From a phage, in sequence record PZ445425.1: a DNA stretch of 60,068 nucleotides; one strand, written 5' to 3'. Positions 1 through 60,068 of the stretch are shown here, one piece after another (within the stretch, counting starts at the first letter, position 1; every line of letters starts with the position of its first letter). Position numbers and translations under genes: made by a program. The notes beneath the pieces were generated by a model. That model worked only from the letters and a program-made list of their open reading frames with translations, had not been told where the DNA came from and searched no databases.

Positions 1-1560
1 ATGGAGCTAAACCGACAACCTGATAACATGCCGCGAGTTGTCTGGAAACCACATCCAGGTTCACAGACACTCGCTCTATCCTGCCCCGCTGATATTATCC
101 TATACCACGGAACTCGCGGTCCTGGAAAAACGGACTGCCAGCTTATGCGTTTCCGTAAGAATGTTGGTGTAGGGTACGGTAAATTTTGGAAGGGTATTAT
201 ATTCGACCGTGAATATAAAAACCTTGATGACCTTGTAACTAAATCCCAGCGTTGGTTTCCTGAATTTAAAGACGGGGCTAAATTCCTTAGCTCTAAGTCT
301 GATTATAAATGGGTTTGGCCTACAGGTGAAGAGCTACTGTTCCGCGTTGCTTGTAAAGAAAAGGATTACTGGTCTTATCACGGTCACGAATACCCATTTA
401 TCGGATGGAACGAATTAACAAAATATCCGGACGGGCGTTTGTTTGAAGCTATGATGTCCTGTAACCGTTCATCTTTCTTACCAGAAGATAACCCAATTAT
501 TAATCCAGATGGTACGGTCACATATTTACCGGATATCCCTCTTGAAGTGTTTGCTACCAGTAACCCGTTTGGTGCGGGGCATAACTGGGTTAAGAAACGC
601 TTCATTGACGCTGCACCGATGGGTAAAATACTCAGGAAGACTACGCGAGTGTTTAACCCGAGGACGCAGAAAGACGAAGATGTGGTTACGACGCAATGCC
701 ATATCTTTGGTTCGTACCGTGAAAACAAAAACCTAAGTCCAAAATATATTGCAGAACTTATGTCTATCACAGACCCGAACAAGCGTGCTGCATGGTTGGG
801 CGGGAGCTGGGATATCACCTCCGGCGGTATGTTCGATGATCTGTGGCGTAGCACTGTTCATAAAATACGCCCATTCCCAATCCCATCAAGCTGGAAGATT
901 ACACGTTCTTTCGACTGGGGTTCTTCAAAACCATTCTCCGTTGGCTGGTGGGCTATTAGTGACGGTTCGGATGTTGTACGTGAAGATGGTACTACCTTCT
1001 CAACTGTTCGCGGTGACTTGTTCCGTATTAACGAATGGTACGGCACTAACGGTAAAACAAACGAAGGCCTACATTTGCTGGACTCAGAGATTGCAAGCGG
1101 TATACTGGAGCGGGAATTGGCCTGGGGTATACACGACCGTGTAGTTCCTGGACCTGCGGATAACTCTATTTGGGATTTGGAGAACAATAACTCTACCGCC
1201 GCAACAATGGCGAAGAAAATCCGTCTTAACGGCAAGCTGTATAACGGTATCCATTGGAAGAGAAGTGATAAATCTGCTGGGTCGCGTAAACGCGGATGGC
1301 AGAAAATGCGTGAGTTTCTTAAAGCTGCATTGAGGGAAGATGCGAACGGTAAACCTTTGCCGGGACCACGTGAAAATCCAGCAATGTATGTTTTCGATAA
1401 CTGCAATTATTTCTTTGAACTGGTTCCAAGTCTTCCGCGCGATGAAGTAGATCAGGACGACGTTGATACGGAATGTGAAGACCATATGGGCGATGAAGTA
1501 CGTTATATGGTTCTGGATCAAGCTGTTTATACAGGTGTCGGTAAAACTATCGGTATTTAA
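1..1560 (+). CDS. terL: terminase large subunit
   Basis: 519-aa ORF with Walker A-like GTRGPGKT near the N-terminus; first gene of the structural operon, directly followed by portal. N-terminus may extend beyond window start. Confidence 0.8.
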   Translation: MELNRQPDNMPRVVWKPHPGSQTLALSCPADIILYHGTRGPGKTDCQLMRFRKNVGVGYGKFWKGIIFDREYKNLDDLVTKSQRWFPEFKDGAKFLSSKSDYKWVWPTGEELLFRVACKEKDYWSYHGHEYPFIGWNELTKYPDGRLFEAMMSCNRSSFLPEDNPIINPDGTVTYLPDIPLEVFATSNPFGAGHNWVKKRFIDAAPMGKILRKTTRVFNPRTQKDEDVVTTQCHIFGSYRENKNLSPKYIAELMSITDPNKRAAWLGGSWDITSGGMFDDLWRSTVHKIRPFPIPSSWKITRSFDWGSSKPFSVGWWAISDGSDVVREDGTTFSTVRGDLFRINEWYGTNGKTNEGLHLLDSEIASGILERELAWGIHDRVVPGPADNSIWDLENNNSTAATMAKKIRLNGKLYNGIHWKRSDKSAGSRKRGWQKMREFLKAALREDANGKPLPGPRENPAMYVFDNCNYFFELVPSLPRDEVDQDDVDTECEDHMGDEVRYMVLDQAVYTGVGKTIGI

Positions 1561-1571
1561 CTGGAGGGTAT

Positions 1572-3068
1572 ATGGGTATTGATGCAACTCACCCGCTATA
1601 TGACAAGTGGAAGGATGCATGGGTTAAGTGCAACGACTGCTATGAGGGTGAAGATAAAATTAAGGAAGAAGGTGTTAAATATCTACCACCTTTAGCTTCC
1701 ATGATTATTGATGGGATGAATAATCCTAATGATTTGGGCTTTCAACGTTGGCTCGCTTATCGTCTGCGTGCTAACTTCCCTGACGATTATTCAAGTGCGG
1801 TCACAAACAATTTAGGTCTGTTGCACCAGAAGCCTCCTACAATCCAGCTTCCCCCTGAAATGGAATACATGCGGGAGCTGTGTACTGCGGATGGTGAAGA
1901 CATTATCGCTCTACTACGTCGCATCAACGAAATGCAGTTAAAAAATGGACGTTTAGGCCTGCTTCTGGACTTGCCGAAAGGTGAGGATGTAAATAACAGA
2001 CCTTATATTAGCGTTTATGATGCTTTATCCATTATCAACTGGGATGATGGTAAAGATGAATTAGGCAATATCAACTTGAACATGGTTGTTCTGGATGAAA
2101 GCGGGCCTGTACGTGTTAATCAGTTTGACTGGAAAGAAGAGAAGCGTTATCGCGTTCTGCAATTAGGTCCGATGGACACAGATGAAGTTGCAGGTGGGGC
2201 GGTCTACTCCCAGCATTTATTTATCAACAATACCAATTATGATGAAGGACAAATGATTGCTCCTTATTATAAAGGTAACACGCTGGACGAAATACCTTTC
2301 CAGTTTGTTAATACAACAGATATTACACCAGCACCGGAAGCGCCTCCATTGTTGGGGCTAGCTAACATCTGCCTAAGCATGTACCGAAGCGACGCTGATT
2401 ACCGTCAAAGTCTGCATATGCAGGGTCAGGACACGTTAGTTGTTGTTGGTGGCTCGGGTGAGAATGGAGATAAAGCCCCTCAGCGCATCGGTCCCGGAGC
2501 GGTCATTAACGTTGCTCTTGGGGGTGACGCTAAATATGTAGGCGTTAGCGGTGATGGTTTGTCCGAGCAACGCCTTGCATTGGCAGCGGATAAGCAGGAA
2601 GCTCAGATTAAAGCTGGGCAGATGGTAAACAACACCAAGAGCACGCAGGAATCAGGCGAAGCTATGAAAACGCGTATTGCTGCGCGTACCGCTAGCCTGA
2701 TCCGAATTGCGTATACTGGTGCAGCAGGTTTGGAAAACTTGCTGAAGGTTTGTGCTAAATGGATGGGTGCTGATCCCGAGAAGGTTGTGGTTAAGCCTAA
2801 TCTTGAATTTACCAAGAGTATGTTCAATGGTCAGGACTTTGTTCAAATTATTACTGCACGCAACCTTAAGGCTCCGATCAGCTTGAAGTCTATTCATGGC
2901 TGGCTTGTTGATCAGGGCTTAACCACACTAAGCTTTGAAGAAGAAATGGCAATTCTTGAAGAAGAGCTTAAGAAGTGGCCTCTGCCCGATGATGCTAAGG
3001 CTGATTTAAACGCAGAGCAGCAAGTAAACAAAGATCCTAAGGAAGACGACGCTTCCGATAAAGAATAG
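1572..3068 (+). CDS. portal protein
   Basis: 498-aa ORF immediately after terminase; size and acidic C-terminus typical of portals; synteny. Confidence 0.6.
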   Translation: MGIDATHPLYDKWKDAWVKCNDCYEGEDKIKEEGVKYLPPLASMIIDGMNNPNDLGFQRWLAYRLRANFPDDYSSAVTNNLGLLHQKPPTIQLPPEMEYMRELCTADGEDIIALLRRINEMQLKNGRLGLLLDLPKGEDVNNRPYISVYDALSIINWDDGKDELGNINLNMVVLDESGPVRVNQFDWKEEKRYRVLQLGPMDTDEVAGGAVYSQHLFINNTNYDEGQMIAPYYKGNTLDEIPFQFVNTTDITPAPEAPPLLGLANICLSMYRSDADYRQSLHMQGQDTLVVVGGSGENGDKAPQRIGPGAVINVALGGDAKYVGVSGDGLSEQRLALAADKQEAQIKAGQMVNNTKSTQESGEAMKTRIAARTASLIRIAYTGAAGLENLLKVCAKWMGADPEKVVVKPNLEFTKSMFNGQDFVQIITARNLKAPISLKSIHGWLVDQGLTTLSFEEEMAILEEELKKWPLPDDAKADLNAEQQVNKDPKEDDASDKE

Positions 3069-3162
3069 TTGCAACTTCCAAATTGATTGGTTTATATTAA
3101 CGAACACGGGCTGGGACGGCTCAGCCCCAAAAACGTCACACGGGTGACAACGGAGATAAGAA

Positions 3163-4035
3163 ATGAAAAAGAGTTCTGTAGCTATTAGTGTTGGTTTTGC
3201 TCTAATTAATCCACGCGCTCGCGGTGAAGGTGATGTGGAACTGGAATACGAATATGCATCTGCGGAAGAGATCCCGGCAGAGTTTGCTGCTCTTTACGCA
3301 GAGCAGGGTGGTAAATACGTTCTTGCAAAAGTCAAAGGTGTAGCACCTGCTGATAGCGTTCGTCGTCTGGAAAGTGCATTAGCAAAAGAACGTAACGATC
3401 ATCGTCAGGTGAAGCAACAGATTAGCGCACTTGGGCGTCCGGTTGAAGAAGTTCTTGCGGACCTTGATCGTATCCCTCAACTGGAAGCTGCCGCTAACGG
3501 TAAAGGTACTCCGGAAGACATCGAAAAGATGGTTAAAGCCCGTCTTGCGCCGCTTGAGCGTCAATTGCAAACTGTTATCACCGAGCGTGACACGGTTAAG
3601 CAGGAAATTGAAGGCTACCGCACTCGCGAAACTAAAGCGAAGATTAAAGATGCAGTTATTGCCGCTGCTTCTGGTGCTAAATTGCGTCCATCTGCTATCG
3701 AAGACGCTGTAACTTATGCACAGTTGCAGATGACCGTCGACGAGAACGGCAATGTGGTTACGAAAGATGGGGCTGGTGTAACTCCTTACCTGACTCCGGC
3801 GGACTGGCTGAACGAAATCCTTCCGAAGCGTCCGCACTGGGTTGAAGGATCTGCTGGTGGCGGTGCATCTGGTCCGGGCGCTGGCGGCCATCACGGTGAA
3901 GACCCATACAGTCACGACGGCTGGAACATCTCTAAGCAGATGAACCTCTGGAAAACTAACCAATCTTTAGCTAAACGTTTAGCTGAAAAGAATGGCGTAG
4001 ACCCGCTGAAGCCTGTACGTCCTGCTAAGAAATAA
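3163..4035 (+). CDS. head scaffolding protein (putative)
   Basis: 290-aa charged, Ala/Glu/Lys-rich helical protein between portal and major capsid genes. Confidence 0.45.
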   Translation: MKKSSVAISVGFALINPRARGEGDVELEYEYASAEEIPAEFAALYAEQGGKYVLAKVKGVAPADSVRRLESALAKERNDHRQVKQQISALGRPVEEVLADLDRIPQLEAAANGKGTPEDIEKMVKARLAPLERQLQTVITERDTVKQEIEGYRTRETKAKIKDAVIAAASGAKLRPSAIEDAVTYAQLQMTVDENGNVVTKDGAGVTPYLTPADWLNEILPKRPHWVEGSAGGGASGPGAGGHHGEDPYSHDGWNISKQMNLWKTNQSLAKRLAEKNGVDPLKPVRPAKK

Positions 4036-4036
4036 G

Positions 4037-4082
4037 TTGACATCCCGACGTCCCTGATGTTAAGTTTCAACACATCAGGGAC
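4037..4082 (+). promoter_or_regulatory. TTGACA hexamer followed by an 11-bp-stem hairpin upstream of the capsid gene
   Basis: TTGACA at 4037-4042; inverted repeat gtccctgatgt/acatcagggac at 4050-4082; no T-run, so not an intrinsic terminator. Confidence 0.3.
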
Positions 4083-4157
4083 ACGGGTTCCTAAACAGCC
4101 TTCCACGGGGAAAGGCTACCAACAGTAAACAAATCAATCCTTTTCCTGGAGACAAGT

Positions 4158-5219
4158 ATGTCTAAATCTAAAATTATTCTACCATTTGGTCGTGGTGAAA
4201 CTGACCTGACTCGTTTGACGGATGTCATTGTCCCTGAAATCTTCACTGGTTATGTGCAGACGCAGACCGCTGAACTTTCTGCTCTGATTCAATCCGGTGC
4301 AGTTGTAATGGACGAGCGTTTATCTGCTAACCTTGCTGGTGCAGGTTTGACTTTTAACGAGCCGTTCTATAACGACCTGAAAGATGAAGACGAAGATATC
4401 GCGGTTGATAAAGGTAATCCGTCCAAACCGTCAAACATCACTACCGGATCTGAAGTTCAGGTTCGTATGAGTCGTTCAAAATCCTGGGGTTCTGCGGATC
4501 TGGTATCTGCTTTGATTGGTAACGACCCAATGACCGCTATCGGCAACCGCGTGTCTGCGTGGTGGGTTCGCCGTCTGCAAGCTGCATACATCGCAACCTG
4601 GAAAGGTGTATTTGCTAATGCGAAGAAATCCCATAAGGACGATTTGACTTTCGATATTTCCGGTTCTTCGTTTGTAAACAACCAGACCAACTTTACCGCG
4701 TCTAACTTCATCAACGCAACGGCAACGATGGGTGATGCTGCTCGTGGTCTGACCATGATTATGGTACACTCTACCGTCCGTAACCGTATGCGTCAGCTGA
4801 ACCTGATCGACTTCATTCCAGATGCTCGCGGTGAAACTCAGTTTGAGTATTATCAGGGCCTGCGCATTATCGAAGACGACTCCATGCCACATAATCCGGC
4901 TACTGGTGTCTTCGAAAGCTGGCTGTTCGGTCCGGGCGCGACTGCAATGGGTGCTGGTTCACCAAAAGTTCCGACCGCTGTGGTTCGTGACGAAGCTGCT
5001 AACAATGGCGCTGGTGAAGAAGTTCTTCACAACCGTGTTGAATGGATTCTGCATCCGGTCGGTCATGCTTGGGCCGCTGCCCAAACTGCTAAAGGTGGTC
5101 CGTCTAACGCTGCTACCACTAACAACCTGGCCCATGAAGATTCCTGGCGTCGTTCGTTCCCTGAGCGCAAGCAGCTTAAAGTCGCACGCCTGATCACTCG
5201 TGAGTATCAGGCTTCCTAA
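4158..5219 (+). CDS. major capsid protein (putative)
   Basis: 353-aa ORF after scaffold with good RBS and a strong terminator immediately downstream; synteny. Confidence 0.6.
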   Translation: MSKSKIILPFGRGETDLTRLTDVIVPEIFTGYVQTQTAELSALIQSGAVVMDERLSANLAGAGLTFNEPFYNDLKDEDEDIAVDKGNPSKPSNITTGSEVQVRMSRSKSWGSADLVSALIGNDPMTAIGNRVSAWWVRRLQAAYIATWKGVFANAKKSHKDDLTFDISGSSFVNNQTNFTASNFINATATMGDAARGLTMIMVHSTVRNRMRQLNLIDFIPDARGETQFEYYQGLRIIEDDSMPHNPATGVFESWLFGPGATAMGAGSPKVPTAVVRDEAANNGAGEEVLHNRVEWILHPVGHAWAAAQTAKGGPSNAATTNNLAHEDSWRRSFPERKQLKVARLITREYQAS

Positions 5220-5250
5220 GGCTTCACTCAACGCCGCGCTGTAGTATTTT

Positions 5251-5275
5251 GGGGACATTTATGTCCCCTCTTTTT
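5251..5275 (+). terminator. rho-independent terminator after capsid gene
   Basis: ggggaca-ttta-tgtcccc hairpin followed by TTTTT. Confidence 0.7.
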
Positions 5276-5287
5276 AGGAGAACAACC

Positions 5288-5611
5288 ATGCGTTATCAAC
5301 GTTATGAACGACATGACTTGATGGAAAAATCGTTGCAGGTGGAGCCAATTTCGATTACTCTCGATCCTGCTAAGATTGACACCACAACTTCAGAAGTAAA
5401 GACGGTTACTGTTAAAATAAACTTTGTCCCAGGCGGAACTACAAACAAAGCGTATAGCGCGTCAGTTGACGGTTCCTCTGCTACAATTAAAGACAACGGG
5501 GACGGTACAATTACCGTGACCACAACCGCAAGCAGTGGTACTTCAAACTTGACAGTAACGTCCAAGGCAAAGGATAGTGTTACTGGTACATGTGTTATTA
5601 ATGTGACCTAA
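5288..5611 (+). CDS. Ig-like (Big_2-like) domain protein, possible head decoration
   Basis: Thr/Ser/Val-rich beta-strand pattern; start moved to ATG 5288 (RBS AGGAGA) because the track start at 5249 lies inside the terminator hairpin. Confidence 0.45.
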   Translation: MRYQRYERHDLMEKSLQVEPISITLDPAKIDTTTSEVKTVTVKINFVPGGTTNKAYSASVDGSSATIKDNGDGTITVTTTASSGTSNLTVTSKAKDSVTGTCVINVT

Positions 5612-5628
5612 AAAATAAGGATTAAACA

Positions 5629-6282
5629 ATGAAGACATTAATTGAAGCATTGTTAGAACTTGATCCGGATAACCCGAATCATTGGACTAGCGACGGTCTA
5701 CCTAAAGTTGATGCTCTGCGTTTCGCTACTGCTAACCCGTCTTTAACCCGCGACGATATTACAACTGCTGCTCCGCTGTTTACCCGCGATAACCGCGTGC
5801 TGGAAGAGCCAGAGCCAGTGGAACCTGTTAAATCTGCTGATCCAGTTTTACATGAAGCTGTCAAACAGGAGAAAGCTCATGAAGAACAAAAGAAAGTCGC
5901 GGTTGCAACGATGCAAATCGAAGTTAAGATTAGCGAAGCACTGCGTGCTCTTCTGGAGCCGGAAAAAATCGGTGACACTTCCAGCCTAAGCGATGAAGAG
6001 CTAAAAGCGAAGCGTGAAAAGCTTAGCGATGTGGTTAAAGAGATTGCCCACACTAAGCACGCGCTGGAGCTTGCTATTGCCGACGTTCAAGCGGATCTGG
6101 ATAAGATTATCGTTGAGCAGGAAAGTCGTCGTCCTAAGTCCGGTCTTACTGCAACTCAGATGTATCTTGAAGCGCAGAAAAAACGTAAACCGGAAGACAT
6201 GCTTTCTGACCATCGCTTCCAGAACCCTATTGACGATCCGGTCGCCCGTATGGTTGCACGTAATATGATGCGTCGAGGTTAA
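5629..6282 (+). CDS. hypothetical head-module protein
   Basis: 217-aa ORF with RBS in structural operon. Confidence 0.5.
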   Translation: MKTLIEALLELDPDNPNHWTSDGLPKVDALRFATANPSLTRDDITTAAPLFTRDNRVLEEPEPVEPVKSADPVLHEAVKQEKAHEEQKKVAVATMQIEVKISEALRALLEPEKIGDTSSLSDEELKAKREKLSDVVKEIAHTKHALELAIADVQADLDKIIVEQESRRPKSGLTATQMYLEAQKKRKPEDMLSDHRFQNPIDDPVARMVARNMMRRG

Positions 6283-6335
6283 TCATGGAAATGAGCCATA
6301 GACAATATGTGTTGTGGCTCCTCCGACGTAATAGA

Positions 6336-6364
6336 AAACGGCGTCAAGAAGACGCCGTTTCTGT
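6336..6364 (+). terminator. hairpin, possible attenuator
   Basis: aaacggcgtc-aagaa-gacgccgttt stem followed by a weak T-rich tract. Confidence 0.3.
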
Positions 6365-6420
6365 TCCTGAAGAAGAGCTCCCGCTACTCATCCCTACAAC
6401 CATCGCAATGAGGAAGAAAG

Positions 6421-6927
6421 ATGGAGATTCCACTGATAGTTGAAGATGGTACTGGTGTACCGGACGCCAACAGTTATGTGACCATTGAACAAGTCCGCAT
6501 GTATGCCGCAATGCGAGGTATTGTACTTCCAAGTGAAGATGAAGATCTAAAGACAAAGATCTTCGACGCTATGGATTTTGTGGAAGGGTACGGTCAACGG
6601 TTTAAGGGTTACAAAATGGACCCACAGCAACCGCTAAATTGGCCACGCTACGGGGTGTTTGTGGATGGGTTCGAGCTACCCCAAAGCCCTTTGCCAAAGG
6701 CGCTTATAAACGCGGTTTGCCAGCTTACAGCGGACTCTGCATCTGGCGGTCCTCTTAACGGTAAAACTACAGCATATGCAGTCAAAAGAACTAAAGTGGA
6801 AGGGCTTGAGATTGAATATGCAACTGGTAGTACCGCGCAATCCGGACCAGCAAAGACTTACGATAAAGCAATGACGTTTTTATCACCTTTGCTGGGTTAT
6901 CAAATGGGTAACAGATTAATACGGTGA
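6421..6927 (+). CDS. head-tail connector protein (putative)
   Basis: 168-aa ORF; position between head and tail genes. Confidence 0.35.
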   Translation: MEIPLIVEDGTGVPDANSYVTIEQVRMYAAMRGIVLPSEDEDLKTKIFDAMDFVEGYGQRFKGYKMDPQQPLNWPRYGVFVDGFELPQSPLPKALINAVCQLTADSASGGPLNGKTTAYAVKRTKVEGLEIEYATGSTAQSGPAKTYDKAMTFLSPLLGYQMGNRLIR

Positions 6928-6930
6928 TTT

Positions 6931-7311
6931 ATGAGCTTTCCTTATGAGCAGTTAGTTGAAGCTGCAAAGCAAATGATCAACGACGCTGGCGTGAACTGTA
7001 CCCTTGTGGTCATGGAAAAAGGAGAAGGTCAAGATGAGTGGGACGATCCTAGTGTTGAAAAACGCTACCCATTTATCGGAGCTTTTCTTTCTCCGAAGGA
7101 AAAAATGATCGGTGGGAGCCTTGTTGCTACTGGCGAATTGAAAGTCTTAACCTATCCAATGACTCCACCATTGACACGAGATAAAGCAATGACTGCACGC
7201 ATTGAGCGTATGTCTCCTGATGGTGAGTTGGAAGTATGGACAATTAACGAGTTCGTTGATACAAGACCTGCTAATGTTTCTGTTCTTTATACTTTCAAGG
7301 TGACGCGATAA
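6931..7311 (+). CDS. head-tail adaptor (putative)
   Basis: 126-aa ORF tightly packed in neck region. Confidence 0.3.
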   Translation: MSFPYEQLVEAAKQMINDAGVNCTLVVMEKGEGQDEWDDPSVEKRYPFIGAFLSPKEKMIGGSLVATGELKVLTYPMTPPLTRDKAMTARIERMSPDGELEVWTINEFVDTRPANVSVLYTFKVTR

Positions 7312-7718
7312 TGGGATTCGGGGCGGATATACGGCGTGCAAGTCAAAAGGTGCTTGTCCAGACTGGGGAGCAAGCCAAAAAGGTTGTTGTCAAGTTCACG
7401 GAGAATGTAATCCAGGATACTCCTGTTAAGACCGGACGTACAAAAGGCGGTTGGCGTTCATCCATTGGTGCACCATATGCGACGGAAACTATCCGCCTCG
7501 ATCCTACTGGGGAATTAGCTAAAGCGGAAGCTAGGGTTATCGTAAGACAGTTGCCAGATGATAAAGACTGGACTTTCTACTTTAGCAACTTAACCCCGTA
7601 TGCTCCGAAACTTGAATATCTTGGTTGGTCGCAGCAAGCGCCAAATGGCATGGTGCGTATTAACGTAGCGAAGCTACCAATGTTGATACGCCAAGCTATT
7701 GTAGAAGGAAAACTATAA
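7311..7718 (+). CDS. neck/head-closure protein (HK97 gp10-like, putative)
   Basis: 135-aa ORF, start overlaps preceding stop; sequence pattern resembles gp10-like head-tail joining proteins. Confidence 0.35.
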   Translation: MGFGADIRRASQKVLVQTGEQAKKVVVKFTENVIQDTPVKTGRTKGGWRSSIGAPYATETIRLDPTGELAKAEARVIVRQLPDDKDWTFYFSNLTPYAPKLEYLGWSQQAPNGMVRINVAKLPMLIRQAIVEGKL

Positions 7719-8167
7719 TGCTGGGATACGATTTTATCAATGACGCATTTAATAAGATGCTACGCGAAGCCGTTGGACCGGATATAGGTATAGCGTGGAA
7801 GAACAAGAAGTTTACACCTAAAGCCAACCAGATGTGGTTAAAGGCAATCAATGCTCCCGCTTCCACTTACGCTGCAACGCTAGGTGATAACGGTCTGAAT
7901 GAAATTCCTGGCTTCTACCAAATCACAGTATATAGTCCTTTAAACACTGGAACGTCTAAGCAGAATCAAATCTTGGATTCTATTCGGAAAAAGTTTAAAC
8001 TGGGCTTGCGTATCCCGTGCCCGGATGACCACACGATACGAATTGTCAGCTTAGACTTTTCGCAGGGTGGACAAACTTCGCTGAATGATTTTACCAGAGG
8101 CGGGGTTGAAGACAACTGGGACGTTAACTTTATTACAATCTATTGGTCGGCTCGTGAGCCGAGGTAA
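7718..8167 (+). CDS. tail completion/terminator protein (putative)
   Basis: 149-aa ORF directly upstream of major tail gene. Confidence 0.3.
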   Translation: MLGYDFINDAFNKMLREAVGPDIGIAWKNKKFTPKANQMWLKAINAPASTYAATLGDNGLNEIPGFYQITVYSPLNTGTSKQNQILDSIRKKFKLGLRIPCPDDHTIRIVSLDFSQGGQTSLNDFTRGGVEDNWDVNFITIYWSAREPR

Positions 8168-8181
8168 GAGAGGATCTAAAT

Positions 8182-9105
8182 ATGGCTACAGGTTCACGTT
8201 ATTCGTGTTATTACGTCAAAGAAGATGTGAGCAACACAACTCCAGCAAGCGCGGAGTTTACCCCGTTTCGTGTAACGAGTTCCGGTCTGGATATTAACAT
8301 TGCGACGCTGGAGTCTGAAGAACTGCGTGATGACGCAGAAACCGCAGACTTCCGTCTTGGCGCTCGAAGCGTTGAAGGTACGGTAACGGGCGAAATGTCC
8401 TTCGGTACGTTTGACGACCTCATTGCGGCAGCACTGCGCGGTAAATGGCAGGACAACGTTCTTAAAGGTGGTATTGTCCGCCAGTCGTTTACTTTTGTAG
8501 ACTATAACGCAGATCTGCCATCAGGTAAATACACAATCTATCGCGGTTGTGAAGTTAACAGCATGACTTTCTCATTGTCTGCTGAAAACATGACCACAGT
8601 AGAGTTCGGCATTGTTGGTCGCTCGATGGAAATTGCGGAATCGCTTCCTGCTGGTGCTTCCATCAAAGCTCGTACAACTTCTTCACCGATGGACGGCTTC
8701 TCCGGTTGCTTGCTGGAAGACGGTCAAGAGATTAGCGTTATTACGGAAATCGGTCTTACCGTTGAAAACGATATCTCTCCGCGCTTCGTTGTTGGCTCGA
8801 AGTTCTCCATTGAACCGTCTGCTGGTCGTCGTGCTGTAACTGGTACAGCTAACGTTTACTTCCTGGATAACAAACTGCGTAAGAAGTATCTGGATGAAGT
8901 GGAAACTTCAATCGAGTTTGATCTGATTGACCCAAGCAACCCGCAACAAAAATACACTGTGGAAATCCCTCGCGTGAAATTCACTGAAGCTCCGCGTCCT
9001 ATTGACGGTGAAGGCGATATCATGCTTAATATGGGCTACCGCGGATTGCTGGACCCAACAACCGCAAGTTCCATCAAAATTACCCGCGTTTTAGCGGCAG
9101 CATAA
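8182..9105 (+). CDS. major tail (tube) protein
   Basis: 307-aa ORF immediately upstream of the chaperone/frameshift/tape-measure trio. Confidence 0.6.
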   Translation: MATGSRYSCYYVKEDVSNTTPASAEFTPFRVTSSGLDINIATLESEELRDDAETADFRLGARSVEGTVTGEMSFGTFDDLIAAALRGKWQDNVLKGGIVRQSFTFVDYNADLPSGKYTIYRGCEVNSMTFSLSAENMTTVEFGIVGRSMEIAESLPAGASIKARTTSSPMDGFSGCLLEDGQEISVITEIGLTVENDISPRFVVGSKFSIEPSAGRRAVTGTANVYFLDNKLRKKYLDEVETSIEFDLIDPSNPQQKYTVEIPRVKFTEAPRPIDGEGDIMLNMGYRGLLDPTTASSIKITRVLAAA

Positions 9106-9114
9106 GGATAAGAA

Positions 9115-9522
9115 ATGACCGACACCAAAAAAGGCAAAGTTGCAGTAGCTAAAAGCTTCCGTGATTTTAAAACTGTGAGCCGGGCAAACGACCCGGCAAA
9201 CACTAAGCCCATGAATGTGGTTATTCCTGGTGTAGGCGACACTGGCGAAAAACTCTACATTCGTAGCCGCTACTGCACAGAGTATCGTGACGCAGAATTG
9301 AAAGCACAGCGTCAACTGTTGGCGCTTATGCAGGGTAAAGACGGTGAAGTAACAGATGCTATGAAGGAAGACATCCTTACCCGTTCGCTGTGTAACCTTG
9401 TAGCAGGTTGGACCTTTGATGAGCCTCCAACCGTTGACAACGTGTTTGAATTCTTAACGGAGAACCCAACTGTTCGAGAAGACCTTAACGTATTTGCCGC
9501 TAAAGATAGTAATTTTTTCTAA
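9115..9522 (+). CDS. tail assembly chaperone (G-like)
   Basis: 135-aa ORF ending in NFF-stop with a slippery heptamer at its 3' end; upstream of tape measure. Confidence 0.6.
   Translation: MTDTKKGKVAVAKSFRDFKTVSRANDPANTKPMNVVIPGVGDTGEKLYIRSRYCTEYRDAELKAQRQLLALMQGKDGEVTDAMKEDILTRSLCNLVAGWTFDEPPTVDNVFEFLTENPTVREDLNVFAAKDSNFF
9513..9519 (+). promoter_or_regulatory. -1 frameshift slippery heptamer T_TTT_TTC
   Basis: TTTTTTC fits X_XXY_YYZ in the chaperone frame, 1 nt before its stop; the -1 frame is open from 9513 to the stop at 9918-9920. Confidence 0.6.
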
Positions 9523-9920
9523 AAGCGCGCAGACAGTTAATTGATAAGAAGATCCTCCAATGGGAACTAAATAGCAAAGTCCCCGGCGGGGGATCTTCTT
9601 TATTATCGCAACTGCAAAAGGTTGAGGAACAGTCTGGTAAGACGCCACCTAAGCTTAAAGAATATCGGGAAAAGGAAATACCGATTTGCTTTGAATACCT
9701 GTCTACTTTATTTGATGACATTTACACTGGAGGGGATTTTAGTTATACAGAATTGCACAGCTATCAGGTAACAATGGGCTTACATCTTCAACCGTACGAA
9801 TGCGAAATACTGCGACAGCTATGGCTTGAAAAGCGCGTGTCTGAAGCTGAACAAAATGCTAAACTCATGGAAAGTCAAATGCAGAATCTGAATAAAGGTA
9901 GAAGGAAAAGGAGAAGGTAA
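9513..9920 (+). CDS. -1 frame extension giving chaperone GT-like fusion
   Basis: Frame open 9513..9917 with no canonical start; ends in a KGRRKRRR tail with stop overlapping the tape-measure ATG. Confidence 0.5.
   Translation, partial: FFLKARRQLIDKKILQWELNSKVPGGGSSLLSQLQKVEEQSGKTPPKLKEYREKEIPICFEYLSTLFDDIYTGGDFSYTELHSYQVTMGLHLQPYECEILRQLWLEKRVSEAEQNAKLMESQMQNLNKGRRKRRR
9546..9600 (+). promoter_or_regulatory. long hairpin inside the frameshift extension
   Basis: aagaagatcc ... ggatcttctt inverted repeat about 26 nt downstream of the slippery site; possible frameshift stimulator or attenuator. Confidence 0.4.
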
Positions 9921-12900
9921 TGGCCGAAACTGCTTCGCTAGTAATCAGGGTTGACGCGAAAGGGATTAGCACAGCGGACTCCATGCTGCGTAACCTTGCG
10001 CGTACAGGTGACACAGCGGAGCGTTCCGCTCAACGTGTCACATCCAGCTATAAGACATTGTCTAACGCATCTAACGAACTTGCAACTGTCACAAGTCGTT
10101 TAGATGCTGCAATTGTAGGAATGATTAGCGTCGACACCATTAACCGTGTTATTTCGCTATCGGACTCCTGGACTATCCTCACCAACAAACTTGAACTGGC
10201 TCGTACGGGTAATGAAACCGTTGCGGATGCACAGCAACGCGTGTTTGATATTGCCCAGCGGTCACGTACAAGCTTGGAAGCAACTGCAACTCTATATTCC
10301 CGTCTCCAGCGTGCAATGAAGAATACTGGTATGACAGGTATGGAGCTCGTGCGCATCACTGAAACAATCAACAAAGCAATGATCGTTTCTGGTGCAACGT
10401 CCCACGAAGCAAGTGCTGCTCTTATTCAGTTTTCGCAAGCGATGGCATCCGGTGTTTTGCGCGGGGATGAATTCCGATCTGTTGCGGAACAAGCTCCGCG
10501 CTTAACTCAAATCATGTCCGATTCGTTAGGCGTTACCATTGGACAATTGCGTGAGCTGGCCTACAGCGGCAAGTTAACCTCAGATGTGGTTATCAAATCG
10601 TTGTCTGGTGCTGCGGATACAATTGATAAAGAATTTAGCCGCACTATGCCAACGTTCAACCAGCAATGGACAGTTGCAACAAACAACCTCACTAAGTTTA
10701 TGGGCGAATCCCAAAAGACTCAAGGTGCGGTTGCTGCATTGGGTCAGACGTTTGTTGCGTTATCCAAAAACTTAGGAACGGTTGTAACAGTTGGTTCAGC
10801 TTTAGCCACAGTAATTACCGCCCGTATCATTACGGCAATGCTTGCTAAGACTAAAGCGTCTATAGCTGCTGCAAAAGCATCGCAGATGGAAGCTGCACAA
10901 ACGGCGGCAACTACTGCGGTGATGCAAAGCTCTATTGGCGTTACCGCGCAGAAAGCGGCTGCGGATCGTGCTGCTTCTCTTGCAGCGTTACAGGTTGCTC
11001 GCGGGTCATTAGCGGTTGCTAAAGGTACGGCAGCGGAAGCAGGCGCACGTCTTGCGCTTATTAACGCTACCCGTGCGCATTCTGCGGCAATTATGGCGGA
11101 CGTGCAAGCGCGGCAAGCGCTCAATGCTGCACTTAATGCAACTGTACCAGCCGCAAGCCGGGCAGCTACAGCAATGAGCGTGCTGCGCGGTGCTATGGGG
11201 TTAATTGGCGGTCCTGTTGGTGTAGCAATGCTGGCAGCGGGTGCAATTTACTCTTATAAAGCATCGCTGGAAGCTGGTCGTGCGGAAAACAATCAGTTTG
11301 CGGATAGTGTTGATTCTGTACGCGAGAAACTGATGCAGATGACAGAAGCTCAGTTGGCAGCTAACGCAGTTAAAGCTCGCGCAATCCTCCCCGAACTTGA
11401 AGAGCAAATGAAGCGGGAGCAAACTGCTCTTAAATCTGCAACGGAAACGCAGAAGTTCTATGAAGCACAATTAAAACGTCGTGCTGCGTCCGGTCGCGAT
11501 ACAGCTAGTGCCGAGAAGAACTTACAAATTGCAACGGATAACGTTAAGCTTGCTGCCGAGCGTGCTGAAGAAGCTCAACGCCGTTATAACAATGTCCTAG
11601 AAATGACAAGCCCTGCTATCGAGAAGATAATTCCGTTAGCTCGTCAGCTTGCTGCTGATATGAAGGCTGTTCTTAACATTAAATCAGGTCCACTTATTGA
11701 CGAGAAAGTCCTTGACCGTTTTAAAGGTCGGCTAGGTGATGTCAACCGTGAGATTGATGTTAACACGGTTAAGGGTGCTGGCAATGCTCGCCAAGCTGCA
11801 ATCCTTAGTGGACTGTATCAGACGCTGGGCAAGGATGCGGATACATACGGAAGTCTTATTCGCAAAGTAGCTATGGGCCAGGACGTTAGCTCAGAGGCAA
11901 CAAGCGAATCCGCTAAAGAGCTTGTTAAATATGCTCAAGATTTAGCGCAAGCTCTTGGCAAAAACTACGATCTTGAAGAAGCAGAGAGAAACCGGACTAA
12001 AGCTACAAAAGACGGTATTAAAGCAGAACAACAGAACGCCAAAGTTATTGACGATTTACGCAACAAGCTTAACGAAGTAACCACAGGAGTTAAGGAAAAC
12101 GCCAAAGCAAAAGCTCAAGCTGTGGCTTTAAACAAGCTCAATACGTCTGCAACTGCCGCGGAAAAAGCAGAAGTTATGAGTCTTGCTGCTGCGATTTATG
12201 AAGCGGAAGAAGCTCAAAAGAAACTGGACGAGCGTAAAAAGAATCGTAAAGTTGCTCAAGGTCTGTTAGATGAAGGTATGACGGACTATGAAAAAATCGC
12301 GTATGAGCAAAATACTAAGATTGCAGATCTTAATGCAAAACAACGGGCGGATGATTTAGCTTACTATCAGCTTTACGAAGATGCTAAAACCCAAGTGCTG
12401 AAAAAAGCAAGCATGGAAAGGGAAAACCTGGATAAAGTTCTTATGAACCGAATGATATCCTTTTCTCAGGAATCCTTAGGCATTATAATGGATGGGCTGT
12501 CACAGGCTGTAAGCCAGCAGAACTTCTTTTATAAAGCTATGTTTGCAGCACAGAAAGCAATGCAAATCCCATCAATCCTTGCCAACACGGAAACGGCAGC
12601 ATCTGCGGCGCTTGCATGGGGTACACAGCAAGGCGGTGCCACGATGGGTGCAACAATGGCGGCTATAGTGAAAACTATGGGTTATGCGTCCGCTGCCACT
12701 GTGGGTGGCTTAGCGATTGCTGGTATGGCTCACGACGGTATTGATAACGTTCCGCGTGAAGGTACATGGTTGCTGGATAAGGGTGAACGTGTACTTAATG
12801 CTCCGTCTAATGACAAGTTAAATCGCTTCCTGGATAGCCAAGCTTCACAACAAGGTGGCGTGAATATGTCCGGTGGTGTTAGCATTGTTCAGTATATCAC

Positions 12901-13036
12901 GGTGCAAGGAAATGGTGATGCAGCACTCACACAAGCCATGCAAAAAGCGGCCCGTGATGGCGCTGAGCAGGGATATAATAAAGTTCTTAATGACTTTGCA
13001 TCCCGAGGAACAATTCGTAGAACTGCAATGGGGTAA
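9920..13036 (+). CDS. tail tape measure protein
   Basis: 1038-aa Ala/Gln-rich largely helical protein right after the chaperone pair. Confidence 0.85.
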   Translation: MAETASLVIRVDAKGISTADSMLRNLARTGDTAERSAQRVTSSYKTLSNASNELATVTSRLDAAIVGMISVDTINRVISLSDSWTILTNKLELARTGNETVADAQQRVFDIAQRSRTSLEATATLYSRLQRAMKNTGMTGMELVRITETINKAMIVSGATSHEASAALIQFSQAMASGVLRGDEFRSVAEQAPRLTQIMSDSLGVTIGQLRELAYSGKLTSDVVIKSLSGAADTIDKEFSRTMPTFNQQWTVATNNLTKFMGESQKTQGAVAALGQTFVALSKNLGTVVTVGSALATVITARIITAMLAKTKASIAAAKASQMEAAQTAATTAVMQSSIGVTAQKAAADRAASLAALQVARGSLAVAKGTAAEAGARLALINATRAHSAAIMADVQARQALNAALNATVPAASRAATAMSVLRGAMGLIGGPVGVAMLAAGAIYSYKASLEAGRAENNQFADSVDSVREKLMQMTEAQLAANAVKARAILPELEEQMKREQTALKSATETQKFYEAQLKRRAASGRDTASAEKNLQIATDNVKLAAERAEEAQRRYNNVLEMTSPAIEKIIPLARQLAADMKAVLNIKSGPLIDEKVLDRFKGRLGDVNREIDVNTVKGAGNARQAAILSGLYQTLGKDADTYGSLIRKVAMGQDVSSEATSESAKELVKYAQDLAQALGKNYDLEEAERNRTKATKDGIKAEQQNAKVIDDLRNKLNEVTTGVKENAKAKAQAVALNKLNTSATAAEKAEVMSLAAAIYEAEEAQKKLDERKKNRKVAQGLLDEGMTDYEKIAYEQNTKIADLNAKQRADDLAYYQLYEDAKTQVLKKASMERENLDKVLMNRMISFSQESLGIIMDGLSQAVSQQNFFYKAMFAAQKAMQIPSILANTETAASAALAWGTQQGGATMGATMAAIVKTMGYASAATVGGLAIAGMAHDGIDNVPREGTWLLDKGERVLNAPSNDKLNRFLDSQASQQGGVNMSGGVSIVQYITVQGNGDAALTQAMQKAARDGAEQGYNKVLNDFASRGTIRRTAMG

Positions 13037-13039
13037 TAT

Positions 13040-13624
13040 ATGCTCACTTGGCCCGAAGAAATTAGACCGTCTGAGATGGAATGGTATCTAGTTTCAAACT
13101 CTGTAGAATTTACAAGCCCCTTCAATGGGGCTTCCCAAACTGTGTCCTATCCTGGATCACGATGGGAAGCAACGTTGACATTTAGTAATTTAAATGACTG
13201 GCAATCCAGAAAGCTCGAATCGACATTAGCTAAGCTTGATGGTAAAGCTGGTCGAATTATGCTTCAAGATTTTGGTCGTTGGGGACGTGCACCGATTGGA
13301 TCACCTGTGGTTAACGGTGCAAACAATACAGGGACAACTTTATCAACTAAAGGTTGGACACCTAATAGAAAGGTTTTATGGGAAGGGGATTACATCGCAG
13401 TAAACGATGAATTAAAATTAATAACCGAGGATGCTTGGAGCGATTCTTCTGGCAACGTGATATTAAATATCGCCCCGATGCTAAGGACTATTCCACCGAA
13501 TGGAGCTAAAATCGAAACTCAAAAGCCACAAGGGGCTTTCCGGTTAGCGGAAAATACTAACGGGGTTAAGCGTCAGCCAGCTTTTAATAATTCATTCACT
13601 CTAAAATTCTCGGAGGCGTTCTAA
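13040..13624 (+). CDS. minor tail protein (putative)
   Basis: 194 aa, follows tape measure; synteny. Confidence 0.45.
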   Translation: MLTWPEEIRPSEMEWYLVSNSVEFTSPFNGASQTVSYPGSRWEATLTFSNLNDWQSRKLESTLAKLDGKAGRIMLQDFGRWGRAPIGSPVVNGANNTGTTLSTKGWTPNRKVLWEGDYIAVNDELKLITEDAWSDSSGNVILNIAPMLRTIPPNGAKIETQKPQGAFRLAENTNGVKRQPAFNNSFTLKFSEAF

Positions 13625-14208
13625 TGCTATTCAGTCCTTTCAGCGATACGCTTCTCAACGCAATGGAGCAGTCGAACGTTAGTCTGGTACTTGCTGCGGA
13701 AATTGACTTTCCTTCTGGTGTAACGCGTGTGCATACTGGGACAGGGGTTGTTGTTATTAATGGTCAGACTTTCCTTGGCGTTGGTACTCTTGGGGACGTT
13801 GGGTCAGTGACTGAGGAAAACAGCACTAGCTCCAGCACAATGTCCATGGCGCTTAGCGGTCTGGACATGAGTCTTGTTGGGGAGACATTAAATGAAGAAG
13901 TTATCGGGCGTAATGTTGTTTGCTATATTGCAGTGATGAACGATCAAGGTAACGTCATTGCTGCTAATATTTTATTTGAAGGTTTTATTACCGACACGGC
14001 ATTACAAGCTGGTCAACAGAATGCATTGAGTTATGTTATTTCCAACGTGTTTGAGCGTTGGTCACAAGGTTTACCGGATCGCTATACAGATGAAAGTCAA
14101 CAGCGTTTATATCCAGGCGACCGTTTCTTTAGATACATTGCACAAATGGCTGAACGTTCAATCTTTTGGGGGAGTAAGAAAGATGCGCCAGGGTTCTCCT
14201 ATGAGTAA
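13624..14208 (+). CDS. minor tail protein (putative)
   Basis: 194 aa, start overlaps preceding stop. Confidence 0.45.
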   Translation: MLFSPFSDTLLNAMEQSNVSLVLAAEIDFPSGVTRVHTGTGVVVINGQTFLGVGTLGDVGSVTEENSTSSSTMSMALSGLDMSLVGETLNEEVIGRNVVCYIAVMNDQGNVIAANILFEGFITDTALQAGQQNALSYVISNVFERWSQGLPDRYTDESQQRLYPGDRFFRYIAQMAERSIFWGSKKDAPGFSYE

Positions 14209-14617
14209 GTTGCCGGGCTGGCAGACACGTTTATTAACCACAGTAAAGGAGTTGTCATCGACTCCTTTTTCTTGGGGTGAGAATGATTGCTGCACCTTCG
14301 CGGCAAAATGTGTTGATGCTCAATACGGCACAAATATCTACGAACAAGTCGCTGGAAAATATAGTACAGAGCTTGGAAGTAAAAAGTTCACTATTGAAAG
14401 AGTTGGAACCGCTTACCTTCCATTGTTATTGGATACCTACCTCAGCGAACGCGTTGACAAGAACTATGCGCAAAGAGGTGATGTGGTTACATTTGAGGGA
14501 GCATTGGGCTTAACTGCTGGCATATTATGGACGGGATATGTATGGGCTATGGGTCCGAACGGTGTGGAAACATTCCCGCTTAATAAGATCAAAATTACGG
14601 ATATTTGGAGGGTCTAA
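14201..14617 (+). CDS. tail assembly protein, possible peptidase-like (K-like)
   Basis: Track ORF 14033..14617 trimmed to ATG 14201 (ATGA overlap with upstream stop); contains SWGENDCC motif. Confidence 0.35.
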   Translation: MSKLPGWQTRLLTTVKELSSTPFSWGENDCCTFAAKCVDAQYGTNIYEQVAGKYSTELGSKKFTIERVGTAYLPLLLDTYLSERVDKNYAQRGDVVTFEGALGLTAGILWTGYVWAMGPNGVETFPLNKIKITDIWRV

Positions 14618-17600
14618 TGCCACCAGCAATAATTGGAGCAGCGATAGCTTTAGGTGCGTCGGCTGCTGCTGCGGCTAGTATTATTTCGGCTACTACCGCT
14701 CTCGTTATCGGTATTGCTGCAACCGCGGCAGGTGCTCTTTTGTCTAAGACACCAAATATGAACTTTGATGCTTACAAGGGGCAGCAAGAGCGTAAACAGG
14801 TTCTGCGTGCAGCTACAGCGTCACGTTCTGTTGTATATGGCACGACTGTAGCGTCCGGACTATTAGCATTTGCGGAGGAAGAAGCTGGAGATCAAGATGA
14901 AGGTGAATGGATGCATCTTGTTGTCGTTCTTGCTAGTCATAAATTGGAAGGTATTGAAACGATTTGGTTGGGTGATGACGGAATTGATTGGTTTGGTGAA
15001 AACGCTACTTGGGAGTTCCATAACGACCGTCAGACTGTTGACCCATTCATGTTAAAACATTGTCCTTCCTGGAAGGAGGATATGATTGGCAAGGGTATTG
15101 CATGGCTACGTTTAAGCTTAAAGTTTGATGCTGAAAAATTCCCATCCGGTTTGCCAAACGTCAAGGTGTTGAAAAAGGGACGTAGAGTTTATGACCCACG
15201 TTCCGGTCAAACTGTCTTTAGCGATAACGCTGCTCTTGTTATTCTTGATTATTTCCGCACGTATTTAAAGCGCAAGGACGAGAATATTAACTGGGACCAA
15301 TTCAAGGAAGCTGCTAACATCTGCGATGAGTTTGTTACTAACGCAGATAATACTACGGAAAGACGCTATCGCATTAACGGTGAGTTTGAAGTGGACGAAG
15401 CACCTGCCAAAATCCTTGATGCTATGCTTGAAGCTTGCGGTGGGGAACTAACCTATATTGGCGGCAAGCATGGTCTGTTAGTTGGCGCTTATTACGGCCC
15501 AGCTACCATGACTTTGGATGAAAGCTGCATTGCTGGGGATATTAAAATAATCCCTGAGACATCTTATAAAGAGCGTACAAATACCATTACAGGTACATTC
15601 GTCGACCCGAAGCAAACATATGCTGAAGCAGATTTTCCTCCAGTTGTGGTTAAGGAATGGGTGGAAAAAGATGGCGGTGAAATAACGCAAGACATGGATT
15701 TCCGCTTTGTTACAAGTGAATATCAAGCTCAACGTCTTGCTAATATTATTTTACGTCGTAAGCGTGTTGGTCGAACAATTGAAGTGCCGTGTAACATGAA
15801 GGGGTATAAATTCCGCCCCGGCATGTATGTCAACGTAACCATTTCAAATATCGGAATGAAAAACGTTGAGATGCGCGTTACTAAATGGTCATTCGATCCT
15901 AAAGGTGGGATTAATCTTGTCCTTCGTCAAGATTTCCTGGAAATGTGGGACGACGCTATTGGTAAACCAATGGAGCGCCCGGATCTGGTAGACCTTCCGT
16001 CTGGTGCTATTGCTCAACCGCAAAACCTTCAGTATCAGGTATTGCAAATTAGCGATGTTGTGCAGGGTGTTTTAACGTGGAGCAATATTGGACAGGTGGC
16101 ATATAACCGCGTAGCCGTGCGACAGGGAGGTACAACGGTTTGGACCGCACAAGTCCCTGGCCAAAACGTTCGCGTTACTGGGCTGCTGCGGGGCGCGTAT
16201 ACAGCGCATGTTCAAGCGGTAGCTTATAGCGGGGCAATATCGCCTGAAGCATATCTGGAATTTAATATTCAGGCTCCGCCGCCACCAACATCTATTGAAG
16301 TACAACAGGGTTACTTTGCTATAAGCCTGATCCCTAAATCTGCGGACCTTGCAAACGTTAGCACGCAGTATGATTTTTGGACTTCCGGTGAAACAAGATT
16401 GTCATCTGTGTCTACAGACGTTGTTGAGCGTGAAGCAACTCGTAAAGGTATGGGCACAACCTGGACTTCGGAAGGTTTGAAGAATGACCACACTTATTAC
16501 TGGTATGTCCGCACCATTAACGCTTTCGGATCATCTGCATTTGTAGAAGTAGCTGCATTGTGCTTTACAACAGCTACAGATTTGATGCCACAAATTGATT
16601 CTGAATTCAAGAAGACGGAGACTTATAAAGAGCTCACTACTGAAATCACAGGTGTTAAAGATGGAGTTACTCAGCTTAGCCAAACTGTAGTGCAAACTGA
16701 AAAGCGTTTAAGTCAAAGCGTTAGCAATGTTCAACAAAGCGTTATCACTTTGGATGGTGTTGTTCAGGATCATGGCGTTACCATTAATAAACAAGGACAG
16801 CTCATCGATGCACAGGGTAAGTTGATTGACACTCAAGGTAAGACTATTGAAACGGTTAGCGCGACCGTGCAGGAGACAAGTAAAGCAGTTGTAGATCTGG
16901 AAGGTAATGTTAACGCTCAATGGGGTGCTAAAGTACAGGTAGATAGTAAAGGGCAAAAATACGTTGCTGGTATGCAGTTAGGTATGGAAGGGTCCGGTGG
17001 AGCTGTTCAGTCTTACTTCATGGTAAGCGCTAACAACTTTGCTATCTATAACCCGACAAATAGCGTAGCAGAACTAGCATTTGCTGTTAAGAACGGTCAA
17101 GTGTTCATGAAGGCTGCGTTTATTGAAAATGGTACTATTGACAGCGCTAAAATTTCAAATCAAATTCAGTCAACAAACTACGCAAACAATAGCGCGGGTT
17201 GGATGATTAACAAGAATGGTAGCGCTCAGTTTAACAACGTAACGATAAGAGGTACTGTATACGCTAGCAACGGATCTTTCACAGGCACAGTGAACGCAAC
17301 AAGCGGTAAATTCAAGGGTACTGTGGAAGCTACCAGTTTTGTGGGTGATGTTGCGAATATGTGTGTCATTGCTGAGTCTGCAATACCAAACACACAAACT
17401 ACAAGTTCAAGAACCTGGACAAAAACTTTCAAAGACTCATCTGGTTCAACATTATCTAAAGACTTTGTGTTGCTATTAAGTTATACTTTAACCGCATATA
17501 AATCAAATCAGGCAAGTCGTATAATTGTGACTGCTAACATAGGGGGGACATCAATTACAAGGAGGATTGAGCGAGCTGCTAATGGTCCTGCCATGGATGT

Positions 17601-17739
17601 AACCATACCTTTAGCAGTGAAAGGAAAGACAGCGTCGAGCGTAACAATAAGCGTTAAGGAGGAATATACGAACGTCTATGGGAGCTACTTGCGCCCGTCT
17701 GTAATATTAATGAGTCGCGGAACTGGTAGTTGGTCGTAA
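14617..17739 (+). CDS. central tail fibre / host specificity protein (J-like)
   Basis: About 1040 aa; start taken at ATG 14617 (RBS GGAGGG, TAATG overlap); hydrophobic N-terminus. Confidence 0.6.
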   Translation: MPPAIIGAAIALGASAAAAASIISATTALVIGIAATAAGALLSKTPNMNFDAYKGQQERKQVLRAATASRSVVYGTTVASGLLAFAEEEAGDQDEGEWMHLVVVLASHKLEGIETIWLGDDGIDWFGENATWEFHNDRQTVDPFMLKHCPSWKEDMIGKGIAWLRLSLKFDAEKFPSGLPNVKVLKKGRRVYDPRSGQTVFSDNAALVILDYFRTYLKRKDENINWDQFKEAANICDEFVTNADNTTERRYRINGEFEVDEAPAKILDAMLEACGGELTYIGGKHGLLVGAYYGPATMTLDESCIAGDIKIIPETSYKERTNTITGTFVDPKQTYAEADFPPVVVKEWVEKDGGEITQDMDFRFVTSEYQAQRLANIILRRKRVGRTIEVPCNMKGYKFRPGMYVNVTISNIGMKNVEMRVTKWSFDPKGGINLVLRQDFLEMWDDAIGKPMERPDLVDLPSGAIAQPQNLQYQVLQISDVVQGVLTWSNIGQVAYNRVAVRQGGTTVWTAQVPGQNVRVTGLLRGAYTAHVQAVAYSGAISPEAYLEFNIQAPPPPTSIEVQQGYFAISLIPKSADLANVSTQYDFWTSGETRLSSVSTDVVEREATRKGMGTTWTSEGLKNDHTYYWYVRTINAFGSSAFVEVAALCFTTATDLMPQIDSEFKKTETYKELTTEITGVKDGVTQLSQTVVQTEKRLSQSVSNVQQSVITLDGVVQDHGVTINKQGQLIDAQGKLIDTQGKTIETVSATVQETSKAVVDLEGNVNAQWGAKVQVDSKGQKYVAGMQLGMEGSGGAVQSYFMVSANNFAIYNPTNSVAELAFAVKNGQVFMKAAFIENGTIDSAKISNQIQSTNYANNSAGWMINKNGSAQFNNVTIRGTVYASNGSFTGTVNATSGKFKGTVEATSFVGDVANMCVIAESAIPNTQTTSSRTWTKTFKDSSGSTLSKDFVLLLSYTLTAYKSNQASRIIVTANIGGTSITRRIERAANGPAMDVTIPLAVKGKTASSVTISVKEEYTNVYGSYLRPSVILMSRGTGSWS

Positions 17740-17744
17740 TAAAT

Positions 17745-17775
17745 AATTAACCCCTCAAACGAGGGGTTAATTTTC
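17745..17775. terminator. bidirectional intrinsic terminator
   Basis: Perfect 12-bp palindrome aattaacccctc-aaac-gaggggttaatt with T-run; lies between convergent genes. Confidence 0.7.
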
Positions 17776-18007
17776 AATAAGCAATCACACAGTTTGAAGG
17801 TGAACCAATTCGTCGGTATTCATGATCAATCTCATGGCACCATTGCCCAGTCATTGGAAGCTTTTCGGTATCATAAATTAAAGAACCGTTACCATCACGG
17901 TCTAACGGTTTTGGAATAACGCCGGAATTAGGTTTACCCGTATTTAAACCGTTACCACATGCAGTGAGGGATAAAGTTAATGCCAGCATAATTAAAGCGC
18001 GTTTCAT
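17774..18007 (-). CDS. small lipoprotein, candidate receptor-blocking superinfection-exclusion factor
   Basis: 77 aa with signal peptide and lipobox LTAC; only minus-strand gene in the tail module, sitting between two fibre genes. Confidence 0.55.
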   Translation of the reverse strand: MKRALIMLALTLSLTACGNGLNTGKPNSGVIPKPLDRDGNGSLIYDTEKLPMTGQWCHEIDHEYRRIGSPSNCVIAY

Positions 18008-18089
18008 TGGGACTCCTTTGTGTTGTTGTCAAGGTTCAATTCTAATATACTTGTTGTGTTGAGTAAGTCAAATAAATGTGGGAGATATT

Positions 18090-21000
18090 ATGGCAACTCG
18101 TTTACGTGGTACTTTAGTTGATGGTTTAAATAAACCAATTGTCAACGCTACAGTTGCGCTTTTAGCGAAAGGGAATAGCTTATTGGTATTGTCCGGTAGT
18201 GAAGCTATCTTTAAAACAAGCGCAACCGGAACATATGATATTACCGTCCAAACAGGCTATTACAAGGTTATTATCGGTCCACAAGGTAGCGAGCCTTATA
18301 AAGCTGGTGAAATTGCTATTTACGCGGACAGTAAAGAAGGTACGCTGAATAACTATTTAACTTCCTGGGCGCCAGAAGAGTTAACTCCAGAAGTTATTGC
18401 ACAGGTTAAAGATTTAGTTTCACAAGCTGAGACAGCTAAGAATGCTTCAGCTTCGTCAGCTACTAAATCCGAGCAGGAGCGAGTTAAAGCAGAAGCTGCT
18501 GCTAAAAAGGCGGAAGACACTGCTAATGGTATGAAGGCGTCTATTGGTTTAACAAATAACCCTCGAGATTGTCCAGATATCTCCGGCAATCCTTCTTCCT
18601 TTTTAGGCTTTCTACGAATTATGGAAAGTGCAATTGGCTGGCCTTCTGTAGCTTCAGGTGAGCGTTATTTATCCGGTTTTATTTGCCCAACTTTAGGGAG
18701 CGATCCAACATTCACTGGGCTATTTATAGGGTATCTTACTGGTAGCACTTATACTTATAAATGGAACCCATCTAGCGGACCTTTGTGGTATAAACATATC
18801 AAGTCCTCGGAAATAGATAGATATAGTCAATTATCCGATTCCACTGCTATTTATAATGCATCAAAGAGCGCTAGCCTTGTCATAAAAGATACTAAAACTT
18901 GGGGAGCTTGGGACAATCAAACTTCCAAATATATACCTCTTGCAATAGCTCAGGGTGGTACAGGAGGAGTTACTGACGCGGATGCTCGTACTAACCTAGG
19001 ATTAGGGCGGAGTAGTTCACCCACATTTGGTCATTTAAATCTTCTTGTTGAAAGTGATTCAGCACTAGCTTCATCAGGAATGATTAATCAGTATTTACGT
19101 AATACTAATGGGACACAGAGGGCTCGTAGCAGAATTTATTCTGAAATAAGAGGCGACAATAAAGCGTGGTTAACACTTCATCTCCAATCGGATGCCGCGA
19201 CAAATAAATATGCCGGTTTAAGTATTGATGGTAACTTCCAGATTAATGGAAGCTTTATCGGTAGTGCTTTGAGCCTTACCGATGTTGCTACCTCTAAAGT
19301 AAATCTGCAAATTAATAGGTTTGTTCAGAACACTGGTGAAACTGATGTGGTTAACCATGCAGCGACAGCTCAAATTTTTATCACTGATAATAAAAATTGG
19401 GGGGCTTACGATAAAGAATTAAAACGACATATTCCGTTACCCGTTTCACAGGGTGGAACTGGAGCGGTTACTATTGGTGACGCTAAGACAAATTTACAAA
19501 TACCTTCTGTTGGTGCTGGAGACTGGTTGGAGATTGCTGCTCCTTCTGGCGTTGAAGCGGGGAAATATTATCCAATTGTAATCAAAGCTCAATATGCCTC
19601 TTTATATGCTTCTGGTTTCTTTATAGATATACAAACTAGAAGCTCTAGCGGTTCGGATCCTATGAACTGTTGTACATTTAACGGATTCATACGAACAGGT
19701 GGTTGGTCGGATAGGAAAGACGCTGGCTATGGATACTATAACCGATATGGTTCTAATGAGCTTGCTTTAAAATGCATATTGGTATCCGCTAAGAATGCTG
19801 AAGACAATATAGCTGTATATGTAGAAGGTAGAGCATTCCCAGTGAAAATGCGCATACCTCAATTTTGCACAGCTACGGCAGTCGCTTCAGCTTCTACATA
19901 TGGTGAAGTGACATTTGCTTGGGGTACATCCAATCCTGCTACAGATTCAGTTGGGGTAAATACCCTATTTGATTTCTCTTTAAATAGAGTTGGTTTTTAT
20001 CAAGCATCTACTGTAGGAAACTATTATATTGGTAACGGCCAACGTATAGTTCTTTCTAATGGGATGTCCGTAGGGGATGAATTAAGCTTAACCACACCTA
20101 AGATTACTTTCAGTGGCACAGTAGCAGCGGGTAACGGTTTTATTGCGGATGGGACGTCTGTATCCAATGCTACTTTTTATAGTCGTTATCGTGTCGGTGA
20201 TACTATTTACGGTGCGGAGTTCCGAGCTAGTGAGAATGCAGCTCAGGTTATTGTTAGAGATCCGACAGGAACTAACCATCAATTCTTCAACTTTAATCTT
20301 AACGGAAGCTTCAGTCCGCCAAACGGATTATTGTCTTCTACTGGTGTGGATTGGAACAGTCAAATTAATACCGTCAATAAGTTCTATGGAATTGCTGGAC
20401 AAGTTAACACACCAGAAAATAATGTGGTTTATGGTGGTATCCATGTAGGATTTAGCGGAAACTATGCCTTTCAGATATGCGGAAGAAATGGTAAATCATT
20501 CTTTAGAACAGTTGAGGCTGGACAAGAAGGGCAATGGAATAGGCTCCTTGTCAAAAACGACTATGGTGTAGGTTCTGTTGCCGAAAATCTGCCGAACGAC
20601 GCGTCTAGCGGTTTTTATTCGGACTCCAAAGCAATTTCTTGGGCTCCTGGTAGTGGAGCGGGCTTTCAGTCGTCCTATGATGCAAACAGAATATGGCAAT
20701 TTTGGTTAAACCAACAATCGCAAGCTCTTTTTCGTTATAACGATAGCGGTAACGCGCAAGCGTCTAAGACAGACAGACCTTGGACAACGCTTCAAGCTGC
20801 TGGTACATCTGATATTAATTTCAAGCGTGTGCACGGTGAAATGGACACAGATGTTGCGTTAGATAATATTAGCAAGCTTGAATTTGTTTATTTCAACTAC
20901 TTGTCCGATGGTCCGGAGCGTGACATTCGCAGAGGTATCATAGCGCAACAGGCCCAGGAAGTTGATCCTGAATATGTACATAGTGCTGAAACATCCGGAA

Positions 21001-21170
21001 AAATGACTTTGGATTCTAACCCATTGTTATTGGATGCATTAGCTGCAATACAATCCCTCAAGAAAAAGGATCAAGATAATAAAGACCGTATTAGTAAACT
21101 TGAGACTGAAGTCGAGGAACTTAAGACGTTAGTTGCTACGCTTGTTAATAAAGAGCAACCATTACCATAA
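18090..21170 (+). CDS. tail fibre with C-terminal intramolecular chaperone domain
   Basis: Start set to ATG 18090 (RBS GGGAGA); C-terminal region and final coiled-coil resemble self-cleaving chaperone domains of fibres and tailspikes. Confidence 0.7.
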   Translation: MATRLRGTLVDGLNKPIVNATVALLAKGNSLLVLSGSEAIFKTSATGTYDITVQTGYYKVIIGPQGSEPYKAGEIAIYADSKEGTLNNYLTSWAPEELTPEVIAQVKDLVSQAETAKNASASSATKSEQERVKAEAAAKKAEDTANGMKASIGLTNNPRDCPDISGNPSSFLGFLRIMESAIGWPSVASGERYLSGFICPTLGSDPTFTGLFIGYLTGSTYTYKWNPSSGPLWYKHIKSSEIDRYSQLSDSTAIYNASKSASLVIKDTKTWGAWDNQTSKYIPLAIAQGGTGGVTDADARTNLGLGRSSSPTFGHLNLLVESDSALASSGMINQYLRNTNGTQRARSRIYSEIRGDNKAWLTLHLQSDAATNKYAGLSIDGNFQINGSFIGSALSLTDVATSKVNLQINRFVQNTGETDVVNHAATAQIFITDNKNWGAYDKELKRHIPLPVSQGGTGAVTIGDAKTNLQIPSVGAGDWLEIAAPSGVEAGKYYPIVIKAQYASLYASGFFIDIQTRSSSGSDPMNCCTFNGFIRTGGWSDRKDAGYGYYNRYGSNELALKCILVSAKNAEDNIAVYVEGRAFPVKMRIPQFCTATAVASASTYGEVTFAWGTSNPATDSVGVNTLFDFSLNRVGFYQASTVGNYYIGNGQRIVLSNGMSVGDELSLTTPKITFSGTVAAGNGFIADGTSVSNATFYSRYRVGDTIYGAEFRASENAAQVIVRDPTGTNHQFFNFNLNGSFSPPNGLLSSTGVDWNSQINTVNKFYGIAGQVNTPENNVVYGGIHVGFSGNYAFQICGRNGKSFFRTVEAGQEGQWNRLLVKNDYGVGSVAENLPNDASSGFYSDSKAISWAPGSGAGFQSSYDANRIWQFWLNQQSQALFRYNDSGNAQASKTDRPWTTLQAAGTSDINFKRVHGEMDTDVALDNISKLEFVYFNYLSDGPERDIRRGIIAQQAQEVDPEYVHSAETSGKMTLDSNPLLLDALAAIQSLKKKDQDNKDRISKLETEVEELKTLVATLVNKEQPLP

Positions 21171-21187
21171 CCACATCTAACTTCAAC

Positions 21188-21211
21188 AGCGCGTCTTCGG
21201 GCGCGCTTTTT
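21188..21211 (+). terminator. rho-independent terminator after tail fibre
   Basis: agcgcgtc-ttcg-ggcgcgct hairpin followed by TTTTT. Confidence 0.75.
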
Positions 21212-21341
21212 ATTGGCTGTCAATCCCAATTTACAAAATCTTTACATTTGGATCATTGTAAAAAGCATGTTAAGGGCTATGCTTTACTTCGTAACCAGTT
21301 GGTTACATCCGCTTAACAAATCCATATATGGAGATTTTCCT

Positions 21342-21590
21342 ATGTCTGACATGACTCTTTTACCTACTAATCTCGGTGGCGACGGTTTCGGTGGTGAAGC
21401 TGGTGCGGCTGGTATCGGTGGCGCGATCGGTGGCTTAATTGGTTCCTGGATCGGTAATGGTTGGGGTGGCAATGGTGGTTGGGGTGGTCGCGGTAACTTC
21501 GCTGGTCCGGTGGAAGTGCAAGCTTCTGTTGATACCAACGCAATTCTGCAAGCTATCAACAACGGTACTCTTCAGACCATTCAGGGGTAG
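21342..21590 (+). CDS. glycine-rich protein ending at in-frame TAG
   Basis: Start ATG 21342 (RBS GGAG); GGxGG-rich sequence; stop TAG at 21588-21590 is followed by 153 further in-frame sense codons. Confidence 0.5.
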   Translation: MSDMTLLPTNLGGDGFGGEAGAAGIGGAIGGLIGSWIGNGWGGNGGWGGRGNFAGPVEVQASVDTNAILQAINNGTLQTIQG

Positions 21591-22049
21591 AACGGTACTA
21601 ACCTGACTGTTGAGCGCTCCGCTGCTTCTACCTATAACGGTATTACTCAGCAGAACACTCAGAACCTACTGGCTTCCGTTCAGGGCTTTGCTGGTCTGAA
21701 CACGCAAATCCAGGGCGGCACCAGCCAAGTGCTCGCGGCTCTGTGTAACAACGAAGCAGCTAACATTACCCGCTCCTTCCAGGCTCAGTTAGAAGCTCAG
21801 AAGTGTTGCTGCGAAACCAACCTGAACATCGAGCGTCAAGCAGAAGCTACTCGTGCTCTCCTGCGCGATCAGCACGCACAAGCGCAAGCTGTTCTGATCT
21901 GTGACCTGAAGTCCCAGTTGCAGGAAGCTCGCTTTGCAAACTCTCAGTTGGCGCAGACGGCTGGCCTTACCTGTAAAATCAATCAGGTTGAGCAGTTAGT
22001 TAACTTTAAACTGCCAACTCCTCCGACTCCTCCGACTGGCTGCTGCTAA
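21591..22049 (+). CDS. in-frame continuation after TAG (possible readthrough product or separate GTG-start ORF)
   Basis: Same frame as 21342..21590 with no stop until 22047-22049; similar N/Q/T/G-rich composition; first canonical start is GTG at 21729. Confidence 0.35.
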   Translation, partial: NGTNLTVERSAASTYNGITQQNTQNLLASVQGFAGLNTQIQGGTSQVLAALCNNEAANITRSFQAQLEAQKCCCETNLNIERQAEATRALLRDQHAQAQAVLICDLKSQLQEARFANSQLAQTAGLTCKINQVEQLVNFKLPTPPTPPTGCC

Positions 22050-22071
22050 TCGTTGAAGTGTGGTTAAACTA

Positions 22072-22105
22072 AAGCGCCTTTCGCTCCTCCGCTTGGGGCG
22101 CTTTT
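22072..22105 (+). terminator. terminator-like hairpin
   Basis: aagcgcc ... ggcgctt stem with TTTT. Confidence 0.35.
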
Positions 22106-22120
22106 AACAGAGGTAATATC

Positions 22121-22489
22121 ATGAGCCACATTAAAATTGCAACGATGGGAATGCCACGGGTCAAATTGCCTAAGGTTGCTTTACCTCGCATTAGCGTAGG
22201 TGAGCACCACCATGAACATGAGAAAGAGGAATATAAACATGCTCACTCTTATGCTCGAGATCATGAACATATGGCAGCTATGTCAAATGTTCTTGACCGG
22301 ATGGAAGAACCTCCGCATACGTGGGCGGCGTACCACGACAAGCCCGGCGGTATGATGTCCATTGTTGAAATGGAATACCGCGAATTAATGGAGTGTAAGA
22401 AAGAAGGCGACCGCGCAGGGATCATGAAAGAGTTGACTGATCTTGCCGCAGCTTGTACTTGTGCTCTTCAAAAAATGAAAGATATGTAA
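22121..22489 (+). CDS. His/Glu-rich protein, possibly MazG-like nucleotide pyrophosphohydrolase
   Basis: 122 aa; EEYxxxxE and ELTDL acidic motifs; weak assignment. Confidence 0.3.
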   Translation: MSHIKIATMGMPRVKLPKVALPRISVGEHHHEHEKEEYKHAHSYARDHEHMAAMSNVLDRMEEPPHTWAAYHDKPGGMMSIVEMEYRELMECKKEGDRAGIMKELTDLAAACTCALQKMKDM

Positions 22490-22504
22490 GAATAGGAAGC
22501 CGAC

Positions 22505-23035
22505 ATGCAAAACGTAAACGCAGGAATGGGCGTAACCCAGTTCAACGGGATGAAACCGAAAAACTCCATCAACATGGGCGGTGTTGATTGGACGTTACGT
22601 CGGGACGCTACCGATTCAACTACCATGTTCCCACACCAGAAGGTAAGCTGGCTTAATGCTGGCTGTGAACCTATGGGTGATGGAAGGGTTCATTACTGTT
22701 GGATTATGGGAGTGATACCGCCTACGCCGGGCACTATCGAACGACCCGTGAATGTGATGTATGTCGGCTTCCACCAGTTCAAGATTACAATTGCTCCAAA
22801 CTCCATTAGTCAGTCAGATCTTGATCGTATGCATGTTTACGTCAGCGATGGCACAGACTTCGCAGGGGATTTTATTAGTAAGTTTCTTGGTATGCAACCA
22901 GAGCAGCCTGTAGAAGCACGCGAGCATATTAGCCCGTGGCCACCCATGATTGATCAGGAAGTGCTGCAACCAAAGACCGCTCAAACGGTCCCTCAGAAAC
23001 CGGAGCAGAAGGTGAAACCAAATGACGAAGAATGA
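22505..23035 (+). CDS. hypothetical protein
   Basis: 176-aa ORF with RBS. Confidence 0.5.
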   Translation: MQNVNAGMGVTQFNGMKPKNSINMGGVDWTLRRDATDSTTMFPHQKVSWLNAGCEPMGDGRVHYCWIMGVIPPTPGTIERPVNVMYVGFHQFKITIAPNSISQSDLDRMHVYVSDGTDFAGDFISKFLGMQPEQPVEAREHISPWPPMIDQEVLQPKTAQTVPQKPEQKVKPNDEE

Positions 23036-23306
23036 AGGTATTGATAAAGTCGTTGAAGGGCTTTCTATTCGTGCTCATGTTATAGCAGACGAAGGTCATG
23101 ATCAACTTACAATTATGAAATCTGCATTCAGCGATTTTAAGTCTCTTGGAAACTTAAGCGGGTTAATGACTGTGGTGTCGACCGGAAAATTAACCCAGCA
23201 GCAAATCAGTCTAGCTCAGCGTATTGCTGTTAAAGTTATTGCGGTACTTGGGATGATTGAAGCTGAAAAGCCCAGTTCCAAGCAGGATAACGAAAGCGAC
23301 CTTTAA
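23022..23306 (+). CDS. hypothetical protein
   Basis: 94-aa ORF overlapping upstream stop. Confidence 0.45.
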   Translation: MTKNEGIDKVVEGLSIRAHVIADEGHDQLTIMKSAFSDFKSLGNLSGLMTVVSTGKLTQQQISLAQRIAVKVIAVLGMIEAEKPSSKQDNESDL

Positions 23307-23317
23307 GGAGGTCTACT

Positions 23318-23521
23318 ATGTGTGGTAATACTAACCGTTGCTGTCTAGGCAGTCCTGCAACACAAGCAGGTATACTTCAGGGGCAATTGGCTCAAGCAGC
23401 GTGTAATTGCAAAACTTTTCAACCAGTAGCGCCAACTCCTGTGTTTGTGAATGCTTTTGCACCGCCTGTTTTCAATACTTTTGGCGTATACCCATACGGT
23501 GCTTTCTTTCGTATATTCTAA
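23318..23521 (+). CDS. small Cys-rich protein
   Basis: 67 aa, RBS GGAGG; several Cys. Confidence 0.4.
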   Translation: MCGNTNRCCLGSPATQAGILQGQLAQAACNCKTFQPVAPTPVFVNAFAPPVFNTFGVYPYGAFFRIF

Positions 23522-23527
23522 GAAGAG

Positions 23528-23553
23528 AAAAGGGGCAGACGCCCCCTTTCTTT
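23528..23553. terminator. bidirectional terminator between plus and minus modules
   Basis: aaaaggggc-agac-gccccctttc; A-run and T-run flank the stem. Confidence 0.7.
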
Positions 23554-23833
23554 AACGCTTATGAAAAGCTGACAGGATTGCAAGTGTTACAGCACCCAAT
23601 CCGACGACGGTAGCATAAGTGAGTTGGGGTTGAACTTTAACAAAGCCATAATAGGTGCTAGGGATGTCTACAATCCCAAACGCCATAGCAAAGCTGGTCC
23701 CAAGTAGTGCTACAGCAAGGGCGCGTAATAACGCCCTGCTCATTGCTGTAAAGCCCTTCTCATTACTATCTCCGGTCATTATAACAACAATGATTAGAAA
23801 TAGCGAAACGACAACTAATAGATATTCCATCAT
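23552..23833 (-). CDS. small membrane protein
   Basis: 93 aa with two to three hydrophobic helices. Confidence 0.45.
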   Translation of the reverse strand: MMEYLLVVVSLFLIIVVIMTGDSNEKGFTAMSRALLRALAVALLGTSFAMAFGIVDIPSTYYGFVKVQPQLTYATVVGLGAVTLAILSAFHKR

Positions 23834-24036
23834 TTGCGTCTCCTGTACATGTATTGATCATACGCAGTCGCAATAATAGCGACTGGCCAGCAAGCGAGTA
23901 TACATAGAAGACTTACAATCTTCTCCCAACGTTTCTTATGGGCTAGCGCATAATCATAGTTATTCCAACAAAAGAAATAAGTCATTGCTGCAATAACTGC
24001 ACCAATTACAAAATACATAACCACATATTCATGCAT
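23830..24036 (-). CDS. small membrane protein
   Basis: 68 aa with hydrophobic helices. Confidence 0.45.
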   Translation of the reverse strand: MHEYVVMYFVIGAVIAAMTYFFCWNNYDYALAHKKRWEKIVSLLCILACWPVAIIATAYDQYMYRRRK

Positions 24037-24223
24037 CGGTAAACTCCCAAATCAGATTATAATTATTTCCCGCTGGTACATAGCGCCCTGGACGTGGATC
24101 GAAGCTTTTCACTGAAAACTCCAGCGTTCCAGCGCTATATAGTTGCACCTTTTGTCCGTCCCACGGTCCGCCGATCAATTTAAAAGTCTGTCGATAACCT
24201 TTTGCAGCTTTAGCCATGCTCAC
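24029..24223 (-). CDS. hypothetical small protein
   Basis: 64 aa; RBS AAGGAG upstream. Confidence 0.45.
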   Translation of the reverse strand: MSMAKAAKGYRQTFKLIGGPWDGQKVQLYSAGTLEFSVKSFDPRPGRYVPAGNNYNLIWEFTDA

Positions 24224-24230
24224 TCCTTAA

Positions 24231-24259
24231 ATACCCGCGCGAACGCGGGTATTATTTTA
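24231..24259. promoter_or_regulatory. intergenic hairpin
   Basis: atacccgcg-cgaa-cgcgggtat. Confidence 0.35.
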
Positions 24260-24475
24260 TTACGCTTCCGGTGTTTCCGGTGTTTCCGGTGATGGTTCAT
24301 CAGGAACAACAATAACGTCGGCTAAAACTTTTAACGCTTCTTGCTGCTCCGCGGTCATATTATTCCAGTAATAGACGTGAATGTAAACTACTGGTTTGTC
24401 ACCATGTTGCCACGGTTCGCGACTTACTACATCCGCAGCTAAATCGCTTGCTACGCTCTTTTCTTTACCAGCCAT
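24260..24475 (-). CDS. acidic small protein
   Basis: 71 aa with PETPETPE C-terminus encoded by a cggtgtttc tandem repeat. Confidence 0.4.
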   Translation of the reverse strand: MAGKEKSVASDLAADVVSREPWQHGDKPVVYIHVYYWNNMTAEQQEALKVLADVIVVPDEPSPETPETPEA

Positions 24476-24507
24476 GCTAATATACCCCTTTAAGGTTTTA
24501 CACGCGG

Positions 24508-24801
24508 CTAGCCCCCAAAAGTACCCCTATGATCAAGGGTTCTAATGCGCTGCTCCAGCCAACGTGCGTTCTTTTCAAAATGTTTATTGGTACGCGCTGC
24601 TTTGCACGCATCAATAATACCTAACTCACATCCAAGCTGCGTTTGTCCCATCACGTAAGAATGAGTTAACATGCTGGATACAAGGTCTTCACATTGTAAC
24701 TTAATAGGATGGTCTTGGCATAGTTTCTTTGCTGCATCTTTTAAATCCACACCTTGGACACCAGGCGCTATCAGCAAAGTTACGAGTAATAAACGTTTCA
24801 T
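24508..24801 (-). CDS. secreted/periplasmic small protein
   Basis: 97 aa with N-terminal signal peptide and four Cys. Confidence 0.45.
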   Translation of the reverse strand: MKRLLLVTLLIAPGVQGVDLKDAAKKLCQDHPIKLQCEDLVSSMLTHSYVMGQTQLGCELGIIDACKAARTNKHFEKNARWLEQRIRTLDHRGTFGG

Positions 24802-24902
24802 TATGCTTTCCCTTTACGACATAAGGCTTGAAGTTCCAGAAGCGCATCAATGTCTTCCTGTGGAGTTACACCAACGTGAATTGGATATTTAGCGCGACAT
24901 TC

Positions 24903-25085
24903 TTAGCCAACTTCAACAGTGTGGTTAATGTAGCCGTAAACACATCCACCAATAACAGTGAAGATAAGCGCAACAATCATTGTAAGGTATTTACCTTGTT
25001 TGCGTTCTTCATTTTGTTTATTAAGCTGACGGTTAAGTTCCACCGCGTCGATTTTACCTTTGTTGTAATCGTCTACTAAGCTCAT
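24903..25085 (-). CDS. small membrane protein
   Basis: Start moved to ATG at 25085 (RBS AGGAG); one transmembrane helix. Confidence 0.4.
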   Translation of the reverse strand: MSLVDDYNKGKIDAVELNRQLNKQNEERKQGKYLTMIVALIFTVIGGCVYGYINHTVEVG

Positions 25086-25116
25086 TTTGCATCTCCTCTT
25101 GTTGTATGCATATATT

Positions 25117-25139
25117 AAAACAGACCCGCGAAGGGTCTG
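25117..25139 (-). terminator. terminator after DNA polymerase gene
   Basis: cagaccc-gcgaa-gggtctg; T-run on minus strand. Confidence 0.55.
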
Positions 25140-25149
25140 CAAGTAGAAT

Positions 25150-27135
25150 TTAGGCATATCCCATGTCTTCGAGATACTTCTCTGCTTTAGCTATATAAGC
25201 ATCATAATCTATGTCGTCCGGTATTTTATCCGGTAGCGTCATGATTGGGACACCTCCCGCGCTACCAGCTACACGGTTGCCCGAGTTAGCATAGATTATT
25301 TCAGGGGTTTCTTCATTGGTGCTTAAATACCAGCGTACAACCTTACCCAAAAATTCGCCATTCCATACCGCGCCGCCTTTTACTGCACGTAGGATAATGA
25401 ATTTTCTAATATCGTTGCAATTGCGTATAGTACGAGAAACAGGCGTACCGTGGGCCAAACATTCACATACAGCTTCCATAATAATTTCACCAGTACAGTT
25501 CTTTTGAAGCCCTGTCTTGGCAAACCAGCCCTTACGCTTAACTTCAACGTTACCTTCTGCATCAGGTTCTTTGACAGCTACATAGTTGTTAACGTTCGCG
25601 CTATATAGCTTGTCATAATAAGTGGATTCCATTTCAAAACCTGTGACGGATTCCCACCACTTGATCATGTTATCAACGAAGTCCTGCATGTGGTCAGGAT
25701 ACTTAACCACAATACCATCCGTGTTAGCTGAAATTACTTTAACACCGTTTAGCTCGAATGCTTCAATAAGCATTAACAGTGATAGTTGCCCTGTGATAGT
25801 TACCTGTATCAACAATTGCGGAGCGTACAGTACGGACCACATTGAACCCAATTTACCAAACGATCCGTTAATTACGATCTTCAGCGTATTGGCTGTGTTC
25901 TTGTCCCCTGAGTGCTTAGCTGCAATACGTCGGTCTACAATGCTTTTATAAACACGAAGAAACGCTGGTCCCAACTGCTCAGGATACAAGCCCTGATTAA
26001 GAATAATCGAAGGGTAATAGGACGTTACGTCAATATCCCGCTTCTTGATTCCAGGCTCTTTACCGTGTCCAGCGCATTCTTCAGAGCTGTGCAAACCACC
26101 AATACCCATACGGTAAACACCGTCTGCAATTTTAATCTCCAGGCCTGATAACGCTGGGGGCAAGCTAACGCCACCGTTATCGCTAACAACAAAGCGGCAG
26201 TCCCGAACAATATCCAAAACACTATTCATCAGAGGTGTTTGAAAACGAATAAAGTCCGGTATGTTATATGCATATTTAGTTCCAGGATAAACTTGTGGAC
26301 GCTGCGGACGCACGCCCGTTAACGCTTGAATTTCGTGTTTAATCACGTCTTCTGCAATCTGCGCATCAGAACGTGAACGCAGATCCACACCGTATTCTTG
26401 CGACATAATTACACGAAGATGTAAAGGTTCCTGTAATGCAATAAAACATTCTTCCGTCTGTACAAGGTCGTTAATACAGTACCAGCGTACAATCAACATC
26501 TGGTCCTGCGTCAGCATTGTATTTGGCTTGAACGGTAAATCCTGCATATGGCGAGTATGTACACGTCCGCCATATTGTTTCAAACCACCGGACCCAGGCA
26601 GCACTTCCATAATATCAATGTGGTTAACGTTCTGCATACGCTTAAGGCGGTAACTCTTCAACACATCGGAAGGACGCCAGTCTTCCACGATTATCTTATC
26701 GGTTGCATCTTTAAGCTGAGCATTAGAGCATCCGTTAAGCGCAAGCGTAGCAATGGGCATATCGTACCCGTTACCGTTAAAGCTTACGATAAGGAAGTTT
26801 GTCATTACCCAGTTAAGTAACAAGCAATTCAAACTACAACCGTGATACATTTCAAAGTAAACAACTTTCTTAGTTCGTACTCCGCGAAATGCAATTAAGA
26901 AATAGTTTAGATAACATTCAATATCGTACACAAGCGGTTCGCGGTTAATCCATGCTTGAATAAGTTCGTCCTGCGTATACAGGTTGTATTGGAAGTTCCG
27001 CGCTTCTTCAAGGTTAGGCAGATAATCCGGGCGCTCCCAAGTGCGCTCCGGCGGTAAACGTTTAACCTTTTCTTTCTTTGCTTTTGGCTCAGGCGGTAAG
27101 TCCTGCCAAAAGAAACCAATAGCATCTGTCCGCAT
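25150..27135 (-). CDS. DNA polymerase with family-B-like motifs and 3'-5' exonuclease
   Basis: Exo motifs YDIECY, FNGNGYD, YCINDL; polymerase motifs DVTSYYPSII, KIVINGSFGK, NTDG; start set to ATG 27135, overlapping upstream stop as TAATG. Confidence 0.6.
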   Translation of the reverse strand: MRTDAIGFFWQDLPPEPKAKKEKVKRLPPERTWERPDYLPNLEEARNFQYNLYTQDELIQAWINREPLVYDIECYLNYFLIAFRGVRTKKVVYFEMYHGCSLNCLLLNWVMTNFLIVSFNGNGYDMPIATLALNGCSNAQLKDATDKIIVEDWRPSDVLKSYRLKRMQNVNHIDIMEVLPGSGGLKQYGGRVHTRHMQDLPFKPNTMLTQDQMLIVRWYCINDLVQTEECFIALQEPLHLRVIMSQEYGVDLRSRSDAQIAEDVIKHEIQALTGVRPQRPQVYPGTKYAYNIPDFIRFQTPLMNSVLDIVRDCRFVVSDNGGVSLPPALSGLEIKIADGVYRMGIGGLHSSEECAGHGKEPGIKKRDIDVTSYYPSIILNQGLYPEQLGPAFLRVYKSIVDRRIAAKHSGDKNTANTLKIVINGSFGKLGSMWSVLYAPQLLIQVTITGQLSLLMLIEAFELNGVKVISANTDGIVVKYPDHMQDFVDNMIKWWESVTGFEMESTYYDKLYSANVNNYVAVKEPDAEGNVEVKRKGWFAKTGLQKNCTGEIIMEAVCECLAHGTPVSRTIRNCNDIRKFIILRAVKGGAVWNGEFLGKVVRWYLSTNEETPEIIYANSGNRVAGSAGGVPIMTLPDKIPDDIDYDAYIAKAEKYLEDMGYA

Positions 27136-28088
27136 TAGACACGTTCTCCAATTAATACACCGCGAAGATTTTCCCCAAAGAATGCGCAAGGTTGCGGATA
27201 CAAACTAAAGTCCGCAGTCTTAACCACATTTTCAAGCAATAGCAGGATATCAATATTGTACACTCCCGTAATTGTCCGGTCCTGCAATACGAAGCTTGCA
27301 CCTTCCGCATCATCATAGTGAGTACGGGCTAGACCGTTTTCGATATATACACGCGGTCTGTCTTCTGCGAAAGGTTTGATTTTATGCAAGCCTTCAAAAA
27401 GACCTGGATCAACAGGATGTGCATTGCATGGAACATTTAAAATACGACGTATATCTGGCCACTCCGCATCAATAAGCTGTGTCCGCAACCAGCGACCTTC
27501 CGGATAATGAAACGTTACGTTATTTTTACTGACCTGAATATGCGTCGGGTTAGCTTTAATACGCAGTATTTCTTTAATTGCAACGGAAGGTATTATGCAA
27601 TCGATAGGGAACTGATTACCAAACCAGTATTCCGCAATAGTGACGTTATTTGTAGCAAACAGGCTACCGTTATTAATCAGGATACCGCAAGCCCACGGAC
27701 GGGAAGCATCGGACCCAACAAATGGAGCAACGGACTTTACACCATGCACGAAGCGAGCACCGTCTATCTCGTATAACTCCCCTTCAGGGAATACGTGAGG
27801 CGTTTCCTTGTCAATGCAGCGTATAGCAACACGAAACGGTCCGGACTTGATATTAAGTTTACCGTTAGCCATCATTGTTAACTGTACGGTTTCGTCACAG
27901 TTTGAAATAGCCTTAATCATTGGACCCGCTTCGGGCTTACAATCAATATCCAGCTCAATAGGACTACCCAGTGCAATAACACCGTTAAAGCCTTGTACCT
28001 GCCCGTCACGAATAAGAAAACTGGTAAGCCCTTCTACCAGTTCCTTTTTAGCAACAGAGCCTTGAACAAATTTAAGAGCGTCTAACAT
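27135..28088 (-). CDS. hypothetical protein (317 aa) coupled to polymerase
   Basis: Long ORF with no recognisable motif; recurring TTAACCACA box about 22 nt upstream. Confidence 0.5.
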   Translation of the reverse strand: MLDALKFVQGSVAKKELVEGLTSFLIRDGQVQGFNGVIALGSPIELDIDCKPEAGPMIKAISNCDETVQLTMMANGKLNIKSGPFRVAIRCIDKETPHVFPEGELYEIDGARFVHGVKSVAPFVGSDASRPWACGILINNGSLFATNNVTIAEYWFGNQFPIDCIIPSVAIKEILRIKANPTHIQVSKNNVTFHYPEGRWLRTQLIDAEWPDIRRILNVPCNAHPVDPGLFEGLHKIKPFAEDRPRVYIENGLARTHYDDAEGASFVLQDRTITGVYNIDILLLLENVVKTADFSLYPQPCAFFGENLRGVLIGERV

Positions 28089-28315
28089 TAGCGATCCTCG
28101 ATTGCTCTAATTGTGGTTAAATCTAATTCACAGGTTGGAGGGTATCCATAAAGTCCCATTTGTTTTCCTTGTGCATTAAACCATGTGCCTGACGGATCCT
28201 GCCACTGCTTAGGTGTCTTGTGGAGAAATACTACTCTGTTTTCACCGTAATAATTAATTCTTACGCCTGTGTGAGTATATTTACGTTTACTTTTTGGTCT
28301 TCTTAAGTTAGCCAT
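28088..28315 (-). CDS. hypothetical basic protein
   Basis: 75-aa ORF, stop/start overlap with neighbours. Confidence 0.4.
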   Translation of the reverse strand: MANLRRPKSKRKYTHTGVRINYYGENRVVFLHKTPKQWQDPSGTWFNAQGKQMGLYGYPPTCELDLTTIRAIEDR

Positions 28316-29235
28316 CAGAACAACTCCATTACACGATCACGGAACGTGCCGTCATGGGTAGCATTAATATTTGCAGCAATTACACCATACGCCCATAAAT
28401 TGAAGGCGGCACGTGATTCATAGATTGTTGATAAACGTTCGTAAGTAAAACCGTTTTGCTCAAGGTATTTAAGGACAGCGTCCTGTTCAATTTCAGTTAG
28501 CGTTGAAACATGCTTACCAAAATGGTGACGGTCTGGTGACTTATCAGATACGCGCATTGGGCCCCACGGAGGAGTAACCACACTTCCAAACGCTGCCGCT
28601 TGAATCCAGGAGGATGAGTCACAGCTATACCACGGGTAACGCTCCATAATGGTTGTGGAGGTGATACCAAATGCATGAAGCTTAATCTTAGGACGACCGC
28701 TACCGTCGCAGATGTATTTGTCCCACATGCGGTCCAGCCAAGTTTTAAGCGTGTCCGTTGAACGCCCTACCATGCCACCAATCGTGATATATTCGTAGTT
28801 CTTCATGTAATATTCAAGATAGCGGAAGTCCTCACCAAAGTGAAAGCACGGTAACGGTTTAGCACCGCGTGCTTCCATTTCAAGCTGGTTACGGTAGGTT
28901 TGCAGTGGATCACCGATACCATCAAGCACCGAGGCCATTACAGCACCATCTTCTACCCGCAGAATATCTTTATTGCGTTTGATGTACTCACAGTATTCAA
29001 CAATATCAATGTGAGCACCTAACGAGTGCGCGGAGAATGCACCAGAGTCGAGAAACACTTTAGCCCCATCCGCACGCATTTGATCAACATACTTCTGACG
29101 CCCAACGTAGTGGTAGGATTCCAAAATATGGGGCAGATTGCGCGTGATATTTTTCTCATGCTCAGACAGCTTTTCATAACGCTGCTGTCCAGGCATATAT
29201 CCGTTCGTGTAAACTGCTGCCATAAAAACGTTCAT
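28315..29235 (-). CDS. dpdA: DpdA-like DNA-guanine transglycosylase (TGT family)
   Basis: 306 aa; VFLDSGAFS motif resembling the TGT catalytic DSGGFQ; no zinc subdomain; co-located with preQ0 synthesis genes. Confidence 0.6.
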   Translation of the reverse strand: MNVFMAAVYTNGYMPGQQRYEKLSEHEKNITRNLPHILESYHYVGRQKYVDQMRADGAKVFLDSGAFSAHSLGAHIDIVEYCEYIKRNKDILRVEDGAVMASVLDGIGDPLQTYRNQLEMEARGAKPLPCFHFGEDFRYLEYYMKNYEYITIGGMVGRSTDTLKTWLDRMWDKYICDGSGRPKIKLHAFGITSTTIMERYPWYSCDSSSWIQAAAFGSVVTPPWGPMRVSDKSPDRHHFGKHVSTLTEIEQDAVLKYLEQNGFTYERLSTIYESRAAFNLWAYGVIAANINATHDGTFRDRVMELF

Positions 29236-29440
29236 TTTTGGAATGGTCCTCCAAACTGATCAATTAATTCTAAAGTACGCCAAGCTTCATTAAATGCTTC
29301 GTCCGCTCGATGTTTAGCGTCAATAAGCTGCTGCTTTAAAACATCTGTAGGCGCATCATTCTGTATTGCAGAGCAAGCATCCGCAGTACCTGCTTTAAGC
29401 TGGTAGAATGCTGTCTCTAAGATTAGTTGTCTTGACATAT
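29232..29440 (-). CDS. hypothetical small protein
   Basis: Start trimmed to ATG 29440 (RBS GGAGGA). Confidence 0.4.
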
Positions 29441-29453
29441 TTCCTCCAATGAC

Positions 29454-29490
29454 TAAAAAGCCCATACCAGTATTATGACCGATATGGGCT
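29454..29490 (-). terminator. terminator-like hairpin downstream of folE
   Basis: agcccata / tatgggct stem with 16-nt loop; TTTTT on minus strand. Confidence 0.45.
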
Positions 29491-29509
29491 TGATCTGTAA
29501 AGCTATCTA

Positions 29510-30103
29510 TTATTTACAAGCTTCAAGGAACTCCCGGCGCCAAGCATCACCTTTAAACGATGCAGCACCGCGGAAAGCTTTAGTAATGGTAGAGCTTCCG
29601 CATACCTGCTTAACCCCGCGCGATTCCATGCACATATGCTTAGCATCGATGTAAACGCACACAGCTTTCGGGTCTAAATGCTCCTGGATAGCATCTGCAA
29701 TCTGGTTAGTAAGACGTTCCTGAACTTGCAGTCGACGACTAAAAGCATCCACAACGCGAGACAGCTTACTAAGCCCAACGATCTTCCCATTGGGGACATA
29801 ACCCACAACAGCACGCCCGATAATAGGAGCCATGTGATGCTCACAATGACTGTATACAGGAATATCACGGACAATGACCATTTCATCCGTACCTTCCGCA
29901 CCATCTTCAAAGGTTTTAAACAATCCAGCGATATCTACATCGTAACCGCTAAACCACGTTGCATAAGCTTTCGCTACACGCTCCGGAGTTTCCTCCAGCC
30001 CTGGGCGCAGAACCGCGCTAACTTCAATTTGGGATAGTAAAGTACGCACAGCGTTAGCAATACGGAATTGAACACCTTCACTATTAATACTATATTTAGA
30101 CAT
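29510..30103 (-). CDS. folE: GTP cyclohydrolase I
   Basis: FolE-like sequence including SHCEHHM motif; alternative ATG at 30133. Confidence 0.8.
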   Translation of the reverse strand: MSKYSINSEGVQFRIANAVRTLLSQIEVSAVLRPGLEETPERVAKAYATWFSGYDVDIAGLFKTFEDGAEGTDEMVIVRDIPVYSHCEHHMAPIIGRAVVGYVPNGKIVGLSKLSRVVDAFSRRLQVQERLTNQIADAIQEHLDPKAVCVYIDAKHMCMESRGVKQVCGSSTITKAFRGAASFKGDAWRREFLEACK

Positions 30104-30134
30104 GGTTTGCAGTTTCCTTGTTAATGTGGTCATA

Positions 30135-30671
30135 TTACAGGCTATAGTTTACGTGGCATTTCGAAGTTTCTTCGATGGTGCATTCTACAAGTTGAACACC
30201 ATGTTCGTCAAGCAGTAGCGGACCAATTACTTCAACCATATATGCAGCTAGGTTTTCCGCAGTTGGGTTGAACGGCAAAGATACCAGTGAATCGTTAAAA
30301 GCTTTAAGATCTTCATCCCCTTCACCGAAAGTAGGCCAACCGCGTTCAGATTGAGTATCCGTTTCAATACAACATTGCAGTCCGTTGATCAACATATCCT
30401 TTTCCCAATGTAGAAACTTATGATCCCAGTTATCTTCTAGCCACTGGCAGAGCGTAGCTTTAACCACACTAAAGTCAATCACGCGCCCAACGCTGTCCAG
30501 ACCGTCCTCAATCAGCTTTCCTCGTGTCACTACTTTTCCGCATCCATGCTTCGGAGCAACCTTAAAGTGAAACTTATAGTTGTGACCGTGGAGGTGGCGA
30601 CATTTGCTTTCATGACCTACAACACGATGTCCGGCGCAAATTTCATGGGAACGAATTACTGTATAGCTCAT
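30135..30671 (-). CDS. queD: 6-carboxy-tetrahydropterin synthase
   Basis: CxxxHGH zinc motif (EICAGHRVVGHESKCRHLHGH). Confidence 0.8.
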   Translation of the reverse strand: MSYTVIRSHEICAGHRVVGHESKCRHLHGHNYKFHFKVAPKHGCGKVVTRGKLIEDGLDSVGRVIDFSVVKATLCQWLEDNWDHKFLHWEKDMLINGLQCCIETDTQSERGWPTFGEGDEDLKAFNDSLVSLPFNPTAENLAAYMVEVIGPLLLDEHGVQLVECTIEETSKCHVNYSL

Positions 30672-31258
30672 TTTAATACCTCTTTAGACTGTTCAATTTC
30701 TAATGCACGCTGTGCGGATGCAATAATGTCTTTCAAATCTTCTACCAGACTTTTATGACCACGTTCGCCCGGCTGCAACGCCTTTTTAATCAAATGTTGT
30801 AAAGCTGGGTTAGTTGTTTTCCAAGCTTCCAAGACATCATACACGTCCACGATGCATTTTACAACATTGCCGTTTTGATCTTTACCATAAATAATTTTCT
30901 GATATTTATTCATGGGAATTTTAGATGGTTCGTATTTCGTAAAAACTGCACCATTAAATGTATTACTTATGCTTATTTCACTAGAAGGGTGATGATACAC
31001 TCCGGAGCGAGTATTTTCCTGGGCTTGTTTGACGTAATCATCCGCAACGATATATCGCCAGGCTATAATATCTTGAATTTTATAAGGGCTATTCTCATCC
31101 ATAGCCGAACGCCCTTCTATAGCCCAGTCCCATCCATGTAATAGATTCTTAACGTGTGTGCCGTTGCGCAAACGAACTTCAAACTTTTCATTGCGAAGAA
31201 AGATTGGCATTCCTTTCCCATCGTGCTGGTGCCAAATTTTATTAAGATTATCTTTCAT
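30668..31258 (-). CDS. hypothetical protein embedded in deazaguanine cluster
   Basis: 196-aa ORF between queD and the transporter gene; no motif recognised. Confidence 0.5.
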   Translation of the reverse strand: MKDNLNKIWHQHDGKGMPIFLRNEKFEVRLRNGTHVKNLLHGWDWAIEGRSAMDENSPYKIQDIIAWRYIVADDYVKQAQENTRSGVYHHPSSEISISNTFNGAVFTKYEPSKIPMNKYQKIIYGKDQNGNVVKCIVDVYDVLEAWKTTNPALQHLIKKALQPGERGHKSLVEDLKDIIASAQRALEIEQSKEVLK

Positions 31259-31260
31259 TT

Positions 31261-31740
31261 TTACGCTCTCGCTGTACGTGAATGAACTTCATAAACAACC
31301 CAAAGGATGGCAGATGCTGTGAACTTACTTAAGCTCATTGCCACCATCGATCCCGGATTAACAATACCTATAATACTTAAGAACACAATGGAGTCAATTG
31401 GTACAGCTACCAAAGAGCTGATAAATACACGTTGATGAAACGGCTTCTTAGTAATCGTGTATACCGCATAGTCCGCAAACTCACTAAGCGCAAAAGACGC
31501 AACGGATGCAACTACAACCGCAGGATCCCCAAATGCCCAGCTAAGGATGCAACCCACAATCATTGCAGGGATAACGCCTTTGCCAGCGTTACGCTGTGCA
31601 TAATCCCGCAGGACAAAGATAATACCTACAAAGAAAGCCATCATGGGGACTACGCCAAGAGGCGTGTTAAGCATTGGAAGGTAGGAAAAGCCCAGGTTTA
31701 CGAATGTAATTGCAGCCAGATAAGCAACGATAAATTTCAT
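31261..31740 (-). CDS. YhhQ/Vut-family membrane protein (putative queuosine-precursor transporter)
   Basis: Multi-pass membrane protein; start set to ATG 31740; assignment from context and hydropathy. Confidence 0.4.
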   Translation of the reverse strand: MKFIVAYLAAITFVNLGFSYLPMLNTPLGVVPMMAFFVGIIFVLRDYAQRNAGKGVIPAMIVGCILSWAFGDPAVVVASVASFALSEFADYAVYTITKKPFHQRVFISSLVAVPIDSIVFLSIIGIVNPGSMVAMSLSKFTASAILWVVYEVHSRTARA

Positions 31741-31860
31741 ACTTTTGTTCTCCAGTTTTAACAGCGTTATTTGCTGGTTGTTGGGTTTAAAAGCTTTAGT
31801 AGTATAGTTGGGTTCCCGCACCCTAAACAATGCGCTAGCGGTGCGGTTTTCGCGGTAAGA

Positions 31861-32583
31861 TCAAACGTGTTTGCTGTAAGCGTTATCCATAAATTCAGTG
31901 TAACCCTTAGCACGGAGTTTACACGCCGGGCATTCCCCGCAACCGTATCCCCAGTCATGTAGAGTACGACGGACGCCGTTATAGCAAGTATGGGACTGCT
32001 CAATTACTGTGGTTAAGAAGCCAACCTTATCCGCCAGCTCAAACGTTTCTGCTTTATTTAAACGCATAAGCGGGGTAACGAAATGAATATCTGTTTCATA
32101 TCCAACGTTTAACGTAGCTTCAAGCAAGTCTACAAACTGCTGGCGGCAATCTGGATAACCGCTATAGTCTGTTTCACAAACGCCCGTAACCACATACCGA
32201 GCGCCAACTTTCTGTGCGTAGGCGTGCGCGGTAGTCAGGAAAAGAGCATTACGGTTTGGCACAAAGCTTGCTGGAAGGTTGTTGTGCTGTTCGTGATGTT
32301 CGTTAACATCACCTTCGTTCCCGATTAAAGCGCTATTGCCAATCTGTTTCAAAGCAGGTAATTCAAAGACAACAAATGGGACATCGTGCTCTTTACAAAT
32401 TTGATTAGCACAAGCCAGCTCAATGTTATGACGTTGACCGTATGCAAAACCAATAGCATAGACCTTATCATAGTTATTAAGTGCAAGACCTAAACAGGTC
32501 ACGCTGTCCTGGCCGCCAGACAGGACGACAACGGCGGAGTTATGATTTTTTACAGGGAATACCAGTTTATCTAATTTATTCAT
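31861..32583 (-). CDS. queC: 7-cyano-7-deazaguanine synthase
   Basis: PP-loop SGGQDS motif and C-terminal Cys cluster; start set to ATG 32583. Confidence 0.8.
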   Translation of the reverse strand: MNKLDKLVFPVKNHNSAVVVLSGGQDSVTCLGLALNNYDKVYAIGFAYGQRHNIELACANQICKEHDVPFVVFELPALKQIGNSALIGNEGDVNEHHEQHNNLPASFVPNRNALFLTTAHAYAQKVGARYVVTGVCETDYSGYPDCRQQFVDLLEATLNVGYETDIHFVTPLMRLNKAETFELADKVGFLTTVIEQSHTCYNGVRRTLHDWGYGCGECPACKLRAKGYTEFMDNAYSKHV

Positions 32584-32584
32584 C

Positions 32585-32773
32585 TTAGAACCCTTTAAGG
32601 CTAATATTAAGATTAATGACCACTTGTTCAACTACATCATCAGATGTCATCTGACGCTTATGAATTTCAAGCTCCGAATGTATGTTCTTGGATGCAGCAC
32701 GACAGATAGCGTCATTCAGCTCGTCTTGTAAACGTTGCATCTTCTGCATAAGAACCACAGTCTCTTCATTCAT
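32585..32773 (-). CDS. hypothetical small protein
   Basis: 62-aa ORF between queC and queE. Confidence 0.35.
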   Translation of the reverse strand: MNEETVVLMQKMQRLQDELNDAICRAASKNIHSELEIHKRQMTSDDVVEQVVINLNISLKGF

Positions 32774-32978
32774 CTTCTACACCTTTAATATTACAAGGAT
32801 TAATTGTTACATTTGACATCACAATTGGATGATTGCGTGCCCCGATTGTACTAACGTGATTAATATCTAATTCTACATGCACTCCCTGCATGGTAGCGTG
32901 AGCAATTGCAGAATTAAGTTTTTCTACCAGCTCAGTGATCATTTCCTGATGCTGTTTCGCTTCTTCTAAAGTGATCAT
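32766..32978 (-). CDS. hypothetical small protein
   Basis: 70-aa ORF between queC and queE. Confidence 0.35.
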   Translation of the reverse strand: MITLEEAKQHQEMITELVEKLNSAIAHATMQGVHVELDINHVSTIGARNHPIVMSNVTINPCNIKGVEDE

Positions 32979-33685
32979 TATTCCACCCCAATATATTTGT
33001 GAACCTGAAGCTGCAACGTGTACCCGTGTTTCATACAGCTTTGGACAACCGCTTGGATGTTACTGTGGTTAAGATCTTCATCCTGCTCGTCCATTGGCTG
33101 TAAATATATCTTACCCTTGAACCCCTTCGGAGGTCTAGCGATAAATGGCGTAGCTTGATGATCTAATGCTTGAAGAGGTAAACCGTCTTCCACGTTTACA
33201 CAGCACGCTTTAAGTACATATTTAAATGCATTAGCGCGGTACAGCACAGAAGGATGAATCTTTGAAGTCTTGGGACTACATACAATCACAGGTAACTGGG
33301 AAAAGTTCTTAGGTAAAGGCATAGACCCATTCGTTTCAATCTGTACAAGATACCCGCGCGATAACAGTTGTTCAATAAACGGGTTAATTTGCTGACGGAA
33401 CGGTTCACCCCCAGTAATAACCACAAGTGAGGTGCTATTGCCTGATTCCAGCTTACGGCTTTCGATTAAACGCATGATATCAACAATGTGGTAAAGAGAA
33501 CGACCAACAGTATAATCCGTGTCGCAGCCCGGGCATTGCAGGTTACATCCAGCAAGGCGCACAAATACCGCAGGTTGACCGCAGAATGGACCTTCACCCT
33601 GAATGGTAGAGAATACCGAATGCACGTCTAAATACATATCGTTTTCTTTAGAACGAGACTCGGGAGCTTGTTGATTAATATTCAT
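32978..33685 (-). CDS. queE: 7-carboxy-7-deazaguanine synthase (radical SAM)
   Basis: CNLQCPGCDT cluster typical of QueE. Confidence 0.8.
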   Translation of the reverse strand: MNINQQAPESRSKENDMYLDVHSVFSTIQGEGPFCGQPAVFVRLAGCNLQCPGCDTDYTVGRSLYHIVDIMRLIESRKLESGNSTSLVVITGGEPFRQQINPFIEQLLSRGYLVQIETNGSMPLPKNFSQLPVIVCSPKTSKIHPSVLYRANAFKYVLKACCVNVEDGLPLQALDHQATPFIARPPKGFKGKIYLQPMDEQDEDLNHSNIQAVVQSCMKHGYTLQLQVHKYIGVE

Positions 33686-33708
33686 CTTAAATCCTCTAGT
33701 GAAAAAGA

Positions 33709-33730
33709 AAGCGCCTCATTGGGCGCCTTC
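33709..33730 (-). terminator. weak terminator-like hairpin
   Basis: gcgcc / ggcgc stem with T-rich tract on minus strand. Confidence 0.3.
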
Positions 33731-33754
33731 ATTATAACGTGATATGTTTTGATA

Positions 33755-34567
33755 TTACAAGCCGTTCAAAGCTTCCGGTACTGGCACAGGTACGCGACCA
33801 GTTACACCATTAAATTTCTTCCAGCGTGCATATTGGGTTTTAACGGTATCTTCGTTCAGACCATGCCGACCAGCCAGGTTCAGAACATAAGAGATCGGAG
33901 CAGGCTGACCCAGCGTAGCGCTAATCTGGTCCATCAGAGCCCAGGCACGACCGCAGGAAGTTTCCGGTTGTGGGCGACGAACACCGTTCTGTTCCGGCAT
34001 ACGATTAGCTTCTTTTTCTTTCTCGCGGAGCTCTTTAGCGCGTGCTTTTTCCGCTTCTTTTTCTGCCTGTTTTGCAGCACGGATCTTGTCTTTGAAGCCT
34101 TTAATAGTAGCTTCCAGACCATCCACCAGACCCTGGGCAGAAGTTACAGCACCGGACAGGTCTTCACCTTTAGACTTCTTAACGACAGCTTTCAGCTCTT
34201 TCAGAGCTTCTTTAATGGTCTTCAGGTTTGCAGATCCCTGAGTTTCTGCTTCCGTGATTTGTTCAACAGTGCTTTCGTCGGTGACGGTAGCCAAAGAGTT
34301 TTTCAGGATTTCAGCAGCGTTAGCAATCGCATTAAATTTGTTTTCCGCTTCAGTGCGGATTTCAGCTTGTTTCTTTTCAGCGGCAGCTTTTTTCTCTGCT
34401 TCTTTTTTCTCTTTTGCTACGCGTGCAGCTTCAGCGGCAGCGGCTTTCTTAGCTTCTGCATCATTCACAGTAGCTTCTTTCTTTGCAGGTTTAGCAGATT
34501 TTGCAGCGGCAGCAGCGGCAGCAGCGGCAGCGGCTTTTTTATCTTCAATGTTGCTCATTCTCTTCAC
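33755..34567 (-). CDS. Ala/Lys-rich low-complexity protein, possibly histone-H1-like DNA-binding
   Basis: 270 aa with poly-Ala and AKKA/EKK repeats plus a C-terminal globular region. Confidence 0.45.
   Translation of the reverse strand: MKRMSNIEDKKAAAAAAAAAAAKSAKPAKKEATVNDAEAKKAAAAEAARVAKEKKEAEKKAAAEKKQAEIRTEAENKFNAIANAAEILKNSLATVTDESTVEQITEAETQGSANLKTIKEALKELKAVVKKSKGEDLSGAVTSAQGLVDGLEATIKGFKDKIRAAKQAEKEAEKARAKELREKEKEANRMPEQNGVRRPQPETSCGRAWALMDQISATLGQPAPISYVLNLAGRHGLNEDTVKTQYARWKKFNGVTGRVPVPVPEALNGL
34503..34534. repeat. GCN trinucleotide repeat (encodes poly-Ala)
   Basis: gcagcggcagcagcggcagcagcggcagcggc. Confidence 0.7.
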
Positions 34568-34685
34568 TCCGAATTGTTATGGGTTCGTTTGTTACCAACG
34601 GGGTTAAATGTACCAAAGGATTTTGTGACACGCAACCCCTTATCTGAATATTTTTAAAAATATTTTTGATCGAGCTTAGAACTTA

Positions 34686-35180
34686 CTAACTCTTTGCCCC
34701 TCTGCCCGGTGTCCATGCAGCTTGCAATGCGGGTTGCTCACAAACGACCCTGGCACCGGAAATAATACCACCCTCCCGTTCAGCATCGTATTTGACACGG
34801 GCAGGTTTCCAAAGTCCTTCATCCATTGACGGAACGTATTGCCCAATTTGAGGTGAGCAAAAGCCTTGGATATCGTATTCCACACAGAATTCGGCTTGTG
34901 CGCTGATTTGGGCGTGATCCATGATTGTTTCTGGAAGTTGCGTAAAGTAATCAAACAAAATGCGCTCAACGATTTCCCGTTCATAAGGTGCCGCTCCTAA
35001 ATTTTCTGTCAAGTTAATATAAAGCATTTGAAGATCAACATCTTCAAGATCGTGTAAATCGTCTACTGGTGTTACCAGTGTTGACTCAGGGCAACAAATA
35101 ATTCCAAGTTGGTGTAGTGTCAGCCAATTGGGGTGCTTTGCCAAGAGTTCAAATTTATCTGTATCAATTAGGACGTACAT
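34686..35180 (-). CDS. hypothetical protein
   Basis: 164-aa ORF; overlapping track ORF 34676..34984 judged spurious. Confidence 0.5.
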   Translation of the reverse strand: MYVLIDTDKFELLAKHPNWLTLHQLGIICCPESTLVTPVDDLHDLEDVDLQMLYINLTENLGAAPYEREIVERILFDYFTQLPETIMDHAQISAQAEFCVEYDIQGFCSPQIGQYVPSMDEGLWKPARVKYDAEREGGIISGARVVCEQPALQAAWTPGRGAKS

Positions 35181-35201
35181 TGCAATCCCCTATAAATAAG
35201 T

Positions 35202-35224
35202 AATGCCCCAATAGTAGGGGCATT
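35202..35224 (-). terminator. terminator/attenuator after helicase gene
   Basis: aatgcccc-aatagta-ggggcatt. Confidence 0.45.
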
Positions 35225-35239
35225 AGATGTTGAAGTCAA

Positions 35240-37216
35240 TTAGAACGGAACGTAATCTGGATCATCTACTTGTACAGGATTAACCACATTGTTCACTGTT
35301 ATACCTTGCGTATTCTGCGAAACAATATCATCCCAGCTCACATCATCGTTATAGCTTGGACCTTCGGTTGTTCCATCTTGCCCGTATACTTTAACCTGAA
35401 TAGCTTCGTCGTCCTGCGGTGCTTCAAACTTACCGAAACACGTACCATCATAATCATAGTTCAATATCTCAGGCCATTTCTTATTAGTATGAACTTTGAT
35501 GTATTTCGGTGTTTTGAGCATTGCAGCAACATCAAGAGCTTCTTCAATAGTTTGTGGTAAAGGAACATGCGTCCTTTTTTTCCACCATGCAACCGCTTTA
35601 CGACCAGCCCAGTCGCCATGCAGCAAAGCTACCCATTCGCTAAATATTTTACTGCCGCAATAATAAGTCACCTTCATTGTTGGAGGTTTGGAGCTGTCAT
35701 TGCGTTTAGTGTGCTTCGCATAAGTCACATGCGTAACTTTAAAGTCTTCAACTACCGGAATGTCCTGCTTGATTAATGCTTCGGTACTTGCTGCCTTTTT
35801 AAGTTTTGTCTGGAACTTAAACTCATGACCGCAAAATCCTTCTTTAACATAATCCGTTCCACGTAGTCTGAATCCCTTCAAATATAATTGTTGAACTTGT
35901 TCCTGTGTAACGCTGTCCATAGGGATTGGTGCAAAGCCACCGCAATAGCGAGCAGATGCATGATTATACGACCCGCACACATCGCATTCTTTAACCGGAG
36001 CAGTACCAGCACCTTTTTCGCCCGGGCGCTTAGGTTTAACAGGGTCGTTAATAGGCCCCAAACGGCGCGTATTACCGCTGAAATCCAGTACAAGGCAGTT
36101 CTGCTTAGGGCTTGCTGCAATAGCTTGCAAGCGACCTTCCTGCGTGGAAAGATCAAAGCCTTCCGCGTATACCGGACGCGTACCGCGACCTAGCATCTGA
36201 ACCCATAGCACAGCCGACGCAGTGGGGCGAAGCATGATAATCAGATCAAGCATTGGATGGTCGAAACCTGTGGTTAAGACGTTGTTATTCGTCAACGCTC
36301 GAAACTCACCACGCTTGAACTTTTCAATAATTTCATCACGCTCTTTTGCATCAAGCTTTGAGTGAATACATCCGCAACTAATACCCATATCGTTCAGCAT
36401 ATCACACGCATCTTTAGCGTGTTCAATACCAGAACAAAATATAAGCCAGCTTTGACGGTCTTCACCACATTCAATGGCTTCCTCAAGTGCGCGGAGTGTT
36501 GCGTCGTCGCGGTTTACCGCACTTTGCAGCTCACTCTGGATAAACTCACCGCCTCGTTTACCTACCCCGTTGAGGTCCAGTTCCATCTTTGTACGCTTTG
36601 GCACAACCGGAAGCAGATACCCTTGCTCCAGGAACCAGTTAAAGGCTTCAGGGGTAGTTGCATCAAACGTTACTTTATCAAATAAAGCATCATCGTCTTC
36701 GTTTTCCTTAACAATTGAGCCGTAACCCAGTCGATAAGGTGTAGCGGTAAGACCGATAATTTTTAAATACGGGTTAACTTCACGCAATGCTGCAAAGAAC
36801 TTCTTATACATTGTTGCATCACGCGGACTAATAAGGTGCGCTTCATCCACAAAAATTAGATCAACCTTGCCGAACTTTTTAGGATGCTTAGCGACAGATG
36901 CAATCCCCGCAAATGTGATAAGATTATAAACTTCTTTACGCTTCAAACCTGCGCTGTAAATACCTGCTGGCGCTTCGGGCCAGACTTTCATTAATTTATC
37001 ATAGTTTTGTGCAATTAACTCTTTGACGTGAGTTAACATCATTACGCGCTGGTTTGGATACCATTTGTAAAGCAGATCGAGGAACCCCGCGATAACGAGC
37101 GATTTTCCTGTCCCTGTTGGTAACAGGATCAAAGGGTTCCCCGCGTTACCCTTTTCAGCATCAAAATAGCGGAATACGCTATAAACTGCTTCCTGTTGAT
37201 AATCGCGGAGTTGCAT
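35240..37216 (-). CDS. superfamily-2 DEAH-box DNA helicase
   Basis: Walker A LLPTGTGKS, DEAH box, motif VI QMLGRGTR, C-terminal Cys-containing region. Confidence 0.75.
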   Translation of the reverse strand: MQLRDYQQEAVYSVFRYFDAEKGNAGNPLILLPTGTGKSLVIAGFLDLLYKWYPNQRVMMLTHVKELIAQNYDKLMKVWPEAPAGIYSAGLKRKEVYNLITFAGIASVAKHPKKFGKVDLIFVDEAHLISPRDATMYKKFFAALREVNPYLKIIGLTATPYRLGYGSIVKENEDDDALFDKVTFDATTPEAFNWFLEQGYLLPVVPKRTKMELDLNGVGKRGGEFIQSELQSAVNRDDATLRALEEAIECGEDRQSWLIFCSGIEHAKDACDMLNDMGISCGCIHSKLDAKERDEIIEKFKRGEFRALTNNNVLTTGFDHPMLDLIIMLRPTASAVLWVQMLGRGTRPVYAEGFDLSTQEGRLQAIAASPKQNCLVLDFSGNTRRLGPINDPVKPKRPGEKGAGTAPVKECDVCGSYNHASARYCGGFAPIPMDSVTQEQVQQLYLKGFRLRGTDYVKEGFCGHEFKFQTKLKKAASTEALIKQDIPVVEDFKVTHVTYAKHTKRNDSSKPPTMKVTYYCGSKIFSEWVALLHGDWAGRKAVAWWKKRTHVPLPQTIEEALDVAAMLKTPKYIKVHTNKKWPEILNYDYDGTCFGKFEAPQDDEAIQVKVYGQDGTTEGPSYNDDVSWDDIVSQNTQGITVNNVVNPVQVDDPDYVPF

Positions 37217-37217
37217 A

Positions 37218-38126
37218 TCAATCTTTCCCGTAATAATTAGCTACTTGATAGTTTTGACAACCAACTTTCTGTCCTTGCGTATCCACTGCAACGGAATGGA
37301 AATTGCAATACCATGTTCCATCTTCTTTTGGTTCAAGGAATTGGCATGTGCGGCAGTTTACTTCCGGCATAGTTTTACGCCAGCATAGTGAGGAGTGATC
37401 GCACCATTTACATTCGAAGAAAGTGGAATCTTTAAATGCGCGGTCCGGAATATCTGTAGCAATAGCAATCTGCACACCACGATCAATATACATGTCCGCG
37501 GTAACAGGATCAAACGGAATAATTTCTGCGTAAACTTCATCGTCATTCTTGTTTACAGCAAGATATAACGCTGCGCCAAGACCTAGTTTTCGCATGTACA
37601 CGTTCATCTGTACATAGTGCTCAGGTTTAGCTTCTTTGACACCTTTAGCTTTCAGCTTTTTAAAAGACTTATCGTTATGCGTCTTCATTTCGGTAAGCAC
37701 AGGCATCCCAGGCTGCACGTCCGGACAACCTATAACCACACCATCGCAGGAACCGCCAAAGTGTCCGCCAGCTTCGCTAATACGGAACTGGTGTCCGTTT
37801 TCGTCCTGCTGGTAGACCTGCATACCTGCCGCGAGAAGCATAGCAATAAAACGGGCTTCTTCCAGATGTCCGCGGTTAAACAATCGAAGCTGGCGTCCGT
37901 CAAACTCTTTGCGTGTGGCCCAGCGATATCCATAGAAAAGCTTGCGTGCGCATTGCTGCCCAATAAGGGAAGCGCCTAAGTGACTGCGGTTACCGCTTTC
38001 AGGGCGATAAGCGTCTTCAATTGTGGGAATAACTACGCCAAGATACTTACGGTAAGTCCCACCCTGATCTTTTTGCACACCGTCATTGATCGCTTGAAGT
38101 GTTTTTTCTGCAATATAAATAGCCAT
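37218..38126 (-). CDS. Cas4/RecB-like PD-(D/E)XK exonuclease with Cys cluster
   Basis: Nuclease-like core (SCDGVV ... TEMK) plus C-terminal CxxC-rich segment. Confidence 0.45.
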   Translation of the reverse strand: MAIYIAEKTLQAINDGVQKDQGGTYRKYLGVVIPTIEDAYRPESGNRSHLGASLIGQQCARKLFYGYRWATRKEFDGRQLRLFNRGHLEEARFIAMLLAAGMQVYQQDENGHQFRISEAGGHFGGSCDGVVIGCPDVQPGMPVLTEMKTHNDKSFKKLKAKGVKEAKPEHYVQMNVYMRKLGLGAALYLAVNKNDDEVYAEIIPFDPVTADMYIDRGVQIAIATDIPDRAFKDSTFFECKWCDHSSLCWRKTMPEVNCRTCQFLEPKEDGTWYCNFHSVAVDTQGQKVGCQNYQVANYYGKD

Positions 38127-38145
38127 TGGAATACCTTAGAAAAAT

Positions 38146-38165
38146 AAGCCGTCTTTCGACGGCTT
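38146..38165 (-). terminator. intrinsic terminator
   Basis: aagccgtc-tttc-gacggctt with TTTTT on minus strand. Confidence 0.55.
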
Positions 38166-38191
38166 AGGGACACTACAGAGGGAGGGTTAAC

Positions 38192-39079
38192 TTACTGCTG
38201 CCACGGCGGGACTGCTGCTTGTGCCGGATGCGGTTCAGCTTGCTGCTGCGGCTGAGCTTGCTGCTGAGGTGCTGCTGCCTGGCCAGGCTGTGCTACCTGC
38301 TGCGCCCACGGCTGCTGAGCTGCTTCCGGTGCTACTGGCTGTTGTACCGGAGCTTGTTGCACTGGCTGCTGTGGTGCTGCGTTTTGAGCAGGATTATCCC
38401 ACGGCTGCGGTGCGGCATTCTGCCACGGTTGTGCTGCTGCACCCTGCTGTGGTGCTGGTTGCTGCTGCACAGGCTGCTGAACTGGCTGCTGTTGCTGCAC
38501 CGGAGCTTGCTGCTGTACAGGCGCTTGCTGTTGCTGAGCAAACGGGTTAGCTGCTGGTTGCTGTGGTGCTGCGCCCGGGAAAGCTGGCTGCTGTGCTGGC
38601 GCACCTGCACCGAACGGGTTAGCTACTGCCGCTTGAGCACCCATTGCTGGAGCACCTGCTTCTTTTTCTGCATACTTAACCGGATCGTTGATGTTAGCAT
38701 AACCGTTAGGCTCGTTGCTGTCTTCATAACCTTCCTGAGAACGAACTTTCAGACGCAGGTTCAGCGGAATGTTATGCAGTTGAGCAGGAGTATCCCAGCG
38801 AATTACGCCAACCGCATGGGAAAGCGCGCCCAGTTGTTCGTATGCGATACGCACAGTATCTTCGTTGTCGTTGATAACGTTGTAACGAGCAAAGATTTTA
38901 CGACCTTTAGCAAAACCATCAATGATGCTAAACGTTACCTGGATCGCCATACCGCCATTTTTGGTCGGTTTAAATTCAGATGCTTCAATCACTGCTTTAT
39001 ACCAACCTTTCGGCAATGCGCCGTAAGAAGGTGCTTGATAGCTGCTCGCGTCAAAGTGGAAATTAGTTGGCATAGTCAT
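38192..39079 (-). CDS. ssDNA-binding protein (DUF669-like) with Q/P/A-rich tail
   Basis: Directly downstream of a Sak4-like ATPase; C-terminal poly-Q/P low-complexity region. Confidence 0.45.
   Translation of the reverse strand: MTMPTNFHFDASSYQAPSYGALPKGWYKAVIEASEFKPTKNGGMAIQVTFSIIDGFAKGRKIFARYNVINDNEDTVRIAYEQLGALSHAVGVIRWDTPAQLHNIPLNLRLKVRSQEGYEDSNEPNGYANINDPVKYAEKEAGAPAMGAQAAVANPFGAGAPAQQPAFPGAAPQQPAANPFAQQQQAPVQQQAPVQQQQPVQQPVQQQPAPQQGAAAQPWQNAAPQPWDNPAQNAAPQQPVQQAPVQQPVAPEAAQQPWAQQVAQPGQAAAPQQQAQPQQQAEPHPAQAAVPPWQQ
38207..38580. repeat. CTG/CAG-rich low-complexity DNA
   Basis: Repeated ctgctg/gctgct units; produces a spurious antisense ORF. Confidence 0.6.
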
Positions 39080-39807
39080 TAGTTAATACCTTTCATTTTG
39101 TTGATAACAGAACCTAAGTGTGGGACTTCAACCGCATCTAAACGTCCCGAACGATCCTTAGCGATTGTATTAAAGTCCGGTTGAGTTTGCAAGTAACGAT
39201 ACGAGTTACCTTGCTGATCCTTATTTACATTCAGACGAAATACTTCGTCGAAGAAGTAAGGGAGCATTTGCCCCAATTTGGATCCAGGCATAGATGGAGC
39301 ATACGCGGTAACACCGGAGACTTCATCTTTGTCTTTGCCCATTTTAGCAGACATATAAACATGTTTGCCAGGAATATCGCGAAATTTACGGATCAGATCT
39401 TGCATCTTTTCAAGCAAAGTACCATAAGCTTGACGAGGATCTTTCGTTCCCTTTTTCGCGTTGTTTAAACATTGTTCAGCAATTTCGCTCAAGCTGTCAA
39501 GCGCAATAGAATCGAAATACTGCTGGTTAGCTGGAGTTACGCACCACTGATAAGCCGCTTCAACGTCTTCCAGACATTTCACTTCAATTACCGGAATATC
39601 GTAAACGATGGGCAAACCCATGTTACCATAAACACGGTTAAGGTTTTCCGCTGCAATAGACAACAGACCGGATTCTGCGCTGATTAAAATTGGTTTAGGT
39701 AATGTGGCTACAAGGCTGGTTTTACCCATACCTGCTTCACCGTAAACCAGAATTTTGACACCTGTGTCCTGCACAACTTGTGAAGACATTTTAATTTCAA
39801 TGGCCAT
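39079..39807 (-). CDS. Sak4-like RecA-family ATPase
   Basis: Walker A GEAGMGKTS; 242 aa. Confidence 0.6.
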   Translation of the reverse strand: MAIEIKMSSQVVQDTGVKILVYGEAGMGKTSLVATLPKPILISAESGLLSIAAENLNRVYGNMGLPIVYDIPVIEVKCLEDVEAAYQWCVTPANQQYFDSIALDSLSEIAEQCLNNAKKGTKDPRQAYGTLLEKMQDLIRKFRDIPGKHVYMSAKMGKDKDEVSGVTAYAPSMPGSKLGQMLPYFFDEVFRLNVNKDQQGNSYRYLQTQPDFNTIAKDRSGRLDAVEVPHLGSVINKMKGIN

Positions 39808-39872
39808 TTAACGCCTCTCTTTTAAGTTCACGCTCATTGTAACGTAATATACTTTGAACCCTCAATTACTTT

Positions 39873-40793
39873 TTAATCTAAAGCCTGATCACTTTCATCG
39901 CGGAAATGCATAAAGTTTGCAAAACGCGGTTTATCTTTCACGCCATGAGGGAAGTGTTTATATGAAATAGTCCGACCTTTAATTTTGTCAGGGTTATTCC
40001 AATAATAAATCTTATCCTCTTGCGTTAGTTTACCAGGACTAACGTTGATTGTATTGCCCGTCTTAACGTCTTTACAAACCAACGTCCCGATCATACCGTT
40101 AGGAACTTTATTTTCCTGATGTGAAGATCGTGTAGTCCTGCCCAGCTCGTTAACAGTAGCTTCATTAAGGTTAGTTTCACCCTCAATAATATCAAGGACA
40201 ATAGCGTCTTCCTGAATAAAGCGTTTAATACGAAGATATCCACCTTCACGAACTGTGCCGCGCCCATGTTTATAAGGCTTGTCAGGATCACGGATAATAA
40301 TACCTTCATAACCCATATCAAGCCAGATGTTTTCCCAGTAGAGCAACTCTTCTAAAGACTTAACCACATACATTGGCACAACTTGCAGGTCGAGCAATTC
40401 ACCTTTCGCGTGCTGTGTGGTTATAAAATCTTTCATCATGTTGTAGCGGGCTTCATAGCCCAGCTCTGCAACACTCTCAGCGCACAGATCAAAGATGTGC
40501 CATTTCAGAAACGGTTCACCTTCAATTGTGTTTACCGCACTGGTTGTTTTACGACACAGGTCTGGATCTGTTTCCACCCCTGCCGCAAGCTCACCGTCAT
40601 AGCCCATGTATTGAGAACCGCTGAAAATTGCGCTGGTATGGCGGTTTTTAAACAGCTTTAAGCTTCGCCCTACTATCTGCCCGTCCGGATTTAAACCGCG
40701 TACACCGTCGATTTTAGGCAGTATACAGCATGGAAACTTAATCTTTTCTTCAACCGCGTCAGTTGCTAAATGTGGTTTAAATGCCATTTGCAC
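39873..40793 (-). CDS. ATP-dependent DNA ligase
   Basis: KIDGVR adenylation motif. Confidence 0.7.
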   Translation of the reverse strand: MQMAFKPHLATDAVEEKIKFPCCILPKIDGVRGLNPDGQIVGRSLKLFKNRHTSAIFSGSQYMGYDGELAAGVETDPDLCRKTTSAVNTIEGEPFLKWHIFDLCAESVAELGYEARYNMMKDFITTQHAKGELLDLQVVPMYVVKSLEELLYWENIWLDMGYEGIIIRDPDKPYKHGRGTVREGGYLRIKRFIQEDAIVLDIIEGETNLNEATVNELGRTTRSSHQENKVPNGMIGTLVCKDVKTGNTINVSPGKLTQEDKIYYWNNPDKIKGRTISYKHFPHGVKDKPRFANFMHFRDESDQALD

Positions 40794-41439
40794 CTCTATT
40801 CATAAAAGAATGTACGAATTTTAATTTACGAATACGCTCATTACGTTCTGCAACAGCTTTATCGTCTTCTGAACGAGCAGCCAAAAAAGCTTTCTCTTTC
40901 ATACGGGTATTACGACGTAAATGCCCGCTACCCTTTTTAGGTCTGTTTTCCTTTTTCTTTGCTTCGGAAATAAGCTCTTTGCATTCCTGCAAACGGATCT
41001 TGCTTCTTTCCAATCGCATAGCAGAACGCGCACGTTCATCACAAAATCTTTGAGCTTTGCTACGCTGGTCCTGATTACTTGTATGACCTTTAACGTGGCG
41101 AAACTCAATAGTAAGGTTATATTTACGAAGTTGATCGTTCAACCATTTGAAAGCTGTACCTTCCTGTTCGCTTTTCCAGCTTGCCTCTTTATACACTTTA
41201 ATAGCTGTTGAACAATCTGTTTGCACAATTAAATGATCACCCGATTGAATTAAATTAGCTTTCAATCCTTCCCAAATAACATTACAGATTGCCATTGTTT
41301 CAGCTGCATTGTTATCCGGAGCACCGCGTAATGGACCACCGTTAGCATTATTTCCACGGTTACAAACTACCCATCCACCATATCCCGCGGCTTTTGTATT
41401 TGGGCAAAAACTTGCATCAGAAATAATTGTTACTCTCAT
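40777..41439 (-). CDS. ribonuclease H
   Basis: RNase HI-like catalytic residues in order (DASF, AE, TDC, HVKGH). Confidence 0.65.
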   Translation of the reverse strand: MRVTIISDASFCPNTKAAGYGGWVVCNRGNNANGGPLRGAPDNNAAETMAICNVIWEGLKANLIQSGDHLIVQTDCSTAIKVYKEASWKSEQEGTAFKWLNDQLRKYNLTIEFRHVKGHTSNQDQRSKAQRFCDERARSAMRLERSKIRLQECKELISEAKKKENRPKKGSGHLRRNTRMKEKAFLAARSEDDKAVAERNERIRKLKFVHSFMNRGANGI

Positions 41440-41482
41440 TGTTTTTCCTTAATAAAAAGGGATCGAAAGACCCCCTTGTAAG

Positions 41483-41713
41483 TTATGCAGGAATAGATTC
41501 TTCCGGTTCTTCAGGGATCACGATTTCAATCTCTTCTTCATTTTGGAAGGTTAGACGGAAACCATCTCCTGGGCGCCCGAAAGCAAAGGTAAGGGCTATC
41601 GTATTATCCTGCTCGTAATGACAGATACTTTCTACTTTCATTTCGTTACCGTAAAAGTCACGGTAAATCATTCCAGGAAGCGCATCGGTCGCTTTGATCT
41701 TTCTTACAGCCAT
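41483..41713 (-). CDS. hypothetical small protein
   Basis: 76-aa ORF. Confidence 0.4.
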   Translation of the reverse strand: MAVRKIKATDALPGMIYRDFYGNEMKVESICHYEQDNTIALTFAFGRPGDGFRLTFQNEEEIEIVIPEEPEESIPA

Positions 41714-41724
41714 TATTCCCCCGT

Positions 41725-42516
41725 TTACAGTTTGTCTTTGAACTCTTCGATATATTGCTCGATCGGATACTGCTTACGCTTGAAACGATCAAACAAGATT
41801 TTAGCAGATTCTACGTCTTCGTCGCTCTCTTTACTTGCGCCCGGTGCCATAAAATCACGCCATGTAAAACCGTTCAGATTATGCATCTTAGCGATGTGTT
41901 TATTGTAACGACTTTCCCAGTCCACACGCGGACCTTCCATCTTGCGTAAACCGCGCCCAAGCACCTGTACATATAAATCTTTCTGACGTTGTACAGCTTC
42001 GCCATTATAAGGTCCGGTTTTAAACTCAACAACACTACCGTTAAGATCTGCACCATCCGCAAAGTTGTGTAGCATAGTTTCAATAACGTCATTCAATGTT
42101 GGAACCGTCACTTTGCCCTGGGCAATACCTGCCAAATAACCGACATTTTCTTCACCGTACAACTCGATCAGTTCTTTCTTGGTCGCTTCTGCTTCTTTGT
42201 TTGCGGACAAAGCCAACATCTGTTGTTCGAACATGTGTTCCTGTTCCAGGAAGTGAGCATAGCGCTCTTCATCCACTTTGCATACAATCCATTTATATTC
42301 AACATCCTTGCTGAAGTCCGGATACTGATCCACTTCTACTACTTCCGTAGTAAAGAACTTGCCGTTATATTGAATAACAACAGTATCGCCCGGCTGTAAT
42401 TCGTCGCTTTCCAGGGCACGGTAGGTATAAAGACGACCACCTGCTTCAAACTTAACTTTGACAGTTACAACACCTTTTAACAGGGCATGATAAGCTTTCT
42501 GAAATTCTTTACGCAT
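41725..42516 (-). CDS. hypothetical protein
   Basis: 263-aa ORF preceded by TTAACCACA box, hairpin and RBS AAGAGGAAA. Confidence 0.55.
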   Translation of the reverse strand: MRKEFQKAYHALLKGVVTVKVKFEAGGRLYTYRALESDELQPGDTVVIQYNGKFFTTEVVEVDQYPDFSKDVEYKWIVCKVDEERYAHFLEQEHMFEQQMLALSANKEAEATKKELIELYGEENVGYLAGIAQGKVTVPTLNDVIETMLHNFADGADLNGSVVEFKTGPYNGEAVQRQKDLYVQVLGRGLRKMEGPRVDWESRYNKHIAKMHNLNGFTWRDFMAPGASKESDEDVESAKILFDRFKRKQYPIEQYIEEFKDKL

Positions 42517-42557
42517 TTTAGTTTCCTCTTGGGCGGATCAACCGCCCGTTAATGTGG

Positions 42558-43028
42558 TTAAGCTTTATTTGGAACAATTTCCAGTGACGCAGATCCAACT
42601 TTAGATTCAACGCACTGGTTGAAGACTGCGGCTTGCTCCGCTGTAAGTTTACGCCAAGCCGCAACTTTCAATACAGGTTTATTTTCCACAAGCTGATCAA
42701 CGTTAACACCAACTTTAATCAGATCGCCCAGGATTCCGTTAAGGCTTGGAAGATCAATCTTACGATCAATCTTGTGGGTCATTTTCATAACCCCGCCAGT
42801 AATTTCAACTTTATTAGTCCCCTCAGACGGCGCTGGAAAATAGGACTTAATAATCTTATCACGGAGTGCTCGCTCACGAGCTTGCAGCTTCTGCAATTCC
42901 GCTTTAGTTTTATACCACTCAATTACATCTGCTTCTGTTGCTTGTACTGCTTTATCTGCGTCGAACATTTTTCTGTCCTCTGTTGTGTTTCGATGTATGT
43001 ATAGTAGCACATCCATGTGCTTAGGCAA
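42558..43028 (-). CDS. hypothetical protein
   Basis: 156-aa ORF; true start may be an internal ATG. Confidence 0.45.
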   Translation of the reverse strand: MPKHMDVLLYIHRNTTEDRKMFDADKAVQATEADVIEWYKTKAELQKLQARERALRDKIIKSYFPAPSEGTNKVEITGGVMKMTHKIDRKIDLPSLNGILGDLIKVGVNVDQLVENKPVLKVAAWRKLTAEQAAVFNQCVESKVGSASLEIVPNKA

Positions 43029-43031
43029 GAC

Positions 43032-43622
43032 TTATTTTTTATCTAAATGACGTGAAGTCATGATCGGATGCGTAGCAGCTTCTTCCTCTGCTGTAACCAC
43101 ATTGGCAGATGTACCAGTGGACCCAAAGCCATTAGCACCGCGCTCAGTAGTCTTAAGCTCGTCCACTTCTACCAGTTGCACGCAAGGCACCTTAATAAGC
43201 ATAGCTTGCGCAATACGGCTACCGTGCTCAACAATGAAGCCTTCTTCATTATCAATGGTAAGCTTAATCTTAACTTCCCCAGTGTAATCGCTGTCAATAA
43301 CGCCCACGCAGTTAGCTAGTCGCACGTCATTTTTAAATCCGTGCCCGCTACGGGAATAGATCATAAGCGCGTAGCCTTCAGGGATGTCAAATGCTAATCC
43401 TGTGCGAATAACTTCACTTTCTCTGAAGTACACCTGATTATACCCATCCGCACGTAAATCCGCGTGCAGGTCAAAGCAAGCTGCCCCGGCAGTGGCGAAC
43501 GCTGGTAGAATTGCCGTATCAGTTAAGCGCTTCACACCGACAGGAATTGTGCTTAATGATGCGGCAAATTTTTCAACATCAATTGCAAAAGAATTTTTTG
43601 TGATATTTAATACGTCAGTCAT
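43032..43622 (-). CDS. dut: dUTPase
   Basis: Motifs AGxDL, RSG, GVIDSDYTGE and C-terminal GFGSTG. Confidence 0.75.
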   Translation of the reverse strand: MTDVLNITKNSFAIDVEKFAASLSTIPVGVKRLTDTAILPAFATAGAACFDLHADLRADGYNQVYFRESEVIRTGLAFDIPEGYALMIYSRSGHGFKNDVRLANCVGVIDSDYTGEVKIKLTIDNEEGFIVEHGSRIAQAMLIKVPCVQLVEVDELKTTERGANGFGSTGTSANVVTAEEEAATHPIMTSRHLDKK

Positions 43623-43631
43623 AATTTCACC

Positions 43632-44111
43632 TTATTGAATTGAACCGCGATCAATTAACCATTGTTTCGCGTGCGCTTTAAAAATAATGCGATAGTCATC
43701 AAGACTAATCTCCGCGCGGATGGAATCTTTAACTTCGTACCACTGCCACTCACCATTGCTAAAGACGACTGGATTGAGCGGTAGAACAACCTTCCATCCT
43801 TTACGTTCTATTTTATACATCAGAACTGGATATCTTCCAAGCTCTTTAGCCGATTGAACAGTCTGCTTCCACCATGTGTTTACTTGTGGCGTAGCGTGGT
43901 TTTTTACTTCAACTGCATGGTGGCATGTATTGCTAATGTCGCAACCACCGACCGCACTTTGATTCTGGTTACGCTGAGCAATAGGTTTCTCCGGTAACTG
44001 CATCCCCAGCTCTGCGTAGATTTCGGCATAAATTGCATTAAAGAAATCGCATACTTCCCGCTCACCGCGTTGACCTTTAGCGCGAATATTTACTGCCATG
44101 TTTGTCTCCAT
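43632..44111 (-). CDS. PD-(D/E)XK nuclease, possible Holliday-junction resolvase
   Basis: GQRGEREV ... CDIS ... EVK pattern; start set to ATG 44111 because the track start at 44189 overlaps the terminator hairpin. Confidence 0.35.
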   Translation of the reverse strand: METNMAVNIRAKGQRGEREVCDFFNAIYAEIYAELGMQLPEKPIAQRNQNQSAVGGCDISNTCHHAVEVKNHATPQVNTWWKQTVQSAKELGRYPVLMYKIERKGWKVVLPLNPVVFSNGEWQWYEVKDSIRAEISLDDYRIIFKAHAKQWLIDRGSIQ

Positions 44112-44172
44112 AACTTTAATGTAAAACACTTCATAAAGAATTTTATATTGAAGTTCTGTTGATCTCAAGGAA

Positions 44173-44204
44173 CAAAAAAGCCCAGGCATAAGGATTCCTG
44201 GGCT
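44173..44204 (-). terminator. intrinsic terminator
   Basis: agcccagg ... cctgggct hairpin followed by TTTTTT on minus strand. Confidence 0.6.
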
Positions 44205-44485
44205 CTCTTGATTGTCGGATAGCTTACTTTGACTGCCGTCTTCGTCTATCCTGGCCTACTTGTACAGCCTCGCCAAAGGCTGGTGACGGTTTGGTACATC
44301 TGGCGCCGTCGCGTTAAACATCGTTCACATCGTTCAGTAAGTTGCGGGTTTATCCTGTCCGCTCCAGGAAGCCCAGCGAAAGTAGTTGCTGTAAGGAGGT
44401 ACAGCTACCGCTTTCAAGGGTTTGAGTTAAGCATCGTTCACTAAGTTAATGTTGTTAAATTGTTAAACCTCGTTAACTGTGGTTA
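44205..44485 (-). ncRNA. candidate non-coding RNA or structured leader
   Basis: About 280 nt without a plausible ORF, bounded by a TAACCACAGTTAAC box (44471-44485) and the terminator; contains ATCGTTCA(C) direct repeats. Confidence 0.25.
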
Positions 44486-44516
44486 TCTTAAAGGATGCAG
44501 TCTTGAATGGCAAGCT

Positions 44517-44834
44517 TCAATTTTGCGCGGTTCCCTTTGCCGCTTTTGGTGCTAAAGTACCATCATTTAACATCAACTCAAAACCTGTTACTTGATCGGT
44601 TGGAACAATAGGGTAATTCATAATAGCCATGTGGATACGACACCCTCCATCACATTCGTCGATGTATTCACTACCCCAATAGTATAAATGACCATCTCTT
44701 CGAATATCCATTGCTGTAGGGAAATCTACAAGAATTCTTTTGATTTCTTTTCGTCCTTCTTTATGCAGATTAGTTTCAATACGGATAAGCTCCGCATAAA
44801 TTGCTTCACAGATAGTGTTTACAATTCCCATCAT
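44517..44834 (-). CDS. hypothetical protein
   Basis: 105-aa ORF. Confidence 0.45.
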   Translation of the reverse strand: MMGIVNTICEAIYAELIRIETNLHKEGRKEIKRILVDFPTAMDIRRDGHLYYWGSEYIDECDGGCRIHMAIMNYPIVPTDQVTGFELMLNDGTLAPKAAKGTAQN

Positions 44835-45202
44835 TTACCCCTTAAGTTTTGAATCATTCTATCGCAGGCAGCTTTTACAGAAGAGTTCTGCCAGTCTTCT
44901 TCAATTTGTGAAGGTTCTTCAGGCGAATAAGCAGCACTAATTAAACACTGATTATAACCTTCAATATAAGCCTGTTTTGCGGTATCTACTATTGCTTGTA
45001 AAGCAATATTAAATAATTGTTGATCCATCTCACACCTCACAGAATGTACATAAACCAGAAATAAGCAGCTACGAAAATAGCACCCGCAAATAATTTTAAA
45101 AGCTCGAACATTGTTCCCTCCGTTAACTTTATGCTGTAAGTATAGCACGACTTGCGATGTGTGCAACAACTTTAGACTTGAAATACATCTATAAAATAGC
45201 AC
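44831..45202 (-). CDS. hypothetical protein
   Basis: 123-aa ORF; start uncertain. Confidence 0.35.
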   Translation of the reverse strand: MLFYRCISSLKLLHTSQVVLYLQHKVNGGNNVRAFKIICGCYFRSCLFLVYVHSVRCEMDQQLFNIALQAIVDTAKQAYIEGYNQCLISAAYSPEEPSQIEEDWQNSSVKAACDRMIQNLRGK

Positions 45203-45269
45203 GATTTGCCTTTACCTCTGATCCGTCTAGCTGTACTATTAACCCATAAAGAGAGCGGAGGATTACAAA

Positions 45270-45494
45270 ATGGTCATGCTGAATAAAGTATATAGCACAA
45301 TGGGCTCGGATTATAAAGTTGTACGTCACCCGCGTACTGGTAAATTTGAAGCATACATCCGTCCAATGGGTGAAGGTTGGATGTATTACGGTACTTATGA
45401 TGACGCTGAGCAAGCTTATAAAGAAGCGGAAAGTGTAGCGGAAGCATCCGAAATTATGGCAAGGTACGACGTCGATGATTACTACCTTAACTAA
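45270..45494 (+). CDS. hypothetical small protein (lone plus-strand gene in minus module)
   Basis: 74 aa with RBS GGAGG; followed by a terminator. Confidence 0.45.
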   Translation: MVMLNKVYSTMGSDYKVVRHPRTGKFEAYIRPMGEGWMYYGTYDDAEQAYKEAESVAEASEIMARYDVDDYYLN

Positions 45495-45498
45495 CAAT

Positions 45499-45525
45499 AA
45501 AGGGCCAAATAGCCCTTTATTTATT
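45499..45525. terminator. bidirectional terminator
   Basis: aaagggc-caaata-gcccttt followed by a T-run. Confidence 0.65.
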
Positions 45526-47863
45526 CCTCTTCTCCTAAGTTTGCCATAATACCTTCAACATCTTGCGTAATGCGCCAAGCTGCGCCAGTGAATCCCAGTT
45601 TGATAGTCTCCTCCCGTGTTACCGGAACAAGCGCACCCATAGCAACCATCTCTTTGATCGTAGACTCAATTGCCGCGGACAATCCGTGGTGATAGTTTTT
45701 AAACGCGGACTTACTTGCAAGACGAGTAGTAATATCACCCCGCGTGATAATGCCTTCCTTACGCAGATCTACACGTTTAACTTTCACCCAATCTTTAGTT
45801 AGATAATTCACACAAACCTGGCACATAGTACGGATACGAGCTTCGTCATTAGTACCGATACCCCCACTATGCCATTCCTTCATAATGATATCCTGTCCAT
45901 GACGCACAAAGTCCAAGGCCCATTGAACATGATAGGTCTGCACAACCGGATTGATCCAGTTTTCTCCCACAGCTAACAGGGCGGATAGACGTAACACCTT
46001 CAGGTGAGCACGGTTCCAGGGCTGACGGATTGCTTCGTCTTTGGTTGCGTTAATATTACGGTCACATTCGTCGTTAAACTGATCACATAATGCTTCCGCA
46101 TCCGGACTAAACTGCACTTCAATACTTTGATGCTTTGCCATTGCGACTAAGGTGTGGTTAACAAGATGGCACACCATATCCCGCAAATGCTGATCCATTG
46201 TAGTCTGCTGGTTCTTGTTTAAAGGTGGTCGATCCCCTTCATAGCGGACAACATGGAAACGGGATAAGAAACCGTCCTCCATCATTTCACGGGTTAATGC
46301 TTCAAAGAACGTATCCGGTGTCGTTTCACCCATGATGCTATAGGCCACACCTTGTTGAGCTTCCGTATTATTAGCCTTATCAGAATAAGACATACCACCG
46401 ACAATAGACATCTGACCGGACTTTTGATAAACATCGGTAAGGTCGTTCTTGAAGCTTTGCATCGGTGAACCTGCTGGCGCCGTTGCCATCGCTTTAATAA
46501 TCTTACCAAACTCACCATTCAAGTTGATAAAAGATTGTTTGTCCGCAAAAGATTTACGCAGTGCGGAGCCGGAAGCACATCGGTCAAAAGATACAAAGCT
46601 ATGAATCTGCGGAAACGGTTCCTGAAGCTGGCTAACTATATTAGATAGCCCACTGTTCAACGTTTCTTTACCAACACCAGAACGAGCAATAAGGACGAAA
46701 TATCCATTAAGACCCGATTGCGGAATCTGCCAGACCTTCCCGCATACCCCAGCCATAAAGCCTAGCGCTGTCACAATAGAAATTTCTTTCACTGGTCGGA
46801 CGGAGGCTTTATAGATGTATTTCGCAAGCTCCCCAGCAAGCCCCGGCGGCCAGTCAATAGCGGTTGCATCAATAGATGTACTTTCTGCAACTACGGTCTG
46901 CCCCTGTGTTGTTTCAACAGTTACGGGCATTTCCACTACCTGTTGCATTGCACTGTGTGCCGCTTGCATACGGGCAGCATAATCCCGCGCCAGCGCCGCT
47001 ACGTTTTCCTGGGCAATGCGCTCACGCTCCATGCGACCGCGACACATACGCAAGCAACGGTCAATATGAACATTGTTCTTATTAGCCTTCTCACGTTTGC
47101 CCAGTGCGCTATAACGGAACAGACGACGACATTGCTCATTACTTTCCGTGTAAAATGCATACATAGAAATAAGGGCAAGATCTGCTTCAGACTGGGAAGG
47201 GAAACCCATTTCAACCCATTCACCATTGAATAACCGCGCATACTTATCGCCGTTATCCGCTTCAAGTGCACGCTGATGAATAGTTGCATCATCTTCTACC
47301 GGATCTTTTTCTACCAGTTCAATTTCATATGTCTTGCGCTGAAGATCAATTTCATTCACAAGCATAGTAAGGTAATGATCACGTTCTGCAACTGGTTTGT
47401 TATAAACAGGATTGCCCGTGCAAATAATAAAACGCTCCTGACTATAAACCTCGACACCATCACGTCGACGACCTTTACCGATGTTCCCTCTTAACCACAG
47501 GTGGACGCCCAAGCCTGAGCGACTTACTTCGGTGTAAGTATCGAACGCGGTCATGATCTGTTCGAAGCGGCGCAACTGTTCTGGCGTCGTGTGCTTCTTG
47601 GGATCCGGTTCGTTGGTTGCGTTCTTCACATCCAGGTCGATGCAGGTGAAAGGGTCTTGCGCAGTAAGCACGAAGCCTATATAAGGTTTGTTGAAATGCG
47701 CGGCGCAACCTTTGGCAGCTTCAAACGTCATTAGCATATCCGGATCGGTAACGTCCGCCGCCATAAGACGTCCGATATCGTTGTCCCATACGAGCGGCTT
47801 TTTATCCGCATCGGCGACCGCCCATTGTGGGAAAGCTTTAATTTCAGCGGGAAATAGTTCCAT
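45521..47863 (-). CDS. primase-polymerase / helicase-like replication protein
   Basis: 780 aa; N-terminal Prim-Pol-like region with IDLD motif, central P-loop-like GVGKET. Confidence 0.5.
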   Translation of the reverse strand: MELFPAEIKAFPQWAVADADKKPLVWDNDIGRLMAADVTDPDMLMTFEAAKGCAAHFNKPYIGFVLTAQDPFTCIDLDVKNATNEPDPKKHTTPEQLRRFEQIMTAFDTYTEVSRSGLGVHLWLRGNIGKGRRRDGVEVYSQERFIICTGNPVYNKPVAERDHYLTMLVNEIDLQRKTYEIELVEKDPVEDDATIHQRALEADNGDKYARLFNGEWVEMGFPSQSEADLALISMYAFYTESNEQCRRLFRYSALGKREKANKNNVHIDRCLRMCRGRMERERIAQENVAALARDYAARMQAAHSAMQQVVEMPVTVETTQGQTVVAESTSIDATAIDWPPGLAGELAKYIYKASVRPVKEISIVTALGFMAGVCGKVWQIPQSGLNGYFVLIARSGVGKETLNSGLSNIVSQLQEPFPQIHSFVSFDRCASGSALRKSFADKQSFINLNGEFGKIIKAMATAPAGSPMQSFKNDLTDVYQKSGQMSIVGGMSYSDKANNTEAQQGVAYSIMGETTPDTFFEALTREMMEDGFLSRFHVVRYEGDRPPLNKNQQTTMDQHLRDMVCHLVNHTLVAMAKHQSIEVQFSPDAEALCDQFNDECDRNINATKDEAIRQPWNRAHLKVLRLSALLAVGENWINPVVQTYHVQWALDFVRHGQDIIMKEWHSGGIGTNDEARIRTMCQVCVNYLTKDWVKVKRVDLRKEGIITRGDITTRLASKSAFKNYHHGLSAAIESTIKEMVAMGALVPVTREETIKLGFTGAAWRITQDVEGIMANLGEEE

Positions 47864-47874
47864 GACTTATCCTT

Positions 47875-48090
47875 TTACAGAGAACCAACCATTGCACAAC
47901 CGATAGCAGCAAATAAGTGCTTCTTAGTCTCGTTGATCACTTTCTCTGCATCCAGATAGCTCTCATAATGTCCAAGGTAAATAATAGTCCCTGCAACCAT
48001 AATATAAGCTGTGCGGTAATGCATGTAATGCCCAATAAACCAACCCTGTTCCCGAAGCTTAGTTTGACCAAATTCATAAAGTACCATCAT
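47875..48090 (-). CDS. hypothetical small protein
   Basis: 71-aa ORF. Confidence 0.35.
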   Translation of the reverse strand: MMVLYEFGQTKLREQGWFIGHYMHYRTAYIMVAGTIIYLGHYESYLDAEKVINETKKHLFAAIGCAMVGSL

Positions 48091-48344
48091 GACCTCCGAC
48101 GCTTATCGCCTTGCATCTTTTCCAGAGCGGGCACTGCTAAAGAGCGTTTGTAGATGTACTGGTTAGCAATTCTGATAGCGCCCGGGATGCTGTCACGTAT
48201 GCGCGACATCTTAAACTTAGATATGCCATAACGGTCTTCGATTTCCGCTGCCGTTATGTAGTTCAAATCAAATTCCAATTCGTGATCCATAATACCCTCC
48301 GTTACAACCGTCCACACAATACACAGTAAAGCCTTACTTTGCAA
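48087..48344 (-). CDS. small HTH DNA-binding protein (putative regulator)
   Basis: 85 aa with helix-turn-helix-like segment and basic C-terminus. Confidence 0.35.
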   Translation of the reverse strand: MQSKALLCIVWTVVTEGIMDHELEFDLNYITAAEIEDRYGISKFKMSRIRDSIPGAIRIANQYIYKRSLAVPALEKMQGDKRRRS

Positions 48345-48355
48345 CTATTTTTGCA

Positions 48356-49099
48356 TTATTGCGGAGTTGTGATAATATGGTTACTAACTTCTAACATAAC
48401 GTCCTGCGGCTCCCTTCCCTGTCTTAAGCTAATAAGCCAATTATCAATGTTCGGAAGAATATTTTTAGCCTGCTCAGCATCCCTGTATAGTGCAAGGTCT
48501 ACCCAATGAGCGCCGAGCTTGACACGGATAGCGGTAGCGGTTTCATAATGGTGCAGGGAACAGGTAGGCCAGCGACCGCGATTATCCCAGTCCCGAACAT
48601 CGCCGCTCCGGCGCATCCTGTACCAACGATGTGTCAATTTATCCGCTTCCTTATCTGTCAGAGGATCCCCTTTGAGCAAGGCTTGGCGCTCTATCCATGC
48701 TTTAAGCTCGACGTTTTCCTTGCGTCCCGCCTTACCCTTATCTTCTTTTACCTTAAATGCTTCTTCATATGGGTCGTTACCCTTGCCCATGTGGTAATTG
48801 AATTTGCCCGTATAGCTGCGAAGCTCTTTGGCATCCAGATCATGACCCAGCTTATCGCTAACCCATGCAAGGAAAGCCGCCCTTTCTGCATCCAGCTTTC
48901 CCGCTTTTTGTCTTACAGCTTTTTTAACAGGCTGTTCCACATCTTCGTTGAAGTAATCCTCCACCATAGCAAGTGCCTGTGATTTGGTTGGCGCACCGCG
49001 CAACTGCGAGCAAGCTTGCACAACCCAGGCAGCAAAACACAAATCTTTAACCACAGTTTTAGATGTTAATGGTGCGGATGTGATAGTTTCTTCGCTCAT
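48356..49099 (-). CDS. hypothetical protein (possible replication initiation factor)
   Basis: 247-aa ORF immediately downstream of the iteron/AT-rich region. Confidence 0.45.
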   Translation of the reverse strand: MSEETITSAPLTSKTVVKDLCFAAWVVQACSQLRGAPTKSQALAMVEDYFNEDVEQPVKKAVRQKAGKLDAERAAFLAWVSDKLGHDLDAKELRSYTGKFNYHMGKGNDPYEEAFKVKEDKGKAGRKENVELKAWIERQALLKGDPLTDKEADKLTHRWYRMRRSGDVRDWDNRGRWPTCSLHHYETATAIRVKLGAHWVDLALYRDAEQAKNILPNIDNWLISLRQGREPQDVMLEVSNHIITTPQ

Positions 49100-49123
49100 A
49101 AATCCTCCTAGTCAACTGGTGAA

Positions 49124-49394
49124 GCCACTATAAAACAGACATTAGCTATTTGCAAGGATTGTTTTAATATAGTGCTTAGTGGCGTACATAGTGGGCAAAA
49201 TGTGTATAGTGCGCCGTTACTGGCTTTATAAAAGTTTGCCACTATAAACCACTATTCCACTATTCACTAATTTTTATTTTTGACACAGAGTAAAGTTTAT
49301 AAGTTTACGGTTTTCCCCTTATTACCCCGTTTTCAAACAAAGAATTAGTAGTAGTAGTGAAACATAGTGAATGCCACTATACCACTATACTATG
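49124..49394. repeat. iteron-like CACTAT/ATAGTG repeats
   Basis: At least 11 copies of CACTAT or its complement in both orientations, including GCCACTATAAACCACTATTCCACTATTCACTAA. Confidence 0.65.
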
Positions 49395-49429
49395 CATTTT
49401 ATGAAATCTCGGTTGGCTCGCTCCCTATA

Positions 49430-49560
49430 AACTTATAAACTTTCAGTCAACTAACTAAAACAAATATAATTAAACTAATAGTAAATAATAACTATAAATA
49501 TATATAAAATAAGGATTTATTATTAATGTATATATTACCTATTGGTATTATTTGACGAGT
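49430..49560. other. AT-rich tract (possible DNA-unwinding element)
   Basis: Over 80 percent A+T with tataaac and tatata repeats, adjacent to the iterons. Confidence 0.5.
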
Positions 49561-49767
49561 TTATGGTCATTATATAAACCATATAAAACTTCATAAACCT
49601 GAACGGATGCAGATCAAAAATGAGAAGTCAAGTGCTTTGAGGGAAATTTATTGAACTATTGTGATCGGAAGGTATATCAAGCTATAATGCGCTTAATCGC
49701 GGGATATTGGAGGAGGACTTTATTGAGCGGTTAACCGGACCAGTAGGAGGGCTGGCCCGGAAGTAGT

Positions 49768-50094
49768 TTAGAGCTGTACAGGTGTGAAGTGGGCTAGCGT
49801 ATCGTCGGACATAATACCCGACAGTTTTTCGCTTATCCAGTCGGACCAAATGCTATCCGCTTCCTGGCGGTGCACAAACCAGATTTCGGATGTGCCTTCT
49901 TTGCGCATCGGTTGCACTTCTACAAGGAACTTGTCCTGCATAAGGCGGGTGAAGCAGACGCTGGTCATTGGAACCGGCTTTTCGTCTTTATTGTAATAAG
50001 GGACCAATATTTTATTTCCGAAGTCGGCAACTTCATAAACCGTTCCTTTGCGAAGCCCTCTGATGTCTGTGTAAGAGCGGATGAATGTTCTCAT
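49768..50094 (-). CDS. hypothetical protein
   Basis: 108-aa ORF. Confidence 0.45.
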   Translation of the reverse strand: MRTFIRSYTDIRGLRKGTVYEVADFGNKILVPYYNKDEKPVPMTSVCFTRLMQDKFLVEVQPMRKEGTSEIWFVHRQEADSIWSDWISEKLSGIMSDDTLAHFTPVQL

Positions 50095-50096
50095 GT

Positions 50097-50273
50097 TTAT
50101 TTCCTTACGAATACAGAGCCGACAAATAATGTTGATTGAGTGGCAGCTTGCTCGATTAATTCGCCAACAAGCTGGGACTGCGTTAGAGGTTTAAGGCCTT
50201 CTTTGGCCCGTGCTTCATTTACACGGCGCTGAAGGTCTTTTAGGTATCGAGTTGCGAAGCTGTCTAATTGCAT
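50097..50273 (-). CDS. hypothetical small protein (58 aa, absent from ORF track)
   Basis: ATG at 50273 preceded by TAACCACATTAAC box, hairpin and RBS; translated by hand. Confidence 0.4.
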   Translation of the reverse strand: MQLDSFATRYLKDLQRRVNEARAKEGLKPLTQSQLVGELIEQAATQSTLFVGSVFVRK

Positions 50274-50326
50274 TTTCGTTACTCCTAGGGCTCCCGCAGA
50301 AGCCCGTTGGTTAATGTGGTTATAGA

Positions 50327-50941
50327 TTATGCGTCCAGTCCGTTATATTTGCGCCAGGCGTAGAACTGAATGGCGACCGTTGTCCCGTTGTAAGAAGGCA
50401 TTGCAGCTTTCATTTCTTTCAGCTCCGGCGTGCGGCCCAGTTCGGCTAAAAGTTTGTCGCCCATTGCCCACACTTCGGCGGTTTTTCCTTTCAGAGGCTT
50501 GCGAGCGCCATTTTTGAAATCACAGCGAGCAGCTTTTGCATCCTGTTTTGGCGCGGCAGCTTTTGGCTCTTCAATTTTGATTTCAGAAACCTGCGTGGCA
50601 GCTTTTGCATGTTTCATATCTTTCTCTTCCTCCTGCTCCAGAGCTTCGAGGCAGCTTTTGACAATTTCCGGATTTACCATCGGGCGAAGTACCGATACGC
50701 TGGCGGCTGGAGCGGCGGTCGGTGCTGGGACTTTCTGCTCGGGCTTTTGCGCTTTTTCGTGCTCGCGCAGTACCTGAAGCACTTCCTTTTCGACGATGTA
50801 AAAACCGATATCGCCCTGATGGATTAACTGTTCGTGTGCGTCGCGTGCAACCTGACCCCAGCGAGTTTTCAGAGCGCGGCGTGCATTCGTTTTCATGGTG
50901 TAACGCATTTTGTCCTGTTCGCGGTGAGTTACTTTAGACAT
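50327..50941 (-). CDS. hypothetical protein
   Basis: Start set to ATG 50941 with strong RBS AAGGAG. Confidence 0.5.
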   Translation of the reverse strand: MSKVTHREQDKMRYTMKTNARRALKTRWGQVARDAHEQLIHQGDIGFYIVEKEVLQVLREHEKAQKPEQKVPAPTAAPAASVSVLRPMVNPEIVKSCLEALEQEEEKDMKHAKAATQVSEIKIEEPKAAAPKQDAKAARCDFKNGARKPLKGKTAEVWAMGDKLLAELGRTPELKEMKAAMPSYNGTTVAIQFYAWRKYNGLDA

Positions 50942-51014
50942 GGTATAGCTCCTTTCGTTAATGTTAGTTTGCTTATTACTGCCCACCGTAATGATGAGCA
51001 GTGTATAAGAAAAC

Positions 51015-51263
51015 TTATTGCACAATTGCTACGAAATCGGCGGTTGCGATATCCATGCTTGCGAAAGCAACGATGCCATAGTCGGTGTCGTTCTCGGCGT
51101 TAAACGCTTTGAGGAACTGCTGTACCGCTGCTTTATGGTTAAGCGTTACGTCGATAGCATAGTCCCAGCTATAGACTTTGCGCTTGCCAAAACCTTTAAC
51201 TGCAATGCGTGCACCTTTGGTGTTAGTTGGTGCCAAAAATTTGGTGACGATAGAAGTAGCCAT
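51015..51263 (-). CDS. hypothetical small protein
   Basis: 82-aa ORF. Confidence 0.45.
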   Translation of the reverse strand: MATSIVTKFLAPTNTKGARIAVKGFGKRKVYSWDYAIDVTLNHKAAVQQFLKAFNAENDTDYGIVAFASMDIATADFVAIVQ

Positions 51264-51332
51264 GATGTATATCCTCGTTTTGTTTAAGTTGACTTATTAT
51301 TGCCCAGTCAGATCAACTAGGCAAGATATAAA

Positions 51333-51497
51333 TCAACTATTTTCGCTTACATAATCCAGTGCAGCTTCGAGGAAATAAAATTCTTCCTGCTTATATAAGC
51401 TGATTGCCCACTCCAGCTGAGCGCGGGTAAGGTGGCGATATTTGTTGTCGATGCAATAACTGCGACCGAAGTACATGATAGTGAAGTAACTAGACAT
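51333..51497 (-). CDS. hypothetical small protein (54 aa, absent from ORF track)
   Basis: RBS GGAGG 7 nt before ATG 51497; preceded by TTAACCACA box; track ORF 51347..51562 in another frame judged spurious. Confidence 0.4.
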   Translation of the reverse strand: MSSYFTIMYFGRSYCIDNKYRHLTRAQLEWAISLYKQEEFYFLEAALDYVSENS

Positions 51498-51814
51498 AAT
51501 GCGCCTCCAAGTGTGGTTAAAAAGTAGTACCGTGTTGCTATGGGTACATAATAGCGATGCATTGTGATATTGAATAGGCCAAACGTGCTATTTTGATCTT
51601 GTTTTGCATCTAGTGAAAATTATGCTTGTATCTCATATTTAGCACTAATGGCCTAACTAACATCACACGATCTGGTCTACGCGCGTGCATACATACATAT
51701 AAGGAGCGCCGGACAGGATCGGACCGACCAGGGGCGCACAACCGTCCCTATCTGCCCTGTAAACTGGTCCACGGACCAGTCCAAAATATTTTTATAAAAA
51801 GATGCAAAAAGGTG

Positions 51815-51843
51815 TAGACATATGATCAATCTAACCCTACTAT
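51815..51843 (+). promoter_or_regulatory. candidate sigma70-like promoter for the rightward small-gene module
   Basis: TAGACA, 17-nt spacer, TACTAT about 50 nt upstream of the first plus-strand gene. Confidence 0.25.
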
Positions 51844-51892
51844 ATACACATACCGCAAGGGTACTACAAATTAACTTAAAGGGGTTTACATC

Positions 51893-52096
51893 ATGTCTAT
51901 TCGTAACGTTATCTGTGTAATGGTTGCAAACAATAATTTTGGTTTCGTAGAAGGTGCACAGTATAAAATGGATCTTAAAACTCGTTGCATTATTAAAGGT
52001 GAAGAGGAATGGCGTGCAGTGGTAGAAGATCGCGGCAATATCTACATCTATAGTTCTGATACAATGAAAACTATTGCCGTCTTCGAATTTAACTAA
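51893..52096 (+). CDS. hypothetical small protein
   Basis: 67-aa ORF. Confidence 0.45.
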   Translation: MSIRNVICVMVANNNFGFVEGAQYKMDLKTRCIIKGEEEWRAVVEDRGNIYIYSSDTMKTIAVFEFN

Positions 52097-52164
52097 GCTA
52101 ACTTATACAATGGGCATTAGTACAGTGCCCATTAATAAGCTAACTAATTATAACGAGGTGTATT

Positions 52165-52350
52165 ATGTCTACGAACACTGTGAAGTCTGTAAATAATAGC
52201 AACAGAACATTTAAAGTTATGTGCTATGGCGAATATATCGGAGACGTTACAGCTCCCAGCCGCATCGCTGCGGAAGACTTCGTCCGTACAGAGATGGAGC
52301 TTGGAATCGCCGATTTTGCAGACCTTATCGAACTAGTAGAGGTGTACTAA
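52165..52350 (+). CDS. hypothetical small protein
   Basis: 61-aa ORF with RBS. Confidence 0.45.
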   Translation: MSTNTVKSVNNSNRTFKVMCYGEYIGDVTAPSRIAAEDFVRTEMELGIADFADLIELVEVY

Positions 52351-52351
52351 C

Positions 52352-52495
52352 ATGTCACGCAAATACACGCTTACACGCGCACAACATGCTTTATTATTGC
52401 AGGTTATGCGCATGGAGTACGAAGAGACTACATGGGCGCAAGCTATGCAGACAGGGCGAGAGTTCTACGCGCAACTAATAGCACAAAATGCCTAG
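52352..52495 (+). CDS. hypothetical small protein (47 aa, absent from ORF track)
   Basis: ATG 1 nt after upstream stop; translated by hand. Confidence 0.35.
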   Translation: MSRKYTLTRAQHALLLQVMRMEYEETTWAQAMQTGREFYAQLIAQNA

Positions 52496-52553
52496 ACAAC
52501 ATGATCGGTCTGGTGGATACTACACACATCAACCAAACAACGGGGTAAACAAA

Positions 52554-52781
52554 ATGCGTAGTTTCAAATGTGTAAGCGTAAATGCTACTGGTAACGGTCT
52601 GTTCACGGCAGGTAATGTATATGACTTCAACATGGAAAGTTATAAAGACACAACGCTTACAGGTGTAATGTTCGGTGGCGCTCGTGTCGTTCGCTGCCAT
52701 TTAAACAAGAACACGGAAAATGAATATACCCTTATCAGTCGCTACACGGGCGAGCCGTTAGCTGTGTTCCATGCAGCTTAA
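52554..52781 (+). CDS. hypothetical small protein
   Basis: Track ORF 52488..52781 trimmed to internal ATG. Confidence 0.4.
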   Translation: MRSFKCVSVNATGNGLFTAGNVYDFNMESYKDTTLTGVMFGGARVVRCHLNKNTENEYTLISRYTGEPLAVFHAA

Positions 52782-52807
52782 GCTATAACGCACACAGCGC
52801 CGCGCTA

Positions 52808-52930
52808 GCGAGCTAATGTACATAGGTAATGGTAATGCATTAGCTCGGGCGAAACAGGCGCACAGCGTCGCACACAGCTCGCACAGCGCACACAGACCCA
52901 CGCAGGCCCAGCCGCGCGACCCGACCCATC
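52808..52930. repeat. structured GC-rich repeat region
   Basis: 10-bp inverted repeat cgagctaatg / cattagctcg enclosing tandem ggtaatg; then repeated CGCACAG / CACACAG units. Confidence 0.55.
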
Positions 52931-53248
52931 CTTTTCCAGGTACTTGGATCGCTACGCCCTGCCCTGTCTATCCTGATAGTATCCTTGTTTGAAAATCTAA
53001 CTCGTCAACTATGTTGTTGCCGACATACACACCCATCACTTTACTATCCACCTACATACATGACCCCACCTACCTTCTTTTTGAATATATTGCGCTCATC
53101 CTTTCTAAATATATGGATTTTGGTAGTAAATTCTGAGTCGTCAACGTATAATTCGTCTTGTAGTTTCTCCATAGCTACCATCTTTAAGCGGATGCAACCA
53201 ATTTCTATCAATTCACACCTGTTTTAGAGCAGCAAGGAGGAGGTATTT

Positions 53249-53500
53249 ATGTGCGACACCCGTGCAAGCGCTGCACCCAGCACCTCCAGCAATGTGGTTA
53301 CAGAGGTAAATGCAATGCGATTAGGCCCATATCGCGGGTATTATGGTCGGGCAGCATGGAATGACGCTACTCAACGGTTTGAAGGCTGGATTATCTGTCC
53401 GGAACGTGTTAAATTTCATTCCGTAAAAGAGAAAAATATCGTTCTTAATTTTCAAAAATGTGTCACTAAATATGTAGAGGAGCAAGAAGAATGCGTGTAG
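53249..53500 (+). CDS. hypothetical small protein
   Basis: 83 aa, RBS AAGGAGGAGG. Confidence 0.5.
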   Translation: MCDTRASAAPSTSSNVVTEVNAMRLGPYRGYYGRAAWNDATQRFEGWIICPERVKFHSVKEKNIVLNFQKCVTKYVEEQEECV

Positions 53501-53781
53501 AAGAGATTGTTGAAGGTAAAGAGTATCGTTTACTGACCGATATTGGTGGTGTCGGATATACTCCTGATGATGCAGCTTGTTTTAACGTCCTTCCGCAAGG
53601 CGCTATCGTAACAGTTAACAAGGTTGTTACCGATTTATACAGCGTTCATGACGGCAGATGGCCACATGCAGTTATTGTTACCTTCGGTAAAGATGGATAT
53701 GTGGATCTTGACGGCGAAGATGACGCTTACGAAGTTGCTTATACAGGTCTTGTAAGCCCCAATTTCCTGGAAGAAGTATAA
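53491..53781 (+). CDS. hypothetical protein
   Basis: 96 aa, overlaps upstream stop. Confidence 0.5.
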   Translation: MRVEEIVEGKEYRLLTDIGGVGYTPDDAACFNVLPQGAIVTVNKVVTDLYSVHDGRWPHAVIVTFGKDGYVDLDGEDDAYEVAYTGLVSPNFLEEV

Positions 53782-53832
53782 TTATCAATCTATAATGGGC
53801 TCTACGGAGCCCTTAATTATCTGGAGGTTGTT

Positions 53833-54129
53833 ATGCTTTATTTAGGAATGGACGAAACTGGACACGCAATTCCTTCTGTTAACAAAGAGACACAAGTATT
53901 TACAAACTATTATGGGTCTGCTGTCCCTGTTGAGCCCTGGGCTAACTTTATCGCTGTAGATGCAGACGGTAAAGTTCATTGCTATGACGCCAAACCTTCT
54001 TGCTATGAATCTGGTAAGCAATGGATGCTTGGCATATACGGTTTGCATGTGCGCTACTGCGGTGAAGTTGACCGTGAAGGTAGTGACTGGCGTGATACGC
54101 TAAGGGAGATTAAACATGTCCGCGGCTGA
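53833..54129 (+). CDS. hypothetical protein
   Basis: 98 aa, RBS GGAGG. Confidence 0.5.
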   Translation: MLYLGMDETGHAIPSVNKETQVFTNYYGSAVPVEPWANFIAVDADGKVHCYDAKPSCYESGKQWMLGIYGLHVRYCGEVDREGSDWRDTLREIKHVRG

Positions 54130-54205
54130 AGTTACGACATTTATAATAGCTTTTGTAATTGCTTTATTTCTTCTAGCTAAGTTAGATTTATTTATGGGGT
54201 GACTC

Positions 54206-54430
54206 ATGCGATTACTTATGGTTATTGGCGTTATAGTTGCCGCTTTCGTCATATTTGCAATTGTAGACTTTAAAGAAATGGAGCGGCAAAATTGCCAACG
54301 CACTGGTAACAGCCGTGAGGATATCATTTGGCAATATATTTACGATGCAAAAGGTAATGTTATGTCAATGTATCCTCAGGTTATTACTGAGTATGAATAT
54401 AAATGCAATGACCGTAACAGGTGGAGATAA
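54206..54430 (+). CDS. small membrane protein
   Basis: 74 aa with N-terminal transmembrane helix. Confidence 0.45.
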   Translation: MRLLMVIGVIVAAFVIFAIVDFKEMERQNCQRTGNSREDIIWQYIYDAKGNVMSMYPQVITEYEYKCNDRNRWR

Positions 54431-54432
54431 TA

Positions 54433-54540
54433 ATGGAAGTTACTGAAGCTGCTAAACGCATGGTAAAATTCTATGTCGGTTCTGATGCACCTTTAATTCG
54501 CGCTTTTGGTCAGGAACTTTATGTTTTCCAGGGCGATTGA
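54433..54540 (+). CDS. small ORF ending at in-frame TGA
   Basis: 35 codons; stop TGA is immediately followed by GAGGAGG and 124 further in-frame sense codons. Confidence 0.3.
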   Translation: MEVTEAAKRMVKFYVGSDAPLIRAFGQELYVFQGD

Positions 54541-54912
54541 GAGGAGGCTGAAGAAATTGCTCAGGCAATCCTCGATCTGCAAGCAAAAGCGGATCGTGCG
54601 GAAGCCCTTGAAGCCGAATGGCGTGCTCAGGAAGAACGTGCCGAAAATGCTGAAACTAACCTTGTCGACATGCGTGCTGCTGAGCACGCTCTATCTGATT
54701 CTTATATTCGTTTGCGTCAAATTGTTGGTGCAATGAATCCGCCTGGTGTGAGCAGCGAAGAGGTGTGGGCGCATACCGAGAAGAAGGCTCAAGAGTTGCG
54801 TGATCGCTGCGAAGCTCTGGAAGCTATAGCAAAGGACTTCTTGCGTCGTAATAAATATGGTCCTTTGTTCTATCGTGATTTGTATAACCGTTTTAAGGAG
54901 ATTGTGAAATGA
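54541..54912 (+). CDS. acidic coiled-coil protein (start uncertain: ATT 54556, ATG 54670, or readthrough)
   Basis: Frame open from 54541; coiled-coil-like EEAEE...AEALEAEWRAQEERAE sequence continues across ATG 54670; stop overlaps next start (ATGA). Confidence 0.4.
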   Translation, partial: EEAEEIAQAILDLQAKADRAEALEAEWRAQEERAENAETNLVDMRAAEHALSDSYIRLRQIVGAMNPPGVSSEEVWAHTEKKAQELRDRCEALEAIAKDFLRRNKYGPLFYRDLYNRFKEIVK

Positions 54913-55178
54913 TTACTGCTCAAGAAGCTCGTGAATTAAGCGATAAGCTGGATATTAGCGAAGATATTGAATTTATCAGTGACAGCATTCGCGTAGCTGC
55001 TACAAAGGGATACAATAAAGTATCACTGGTGACCAAATACGGCGCTGTTGGCAATCCTGACACTCAAGACCCAACCACTATGAAGATTGCTAAATGGTTA
55101 GCCGATTCTGGTTTTACGGTGCTATATTATCCTTCCATGGACCAACGTGATAACGAGCGTACTGAGGTGGCATGGTGA
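54909..55178 (+). CDS. hypothetical protein
   Basis: 89-aa ORF. Confidence 0.45.
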   Translation: MITAQEARELSDKLDISEDIEFISDSIRVAATKGYNKVSLVTKYGAVGNPDTQDPTTMKIAKWLADSGFTVLYYPSMDQRDNERTEVAW

Positions 55179-55245
55179 TTGAAGAAAATATCAAATATTG
55201 GAAAGGCTTTATTGACGAAATGTTGAAACCATTGGAGAAGAAATA

Positions 55246-55638
55246 ATGCGATTAGTCGTCACCGGAGGTCGAGATTTTAAGCATGTGGAGTATATTTATG
55301 CTCAATTGGATAAGCTGCATATGCAAAGAAGGATAACCACACTTCGCCACGGTGACGCTGACGGTGTTGACCGGATTTGCGCACATTGGGCGGAGCGCAA
55401 CGGTATTAAGACAGAAGCGTTCCCTGCCCCGTGGGACAATCTTTCCTTACCAAATACCAAGATACGGTATAACGCCAAGGGTGCTTATAATGCACAAGCT
55501 GGCGCTTACCGCAATCAATTAATGCTGGATACCGATCCTAAACCGGATCACGCTATTGTGTTTCCTGGCGGAGCTGGTACTATGGATATGTACAGACGGA
55601 TTAAAGCATCCGGTATTCCTTACACTTTAGCGGAGTAA
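55246..55638 (+). CDS. Rossmann-like protein, possibly SLOG/DUF2493-like
   Basis: N-terminal VVTGGRDF Gly-rich loop and GDADGVD motif; weak assignment. Confidence 0.3.
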   Translation: MRLVVTGGRDFKHVEYIYAQLDKLHMQRRITTLRHGDADGVDRICAHWAERNGIKTEAFPAPWDNLSLPNTKIRYNAKGAYNAQAGAYRNQLMLDTDPKPDHAIVFPGGAGTMDMYRRIKASGIPYTLAE

Positions 55639-55641
55639 ATA

Positions 55642-56112
55642 ATGGCTGACGTTAAAACTATTGTTGATGCAATGGACGAATCCAAAGACTGCCAACTGAA
55701 GAAGTCGTTTGAAGTAAAACAGGTTACAGAGACTCAGTTGGTTTGCAATTTTGCGCGTTATTGTGGACTGGGGCGCGGGAAAGACTGGAACGGGCTTATT
55801 GTTATGCCCACATCACAGATCCTCGTTTACGTCCGCAACGTTGTAGAAGATGTTCTGCGTCTTCAGGTTGAAATCGGTGACGTAGAAATTAACATGACCG
55901 CGAGCTCTACCATTGTGGTTAAATGGCAGTCGGGCGAGACACTGCGTTTGGAAGCGTGCCATTGTGCTAAGAGCCTACACCACCTGCGCGGTTGTCATTA
56001 CCAGTTCGTTGGGTTTGTACATCCGCAAGGGTTAAGCGAGCGTACGGCGCTGGTAGCGCGTTTGCTGCTGCGTCCTTATAATAACGAGCCGGAAGTTATA
56101 TACGAGGCATAA
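55642..56112 (+). CDS. hypothetical protein
   Basis: 156-aa ORF. Confidence 0.45.
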   Translation: MADVKTIVDAMDESKDCQLKKSFEVKQVTETQLVCNFARYCGLGRGKDWNGLIVMPTSQILVYVRNVVEDVLRLQVEIGDVEINMTASSTIVVKWQSGETLRLEACHCAKSLHHLRGCHYQFVGFVHPQGLSERTALVARLLLRPYNNEPEVIYEA

Positions 56113-56113
56113 A

Positions 56114-56539
56114 ATGTCAGTAAATTTTGTCAAACAGCCAACTTTAAATACATGCGTTTCTGCGTGTTTGGCAATGATCCTTAATAAACCTGTTGAGAAG
56201 GTCATTGAGGAATTTCACAGTCGTTATTATAACAACTGGGAAATCACTATCAGCGAATATTTGACTAAAAATGGCGTCCAGCATCATTGTTCAGAAGGTG
56301 GTGGGCGTGAAACTTTGCATATGGGAGGTTTATTCCTGTGCACGGTGCCAAGTCTTAATATTCCTGGCGCATTGCACCAGATTGTGATTGATATGACGGA
56401 TCACAAGTTTATTGTGCATGATCCAATTAAAGGATGGGAAGGTAAAAAGTTCTATGTTGGTCCGGATCAAGATCCTGAGGAACCTGGAGCTTTTATCATT
56501 CATACTTGGGTCAAAGACGTTGAAATCCTGCCTTATTAA
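56114..56539 (+). CDS. papain-like cysteine peptidase (C39-like)
   Basis: QPTLNTCVSACLAMIL closely matches the C39 Q...C...ACLAMIL motif; downstream HQIVID His candidate. Confidence 0.5.
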   Translation: MSVNFVKQPTLNTCVSACLAMILNKPVEKVIEEFHSRYYNNWEITISEYLTKNGVQHHCSEGGGRETLHMGGLFLCTVPSLNIPGALHQIVIDMTDHKFIVHDPIKGWEGKKFYVGPDQDPEEPGAFIIHTWVKDVEILPY

Positions 56540-56601
56540 TTTTCTTGCTATCACATAACCCTTCATTGTATTGTGTACCCATCGAATAAGAGGGGTACAC
56601 A

Positions 56602-56787
56602 ATGACCAAACTATACGCCGGATTGTTTTTATTTGCGACGTTAATGTTCGCTGGACTTTATACCTATACAGTAGTCGAACAACCTTCCACGGTTATCCGA
56701 ATCTTTGCAAGTACAGGGCTTTGCATCTGTCTTATTCTATTTGTTTTATGCATTGTTATTATCCAAGACCAAAGGAAAGTTAAATGA
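56602..56787 (+). CDS. small membrane protein
   Basis: 61 aa with two hydrophobic helices; start codon follows a hairpin gtgtaccc...gggtacac. Confidence 0.45.
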   Translation: MTKLYAGLFLFATLMFAGLYTYTVVEQPSTVIRIFASTGLCICLILFVLCIVIIQDQRKVK

Positions 56788-57254
56788 CTGAAGAATGGAA
56801 AAGAATACCTTTATTTCCAAAGTATGAGGTTTCTACTTTAGGTAGAGTTAGGAGGGCTAACAACCACAAAATATTGACAGGCTGCATATTAGATGGTCGT
56901 AGACGTTATACTTTGCGTCACAATGGTAAGAAATACGGTGTTGATGCTGCAAGATTGATGTGTTACGCATTTCGTGGTCTTGTCGACGGTTATGAGAAAC
57001 TAGATGCACGACATCTTGATGGCAATCCTTTGAATAATGTATTATCTAACGTAGATTGGGGTACACGTAAGGATAACATGGTGGACATGGTTCATCATGG
57101 TAACGCTTGTCATTCGTTTACAAAGGAAGAAGTTCTAAGTATCCGGCAACGAGCAGATGCCGGGGAAAGTCAACACGCTATAGCAAGAAGTATTGGCAGA
57201 AGCGTATCCGTTGTTAACTGTATTGTATTAAGAAAGACTTATAACGAATATTAA
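56784..57254 (+). CDS. HNH homing endonuclease
   Basis: NUMOD4-like N-terminus (WKRIPLFPKYEVSTLGRV), HNH core HLDGNPLNN and C-terminal HTH-like segment. Confidence 0.7.
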   Translation: MTEEWKRIPLFPKYEVSTLGRVRRANNHKILTGCILDGRRRYTLRHNGKKYGVDAARLMCYAFRGLVDGYEKLDARHLDGNPLNNVLSNVDWGTRKDNMVDMVHHGNACHSFTKEEVLSIRQRADAGESQHAIARSIGRSVSVVNCIVLRKTYNEY

Positions 57255-57266
57255 TGGGGGTGGGTT

Positions 57267-57731
57267 ATCACTACTATTGCGTTCGATGGAAAAGTATTAG
57301 CTGCGGACCGTGGAGTTATGCGCGGGGAAGCTGTGACTGCTTATAAGAAAGTTCATAGCGTAAATGGACATCGTGGACGGTTTTTACTTGGCTTGTGCGG
57401 TTTGACGGCATTTACCGATCAGGTGTTGCGTTATTTTAATAGCGCGGAACCTGTTAAGTTCCCTGATATTAAACTTTACAGTAAAGATGATGATTACGGG
57501 CAAACTTGCGGTCTTGCTGTCACTCCGGAAGGTACTTGCCATTTTATTTATAATGATGGTACTTTGAGCGAGCCCATGCTGGATGGATGGGGATCTGAGG
57601 GTAGCGGTTGTGTGTTTGCCGCTGGTGCATTAGCCGCTGGTGCAAGCGCAAGCGAAGCTATTGAGCTGGCAATTAAACACACCACATGCGCATTCCTGGG
57701 AGTTGATACAATATCATTTGAGGGTTTTTAA
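57267..57731 (+). CDS. HslV/proteasome-beta-like Ntn-hydrolase peptidase, apparent non-AUG start
   Basis: Frame open from 57255; TTIAFDGKVLAAD, YKKV and GSEGSG segments align with HslV; no in-frame ATG/GTG/TTG precedes the catalytic Thr; ATC at 57267 follows a G-rich SD-like tract. Confidence 0.5.
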   Translation: MTTIAFDGKVLAADRGVMRGEAVTAYKKVHSVNGHRGRFLLGLCGLTAFTDQVLRYFNSAEPVKFPDIKLYSKDDDYGQTCGLAVTPEGTCHFIYNDGTLSEPMLDGWGSEGSGCVFAAGALAAGASASEAIELAIKHTTCAFLGVDTISFEGF

Positions 57732-57992
57732 ATGACTACATTCAGTCACCTGATCCCACCTGCTTATCATAGTAAGGTAGTTGACCACGGGACGCATGTT
57801 GTAATTGGTGGCGAAATCTTTATCACAGATAACGAGGAAATCGCCATTGCAATTATTGACAGCACTCAGCATGACTTTATGGTTATCCTGCAACACGAAC
57901 CCGATAACTTCACTTTTTACTCCAGCTACGGGGTCGATAAAGGTGGAAAAGGTCTTGTTGGCTGGTACATTAGCGAGTGGTTTGACGGGTAA
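57732..57992 (+). CDS. hypothetical protein
   Basis: 86-aa ORF starting immediately after HslV-like stop. Confidence 0.45.
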   Translation: MTTFSHLIPPAYHSKVVDHGTHVVIGGEIFITDNEEIAIAIIDSTQHDFMVILQHEPDNFTFYSSYGVDKGGKGLVGWYISEWFDG

Positions 57993-58074
57993 TTTTCTTA
58001 GATCAATTCTCCTTGCGCCGTATCAAGTTTCTCTGTTACCCTTGAGTGGTTCATGTCAAGCGGAGGAACTCGAT

Positions 58075-58512
58075 ATGGCACTTCAACCTCGTGGTATTCG
58101 TAATAACAATCCAGGCAATATTCGCTGGGGTGATAATTGGCAGGGCTTAGTTCCTGCTGATAAGCGAACCGATAAATCTTTTGCTCAATTCACGCAACCG
58201 ATTTACGGCATTCGTGCGCTAGCGAAAATCCTGACAAACTACACCAAACGTGAAGGCTTGCCCCATGTGGGTAAGAAAAACATCGACACTGTACGTGAAA
58301 TTATCGCTCGCTGGGCACCGCCTAACGAAAACGATACGGAAGCGTATATTCGCTCTGTTGCCAAAGCAATTGGTGTTCAACCTAACGATCCAATTAATGT
58401 CTTCGACAAGGCAATTATGTCAGGATTGGTGAAAGCAATCATTCGTCATGAAAATGGCATGATGCCCTATACCGATGACGTAATTAACCGCGCTATTGCA
58501 ATGGTACTTTAA
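58075..58512 (+). CDS. putative endolysin
   Basis: Track ORF 57805..58512 trimmed to ATG 58075 (RBS GGAGGA); first gene of holin-spanin cassette; conserved-looking GIRNNNPGNIRWG segment; enzymatic class unknown. Confidence 0.4.
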   Translation: MALQPRGIRNNNPGNIRWGDNWQGLVPADKRTDKSFAQFTQPIYGIRALAKILTNYTKREGLPHVGKKNIDTVREIIARWAPPNENDTEAYIRSVAKAIGVQPNDPINVFDKAIMSGLVKAIIRHENGMMPYTDDVINRAIAMVL

Positions 58513-58515
58513 CTG

Positions 58516-58539
58516 ACGGGGCGTTAGCCCCTTTTATTT
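58516..58539 (+). terminator. terminator-like hairpin
   Basis: ggggc-gtta-gcccc followed by TTTTATTT. Confidence 0.6.
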
Positions 58540-58548
58540 GGAGGGAAC

Positions 58549-58893
58549 ATGTTCAATTCACCCAACGAACATTGGACAGTTCTAGCGGGGTTTGCGTTTA
58601 TCTCCCTCATTGGGGGAGCTCTCGGTTATGTCATGCGTACAATAGACGCTGGTAAGAAAGTACGGGCAAGCATTGCGTTTCTTGAAGGCTTATCCGCCGC
58701 TTTCTTTGGCGTTATAATGTATGCGATCTACAGGGAGTTTAACATCAGCCTTTGGTTCGCTTTTGGCCTTGCTGGCCTATTTGCTTGGGCAGGTTCACGT
58801 GCTACGCTAAAAGCCCTAACGTCGCTTATAGCTTCACGGACAGGGATCAAACTCGATTCAGGGGACTGCAAACATGAAAACGATTCTAAATAA
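58549..58893 (+). CDS. holin (putative, three transmembrane helices)
   Basis: 114 aa with three hydrophobic helices and charged C-terminus, adjacent to spanins. Confidence 0.5.
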   Translation: MFNSPNEHWTVLAGFAFISLIGGALGYVMRTIDAGKKVRASIAFLEGLSAAFFGVIMYAIYREFNISLWFAFGLAGLFAWAGSRATLKALTSLIASRTGIKLDSGDCKHENDSK

Positions 58894-59350
58894 CTTCTTC
58901 AGTTTTATAAAAACTAAACCGCGTCTGTTTATCGAGTATTTGATGATCGGCGCGGTTGTGTTTTTATGCGGGGTGGCTGCATACTTGTGGTCACAGAACG
59001 AGCTCAGCAAAACTAATTTAAATCATGCTGAGCAAAGACTAACCGTTGTAGAACGGGACAATGCAAAGCTGGGCGAAGCTGTTGTATTTCTTGCATCCCA
59101 ACGGGAGAAGGATACTGAATCCTACCGAAAATTGGCTTCAGCAATTGAAAGTGAGCAACATAACCACAGGTTGCTTCAGGACAAATTAAAAGCACTGGAG
59201 AAAAGCAATGCCGACGTCAAAGCTTATCTTAATGAGCGTGTTCCTGATGATTTGCGCAGGCTGCTCGACGGAGATACAACCTCCACCACCGCCGCAGATA
59301 GTGAAGATAAAACTTCCGGCCCATCTGTTGGTAGAATGTCGGGAAGTTGA
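58874..59350 (+). CDS. i-spanin (Rz-like)
   Basis: N-terminal transmembrane helix followed by coiled-coil periplasmic domain; contains the embedded o-spanin start. Confidence 0.6.
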   Translation: MKTILNNFFSFIKTKPRLFIEYLMIGAVVFLCGVAAYLWSQNELSKTNLNHAEQRLTVVERDNAKLGEAVVFLASQREKDTESYRKLASAIESEQHNHRLLQDKLKALEKSNADVKAYLNERVPDDLRRLLDGDTTSTTAADSEDKTSGPSVGRMSGS

Positions 59351-59513
59351 TAAATATCCTTTGGTTTATACAAGGGACATTATCCAACGTTTGCAGGATA
59401 CAGAAACAGCTCTGACTGAATGTAAACTGAGGGTTAAGGAAATCATACGCTATGAAGCTGAAAATGTTTCGCTTGATTTTGTAGGATCAAGCAATTATAT
59501 TCAGCCTAAATAG
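59208..59513 (+). CDS. o-spanin (Rz1-like lipoprotein), overlapping i-spanin in another frame
   Basis: Signal peptide with lipobox-like ICAGC, proline-rich mature region; classic overlapped Rz/Rz1 architecture. Confidence 0.6.
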   Translation: MPTSKLILMSVFLMICAGCSTEIQPPPPPQIVKIKLPAHLLVECREVDKYPLVYTRDIIQRLQDTETALTECKLRVKEIIRYEAENVSLDFVGSSNYIQPK

Positions 59514-59533
59514 CAATAAGAAAGGGGGCTTCC

Positions 59534-60068
59534 ATGAACGGGGCAAGTCAAGAGCAATATGATCGTGACTGGACGAATTACATCCAGTATGCAAATAGCT
59601 TGTCCGCTGAAGAGATGGCAATACGTGACAAAGTTGTTGCTGAGTACATGTTCGACTACAATTGGACTAACGCTTGCATGAGATGCGGGTTCAATGCTAT
59701 GTTTGCACAGGAGCTTGGCCAACGCTTTGCCACGGACTGTTATGTTCGATGGAAGCTCAAGGAGATTGAAAGATCCCGTGTTCAACGTACTTCTGAGCAA
59801 GCTAACATTGAAGCAGACCTTGAGCGTCAGCATATCATTGAAGCATTAAAACGTGAAGCTCATTATACAGGACCGGGATCTTCTCAAGCTGCTAGAGTCG
59901 CCGCATTGGGCAAGCTTGCACAAATTTATGATTTGGATGCTCCCAAGAAGGCTAAGATTGATGTTACTAACAGAGGCGGCGTAATGATAGTCCCTGCTGT
60001 AGCAAATATTGACGAATGGGAAAAAACTGCATCCGAGTCTCAACAACGACTAGTTAAAGAGACTGAAG
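59534..60068 (+). CDS. terminase small subunit (putative), 3'-truncated by window end
   Basis: ATG 59534 with RBS; open to window end (178 codons, hand-translated); directly precedes terL in a circular or permuted map. Confidence 0.4.
   Translation, partial: MNGASQEQYDRDWTNYIQYANSLSAEEMAIRDKVVAEYMFDYNWTNACMRCGFNAMFAQELGQRFATDCYVRWKLKEIERSRVQRTSEQANIEADLERQHIIEALKREAHYTGPGSSQAARVAALGKLAQIYDLDAPKKAKIDVTNRGGVMIVPAVANIDEWEKTASESQQRLVKETE

What the first reader, a model, noticed from the sequence alone, without database searches (positions are those of the whole stretch)
9513..9920. Programmed -1 frameshift in the tail assembly chaperone
A perfect X_XXY_YYZ heptamer (T_TTT_TTC) sits 1 nt before the chaperone stop. 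The -1 frame is open from exactly that point for 135 codons and ends at the tape-measure ATG. A long hairpin lies 26 nt downstream. This is the conserved G/GT arrangement of long-tailed phages.
Basis: partly seen in the sequence, partly recalled or inferred. Interest (0 to 1): 0.4.

Follow-up and report, generated by a model that had tools for sequence, protein, structure and literature searches.

The report
Tail chaperone G/GT −1 frameshift site
This is the ordinary, already annotated programmed −1 ribosomal frameshift that lets a Seurat-like E. coli phage make a short and a long tail assembly chaperone from one gene; the only unusual point is a conserved RNA hairpin that lies too far downstream to be a classical stimulator.

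Summary
The window is a Seuratvirus (Queuovirinae) coliphage. The chaperone ORF 9115-9522 ends AAT TTT TTC TAA. The in-phase heptamer T_TTT_TTC (9513-9519) is exactly the 7-nt overlap between that ORF and a −1 frame. That frame is closed by TAA at 9510-9512 and then open for 135 codons, up to TAA 9918-9920, which overlaps the tape-measure ATG at 9920.

The −1 stretch has no start codon for 78 codons, yet it evolves as coding sequence. It matches Pfam Phage_TAC_18. Together with the upstream ORF it is collinear with one PHROG family profile.

All 38 related loci (19 non-redundant, about 11 clades, down to about 20% protein identity) keep an in-phase T_TTT_TTC or T_TTT_TTA/T_TTA_AAG in the overlap. 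Both motif classes are among the most efficient in E. coli.

The GenBank records of phages Seurat and SA80RD already annotate this ribosomal slippage at the homologous base, so the finding is known and ordinary.

The hairpin (9542-9605) is real and under selection at synonymous sites. It starts 22-31 nt after the heptamer, so it is not a canonical stimulator, and its role is open. No experimental evidence exists for this phage group.

The parts
8182..9105 (+). Major tail tube protein gene (upstream synteny marker)
   Evidence: Pfam PF18906 Phage_tube_2, E 1.9e-43; PHROG 290.
9115..9522 (+). Tail assembly chaperone G ORF (135 aa, zero frame), SD AAGGA 9104-9108, stop TAA 9520-9522
   Evidence: ORF and translation. 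PHROG 569 E 4e-25 and PHROG 313 'tail assembly chaperone' E 3.6e-11. Pfam Phage_TAC_4 is sub-threshold for this sequence (E 0.051), but 6 of 11 diverged homologues hit it at E <= 0.01 (best 9e-5).
9510..9512 (+). Last stop codon (TAA) of the -1 frame upstream of the slip site; with the G stop it confines the frame change to 9513-9519
   Evidence: -1 frame stops at 9501, 9507 and 9510, then none until 9918.
9513..9519 (+). Slippery heptamer T_TTT_TTC (P site TTT 9514-9516, A site TTC 9517-9519), immediately followed by the zero-frame stop
   Evidence: Conserved in phase in 38 of 38 related loci. U_UU.U_UU.C is among the efficient E. coli motifs (PMC4066793). Seurat's annotated slippage position maps to window 9516.
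9519..9920 (+). T extension read in the -1 frame (133 codons 9519-9917 plus stop TAA 9918-9920). The GT fusion = 9115..9519 joined to 9519..9920, 268 aa, junction ...AAKDSNFF|LKARRQ...
   Evidence: Fusion translation. Pfam PF23812 Phage_TAC_18 E 2.2e-9, 37.8 bits against a cut-off of 27. PHROG 569 positions 130-256, E 4.6e-46. Third-position substitution bias in 9522-9773: 3/4/19 against Skure, 17/7/39 against STP-SP5. Homology begins at the first codon after the heptamer. No ATG/GTG/TTG before codon 79.
9542..9605 (+). Long three-tier RNA hairpin: 5' arm 9542-9558, 3' arm 9588-9605, inner helices 9561-9564/9582-9585 and 9566-9568/9578-9580. It lies inside the T coding region, 22 nt after the heptamer (GC-rich core 31 nt after)
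   Evidence: z -4.4 and -3.1 against dinucleotide shuffles. z -3.3 against synonymous recodings. More structured than all 12 control windows of the locus. Both arms are invariant, including synonymous sites, across Seuratvirus members that are 68-74% identical over this region. No Rfam family.
9579..9594 (+). Alternative small GC hairpin (CCCC-GGCG-GGGG) followed by a T-rich tail; terminator-like, and mutually exclusive with the long hairpin
   Evidence: Consensus scan. The number of such sites in the region is not above the shuffles, and relatives such as 9g lack a U tail, so this is weak.
9908..9913 (+). Shine-Dalgarno AAGGAG of the tape measure gene, embedded in the codons for the basic C-terminal tail (GRRKRRR) of GT
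   Evidence: Sequence. Seurat's annotated RBS maps to window 9909-9913.
9920..13036 (+). Tape measure protein gene (downstream synteny marker); its ATG overlaps the GT stop (TAATG)
   Evidence: Pfam PF20155 TMP_3 E 3.8e-60; PHROG 339 E 1e-180.

Best explanation
Most ribosomes translating the chaperone gene (9115-9522) terminate at TAA 9520 and release the 135-aa chaperone G.

A minority slip back one base when tRNA-Phe occupies TTT (P site, 9514-9516) and TTC (A site, 9517-9519). The tRNAs re-pair with TTT TTT (9513-9518). Alternatively the P-site tRNA-Phe alone slips from TTC to TTT while the slowly decoded TAA sits in the A site; both routes give the same protein.

These ribosomes read on from CTA 9519 in the -1 frame for 133 more codons and stop at TAA 9918-9920, making a 268-aa GT fusion (...DSNFF-LKARRQ...).

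By analogy with lambda gpG/gpGT, the shared G part binds the tape measure protein encoded immediately downstream. The T part recruits the tail tube protein encoded immediately upstream. The fixed low GT:G ratio is what the frameshift provides. Neither protein is expected in the virion.

Shown here: the anatomy, coding selection in the -1 frame, family membership, and conservation of the slippery site across distant relatives.

Inferred: that the fusion is actually made, its ratio, the binding partners, and that the slip is ribosomal rather than transcriptional.

The conserved hairpin at 9542-9605 is under selection, but at 22-31 nt it is too far away to touch a ribosome sitting on the heptamer. 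Its role (indirect stimulation, mRNA stability or processing) is not established.
For: - The overlap of the two frames is exactly the heptamer, so the frame change can only happen there.
- Synteny is tube-G-T-TMP.
- G and the extension match positions 11-126 and 130-256 of the single PHROG 569 profile. The extension passes the Pfam Phage_TAC_18 gathering score. Six of 11 G homologues hit Phage_TAC_4.
- 9522-9773 has no start codon but shows third-position substitution bias in the -1 frame: 3/4/19, 17/7/39 and 32/15/40.
- Protein homology across clades starts at the first codon after the heptamer.
- There is no conserved start plus SD for the -1 ORF in any of the 19 non-redundant relatives.
- All 38 loci keep an in-phase T_TTT_TTC or T_TTT_TTA/T_TTA_AAG. 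Meanwhile the preceding codon changes (AAT or CTT), the first -1 codon changes (CTA, CAA, CGG, CGC) and the distance to the G stop varies from 0 to 33 codons.
- U_UU.U_UU.C and U_UU.A_AA.G are in the most efficient motif classes in E. coli, and U_UU.U_UU.C is listed among the motifs depleted from E. coli genes (PMC4066793).
- The site is unique within the window.
- Independent annotators placed ribosomal slippage at the homologous base in Seurat and SA80RD.
- The lambda G/GT mechanism and the 30:1 ratio come from the review PMC5009743.
Against: - There is no experimental evidence for this phage group. The papers on Vid5 and EC151 do not mention a frameshift, and the existing support is annotation only.
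- There is no classical stimulator at 5-9 nt, and no SD-like element is visible 6-17 nt upstream (read from the sequence). Efficiency therefore cannot be predicted.
- The fold of G could not be confirmed: the single-sequence AlphaFold model had pLDDT 43, and no relative has a solved structure.
- A T6 run could in principle also give the same protein through RNA polymerase slippage.
Confidence: 0.88

Rival explanations
1. Transcriptional slippage. RNA polymerase adds one extra U at the T6 run (9513-9518), so a fraction of the mRNAs carry G and T in one frame. Standard translation then yields the same NFFLK junction.
For: The T6 run itself is invariant in all 38 loci, including those where position 7 is A. 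The protein product would be identical, so nothing at the protein level distinguishes the two mechanisms. Slippage on homopolymer runs is an established route to fusion proteins (review PMC5009743).
Against: Six bases is short. From my own knowledge, bacterial RNA polymerase slippage used for gene expression needs runs of about 8-9 or more A/T. Position 7 stays C (or A followed by AAG, which creates a second efficient ribosomal heptamer T_TTA_AAG) rather than T. A T there would lengthen the run and would be synonymous in the zero frame. The motifs found are exactly those ranked efficient for ribosomal slippage in E. coli.
Confidence: 0.05
2. Two separate genes. The downstream ORF is translated on its own from an internal start (TTG 9753 or ATG 9774 here, as annotated in VogelGryff, CSP1C and Skure; an ATG/TTG at codon 17 in 9g, Vid5, EC151 and yong3). 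No frameshift is needed.
For: Several GenBank records annotate it this way. A weak AGGT lies 4 nt before ATG 9774. Codon 17 is ATG or TTG in about 12 of the 19 non-redundant relatives.
Against: In this window the first possible start is codon 79. That leaves a 48-55-aa peptide lacking most of the region matched by Phage_TAC_18 (residues 35-104). The 250 nt upstream of that start evolve as coding sequence in the -1 frame, and homology begins at the heptamer. Codon 17 is CTA here, and it has no SD in any relative. PHROG 569 is a family of fused proteins collinear with G plus the extension.
Confidence: 0.03
3. The hairpin at 9542-9605 is the frameshift stimulator in the classical sense: it blocks the ribosome that sits on the heptamer.
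For: The hairpin is strong and selected. z is -3.3 against synonymous recodings. The windows after the heptamer average z -2.39 against -0.57 for 213 control windows, p = 6e-6. Every clade has some structure downstream. In the Pseudomonas and Alteromonas relatives the stem starts 6-7 nt after the heptamer, which is the classical distance.
Against: In this window and in the enterobacterial clades with a clear stem, that stem starts 21-35 nt after the heptamer. That is about 16 nt beyond the mRNA entrance of a ribosome whose P site is on TTT 9514. Reported optima are 5-9 nt, and a change of 2 nt can cost 5-fold (PMC3458567). The stems of different clades are not in register, and RNAalifold finds no consensus on the codon-register alignment.
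Confidence: 0.12
4. The hairpin is an mRNA-level element unrelated to recoding: a 3'-end protecting, processing or weak terminator element. It would keep the abundant tube/G message separate from the much less needed tape measure message, and it sits in a stretch that few ribosomes traverse.
For: Most ribosomes stop at 9520, so the structure can form. A terminator-like alternative fold with a T-rich tail lies at 9579-9594. There is strong nucleotide-level conservation of both arms. The stoichiometry argument (many tube copies, few tape measure copies) comes from general knowledge of siphophage tails.
Against: The count of terminator-like sites is not above shuffles. Relatives such as 9g have the hairpin without a U tail. 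The tape measure and all distal tail genes lie downstream and must still be transcribed. There are no transcript data.
Confidence: 0.25

Closest known systems
Phage lambda gpG/gpGT programmed -1 frameshift (Levin, Hendrix & Casjens 1993; Xu, Hendrix & Duda 2004, 2013, 2014; summarised in PMC5009743)
   Same: Two overlapping ORFs lie between the major tail protein gene and the tape measure gene. The second ORF is in the -1 frame without its own start. An in-phase X_XXY_YYZ heptamer sits near the end of the first ORF, and no classical downstream stimulator is needed. A short product and a fusion product share the N-terminal part.
   Different: The heptamer is T_TTT_TTC rather than G_GGA_AAG. It abuts the zero-frame stop, and the overlap is only 7 nt. 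The proteins are not detectably similar to gpG/gpT at the sequence level here (they match Pfam TAC_4 weakly and TAC_18). A conserved distal hairpin is present.
Annotated 'tape measure chaperone' with ribosomal slippage in Escherichia phage Seurat (KM236243, CPT_Seurat13/14) and vB_EcoS_SA80RD (OL960575)
   Same: This is the homologous locus, 95.7-96.5% identical in DNA, with the same coordinates after offset. The slippage is annotated at the base that equals window 9516.
   Different: Nothing of substance. Those records carry no experimental support and do not mention the hairpin.
Classical bacterial -1 PRF cassettes (IS3/IS911 orfAB, dnaX)
   Same: A slippery heptamer from the efficient E. 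coli classes. U_UU.U_UU.C is itself used by some IS elements (PMC4066793).
   Different: Those cassettes have a hairpin or pseudoknot 5-9 nt downstream and/or an SD-like element upstream. Here the structure is 22-31 nt away and no upstream SD is visible.
Collision-stimulated -1 frameshifting (Smith et al. 2019, PMC6815119)
   Same: The distance from the heptamer to the GC-rich core of the hairpin is close to one ribosome footprint plus a classical spacer. In that study, a ribosome stalled 9 codons ahead doubled slippage of the trailing ribosome.
   Different: Here zero-frame ribosomes terminate before they reach the hairpin, so only ribosomes that have already shifted could act as the roadblock. 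This is a resemblance in geometry only and was not tested.

Membership tests
G/GT tail assembly chaperone frameshift of long-tailed phages (Xu, Hendrix & Duda 2004) | Two ORFs located between the major tail (tube) protein gene and the tape measure protein gene | tested here: met
   8182-9105 is PF18906 Phage_tube_2. 9920-13036 is PF20155 TMP_3. G and T lie between them.
G/GT tail assembly chaperone frameshift of long-tailed phages (Xu, Hendrix & Duda 2004) | The second ORF overlaps the end of the first in the -1 frame and lacks its own start signal | tested here: met
   The overlap is 7 nt. The -1 frame is open from 9513 to 9917. The first ATG/GTG/TTG is at codon 79, and no conserved start plus SD exists in 19 relatives.
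G/GT tail assembly chaperone frameshift of long-tailed phages (Xu, Hendrix & Duda 2004) | An in-phase slippery sequence inside the overlap, conserved among relatives | tested here: met
   T_TTT_TTC at 9513-9519. 38 of 38 loci have T_TTT_TTC or T_TTT_TTA/T_TTA_AAG(C) in phase.
G/GT tail assembly chaperone frameshift of long-tailed phages (Xu, Hendrix & Duda 2004) | The extension is a conserved protein domain under purifying selection from the slip site onward | tested here: met
   Codon-position bias. The alignment starts at the first codon after the heptamer. PF23812 is above its threshold.
G/GT tail assembly chaperone frameshift of long-tailed phages (Xu, Hendrix & Duda 2004) | The first ORF belongs to a tail assembly chaperone family | tested here: met
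   PHROG 313 'tail assembly chaperone' E 3.6e-11 and PHROG 569 E 4e-25. Caveat: Pfam Phage_TAC_4 is below its threshold for this sequence (14.2 bits against 21.1), although 6 of 11 homologues hit it at E <= 0.01.
G/GT tail assembly chaperone frameshift of long-tailed phages (Xu, Hendrix & Duda 2004) | A chaperone fold like that of known G proteins | tested here: inconclusive
   The single-sequence AlphaFold2 model has mean pLDDT 42.7 and is not usable. There is no significant PDB relative by sequence or by profile.
G/GT tail assembly chaperone frameshift of long-tailed phages (Xu, Hendrix & Duda 2004) | The fusion protein is actually produced at a low fixed ratio and is required for tail assembly | not testable with these tools
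   This needs mass spectrometry or Western blots and slippery-site mutants. No publication on this phage group reports it.
Classical -1 PRF cassette (heptamer + 5-9 nt spacer + downstream structure, or upstream SD) | A stimulatory structure starting 5-9 nt after the heptamer | tested here: not met
   The stem starts 22 nt after the heptamer (core 31 nt) in the window, and 21-35 nt in the enterobacterial clades with a clear stem. It is met only in the Pseudomonas and Alteromonas relatives, at 6-7 nt.
Classical -1 PRF cassette (heptamer + 5-9 nt spacer + downstream structure, or upstream SD) | An SD-like element 6-17 nt upstream of the heptamer | tested here: not met
   9496-9507 reads GCCGCTAAAGAT, with no GGAG, AGGA or GAGG (read from the sequence).
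Programmed transcriptional slippage site | A homopolymeric A or T run long enough for RNA polymerase slippage (about 8-9 or more, from my own knowledge) | tested here: not met
   The run is T6 in all 38 loci, and position 7 is C or A, never T.

The most novel reading that the evidence does not exclude
The distal hairpin may be a second, non-classical layer of control of the GT:G ratio.

In the enterobacterial clades with a clear stem, its strong part begins 21-35 nt after the heptamer. In the Pseudomonas and Alteromonas relatives the stem begins at the classical 6-7 nt. The difference is about one ribosome footprint.

A ribosome that has already shifted and is held up by the hairpin could therefore act as the roadblock for the next ribosome sitting on T_TTT_TTC. 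That would make frameshifting depend on ribosome load, or come in bursts.

Alternatively the hairpin sets the relative stability of the tube/G message versus the tape-measure message.

The evidence shows only that the structure is selected at this position. It does not show what the structure does.
Probability: 0.15. Interest if true: 0.5.

Novelty: already known. Interest (0 to 1): 0.15.

Why it matters
For this genome the value is practical. The roughly 400 nt between the chaperone stop and the tape measure gene should be annotated as the -1 extension of a 268-aa GT fusion. Most close relatives in GenBank instead leave a gap, call a 48-70-aa ORF, or label it 'tail length tape measure protein'.

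Biologically it adds one more lineage to a very widespread and well-understood device. That lineage is Queuovirinae and its neighbours, with an unusually strict T_TTT_TTC site kept over very deep divergence.

The only open question of wider interest is why a strongly selected hairpin sits about one ribosome length downstream of the slip site.

Tried and rejected
- RNAalifold on the codon-register alignment of 16 diverged sequences gave no consensus pairs. The hairpins of different clades are therefore not positionally homologous, and I make no claim of classical covariation. I replaced that test with synonymous-recoding z-scores and locus-internal controls.
- The single-sequence AlphaFold2 model of the GT fusion had pLDDT 43, so I ran no fold search on it.
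- PDB sequence and profile searches gave only chance-level hits: Rof, a designed repeat protein and DNMT3B.
- NCBIfam gave nothing above its cut-offs.
- Rfam gave no family at gathering score. Sub-threshold matches were generic miRNA-precursor-like hairpins and unrelated small RNAs.
- The first search for related loci attempt, with a 12-sequence alignment, was too diverse to run. A 6-sequence alignment worked.
- The terminator reading of 9579-9594 was considered and down-weighted: the site count is not above shuffles, and the U tail is absent in other clades.
- The other in-phase heptamer with a long -1 extension at + 48668 lies in an ORF antisense to a longer ORF. I rejected it as a gene feature.
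- Literature searches for any description of this frameshift in Seuratvirus, Vid5 or EC151 found none.

Full report
**What the window is.** The 2.3 kb around the finding is 94-97% identical to Seurat/CAjan-like E. coli siphophages (genus Seuratvirus, subfamily Queuovirinae). 34 phage records cover at least 80% of it.

**Check of the observation.**
- I read the sequence and recomputed frames, stops and translations.
- The chaperone ORF runs from ATG 9115 to TAA 9520-9522 (135 aa). Its last zero-frame codons are GAT AGT AAT TTT TTC TAA.
- T_TTT_TTC therefore occupies 9513-9519 in the X_XXY_YYZ phase and is directly followed by the stop.
- The -1 frame has stops at 9501, 9507 and 9510, and then none until TAA 9918-9920. 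That gives 135 open codons from 9513, as claimed.
- The stop shares A9920 with the ATG of the 1038-aa tape measure ORF (9920-13036).
- The overlap of the two frames is exactly the heptamer, so a frame change can only occur there.
- The +1 frame is closed at 9542.
- The -1 frame has no ATG, GTG or TTG until TTG 9753 and ATG 9774.
- 81 in-phase heptamers lie in the 179 long ORFs of the window. This is the only one at an ORF's end with a -1 extension of more than 100 codons.

**What the proteins are.**
- The upstream gene (8182-9105) is a Phage_tube_2 tail tube protein. The downstream gene is a TMP_3 tape measure protein.
- The -1 extension passes the Pfam Phage_TAC_18 gathering score (E 2.2e-9).
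- The G ORF matches PHROG 313 "tail assembly chaperone" (3.6e-11) and PHROG 569 (4e-25).
- G covers positions 11-126 of the 256-position PHROG 569 profile and the extension covers positions 130-256 (E 4.6e-46). The two frames are therefore collinear with one protein family.
- Pfam Phage_TAC_4 is below its threshold for this G, but 6 of 11 diverged homologues hit it at E <= 0.01.
- Fold-level confirmation failed. The single-sequence model has pLDDT 43, and there is no solved relative.

**Is the -1 stretch translated, and from where?**
- Substitutions in 9522-9773 (the part without any start codon) concentrate at the third position of the -1 frame. The counts are 3/4/19 against Skure (87% identical), 17/7/39 against STP-SP5 (74%) and 32/15/40 against yong3 (68%). 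The G ORF shows the same pattern in its own frame (identities, substitution counts).
- In a 12-sequence protein alignment spanning Seuratvirus, Nonagvirus, Vidquintavirus, Craquatrovirus, Amoyvirus and Pseudomonas phages, similarity begins at the first codon after the heptamer (LKARRQLI / LRSREKLI / QIARKQLI).
- No relative has a conserved start codon with a Shine-Dalgarno sequence. Codon 17 is ATG or TTG in many relatives, but it has no SD and is CTA here.
- Independent initiation is therefore not a viable explanation for this window.

**Conservation of the slip site.**
- I examined 38 loci: GenBank phages and IMG/VR contigs. They reduce to 19 non-redundant sequences in about 11 clades.
- Every one has an in-phase T_TTT_TTC in the G/-1 overlap. 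In the EC151/K4PH164/L032 group it is T_TTT_TTA overlapping T_TTA_AAG or T_TTA_AAC.
- This holds while the preceding codon changes (AAT or CTT), the first -1 codon changes (CTA, CAA, CGG, CGC), the distance to the G stop varies from 0 to 33 codons, and the proteins fall to about 20% identity.
- In every locus the -1 ORF (117-154 codons) ends at or near the tape measure start.
- Sharma et al. 2014 (PMC4066793) measured all heptamers in E. coli. H_HH.U_UU.Y (which includes U_UU.U_UU.C) and U_UU.A_AA.G are among the most efficient classes. U_UU.U_UU.C shifts at more than 0.1% without a stimulator, is under-represented in genes and is used by some IS elements. The tetramer ranking is A_AA.G >> U_UU.C > U_UU.U.
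- That ranking fits the strict retention of C at position 7, which is synonymous in the zero frame and is not needed for any particular amino acid in the -1 frame.

**Prior knowledge.**
That base corresponds to window 9516. SA80RD has the same annotation.
- Other relatives annotate a 48-aa ORF (VogelGryff, CSP1C), a TTG-start ORF (Skure) or nothing at all (RCIP0359, OddieOddie).
- I found no paper that discusses or tests the frameshift in this group.
- The mechanism and role of lambda G/GT (ratio about 30:1; G binds the tape measure; T binds the tube protein; neither is in virions) are as summarised in PMC5009743.

**The hairpin: strength and conservation.**
- It is real. 9542-9558 pairs with 9588-9605, with two inner helices. 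The MFE is -33.7 kcal/mol and z = -4.4.
- Both arms are invariant, including synonymous sites, in Seuratvirus members that are only 68-74% identical over this region. An example is the 20-nt CCCGGCGGGGGATCTTCTTT.
- Other clades have different stems at about the same place. Examples are CUUACUGCUCG/CGGGCAGUAAG in 9g and GUUGCUCCA/UGGAGCAAC in EC151.
- These stems are not in register. RNAalifold finds no consensus on the codon-register alignment, so I do not claim classical covariation.
- Instead I compared each native sequence with recodings that keep the -1 peptide. 18 of 19 are more stable than their recodings, and eight have z <= -2.5.
- As a control, 213 other 96-nt coding windows from the same loci average z = -0.57, while the window after the heptamer averages -2.39 (Mann-Whitney p = 6e-6). 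In 5 of 11 clades it is the most structured window tested.
- Structure downstream of the slip site is therefore selected.

**The hairpin: spacing and possible role.**
- In the enterobacterial clades with a clear stem, it begins 21-35 nt after the heptamer: 22 nt here, and 31 nt to the GC-rich core. In the Pseudomonas and Alteromonas relatives it begins at 6-7 nt.
- Classical stimulators work at 5-9 nt, and a change of 2 nt can cost 5-fold (PMC3458567).
- A ribosome with its P site on 9514 does not reach 9542. In this window zero-frame ribosomes stop at 9520, so only shifted ribosomes ever meet the hairpin.
- Its role is therefore open. I considered four possibilities:
  - a classical stimulator (unlikely);
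  - stimulation through a queued ribosome, since Smith et al. 2019 found a 2-fold effect with an optimum of 27 nt (PMC6815119), which is a resemblance in geometry only;
  - an mRNA stability or processing element;
  - a weak terminator, based on the alternative fold at 9579-9594 with a T-rich tail, which is not above shuffles and is not conserved in 9g.
- Rfam has no matching family.

**Rivals.**
- Transcriptional slippage at T6 would give the same protein and cannot be excluded from sequence alone. However, the run is short, and the motif pattern fits ribosomal slippage.
- Separate initiation of T is contradicted.

**Verdict.** The feature is the classical G/GT frameshift and is already annotated at the homologous base in Seurat, so novelty and interest are low. 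The conserved distal hairpin is a modest, untested curiosity.

Noticed in passing
window 9900-9922: The codons for the basic C-terminal tail of the GT fusion (KGRRKRRR: AGA AGG AAA AGG AGA AGG) also form the Shine-Dalgarno region (AAGGAG 9908-9913) of the tape measure gene. The GT stop and the tape measure start overlap as TAATG.
   Followed up: partly
window 9522-9920 and the homologous loci L002, L003, L004, L038, L040: Annotation of this stretch in GenBank relatives is inconsistent: a joined CDS with slippage (Seurat, SA80RD), a 48-aa or 70-aa ORF (VogelGryff, CSP1C, Skure), or an unannotated ~400-nt gap (RCIP0359, OddieOddie). PHROG 569, which is made of the fused chaperones, is labelled 'tail length tape measure protein', and that name appears on the chaperone ORFs in several RefSeq records.
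   Followed up: yes
L012:1147-1210, L013:1141-1220, L014:1144-1190: In the distant Pseudomonas and Alteromonas relatives the same T_TTT_TTC heptamer is followed by a hairpin at the classical 6-7 nt, and the G ORF continues 12-33 codons past the heptamer. In the enterobacterial clades with a clear stem, the stem is 21-35 nt away. The two spacing classes differ by about one ribosome footprint.
   Followed up: partly
window 9525-9530 (GCGCGC), also L005, L006, L007: A GCGCGC hexamer lies 5 nt after the heptamer (codons GCG CGC for Ala-Arg in the -1 frame). It is identical, including third positions, in Seuratvirus members and in Pantoea phage Vid5, whose extension is only 39% identical in protein. 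9g and EC151 have CCCGCG at nearly the same place. It sits where the mRNA entrance of a ribosome on the heptamer would be. Its significance is unknown.
   Followed up: no
window 9271-9390 (G residues 53-92): A very weak similarity of the chaperone to Rof, the Rho-binding antiterminator (PDB 8ptm E 0.43; NCBIfam NF008636 E 0.015, 15.5 bits against a cut-off of 117). This is most likely chance.
   Followed up: no
window 48668 (+) and reverse-complement coordinate 30149 (-): These are the only other in-phase heptamers whose -1 frame runs 50 or more codons past the zero-frame stop. CCCTTTG at 48668 lies in a + strand ORF that is antisense to a longer - strand ORF (48356-49099), so it is not in a real gene. 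The - strand TTTAAAA case was not examined.
   Followed up: partly
whole window versus GenBank: Phages named for Aeromonas schubertii (SD04) and Cronobacter sakazakii (CSP1) are 94-96% identical to these E. coli phages in this region. This suggests either a broad host range or doubtful host labels.
   Followed up: no

What the first reader, a model, noticed from the sequence alone, without database searches (positions are those of the whole stretch)
17774..18007. Opposite-strand lipoprotein gene wedged between the two tail-fibre genes
It is the only minus-strand gene in the 23-kb structural module. It encodes a 77-aa protein with a signal peptide and lipobox and is flanked by a bidirectional terminator. 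This arrangement resembles receptor-blocking lipoproteins that phages place beside their receptor-binding gene to prevent superinfection and protect progeny.
Basis: partly seen in the sequence, partly recalled or inferred. Interest (0 to 1): 0.55.

Follow-up and report, generated by a model that had tools for sequence, protein, structure and literature searches.

The report
LamB-linked superinfection-exclusion lipoprotein gene
This small backwards-facing gene next to the phage's receptor-binding tail tip is real and most likely makes an outer-membrane lipoprotein that shuts off the phage's own receptor (the LamB maltoporin); a relative of it has already been shown to do this, so it is a solid but largely expected finding.

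Summary
Window 17774-18007 (-) encodes a 77-aa prolipoprotein (lipobox LTAC, Cys17). It has its own conserved sigma-70-like promoter, an RBS and a strong shared terminator hairpin, and lies between the J tail-tip gene and the lateral tail-fibre gene.

The mature part is under strong purifying selection (dN/dS 0.02-0.05). The window matches Seuratvirus phage SeppeHuegi (Bas24) in length and GC; that phage and its lipoprotein-carrying relatives Bas21-23 are listed as LamB-dependent.

The protein shares 55% identity (73% over the mature core) with mEp010 gp116 (Lpp010), which sits in the same opposite-strand position. Expressing Lpp010 excluded LamB-dependent phages, including lambda (PMC11893012).

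The family occurs with two unrelated J tip types and in virulent phages, temperate phages and E. coli prophages, including Nissle 1917. This argues that it is matched to the receptor rather than to the tail tip.

It shows no sequence similarity to T5 Llp, Cor or Rtp45, though size, lipid anchor and Cys count are alike.

This is a new member of a recently characterised kind. How a plug-less porin would be blocked from the periplasm is unknown, and this protein itself is untested.

The parts
17774..18007 (-). Prolipoprotein CDS, 77 aa. Signal peptide is residues 1-16 (nt 18007-17960). Lipobox LTAC is nt 17968-17957. The mature 61-aa lipoprotein is Cys17-Tyr77 (nt 17959-17777). Stop codon is 17776-17774.
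   Evidence: ORF and translation. Lipobox, +2 Gly and two extra Cys. PHROG 12984 'lipoprotein', E 2.6e-54. Invariant C17, PNSGV, TE and QWC...C in 28-30 homologs. dN/dS 0.02-0.05 in the mature part.
18044..18071 (-). Sigma-70-like promoter of the lipoprotein gene: -35 TTGACT (18071-18066), 16-nt spacer, -10 TATATT (18049-18044).
   Evidence: Consensus scan, 10 of 12 matches. The -10 is identical in Seurat, KurtStettler and the E. coli Nissle and MS 115-1 prophages. The -35 is TTGACT in the phages and TTTACT or TTAACT in the prophages. Function is inferred, not shown.
18013..18018 (-). Ribosome-binding site AAGGAG, 5 nt upstream of the ATG.
   Evidence: Read directly from the sequence; conserved in all five close relatives. 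An RBS is annotated at the same place in Seurat.
17745..17772 (.). Shared, apparently bidirectional, intrinsic terminator hairpin between the convergent J and lipoprotein genes.
   Evidence: Fold energies -17.6 and -18.2 kcal/mol, z -7.2 and -4.9. Terminator scan hit on the - strand. Annotated as bidirectional in Seurat. KurtStettler and mEp010 have a different GC hairpin at the same place.
14617..17739 (+). J-like central tail fibre / tail-tip gene. The start is placed by analogy with Seurat; the first in-frame start codon is TTG at 14605. The variable receptor-binding tip is roughly the last 129 codons (17350-17739).
   Evidence: Pfam Phage_Tail_Tip, Ig_J_second, Ig_J. The last 129 aa match only Seurat (96%) and the MS 115-1 prophage J (93%) among 13 J proteins compared, whereas upstream parts match many.
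18090..21170 (+). Lateral (side) tail-fibre gene. Its first ~58 nt belong to the conserved block shared with lambdoid prophages.
   Evidence: Pfam phage_tail_N and Peptidase_S74. Start placed by analogy with Seurat gp21. Block limits.
17224..18148 (.). Exchangeable module: J tip, terminator, lipoprotein gene, promoter and the 5' end of the tail-fibre gene. It is shared at 89% DNA identity with a lambdoid prophage of E. coli MS 115-1. The sub-block 17740-18148, without the J tip, is shared at 87% with the E. coli Nissle 1917 prophage.
   Evidence: blastn of the window against loci L013 and L012. The N-terminal 600 aa of the J proteins are only ~21% identical.

Best explanation
The gene encodes a small lipoprotein that disables the phage's own terminal receptor, the LamB maltoporin.

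**Proposed steps**
1. Host RNA polymerase transcribes the gene from its own sigma-70-type promoter (inferred).
2. The product is exported and acylated at Cys17 (inferred from the lipobox).
3. Because residue +2 is Gly, the Lol pathway sorts it to the inner leaflet of the outer membrane (inferred from the established +2 rule).
4. The 61-residue mature protein, probably stabilised by a Cys57-Cys73 disulfide, acts on LamB from the periplasmic side, so that LamB-dependent phages can no longer infect (inferred).

**Benefit.** For a virulent phage, the main gain would be that progeny are not wasted on infected cells or on LamB-bearing debris, and competitors are excluded. In the prophages that carry the same gene, it would act as an expressed moron protecting the lysogen.

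**Shown here:** gene reality, strong constraint, lipoprotein signals, genomic placement, homology to Lpp010, and association with LamB-dependent phages.

**Shown by others, for the homolog:** the exclusion phenotype.

**Inferred:** direct binding to LamB, the periplasmic-side mechanism, and the timing of expression.
For: **1. Homology to an experimentally tested protein**
- mEp010 gp116 (Lpp010): 55% identity over 95% of the query by tblastn, E 1e-21; 73% over 52 mature residues, E 4e-30.
- The sequence of locus mEp010_116 fits the residue positions quoted in the paper.
- Lpp010 excluded LamB-dependent mEp010, mEp044, mEp554 and lambda (PMC11893012).

**2. Same architecture in mEp010**
- J, then a terminator, then the opposite-strand lipoprotein gene, then the tail fibre.

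**3. Receptor association**
- Bas21, Bas22 and Bas23 carry the gene at 96%, 86% and 99% identity and are listed as LamB-dependent. Bas22 was confirmed by complementation.
- The window matches Bas24 SeppeHuegi in length (60068 bp) and GC (0.447); Bas24 is listed as LamB.
- Bas25 VogelGryff, which targets LptD, lacks the gene and has a 321-aa minus-strand gene in the same slot.

**4. Matched to the receptor, not the tip**
- The same lipoprotein, 95-98% identical in its mature part, accompanies two J tip types that do not align with each other.

**5. Constraint**
- dN/dS is 0.02-0.05 for the mature part versus 0.3-0.5 for the signal peptide.

**6. Common format with proven receptor-blocking lipoproteins**
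- Precursors are 75-82 aa and mature forms about 59-64 aa, each with a lipid-anchor Cys plus exactly two other Cys.
- Each gene sits next to the receptor-binding gene on the opposite strand.
- Llp and Rtp45 bind their receptors from the periplasmic side (10.1101/2025.07.07.663478).

**7. Expression signals**
- Own promoter, RBS and terminator, conserved or functionally replaced across relatives.
Against: - This protein itself has never been tested.
- PMC11893012 reports spot and infection assays. In the passages I read, adsorption was not measured, so a block after adsorption is not excluded.
- Lpp010 did not exclude mEp013, although that phage is LamB-dependent. The effect is therefore not a simple loss of LamB.
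- PD328 carries a J C-terminus related to this phage's (49% over the last 249 aa) without this lipoprotein. HK97 carries the other tip type, the one found in KurtStettler, EcN and mEp010, and also lacks it. The gene is dispensable for LamB use.
- LamB has no plug domain, unlike FhuA, so the Llp mechanism cannot simply be transferred.
- AlphaFold2 models were poor (pLDDT 63.5 and 55.5), so there is no structural support.
- Assignment of the window to SeppeHuegi rests only on matching length and GC and on the record being absent from the collection.
Confidence: 0.78

Rival explanations
1. The lipoprotein excludes phages at a step after adsorption. Examples would be blocking the trigger for tail-tip opening, the formation of the outer-membrane or periplasmic conduit, or DNA passage. 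Phages would still bind LamB but would not inject.
For: - PMC11893012 itself lists 'interfere with DNA ejection ... or block the host receptor' as alternatives.
- Only infection assays are described in the passages read.
- LamB-dependent mEp013 escapes Lpp010, which is easier to explain if the target is a phage-specific step.
- LamB has no plug that could transmit a periplasmic signal (established knowledge).
Against: - Lpp010 excludes lambda as well as the mEp phages. Their J tips are unrelated and their tail genes only distantly related. The feature they are known to share is LamB.
- The gene travels with LamB-type J tips in five phage backgrounds.
- The characterised analogues Llp and Rtp45 act on the receptor.
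Confidence: 0.15
2. It is a host-physiology moron. In this reading it is a lipoprotein that changes envelope properties, such as serum resistance in the manner of lambda Bor, or maltodextrin uptake, and phage exclusion is incidental.
For: - It has a moron-like layout with its own promoter and terminator.
- It is present in prophages of commensal and probiotic E. coli.
Against: - It has no similarity to Bor or to any Pfam or NCBIfam family.
- It is retained under strong constraint in strictly virulent Seuratvirus and Dhillonvirus-size phages, which gain nothing from long-term host fitness.
- In every context examined it is adjacent to J.
- An exclusion phenotype has been demonstrated for the homolog.
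Confidence: 0.05
3. It is an outer-membrane spanin (Rz1-like) or other lysis accessory lipoprotein.
For: A weak PHROG hit to an 'Rz-like spanin' family (E 0.006) confined to residues 1-32, that is, the signal peptide. The protein is a small outer-membrane lipoprotein.
Against: - The phage has a canonical lysis cassette about 41 kb away: holin 58549-58893, i-spanin 58874-59350 and an overlapping proline-rich lipoprotein ORF 59208-59513.
- No i-spanin partner lies next to 17774-18007.
- The mature sequence is not proline-rich.
Confidence: 0.01

Closest known systems
Lpp010 (gp116, 'type-C lipoprotein') of temperate phage mEp010 and the mEpimmI phages (PMC11893012)
   Same: - Homologous: 55% identity overall, 73% over the mature core.
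- Same invariant Cys pattern and PNSGV / DTEKLP.TGQWC motifs.
- Same opposite-strand position between J and the tail fibre, with a terminator after J.
- The host phages use LamB.
   Different: - The window gene sits in a virulent Seuratvirus with a different J tip type.
- The linker after the lipid anchor differs: CGNGLNTGK versus CAVDKEAALHNL.
- Only Lpp010 has been tested experimentally.
T5 Llp (FhuA-inactivating lipoprotein)
   Same: - 77-aa precursor and 61-62-aa mature lipoprotein.
- Lipid-anchor Cys plus two further Cys.
- Own promoter.
- Encoded next to the receptor-binding protein gene on the opposite strand.
- It works from the periplasmic face of the receptor.
   Different: - No detectable sequence similarity.
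- The target is FhuA, a plugged TonB-dependent transporter, whereas the inferred target here is LamB, a plug-less trimeric porin.
- Fold comparison was not possible because the models were poor.
Rtp45 / Pfam PF24052 'Phage_lipoprotein' (LptD-directed exclusion lipoprotein of phage Rtp and Oekolampad)
   Same: - It occupies the hypervariable slot directly downstream of gpJ on the minus strand.
- It is a small lipoprotein of about 6 kDa with an intramolecular disulfide.
- It binds its receptor at the periplasmic side.
   Different: - The window protein does not match PF24052, whereas Rtp45 does at E 1e-37.
- Rtp45 is co-encoded with a separate RBP (rtp44). Here the receptor-binding function is inferred to lie in the J tip, and no separate RBP gene is present.
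Cor (T1, phi80, N15, HK022; NCBIfam NF047972 'phage exclusion lipoprotein Cor')
   Same: - Small lipoprotein (75 aa) with two extra Cys.
- Minus-strand gene at the end of the J/RBP cluster, with a shared terminator.
- Annotated 'Cor superinfection exclusion protein' in the T1 record and described as disabling T1's porin receptor (PMC11990801); the FhuA link rests on my own knowledge.
   Different: - The window protein does not match the Cor model, whereas T1 Cor does at E 3.5e-15.
- The receptor is different.

Membership tests
Lpp010-type (PHROG 12984) LamB-associated exclusion lipoproteins | Sequence homology across the mature domain to the tested member Lpp010 | tested here: met
   BLASTP on the mature parts gives 73% identity over 52 aa, E 4e-30. 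tblastn gives 55% over 95% of the query. PHROG 12984 matches at E 2.6e-54 over the full length.
Lpp010-type (PHROG 12984) LamB-associated exclusion lipoproteins | Signal peptide with lipobox and conserved acylated Cys | tested here: met
   Lipobox LTAC with Cys17. This Cys is invariant in the 30-sequence alignment.
Lpp010-type (PHROG 12984) LamB-associated exclusion lipoproteins | Gene on the opposite strand between J and the side tail-fibre gene | tested here: met
   Seen in the window, mEp010, KurtStettler, Seurat and the E. coli Nissle and MS 115-1 prophages.
Lpp010-type (PHROG 12984) LamB-associated exclusion lipoproteins | Carrier phage uses LamB as terminal receptor | tested here: met
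   From the literature, not from sequence. Bas21-24 are listed as LamB in BASEL Table S5, and Bas22 was confirmed by complementation. The window matches Bas24 in length and GC. The mEp010 group is LamB-dependent.
Lpp010-type (PHROG 12984) LamB-associated exclusion lipoproteins | Expression excludes LamB-dependent phages | not testable with these tools
   Shown only for Lpp010. It needs a plating and adsorption experiment with this gene.
T5 Llp | Sequence similarity to Llp | tested here: not met
   No BLASTP hit even at E 1000 with word size 2, for either the whole or the mature protein.
T5 Llp | Fold similarity to the solved Llp structure | tested here: inconclusive
The AF2 models reached only pLDDT 63.5 and 55.5.
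T5 Llp | Small lipoprotein with two extra Cys, encoded beside the RBP gene on the opposite strand | tested here: met
   Llp: 77 aa precursor, 62 aa mature, 2 extra Cys. Window protein: 77, 61 and 2. T5 llp is transcribed divergently from oad.
Cor (NCBIfam NF047972) | Match to the Cor profile above its cut-off | tested here: not met
   The window protein gave only signal-peptide-level hits (best E 0.0037, to LptM). T1 Cor scores 55.8 bits against a cut-off of 31.
Rtp45 family (Pfam PF24052 Phage_lipoprotein) | Match to PF24052 | tested here: not met
   No PF24052 hit for the window protein at E up to 1. Rtp45 matches at E 1.3e-37.
o-spanin (Rz1-like) | Gene embedded in, overlapping or adjacent to an i-spanin gene in the lysis cassette, with a proline-rich mature part | tested here: not met
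   The lysis cassette, with an overlapping i-/o-spanin pair, lies at 58549-59513. No transmembrane coiled-coil partner lies next to 17774-18007.

The most novel reading that the evidence does not exclude
A single, almost invariant 61-residue lipoprotein neutralises the plug-less trimeric porin LamB as a phage receptor from the periplasmic side. It would do so against at least three unrelated receptor-binding tips: two J tip types found here, plus lambda J. The structural mechanism would differ from Llp/FhuA and Rtp45/LptD. The cassette hops between virulent and temperate phages. Its copy in E. coli Nissle 1917 'prophage 4' could be part of the unexplained full resistance of that probiotic to lambda.
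Probability: 0.4. Interest if true: 0.55.

Novelty: new member of a known kind. Interest (0 to 1): 0.3.

Why it matters
- The gene gives a likely function to something annotated as 'hypothetical protein' or 'lipoprotein' in dozens of Seuratvirus, Nonagvirus and Dhillonvirus-size phages and in E. coli prophages.
- It links those genes to the one tested member, Lpp010.
- It is a compact candidate for studying how a simple porin can be made phage-proof from the periplasm.
- It is relevant to phage-cocktail design, because LamB-targeting phages would cross-exclude one another.
- It bears on predicting receptors from genomes, where this accessory gene is a LamB marker.
- It may help explain phage resistance in lysogens such as E. 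coli Nissle 1917.
- Conceptually it fits what specialists already expect at the locus downstream of gpJ.

Tried and rejected
- **Structure prediction.** The full-length model reached pLDDT 63.5 and the mature-only model 55.5. Neither was good enough for fold comparison.
- **Structure and sequence searches of the PDB.** Foldseek against the PDB gave only noise, with E of at least 6. A PDB sequence search found nothing.
- **Curated family libraries.** Pfam and NCBIfam gave only signal-peptide-level hits to LptM. This is not a real relationship.
- **Exhaustive profile search of 1.8 billion representative proteins.**
  - It returned only 5 hits.
  - The hit to a 4467-aa repeat adhesin (P0031, E 1e-11 summed over 9 repeats of 'DANGDITSVTVPGEGTW') looks like a short-motif resemblance, not homology of function.
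  - P0032 is a low-complexity repeat protein.
- **Spanin hypothesis.** Rejected.
- **Strict co-variation of the lipoprotein with the J tip sequence.**
  - Rejected. The lipoprotein is nearly constant while the tips fall into two unalignable types.
  - PD328 has a tip related to this phage's and HK97 has the other tip type; both lack the gene.
- **Identity of the window.** I tried to fetch MZ501104 to confirm it, but the record is not in the collection.
- **Literature searches.** Searches for a Seuratvirus-specific description of this gene found none.

Full report
**1. The observation**

Window 17774-18007 on the minus strand is an ATG-initiated ORF of 77 codons.
- The product begins with a basic N-terminus, a hydrophobic stretch and the lipobox L-T-A-C. 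This places the acylated cysteine at residue 17.
- Residue +2 is Gly. The mature chain is 61 residues and contains exactly two more cysteines.

The gene converges with the J-type tail-tip gene, whose stop is at 17739. The two are separated by a hairpin with a 12-bp stem at 17745-17772.
- The hairpin folds at -17.6 kcal/mol on the + strand and -18.2 kcal/mol on the - strand.
- z-scores are -7.2 and -4.9.
- The consensus scan flags it as a terminator on the minus strand.
- The annotators of the closely related phage Seurat call the same element a 'bidirectional terminator between end of gene and end of apparent moron'.

Upstream of the ORF lie a sigma-70-like promoter and an RBS.
- Promoter: TTGACT-16-TATATT at 18071-18044, matching 10 of 12 positions.
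- RBS: AAGGAG, 5 nt before the ATG.
- Both are conserved in Seurat and KurtStettler and, with a weaker -35, in two E. coli prophages.

The neighbours are a J/tail-tip protein (Pfam Phage_Tail_Tip, Ig_J) and a lateral tail fibre (phage_tail_N plus Peptidase_S74).

No other credible minus-strand gene exists in the first ~23 kb. In the syntenic Seurat annotation, gp20 is likewise the only minus-strand CDS among gp1-gp23.

**2. It is a real gene under constraint**

- tblastn finds the protein in 43 phage records.
- blastn finds the gene in 34 of 5426 complete E. coli genomes, always on the chromosome.
- A search of 5.8 billion proteins gave 29 cluster representatives.
- In alignments, the lipid-anchor Cys, a PNSGV motif and T47-E48 are invariant, and the second and third Cys are invariant or nearly so.

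Nei-Gojobori counts against Seurat, KurtStettler and the two prophage copies give:

| Region | dN/dS | Note |
|---|---|---|
| Mature part | 0.02-0.05 | dS up to 0.86 |
| Signal peptide | 0.3-0.5 | |

**3. What the window is**

The DNA is 90-97% identical to Seuratvirus phages (Queuovirinae) such as slur01, Seurat, KS_W4 and WildeMaa.

Its length (60068 bp) and GC (0.4465) equal the values listed for Escherichia phage SeppeHuegi (Bas24, MZ501104) in BASEL Table S5. That table gives LamB as its terminal receptor. The accession is absent from the searchable collection. I therefore treat the identification as very probable but inferred.

**4. Link to a tested protein**

The family includes gp116 of the temperate phage mEp010.
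- Overall identity is 55%; identity over 52 mature residues is 73%, E 4e-30.
- The sequence of locus mEp010_116 fits the residue positions quoted in PMC11893012.
- mEp010_116 lies on the opposite strand between J (mEp010_115) and the tail fibre (mEp010_118), with a predicted terminator after J.

The paper reports the following:
- mEp010, mEp013, mEp044 and mEp554 need LamB.
- Plasmid expression of this 'type-C' lipoprotein (Lpp010) excluded mEp010, mEp044, mEp554 and, unexpectedly, lambda.
- It did not exclude mEp013.

**5. Receptor association in this phage's own genus**

| Phage | Listed receptor | Lipoprotein gene |
|---|---|---|
| Bas21 GottfriedDienst | LamB | present, 96% |
| Bas22 KurtStettler | LamB (lamB complemented) | present, 86% |
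| Bas23 WildeMaa | LamB | present, 99% |
| Bas25 VogelGryff | LptD | absent |

Sources.

- In VogelGryff, J is shorter and the slot holds a 321-aa minus-strand gene. PLYYY01 has the same layout.
- BASEL and a 2026 preprint describe this slot as the hypervariable receptor-specificity locus.
- In that locus, RBPs sit with 'cognate superinfection exclusion proteins'. LamB or TolC specificity resides in the J C-terminus itself.

**6. Matched to the receptor, not to the tip**

Comparison of 13 J proteins shows that the last ~129 residues fall into at least two types that do not align with each other.
- One type is found in the window, Seurat and the MS 115-1 prophage.
- The other is found in HK97, KurtStettler, the Nissle prophage and mEp010.

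Both types occur with essentially the same lipoprotein. The mature part is 95-98% identical between the window, KurtStettler and the two prophage copies.

At the DNA level:
- An 89%-identical 926-bp block (window 17224-18148) is shared with the MS 115-1 lambdoid prophage. It spans the J tip, terminator, lipoprotein gene, promoter and the first ~58 nt of the tail-fibre gene.
- The Nissle prophage shares only 17740-18148, that is, the cassette without the tip.
- The N-terminal 600 residues of these J proteins are about 21% identical.

The cassette is therefore a mobile module, carried by virulent Seuratvirus and Nonagvirus phages, Dhillonvirus-size phages, mEpimmI temperate phages and lambdoid prophages.

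Co-occurrence is not obligatory.
- PD328 has a J C-terminus related to this phage's (49% over the last 249 aa) but lacks the gene.
- HK97 has the other tip type, the one found in KurtStettler, EcN and mEp010, and also lacks the gene.

**7. Mechanism**

*Shown*
- A constrained, exported, lipobox-bearing protein encoded beside the receptor-binding tip.
- Homology to a protein that excludes LamB-dependent phages.

*Inferred from established knowledge*
- Acylation at Cys17.
- Lol-dependent sorting to the outer membrane, because +2 is not Asp.
- A Cys57-Cys73 disulfide.

*Inferred by analogy*
- Action on the receptor from the periplasmic side, as demonstrated for T5 Llp on FhuA and Rtp45 on LptDE.

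*Open questions*
- How this would work on LamB, which has no plug, is unknown.
- The escape of mEp013 shows that the block is not equivalent to removing LamB.
- A post-adsorption block remains a live rival; I put it at about 0.15.

The late tail-fibre gene downstream has no recognisable sigma-70-like promoter of its own. Late transcription must therefore cross the terminator and run antisense to the lipoprotein gene. This is compatible with early or constitutive expression of the lipoprotein from its own promoter, but it is untested.

**8. Comparison with known families**

Functionally and architecturally the gene resembles T5 llp, T1 cor and Rtp rtp45.

| Protein | Precursor (aa) | Mature (aa) | Extra Cys |
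|---|---|---|---|
| Window protein | 77 | 61 | 2 |
| T5 Llp | 77 | 62 | 2 |
| T1 Cor | 75 | 59 | 2 |
| Rtp45 | 76 | not determined | 2 |
| Lpp010 | 82 | 64 | 2 |

All are encoded next to the receptor-binding gene on the opposite strand.

Membership in those three families fails on sequence.
- No BLASTP similarity to Llp, Cor or Rtp45 in the mature parts.
- No match to the Cor model NF047972, which T1 Cor matches.
- No match to PF24052, which Rtp45 matches.

Fold-level comparison was inconclusive because both AlphaFold2 models were poor.

The family has only a PHROG entry labelled 'lipoprotein' and no Pfam or NCBIfam model.

The spanin alternative is excluded by the canonical holin, i-spanin and overlapping o-spanin cassette at 58549-59513.

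**9. Verdict**

The receptor can now be named as LamB, and a tested homolog, Lpp010, identified.

This is a new, untested member of a recently characterised kind, so interest is modest. The remaining novelty lies in three places:
- the unknown mechanism of porin inactivation;
- the independence of the lipoprotein from the tip type;
- its spread into prophages, including E. coli Nissle 1917.

Noticed in passing
whole window (1-60068): The window length (60068 bp) and GC (0.4465) equal those listed for Escherichia phage SeppeHuegi (Bas24, MZ501104; Seuratvirus; receptor LamB) in BASEL Table S5. That accession is missing from the searchable phage collection. The window is therefore probably this complete genome.
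   Followed up: partly
L012:7001-7234 (E. coli Nissle 1917 CP022686; equals CP007799:2,039,441-2,039,664): E. coli Nissle 1917 carries an intact 77-aa homolog with 59 of 61 mature residues identical. It lies on the opposite strand between J and the side tail fibre of a lambdoid prophage. The coordinates fall in PHAST 'prophage 4' of Bury et al. 2018. That study examined 'prophage 3', whose pr gene explained only ~200-fold lambda resistance, and invoked an 'unidentified factor'. This lipoprotein is a candidate for that factor.
   Followed up: partly
L004:4766-5056 (JenK1), L005:3777-4055 (PD328), L015:3292-3561 (Salmonella phage GS71): In other phages, the same slot downstream of J holds different small minus-strand exported proteins that are not lipoproteins. 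JenK1 and PD328 have 92-96-aa Gly-rich proteins with an AYA|xG signal-peptidase-I site and two C-terminal Cys. Tlsvirus GS71 has an unannotated 89-aa secreted ORF. These may be further receptor-directed exclusion factors of unknown kind.
   Followed up: partly
window 17350-17739 versus L008, L012, L006, L002: Two J tip types that do not align with each other both belong to LamB-dependent phages. One ends ...GTGSWS. The other is HK97-like and ends ...GSGSFTG. KurtStettler (Seuratvirus) carries the HK97-like tip.
   Followed up: yes
window 17740-18090: No sigma-70-like plus-strand promoter was found between the terminator and the lateral tail-fibre start (18090). That gene must apparently be transcribed through the 'bidirectional' terminator and antisense across the lipoprotein gene. 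This implies antitermination or leakiness, and possible transcriptional interference late in infection.
   Followed up: no
window 58549-59513: The lysis cassette comprises a holin (58549-58893), an i-spanin-like protein with an N-terminal TMD (58874-59350), and an overlapping out-of-frame ORF (59208-59513). That ORF has a lipobox-like ...ICAGC followed by PPPPP, as expected of an Rz1-type o-spanin.
   Followed up: partly
P0027 (E. coli, 72 aa homolog): One homolog cluster lacks a canonical lipobox (…VAIALCCTAFA|NTNEPNSGV…) and may be cleaved by signal peptidase I. If so, it would be a soluble periplasmic variant of the family.
   Followed up: no
P0031 (4467-aa metagenomic protein): The family profile hit nine repeats ('DANGDITSVTVPGEGTWTVD...') of a giant repeat adhesin at a summed E of 1e-11. 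This is probably resemblance of a short beta-hairpin motif (D.NG.L..DTEKLP.TGQW) rather than a functional relationship.
   Followed up: partly
window 18090-21170: The lateral tail fibre here is a single 1026-aa protein with a C-terminal Peptidase_S74 intramolecular chaperone domain. Seurat and KurtStettler have shorter fibres followed by separate small genes or chaperones. The fibre distal part diverges beyond about window 18550 among close relatives.
   Followed up: no

What the first reader, a model, noticed from the sequence alone, without database searches (positions are those of the whole stretch)
21342..22049. Glycine-rich ORF interrupted by a single in-frame TAG
ORF 21342..21590 (GGDGFGGEAGAAGIGG...) ends at TAG, but the same frame then runs 153 codons without a stop to 22047-22049, with matching N/Q/T/G-rich composition and a Cys-rich end (KCCCE, GCC). 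The downstream part has no ATG; the first canonical start is GTG at 21729. This could be amber readthrough or suppression, a recent nonsense mutation, or two separate genes. The N-terminus (MSDMTLLPTNLGG followed by Gly-rich sequence) loosely resembles a double-glycine-leader bacteriocin precursor, and a C39-like peptidase is encoded at 56114..56539; that link is speculative.
Basis: partly seen in the sequence, partly recalled or inferred. Interest (0 to 1): 0.6.

Follow-up and report, generated by a model that had tools for sequence, protein, structure and literature searches.

The report
Nonsense mutation splitting a phage accessory gene
The "interrupted ORF" is a conserved 235-codon phage gene of unknown function in which one C-to-T change turned a glutamine codon into a stop; this is an ordinary gene-breaking mutation in a dispensable gene, not recoding and not a bacteriocin.

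Summary
In detail: ATG 21342, in-frame TAG 21588-21590, then 152 open codons to TAA 22047-22049. The window is Escherichia phage SeppeHuegi (Bas24, MZ501104), a Seuratvirus. In all 18 intact close relatives examined, the gene is one uninterrupted 708-nt ORF with CAG (Gln) at this codon. Gln is present in 40 of 41 diverse family members, and PHROG 9288 spans both halves (E=1e-129). The TAG is therefore a CAG>TAG nonsense mutation in a single gene. It is not two genes, and there is no sign of programmed readthrough: the stop is not conserved, the phage has no tRNA, there is no stimulatory RNA structure, and TAG is not reassigned genome-wide. The bacteriocin idea fails every test. The gene is accessory: it is deleted in Seurat and GottfriedDienst and truncated or fused in WildeMaa, VogelGryff and KurtStettler. 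Phage Skure carries the same TAG and was isolated on non-suppressor K-12. One curiosity remains. The same TAG occurs in three distinct phage genomes and a -1 frameshift sits in the adjoining GGGG run in two other assemblies, while the few private changes downstream of the stop are all synonymous. Function stays unknown: a glycine-rich N-terminus plus one long predicted helix, always the first gene of a conserved four-gene cassette.

The parts
21342..21587 (+). Codons 1-82 of the disrupted gene: conserved MSDMTLLP start and Gly-rich hydrophobic stretch. This is the only part certain to be translated. GenBank annotates it as bas24_0023 from an upstream ATG.
   Evidence: GGAG lies 8 nt upstream at 21330-21333. 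The family N-terminus is conserved from M1.
21588..21590 (+). Premature amber stop (TAG). The ancestral codon is CAG (Gln83). The C>T change also turns a GGC motif into GGT.
   Evidence: CAG in 18/18 intact close relatives. Gln in 40/41 diverse homologues. The same TAG is in Skure and in SRR35114254.
21591..22049 (+). Codons 84-235 plus the TAA stop: the now untranslated, or barely translated, C-terminal two thirds, with the QGFAGLN and CCCE motifs, a long predicted helix and a PTPPTPPTGCC end. GenBank's bas24_0024 (GTG 21729 to 22049) is an artefact of gene calling within it.
   Evidence: No start codon is conserved or needed here in relatives.
21188..21207 (+). Intrinsic terminator after the lateral tail fibre gene, upstream of the disrupted gene.
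   Evidence: The equivalent site is annotated as a terminator in SA80RD and SA126VB.
22072..22113 (+). Terminator-like hairpin plus T-run after the gene. The position is inferred by transferring the annotated terminator of SA80RD.
   Evidence: The consensus scan did not pick it up.
22121..22489 (+). Second gene of the conserved four-gene cassette (122 aa, PHROG 9157; called 'putative pyrophosphatase' in other BASEL records).
22505..23035 (+). Third gene of the cassette (176 aa, PHROG 8329).
23022..23306 (+). Fourth gene of the cassette (94 aa, PHROG 7239).
18078..21170 (+). Upstream lateral tail fibre gene (phage_tail_N domain and Peptidase_S74 intramolecular chaperone). It is a neighbour in Seuratviruses but not an obligate partner of the family.

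Best explanation
The region is one gene, a member of a conserved ~235-aa phage family (PHROG 9288) of unknown function. In this phage (SeppeHuegi, Bas24) it carries a genuine CAG>TAG nonsense mutation at codon 83. In a non-suppressor host, translation stops after 82 residues, so the phage makes at most the Gly-rich N-terminal fragment and essentially no full-length protein. This is tolerated because the gene is accessory and not needed for plaque formation on E. coli K-12. The allele is recent, or is kept similar to intact alleles by recombination, and has not decayed further. Shown: the mutation, its ancestral state, the single-gene nature, dispensability, and occurrence of the same allele in other phages. 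Inferred: that the truncation is a loss of function, or a strong hypomorph, that is neutral or mildly advantageous under the conditions of isolation.
For: Single gene: relatives annotate one 708-nt CDS. All of the 120 best database homologues listed are 197-270 aa. PHROG 9288 covers residues 1-235. Both halves are conserved to a similar degree, 0.71 vs 0.78 mean column identity. Ancestral CAG: 18/18 intact close alleles and Gln in 40/41 diverse homologues. Real, not an artefact: the same TAG is in independently Illumina-sequenced Skure and in a third assembly, and SeppeHuegi was assembled at 77x. Dispensable: Skure was isolated on non-suppressor MG1655 and SeppeHuegi's relatives in the same collection list host K-12. 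The gene is absent from Seurat and GottfriedDienst and truncated or fused in WildeMaa, VogelGryff and KurtStettler. No recoding machinery: no tRNA, no significant local structure, z=0.23, and no other conserved frame interrupted by TAG. Recent: apart from the TAG, only one private substitution in the window allele.
Against: The identical TAG sits in three genomes that are not each other's closest relatives genome-wide (window vs Skure 92.8% identity over 79% coverage). A -1 frameshift in the adjacent GGGG run occurs in two further assemblies. The three private changes downstream of the stop, all in SRR35114254, are synonymous; the neutral expectation is 24-33% synonymous, so P is about 0.014-0.035. 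An old, freely decaying pseudogene would not look like this. UAG followed by A is a comparatively leaky context, and both supE suppression and near-cognate reading by tRNA-Gln would insert the original Gln (my own knowledge, not tested here), so some full-length protein may still be made.
Confidence: 0.8

Rival explanations
1. Functional leaky amber. The TAG allele is maintained because low-level readthrough, which would insert Gln and restore the wild-type sequence, gives a little full-length protein alongside an abundant 82-aa N-terminal product. That would make it a regulated or hypomorphic two-product allele.
For: The same TAG occurs in three distinct phage genomes. All 11 differences among the TAG alleles are synonymous, including 3 private ones downstream of the stop. 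The next base is A, a favourable suppression context by my own knowledge.
Against: The stop is absent from 18/18 intact close relatives and from 41 diverse homologues. There is no suppressor tRNA and no stimulatory structure. The three TAG alleles lie in one shallow clade, so they may represent a single recent event. The synonymous-only pattern rests on 3 sites and on incomplete sampling of intact alleles.
Confidence: 0.1
2. Site-specific recurrence. The GGGG-CAG site is a mutational hotspot, possibly linked to dPreQ0 modification of the GGC motif, or truncation just here is positively selected during growth on K-12. Under this view TAG and the -1 frameshift arose repeatedly and independently.
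For: Five assemblies are broken within 5 nt of each other. WildeMaa's deletion starts 22 nt further on and leaves a 94-aa N-terminal product. The gene has 65 possible one-step nonsense changes, 18 of them CAG>TAG. In CAjan, GGC is a preQ0-modified motif and GGT is not (PMC7544227). This is the only in-frame CAG preceded by GG.
Against: The TAG alleles are among each other's nearest neighbours in a 2-kb tree, which fits one origin. The gene has only three GGGG runs, so a run-length frameshift landing next to the TAG codon has roughly a 1-in-3 chance. The gene has 16 GGC motifs on the + strand and none of the others is hit. WildeMaa's junction is explained by a 7-bp ACTGTTG microhomology. The other disruptions (Seurat, GottfriedDienst, VogelGryff, KurtStettler) are elsewhere.
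Confidence: 0.07
3. Sequencing or assembly error in the window; the real phage has CAG.
For: A single-base difference from all intact relatives.
Against: Illumina at 77x. The same base is in two other independent assemblies, Skure and SRR35114254.
Confidence: 0.02
4. Two separate genes, or a double-glycine-leader bacteriocin precursor (82 aa) processed by the C39-like protein at 56114-56539.
For: GenBank annotates two CDSs. The short product is Gly-rich and the N-terminus contains LGG. ORF 56114 has a weak C39-like N-terminal motif.
Against: Relatives have one ORF and no start for the second part. The NLGG segment is an indel in the family. There is no bacteriocin Pfam hit. The C39 hit is below threshold and 34 kb away, and no ABC transporter is annotated in the stretches of CAjan read. 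The family norm is 235 aa.
Confidence: 0.01

Closest known systems
PHROG 9288 / pVOG VOG6360: conserved ~235-aa hypothetical protein of Seuratvirus, Nonagvirus, Sashavirus/Nonanavirus, Tlsvirus and related siphophages (e.g. CAjan gp21 YP_009196815.1, Greed ANY29815.1)
   Same: Full-length match of the joined sequence (E=1e-129). All family motifs are present. The genomic position is the same and the same three downstream partner genes follow.
   Different: The window copy is interrupted by TAG at the otherwise conserved Gln83. Only Skure and one SRA assembly share this.
Classical amber (CAG>TAG) nonsense mutations in non-essential phage genes, and pseudogenised accessory genes in lab-isolated phages
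   Same: A single C>T transition creating UAG in a gene that relatives can lose entirely. The phage remains viable on a sup0 host.
   Different: It is a natural allele rather than a selected conditional-lethal one. It is shared by three distinct wild isolates or assemblies, and it shows no secondary decay.
Programmed stop-codon readthrough or TAG-to-Gln reassignment in phages (e.g. the Q-beta A1 protein; TAG-recoded crAss-like and other gut phages). This comparison rests on my own knowledge.
   Same: An in-frame stop followed by a long homologous open frame. Gln is the residue that readthrough would insert.
   Different: The stop is not conserved, the phage has no suppressor tRNA, there is no stimulatory structure, and only one gene in the genome is affected.
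phiX174 protein H (DNA pilot protein)
   Same: Loose architectural resemblance: a Gly-rich N-terminal segment followed by a very long helix rich in Q, N and T. A Microvirus pilot protein was the top, non-significant BFVD hit at E=3.1.
   Different: No detectable homology: hhalign probability 0.18%. The genomic and biological context is also different.

Membership tests
PHROG 9288 family (conserved ~235-aa siphophage protein) | End-to-end match to the family profile | tested here: met
   E=1e-129 over residues 1-235 against profile positions 1-233 of 234.
PHROG 9288 family (conserved ~235-aa siphophage protein) | Conserved motifs: MSDM..P start, Gly-rich GSW.GNG stretch, QGFAGLN, CCCE, C-terminal PTPPTPP | tested here: met
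   All are present in the joined translation.
PHROG 9288 family (conserved ~235-aa siphophage protein) | Uninterrupted ORF | tested here: not met
   TAG at codon 83. The window copy is a disrupted member.
PHROG 9288 family (conserved ~235-aa siphophage protein) | First gene of a four-gene cassette (~230, ~92-122, ~163-179 and ~78-94 aa) | tested here: met
   Window genes at 22121, 22505 and 23022. The same cassette is seen in five other lineages.
Programmed readthrough / stop-codon recoding | The stop codon is conserved in relatives | tested here: not met
   CAG in 18/18 intact close alleles and Gln in 40/41 homologues.
Programmed readthrough / stop-codon recoding | Phage-encoded suppressor tRNA, or TAG avoided as a terminator genome-wide | tested here: not met
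   No tRNA genes. 17 of 115 long open frames end in TAG, and only this one continues into homologous sequence.
Programmed readthrough / stop-codon recoding | Stimulatory RNA structure downstream of the stop | tested here: not met
   The 61-nt window folds no better than shuffled sequences (z=0.23, folded with DNA parameters).
Programmed readthrough / stop-codon recoding | Full-length product detected | not testable with these tools
   Needs proteomics or a western blot.
Double-glycine-leader (class II) bacteriocin / microcin precursor | Conserved leader ending in GG at a fixed position | tested here: not met
   The 'NLGG' segment is an indel that is absent in many homologues. Only M1, M4, L6 and P8 are invariant.
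Double-glycine-leader (class II) bacteriocin / microcin precursor | Dedicated C39-peptidase ABC exporter | tested here: not met
   ORF 56114-56539 is 141 aa and hits Pfam C39 at 14.3 bits against a 22-bit cut-off, over residues 3-25 only. It belongs to PHROG 4049, function unknown. No ABC transporter is annotated in CAjan record positions 14000-59670.
Double-glycine-leader (class II) bacteriocin / microcin precursor | Match to a known bacteriocin family; small precursor | tested here: not met
   No Pfam or NCBIfam hit. The family norm is ~235 aa.
Tail fibre chaperone / assembly protein | Homology to Tfa-type or S74-type chaperones | tested here: not met
   No such hit. In KurtStettler the S74 domain lies in the fused N-terminal part, not in the homologous part.
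Tail fibre chaperone / assembly protein | Always encoded next to a tail fibre gene | tested here: not met
   It is adjacent in Seuratvirus and Tlsvirus. In Yersinia phage P400 and in L036/L037 it is not.
phiX174 H-like DNA pilot protein | Sequence or profile homology | tested here: not met
   hhalign probability 0.18%. Foldseek E=3.1.
Spanin (Rz-like) | Located in the lysis cassette and needed because no other spanin is present | tested here: not met
   CAjan has an endolysin, a holin and a LysB-domain protein at the genome end, 35 kb away.

The most novel reading that the evidence does not exclude
The break at codon 82/83 is not random. Under this reading, alleles that end the protein right after the Gly-rich N-terminal part (TAG in three genomes, a -1 frameshift in two assemblies, a deletion in WildeMaa) are selected or arise at a hotspot. 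Alternatively the TAG version is kept functional by Gln-inserting readthrough, so the phage population carries a switchable short/long form of this cassette protein. A link to preQ0 modification of the GGC motif that the mutation destroys is conceivable.
Probability: 0.1. Interest if true: 0.45.

Novelty: new member of a known kind. Interest (0 to 1): 0.2.

Why it matters
Mostly as a correction. GenBank's two CDSs in SeppeHuegi (bas24_0023 and bas24_0024) and in Skure are fragments of one gene and should be annotated as a disrupted gene. The names 'lateral tail fiber chaperone' and 'sugar-binding protein' that circulate for this family have no support beyond a fortuitous fusion. It also shows that a widely conserved four-gene cassette of small siphophages is dispensable on K-12. 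SeppeHuegi and Skure are therefore natural knock-outs, and CAjan and Greed natural wild types, for anyone wanting to find its function. The clustering of independent breaks at one spot is a minor curiosity that would cost little to test.

Tried and rejected
1. Bacteriocin / double-glycine leader: rejected.
2. Tail fibre chaperone: not supported. The name traces to the S74 domain of a fusion protein, and the family is not always next to a fibre gene.
3. Spanin: the lysis cassette is elsewhere.
4. Defence or anti-defence libraries: no PADLOC hit.
5. Solved-structure relatives: none by sequence or profile.
6. Fold search with the better AF2 model: nothing significant in BFVD or PDB.
7. phiX174 H lead: no homology.
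8. Coiled-coil claim: a simple 3.5-residue periodicity test was not significant, so I do not call it a coiled coil.
9. 'The break lies in an inter-domain loop': suggested by the first low-confidence model but not by the better one, where residue 83 lies inside helix 65-223. Dropped.
10. Short N-terminal-only database proteins as evidence for stand-alone peptides: they look like fragments with junk tails.
11. Dcm-type 5-methylcytosine hotspot: the context is not CCWGG.
13. Presence in E. coli chromosomes or plasmids: none.

Full report
**What is in the sequence**

An ORF starts at ATG 21342, with GGAG 8 nt upstream, and encodes MSDMTLLPTNLGGDGFGGEAGAAGIGG... It stops at TAG 21588-21590 after 82 codons. 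The same frame then stays open for 152 more codons to TAA 22047-22049. That stretch has no in-frame ATG, and its first canonical start is GTG 21729.

**Identity of the window**

The 106-aa product of the GTG-started fragment is QXV84484.1 (bas24_0024) and the N-terminal fragment is QXV84483.1 (bas24_0023). Both belong to Escherichia phage SeppeHuegi, whose contig length is 60,068. The BASEL S5 table lists SeppeHuegi (Bas24, MZ501104) as 60,068 bp, 77x coverage, from sewage in Lenzerheide, Switzerland, genus Seuratvirus. The collection was sequenced on Illumina. This record seems to be missing from the searchable phage collection, since the best hits are other Seuratviruses at about 94-96% identity.

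**One gene, broken by one base**

- PHROG 9288 is a 234-position profile. It matches the N-terminal part (E=7.8e-38), the C-terminal part (E=6e-79) and the joined protein end to end (E=1e-129).
- SLUR75, Greed, CAjan, slur01, SA80RD, SLUR76, SA126VB, RCIP0359, OddieOddie, ECP2304 and CSP1 annotate one 708-nt CDS at this place. KS_A8, Dru_SM1, SLUR25 and SD04 annotate one longer CDS from an upstream start.
- Across 22 aligned alleles the codon is CAG in 18 intact copies, including two metagenome contigs. It is TAG in the window, Skure and one SRA assembly, and it is hit by a 1-nt deletion in another SRA assembly.
- In a 41-sequence alignment reaching down to 60% identity, the residue is Gln in 40. 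It sits in the conserved motif IQGQNGTN.
- All of the 120 best homologues listed from a 5.8-billion-protein database are 197-270 aa.
- Both halves are conserved to a similar degree (0.71 vs 0.78).

The feature is therefore a CAG>TAG nonsense mutation at Gln83 of a single conserved gene. The GenBank annotation as two CDSs, here and in Skure, is a gene-calling artefact.

**No sign of recoding**

The phage has no tRNA gene. The sequence around the stop folds no better than shuffled controls (z=0.23). TAG is used as an ordinary terminator by 17 of 115 long open frames, and no other frame continues into homologous sequence. The stop is not conserved.

What cannot be excluded is passive leakiness. 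By my own knowledge, UAG followed by A is a relatively suppressible context, and both supE and near-cognate tRNA-Gln would insert the original Gln. But Skure was isolated on MG1655, and K-12 is the host listed for the BASEL Seuratvirus records I read. By my own knowledge these K-12 strains carry no amber suppressor.

**The gene is dispensable**

- Skure plaques on MG1655 with the same TAG.
- Seurat lacks window 19707-22843.
- GottfriedDienst lacks window 18413-22002.
- WildeMaa lacks window 21613-22694. The junction is a 7-bp ACTGTTG microhomology, and a 94-aa N-terminal product remains.
- VogelGryff has the C-terminal ~50 residues replaced.
- KurtStettler has the first 16 residues replaced by the tail end of a fibre gene.

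No copy exists in complete E. coli genomes or in plasmids.

**A residual curiosity**

- The TAG occurs in three different genomes. Window and Skure are only 92.8% identical over 79% of 25 kb, and they differ at five synonymous sites within the gene. SRR35114254 is a third haplotype.
- Two further assemblies carry a -1 deletion in the GGGG run that immediately precedes the codon.
- The gene offers 65 different one-step nonsense changes.

A 2-kb neighbour-joining tree puts the three TAG alleles in one shallow clade, as near neighbours of each other. The frameshift allele sits in a different clade. The simplest reading is therefore one TAG event spread by descent and recombination, plus one independent run-length frameshift in one of only three GGGG runs.

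The three private substitutions downstream of the stop, all in SRR35114254, are synonymous, and no deposited intact allele shares them. The neutral chance of that is about 0.014-0.035. This is a weak hint that the distal part is still under constraint, that the TAG is very young, or that intact relatives are simply unsampled.

The mutated C is the last base of a GGC motif. In CAjan, GGC is a site of preQ0 modification while GGT is not (PMC7544227). However, the gene has 15 other GGC motifs on the + strand that are untouched.

**What the intact protein is**

No Pfam, NCBIfam, PADLOC or PDB relative was found. A deep profile search found 123 relatives. The full-length ones are about 200-290 aa and share one architecture, and the larger multi-domain hits were uninformative.

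With a diverse alignment, AlphaFold gives a disordered Gly-rich N-terminus (residues 1-64, pLDDT below 50). It then gives one continuous helix from 65 to 223, with pLDDT of 83-97 for residues ~120-220. Fold searches found nothing significant. The phiX174 H-protein lead failed, and heptad periodicity is not significant.

The family's constant partners are three small downstream genes, which form a four-gene cassette in Seuratvirus, Tlsvirus, Sasha-like phages, Yersinia phage P400 and others. The upstream neighbour is a tail fibre gene only in some of these lineages. The label 'lateral tail fiber chaperone' derives from the S74 domain in the KurtStettler fusion.

My best guess, which is inference only, is an oligomeric, elongated, possibly membrane-active accessory protein acting together with its cassette partners. 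Its role would matter on natural hosts but not on K-12.

**The bacteriocin idea**

- The LGG at residues 11-13 lies in an indel region of the family.
- There is no bacteriocin family hit.
- ORF 56114-56539 does have a Q....C..ACLAMI-like N-terminus, but it scores 14.3 bits against a 22-bit Pfam C39 cut-off, over 23 residues only. It belongs to an unknown-function PHROG.
- The related CAjan genome lists no ABC transporter in the stretches I read, record positions 14000-59670.

**Verdict**

This is a real but ordinary feature: a natural amber mutation that disrupts a dispensable, widely conserved gene of unknown function. Interest is low. The only open thread is why several independent genomes are broken at the same spot.

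Noticed in passing
whole window: The window is Escherichia phage SeppeHuegi (Bas24, MZ501104, Seuratvirus, BASEL collection). The record itself is absent from the searchable phage collection, so the best hits are only 94-96% identical.
   Followed up: yes
window 21267-21590 and 21729-22049: The GenBank CDSs bas24_0023 (107 aa, from an upstream ATG) and bas24_0024 (106 aa, GTG start) are two fragments of one gene. The family-conserved start is ATG 21342, with GGAG 8 nt upstream. Skure has the same split annotation.
   Followed up: yes
L021 (SRR5886101 contig, 59,876 bp) 1640-2346; protein P0136: A -1 deletion in the GGGG run just before codon 83 (GGGGCAG to GGGCAG) gives an 87-aa product. A second assembly (P0136, 43.7-kb contig) encodes a near-identical 87-aa product with the same frameshifted tail. 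The platform and origin of these runs are unknown.
   Followed up: partly
window 21584-21590: The C>T change converts GGC, a preQ0-modified motif in the related phage CAjan, into GGT, which is reported as unmodified (PMC7544227). Whether modification affects mutation here is unknown.
   Followed up: partly
window 19707-22843 vs L023 (Seurat): Phage Seurat has a clean 3.1-kb deletion that fuses the middle of the lateral tail fibre gene to the middle of the 176-aa cassette gene. The weak PHROG 4128 'tail fiber protein' hit to residues 114-176 of the 22505-23035 product probably comes from such fusion proteins and does not indicate a real fibre domain.
   Followed up: partly
window 21613-22694 vs L025 (WildeMaa): WildeMaa has a deletion between two ACTGTTG microhomologies. 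It leaves a 94-aa N-terminal fragment of the gene (with CAG intact) and a truncated 176-aa gene.
   Followed up: yes
L012 (KurtStettler) 627-2159: A 510-aa fusion. The N-terminal ~290 aa carry a Peptidase_S74 intramolecular chaperone domain (residues 208-259), and the rest is this family from about residue 17. This appears to be the source of the 'lateral tail fiber chaperone' name that has spread to homologues such as PJ16_015.
   Followed up: yes
window 22121-23306 (also 23318-23521): A conserved cassette of three small genes (122, 176 and 94 aa; PHROGs 9157, 8329 and 7239) always follows this family in several phage genera. All are of unknown function. The 122-aa protein has a His-rich N-terminus (HHHEHEKEEYKHAH) and is called 'putative pyrophosphatase' in other BASEL records, but it has no Pfam, NCBIfam or PDB hit. 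The next ORF (67 aa, 23318-23521) is Cys-rich.
   Followed up: partly
window 56114-56539: This 141-aa ORF has an N-terminal motif (KQPTLNTCVSACLAMI) resembling the catalytic-Cys region of C39 peptidases. The hit is below threshold (Pfam E=0.037, 14.3 bits). It belongs to PHROG 4049, function unknown, and is conserved in CAjan as gp84. It may be a small papain-like peptidase.
   Followed up: partly
L016 (Salmonella phage 36, KR296690) 2414-3210: The homologue in this Tlsvirus record is also annotated as two CDSs. I did not determine the cause (stop, frameshift or sequence quality), and the record's annotation looks unreliable overall.
   Followed up: no
H148 (Escherichia phage SHIN8, PP627280) 19135-19346: Only the last ~210 nt of the gene are present, lying under a CDS annotated 'tail fiber protein'. 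This is probably another deletion or fusion at the locus.
   Followed up: no
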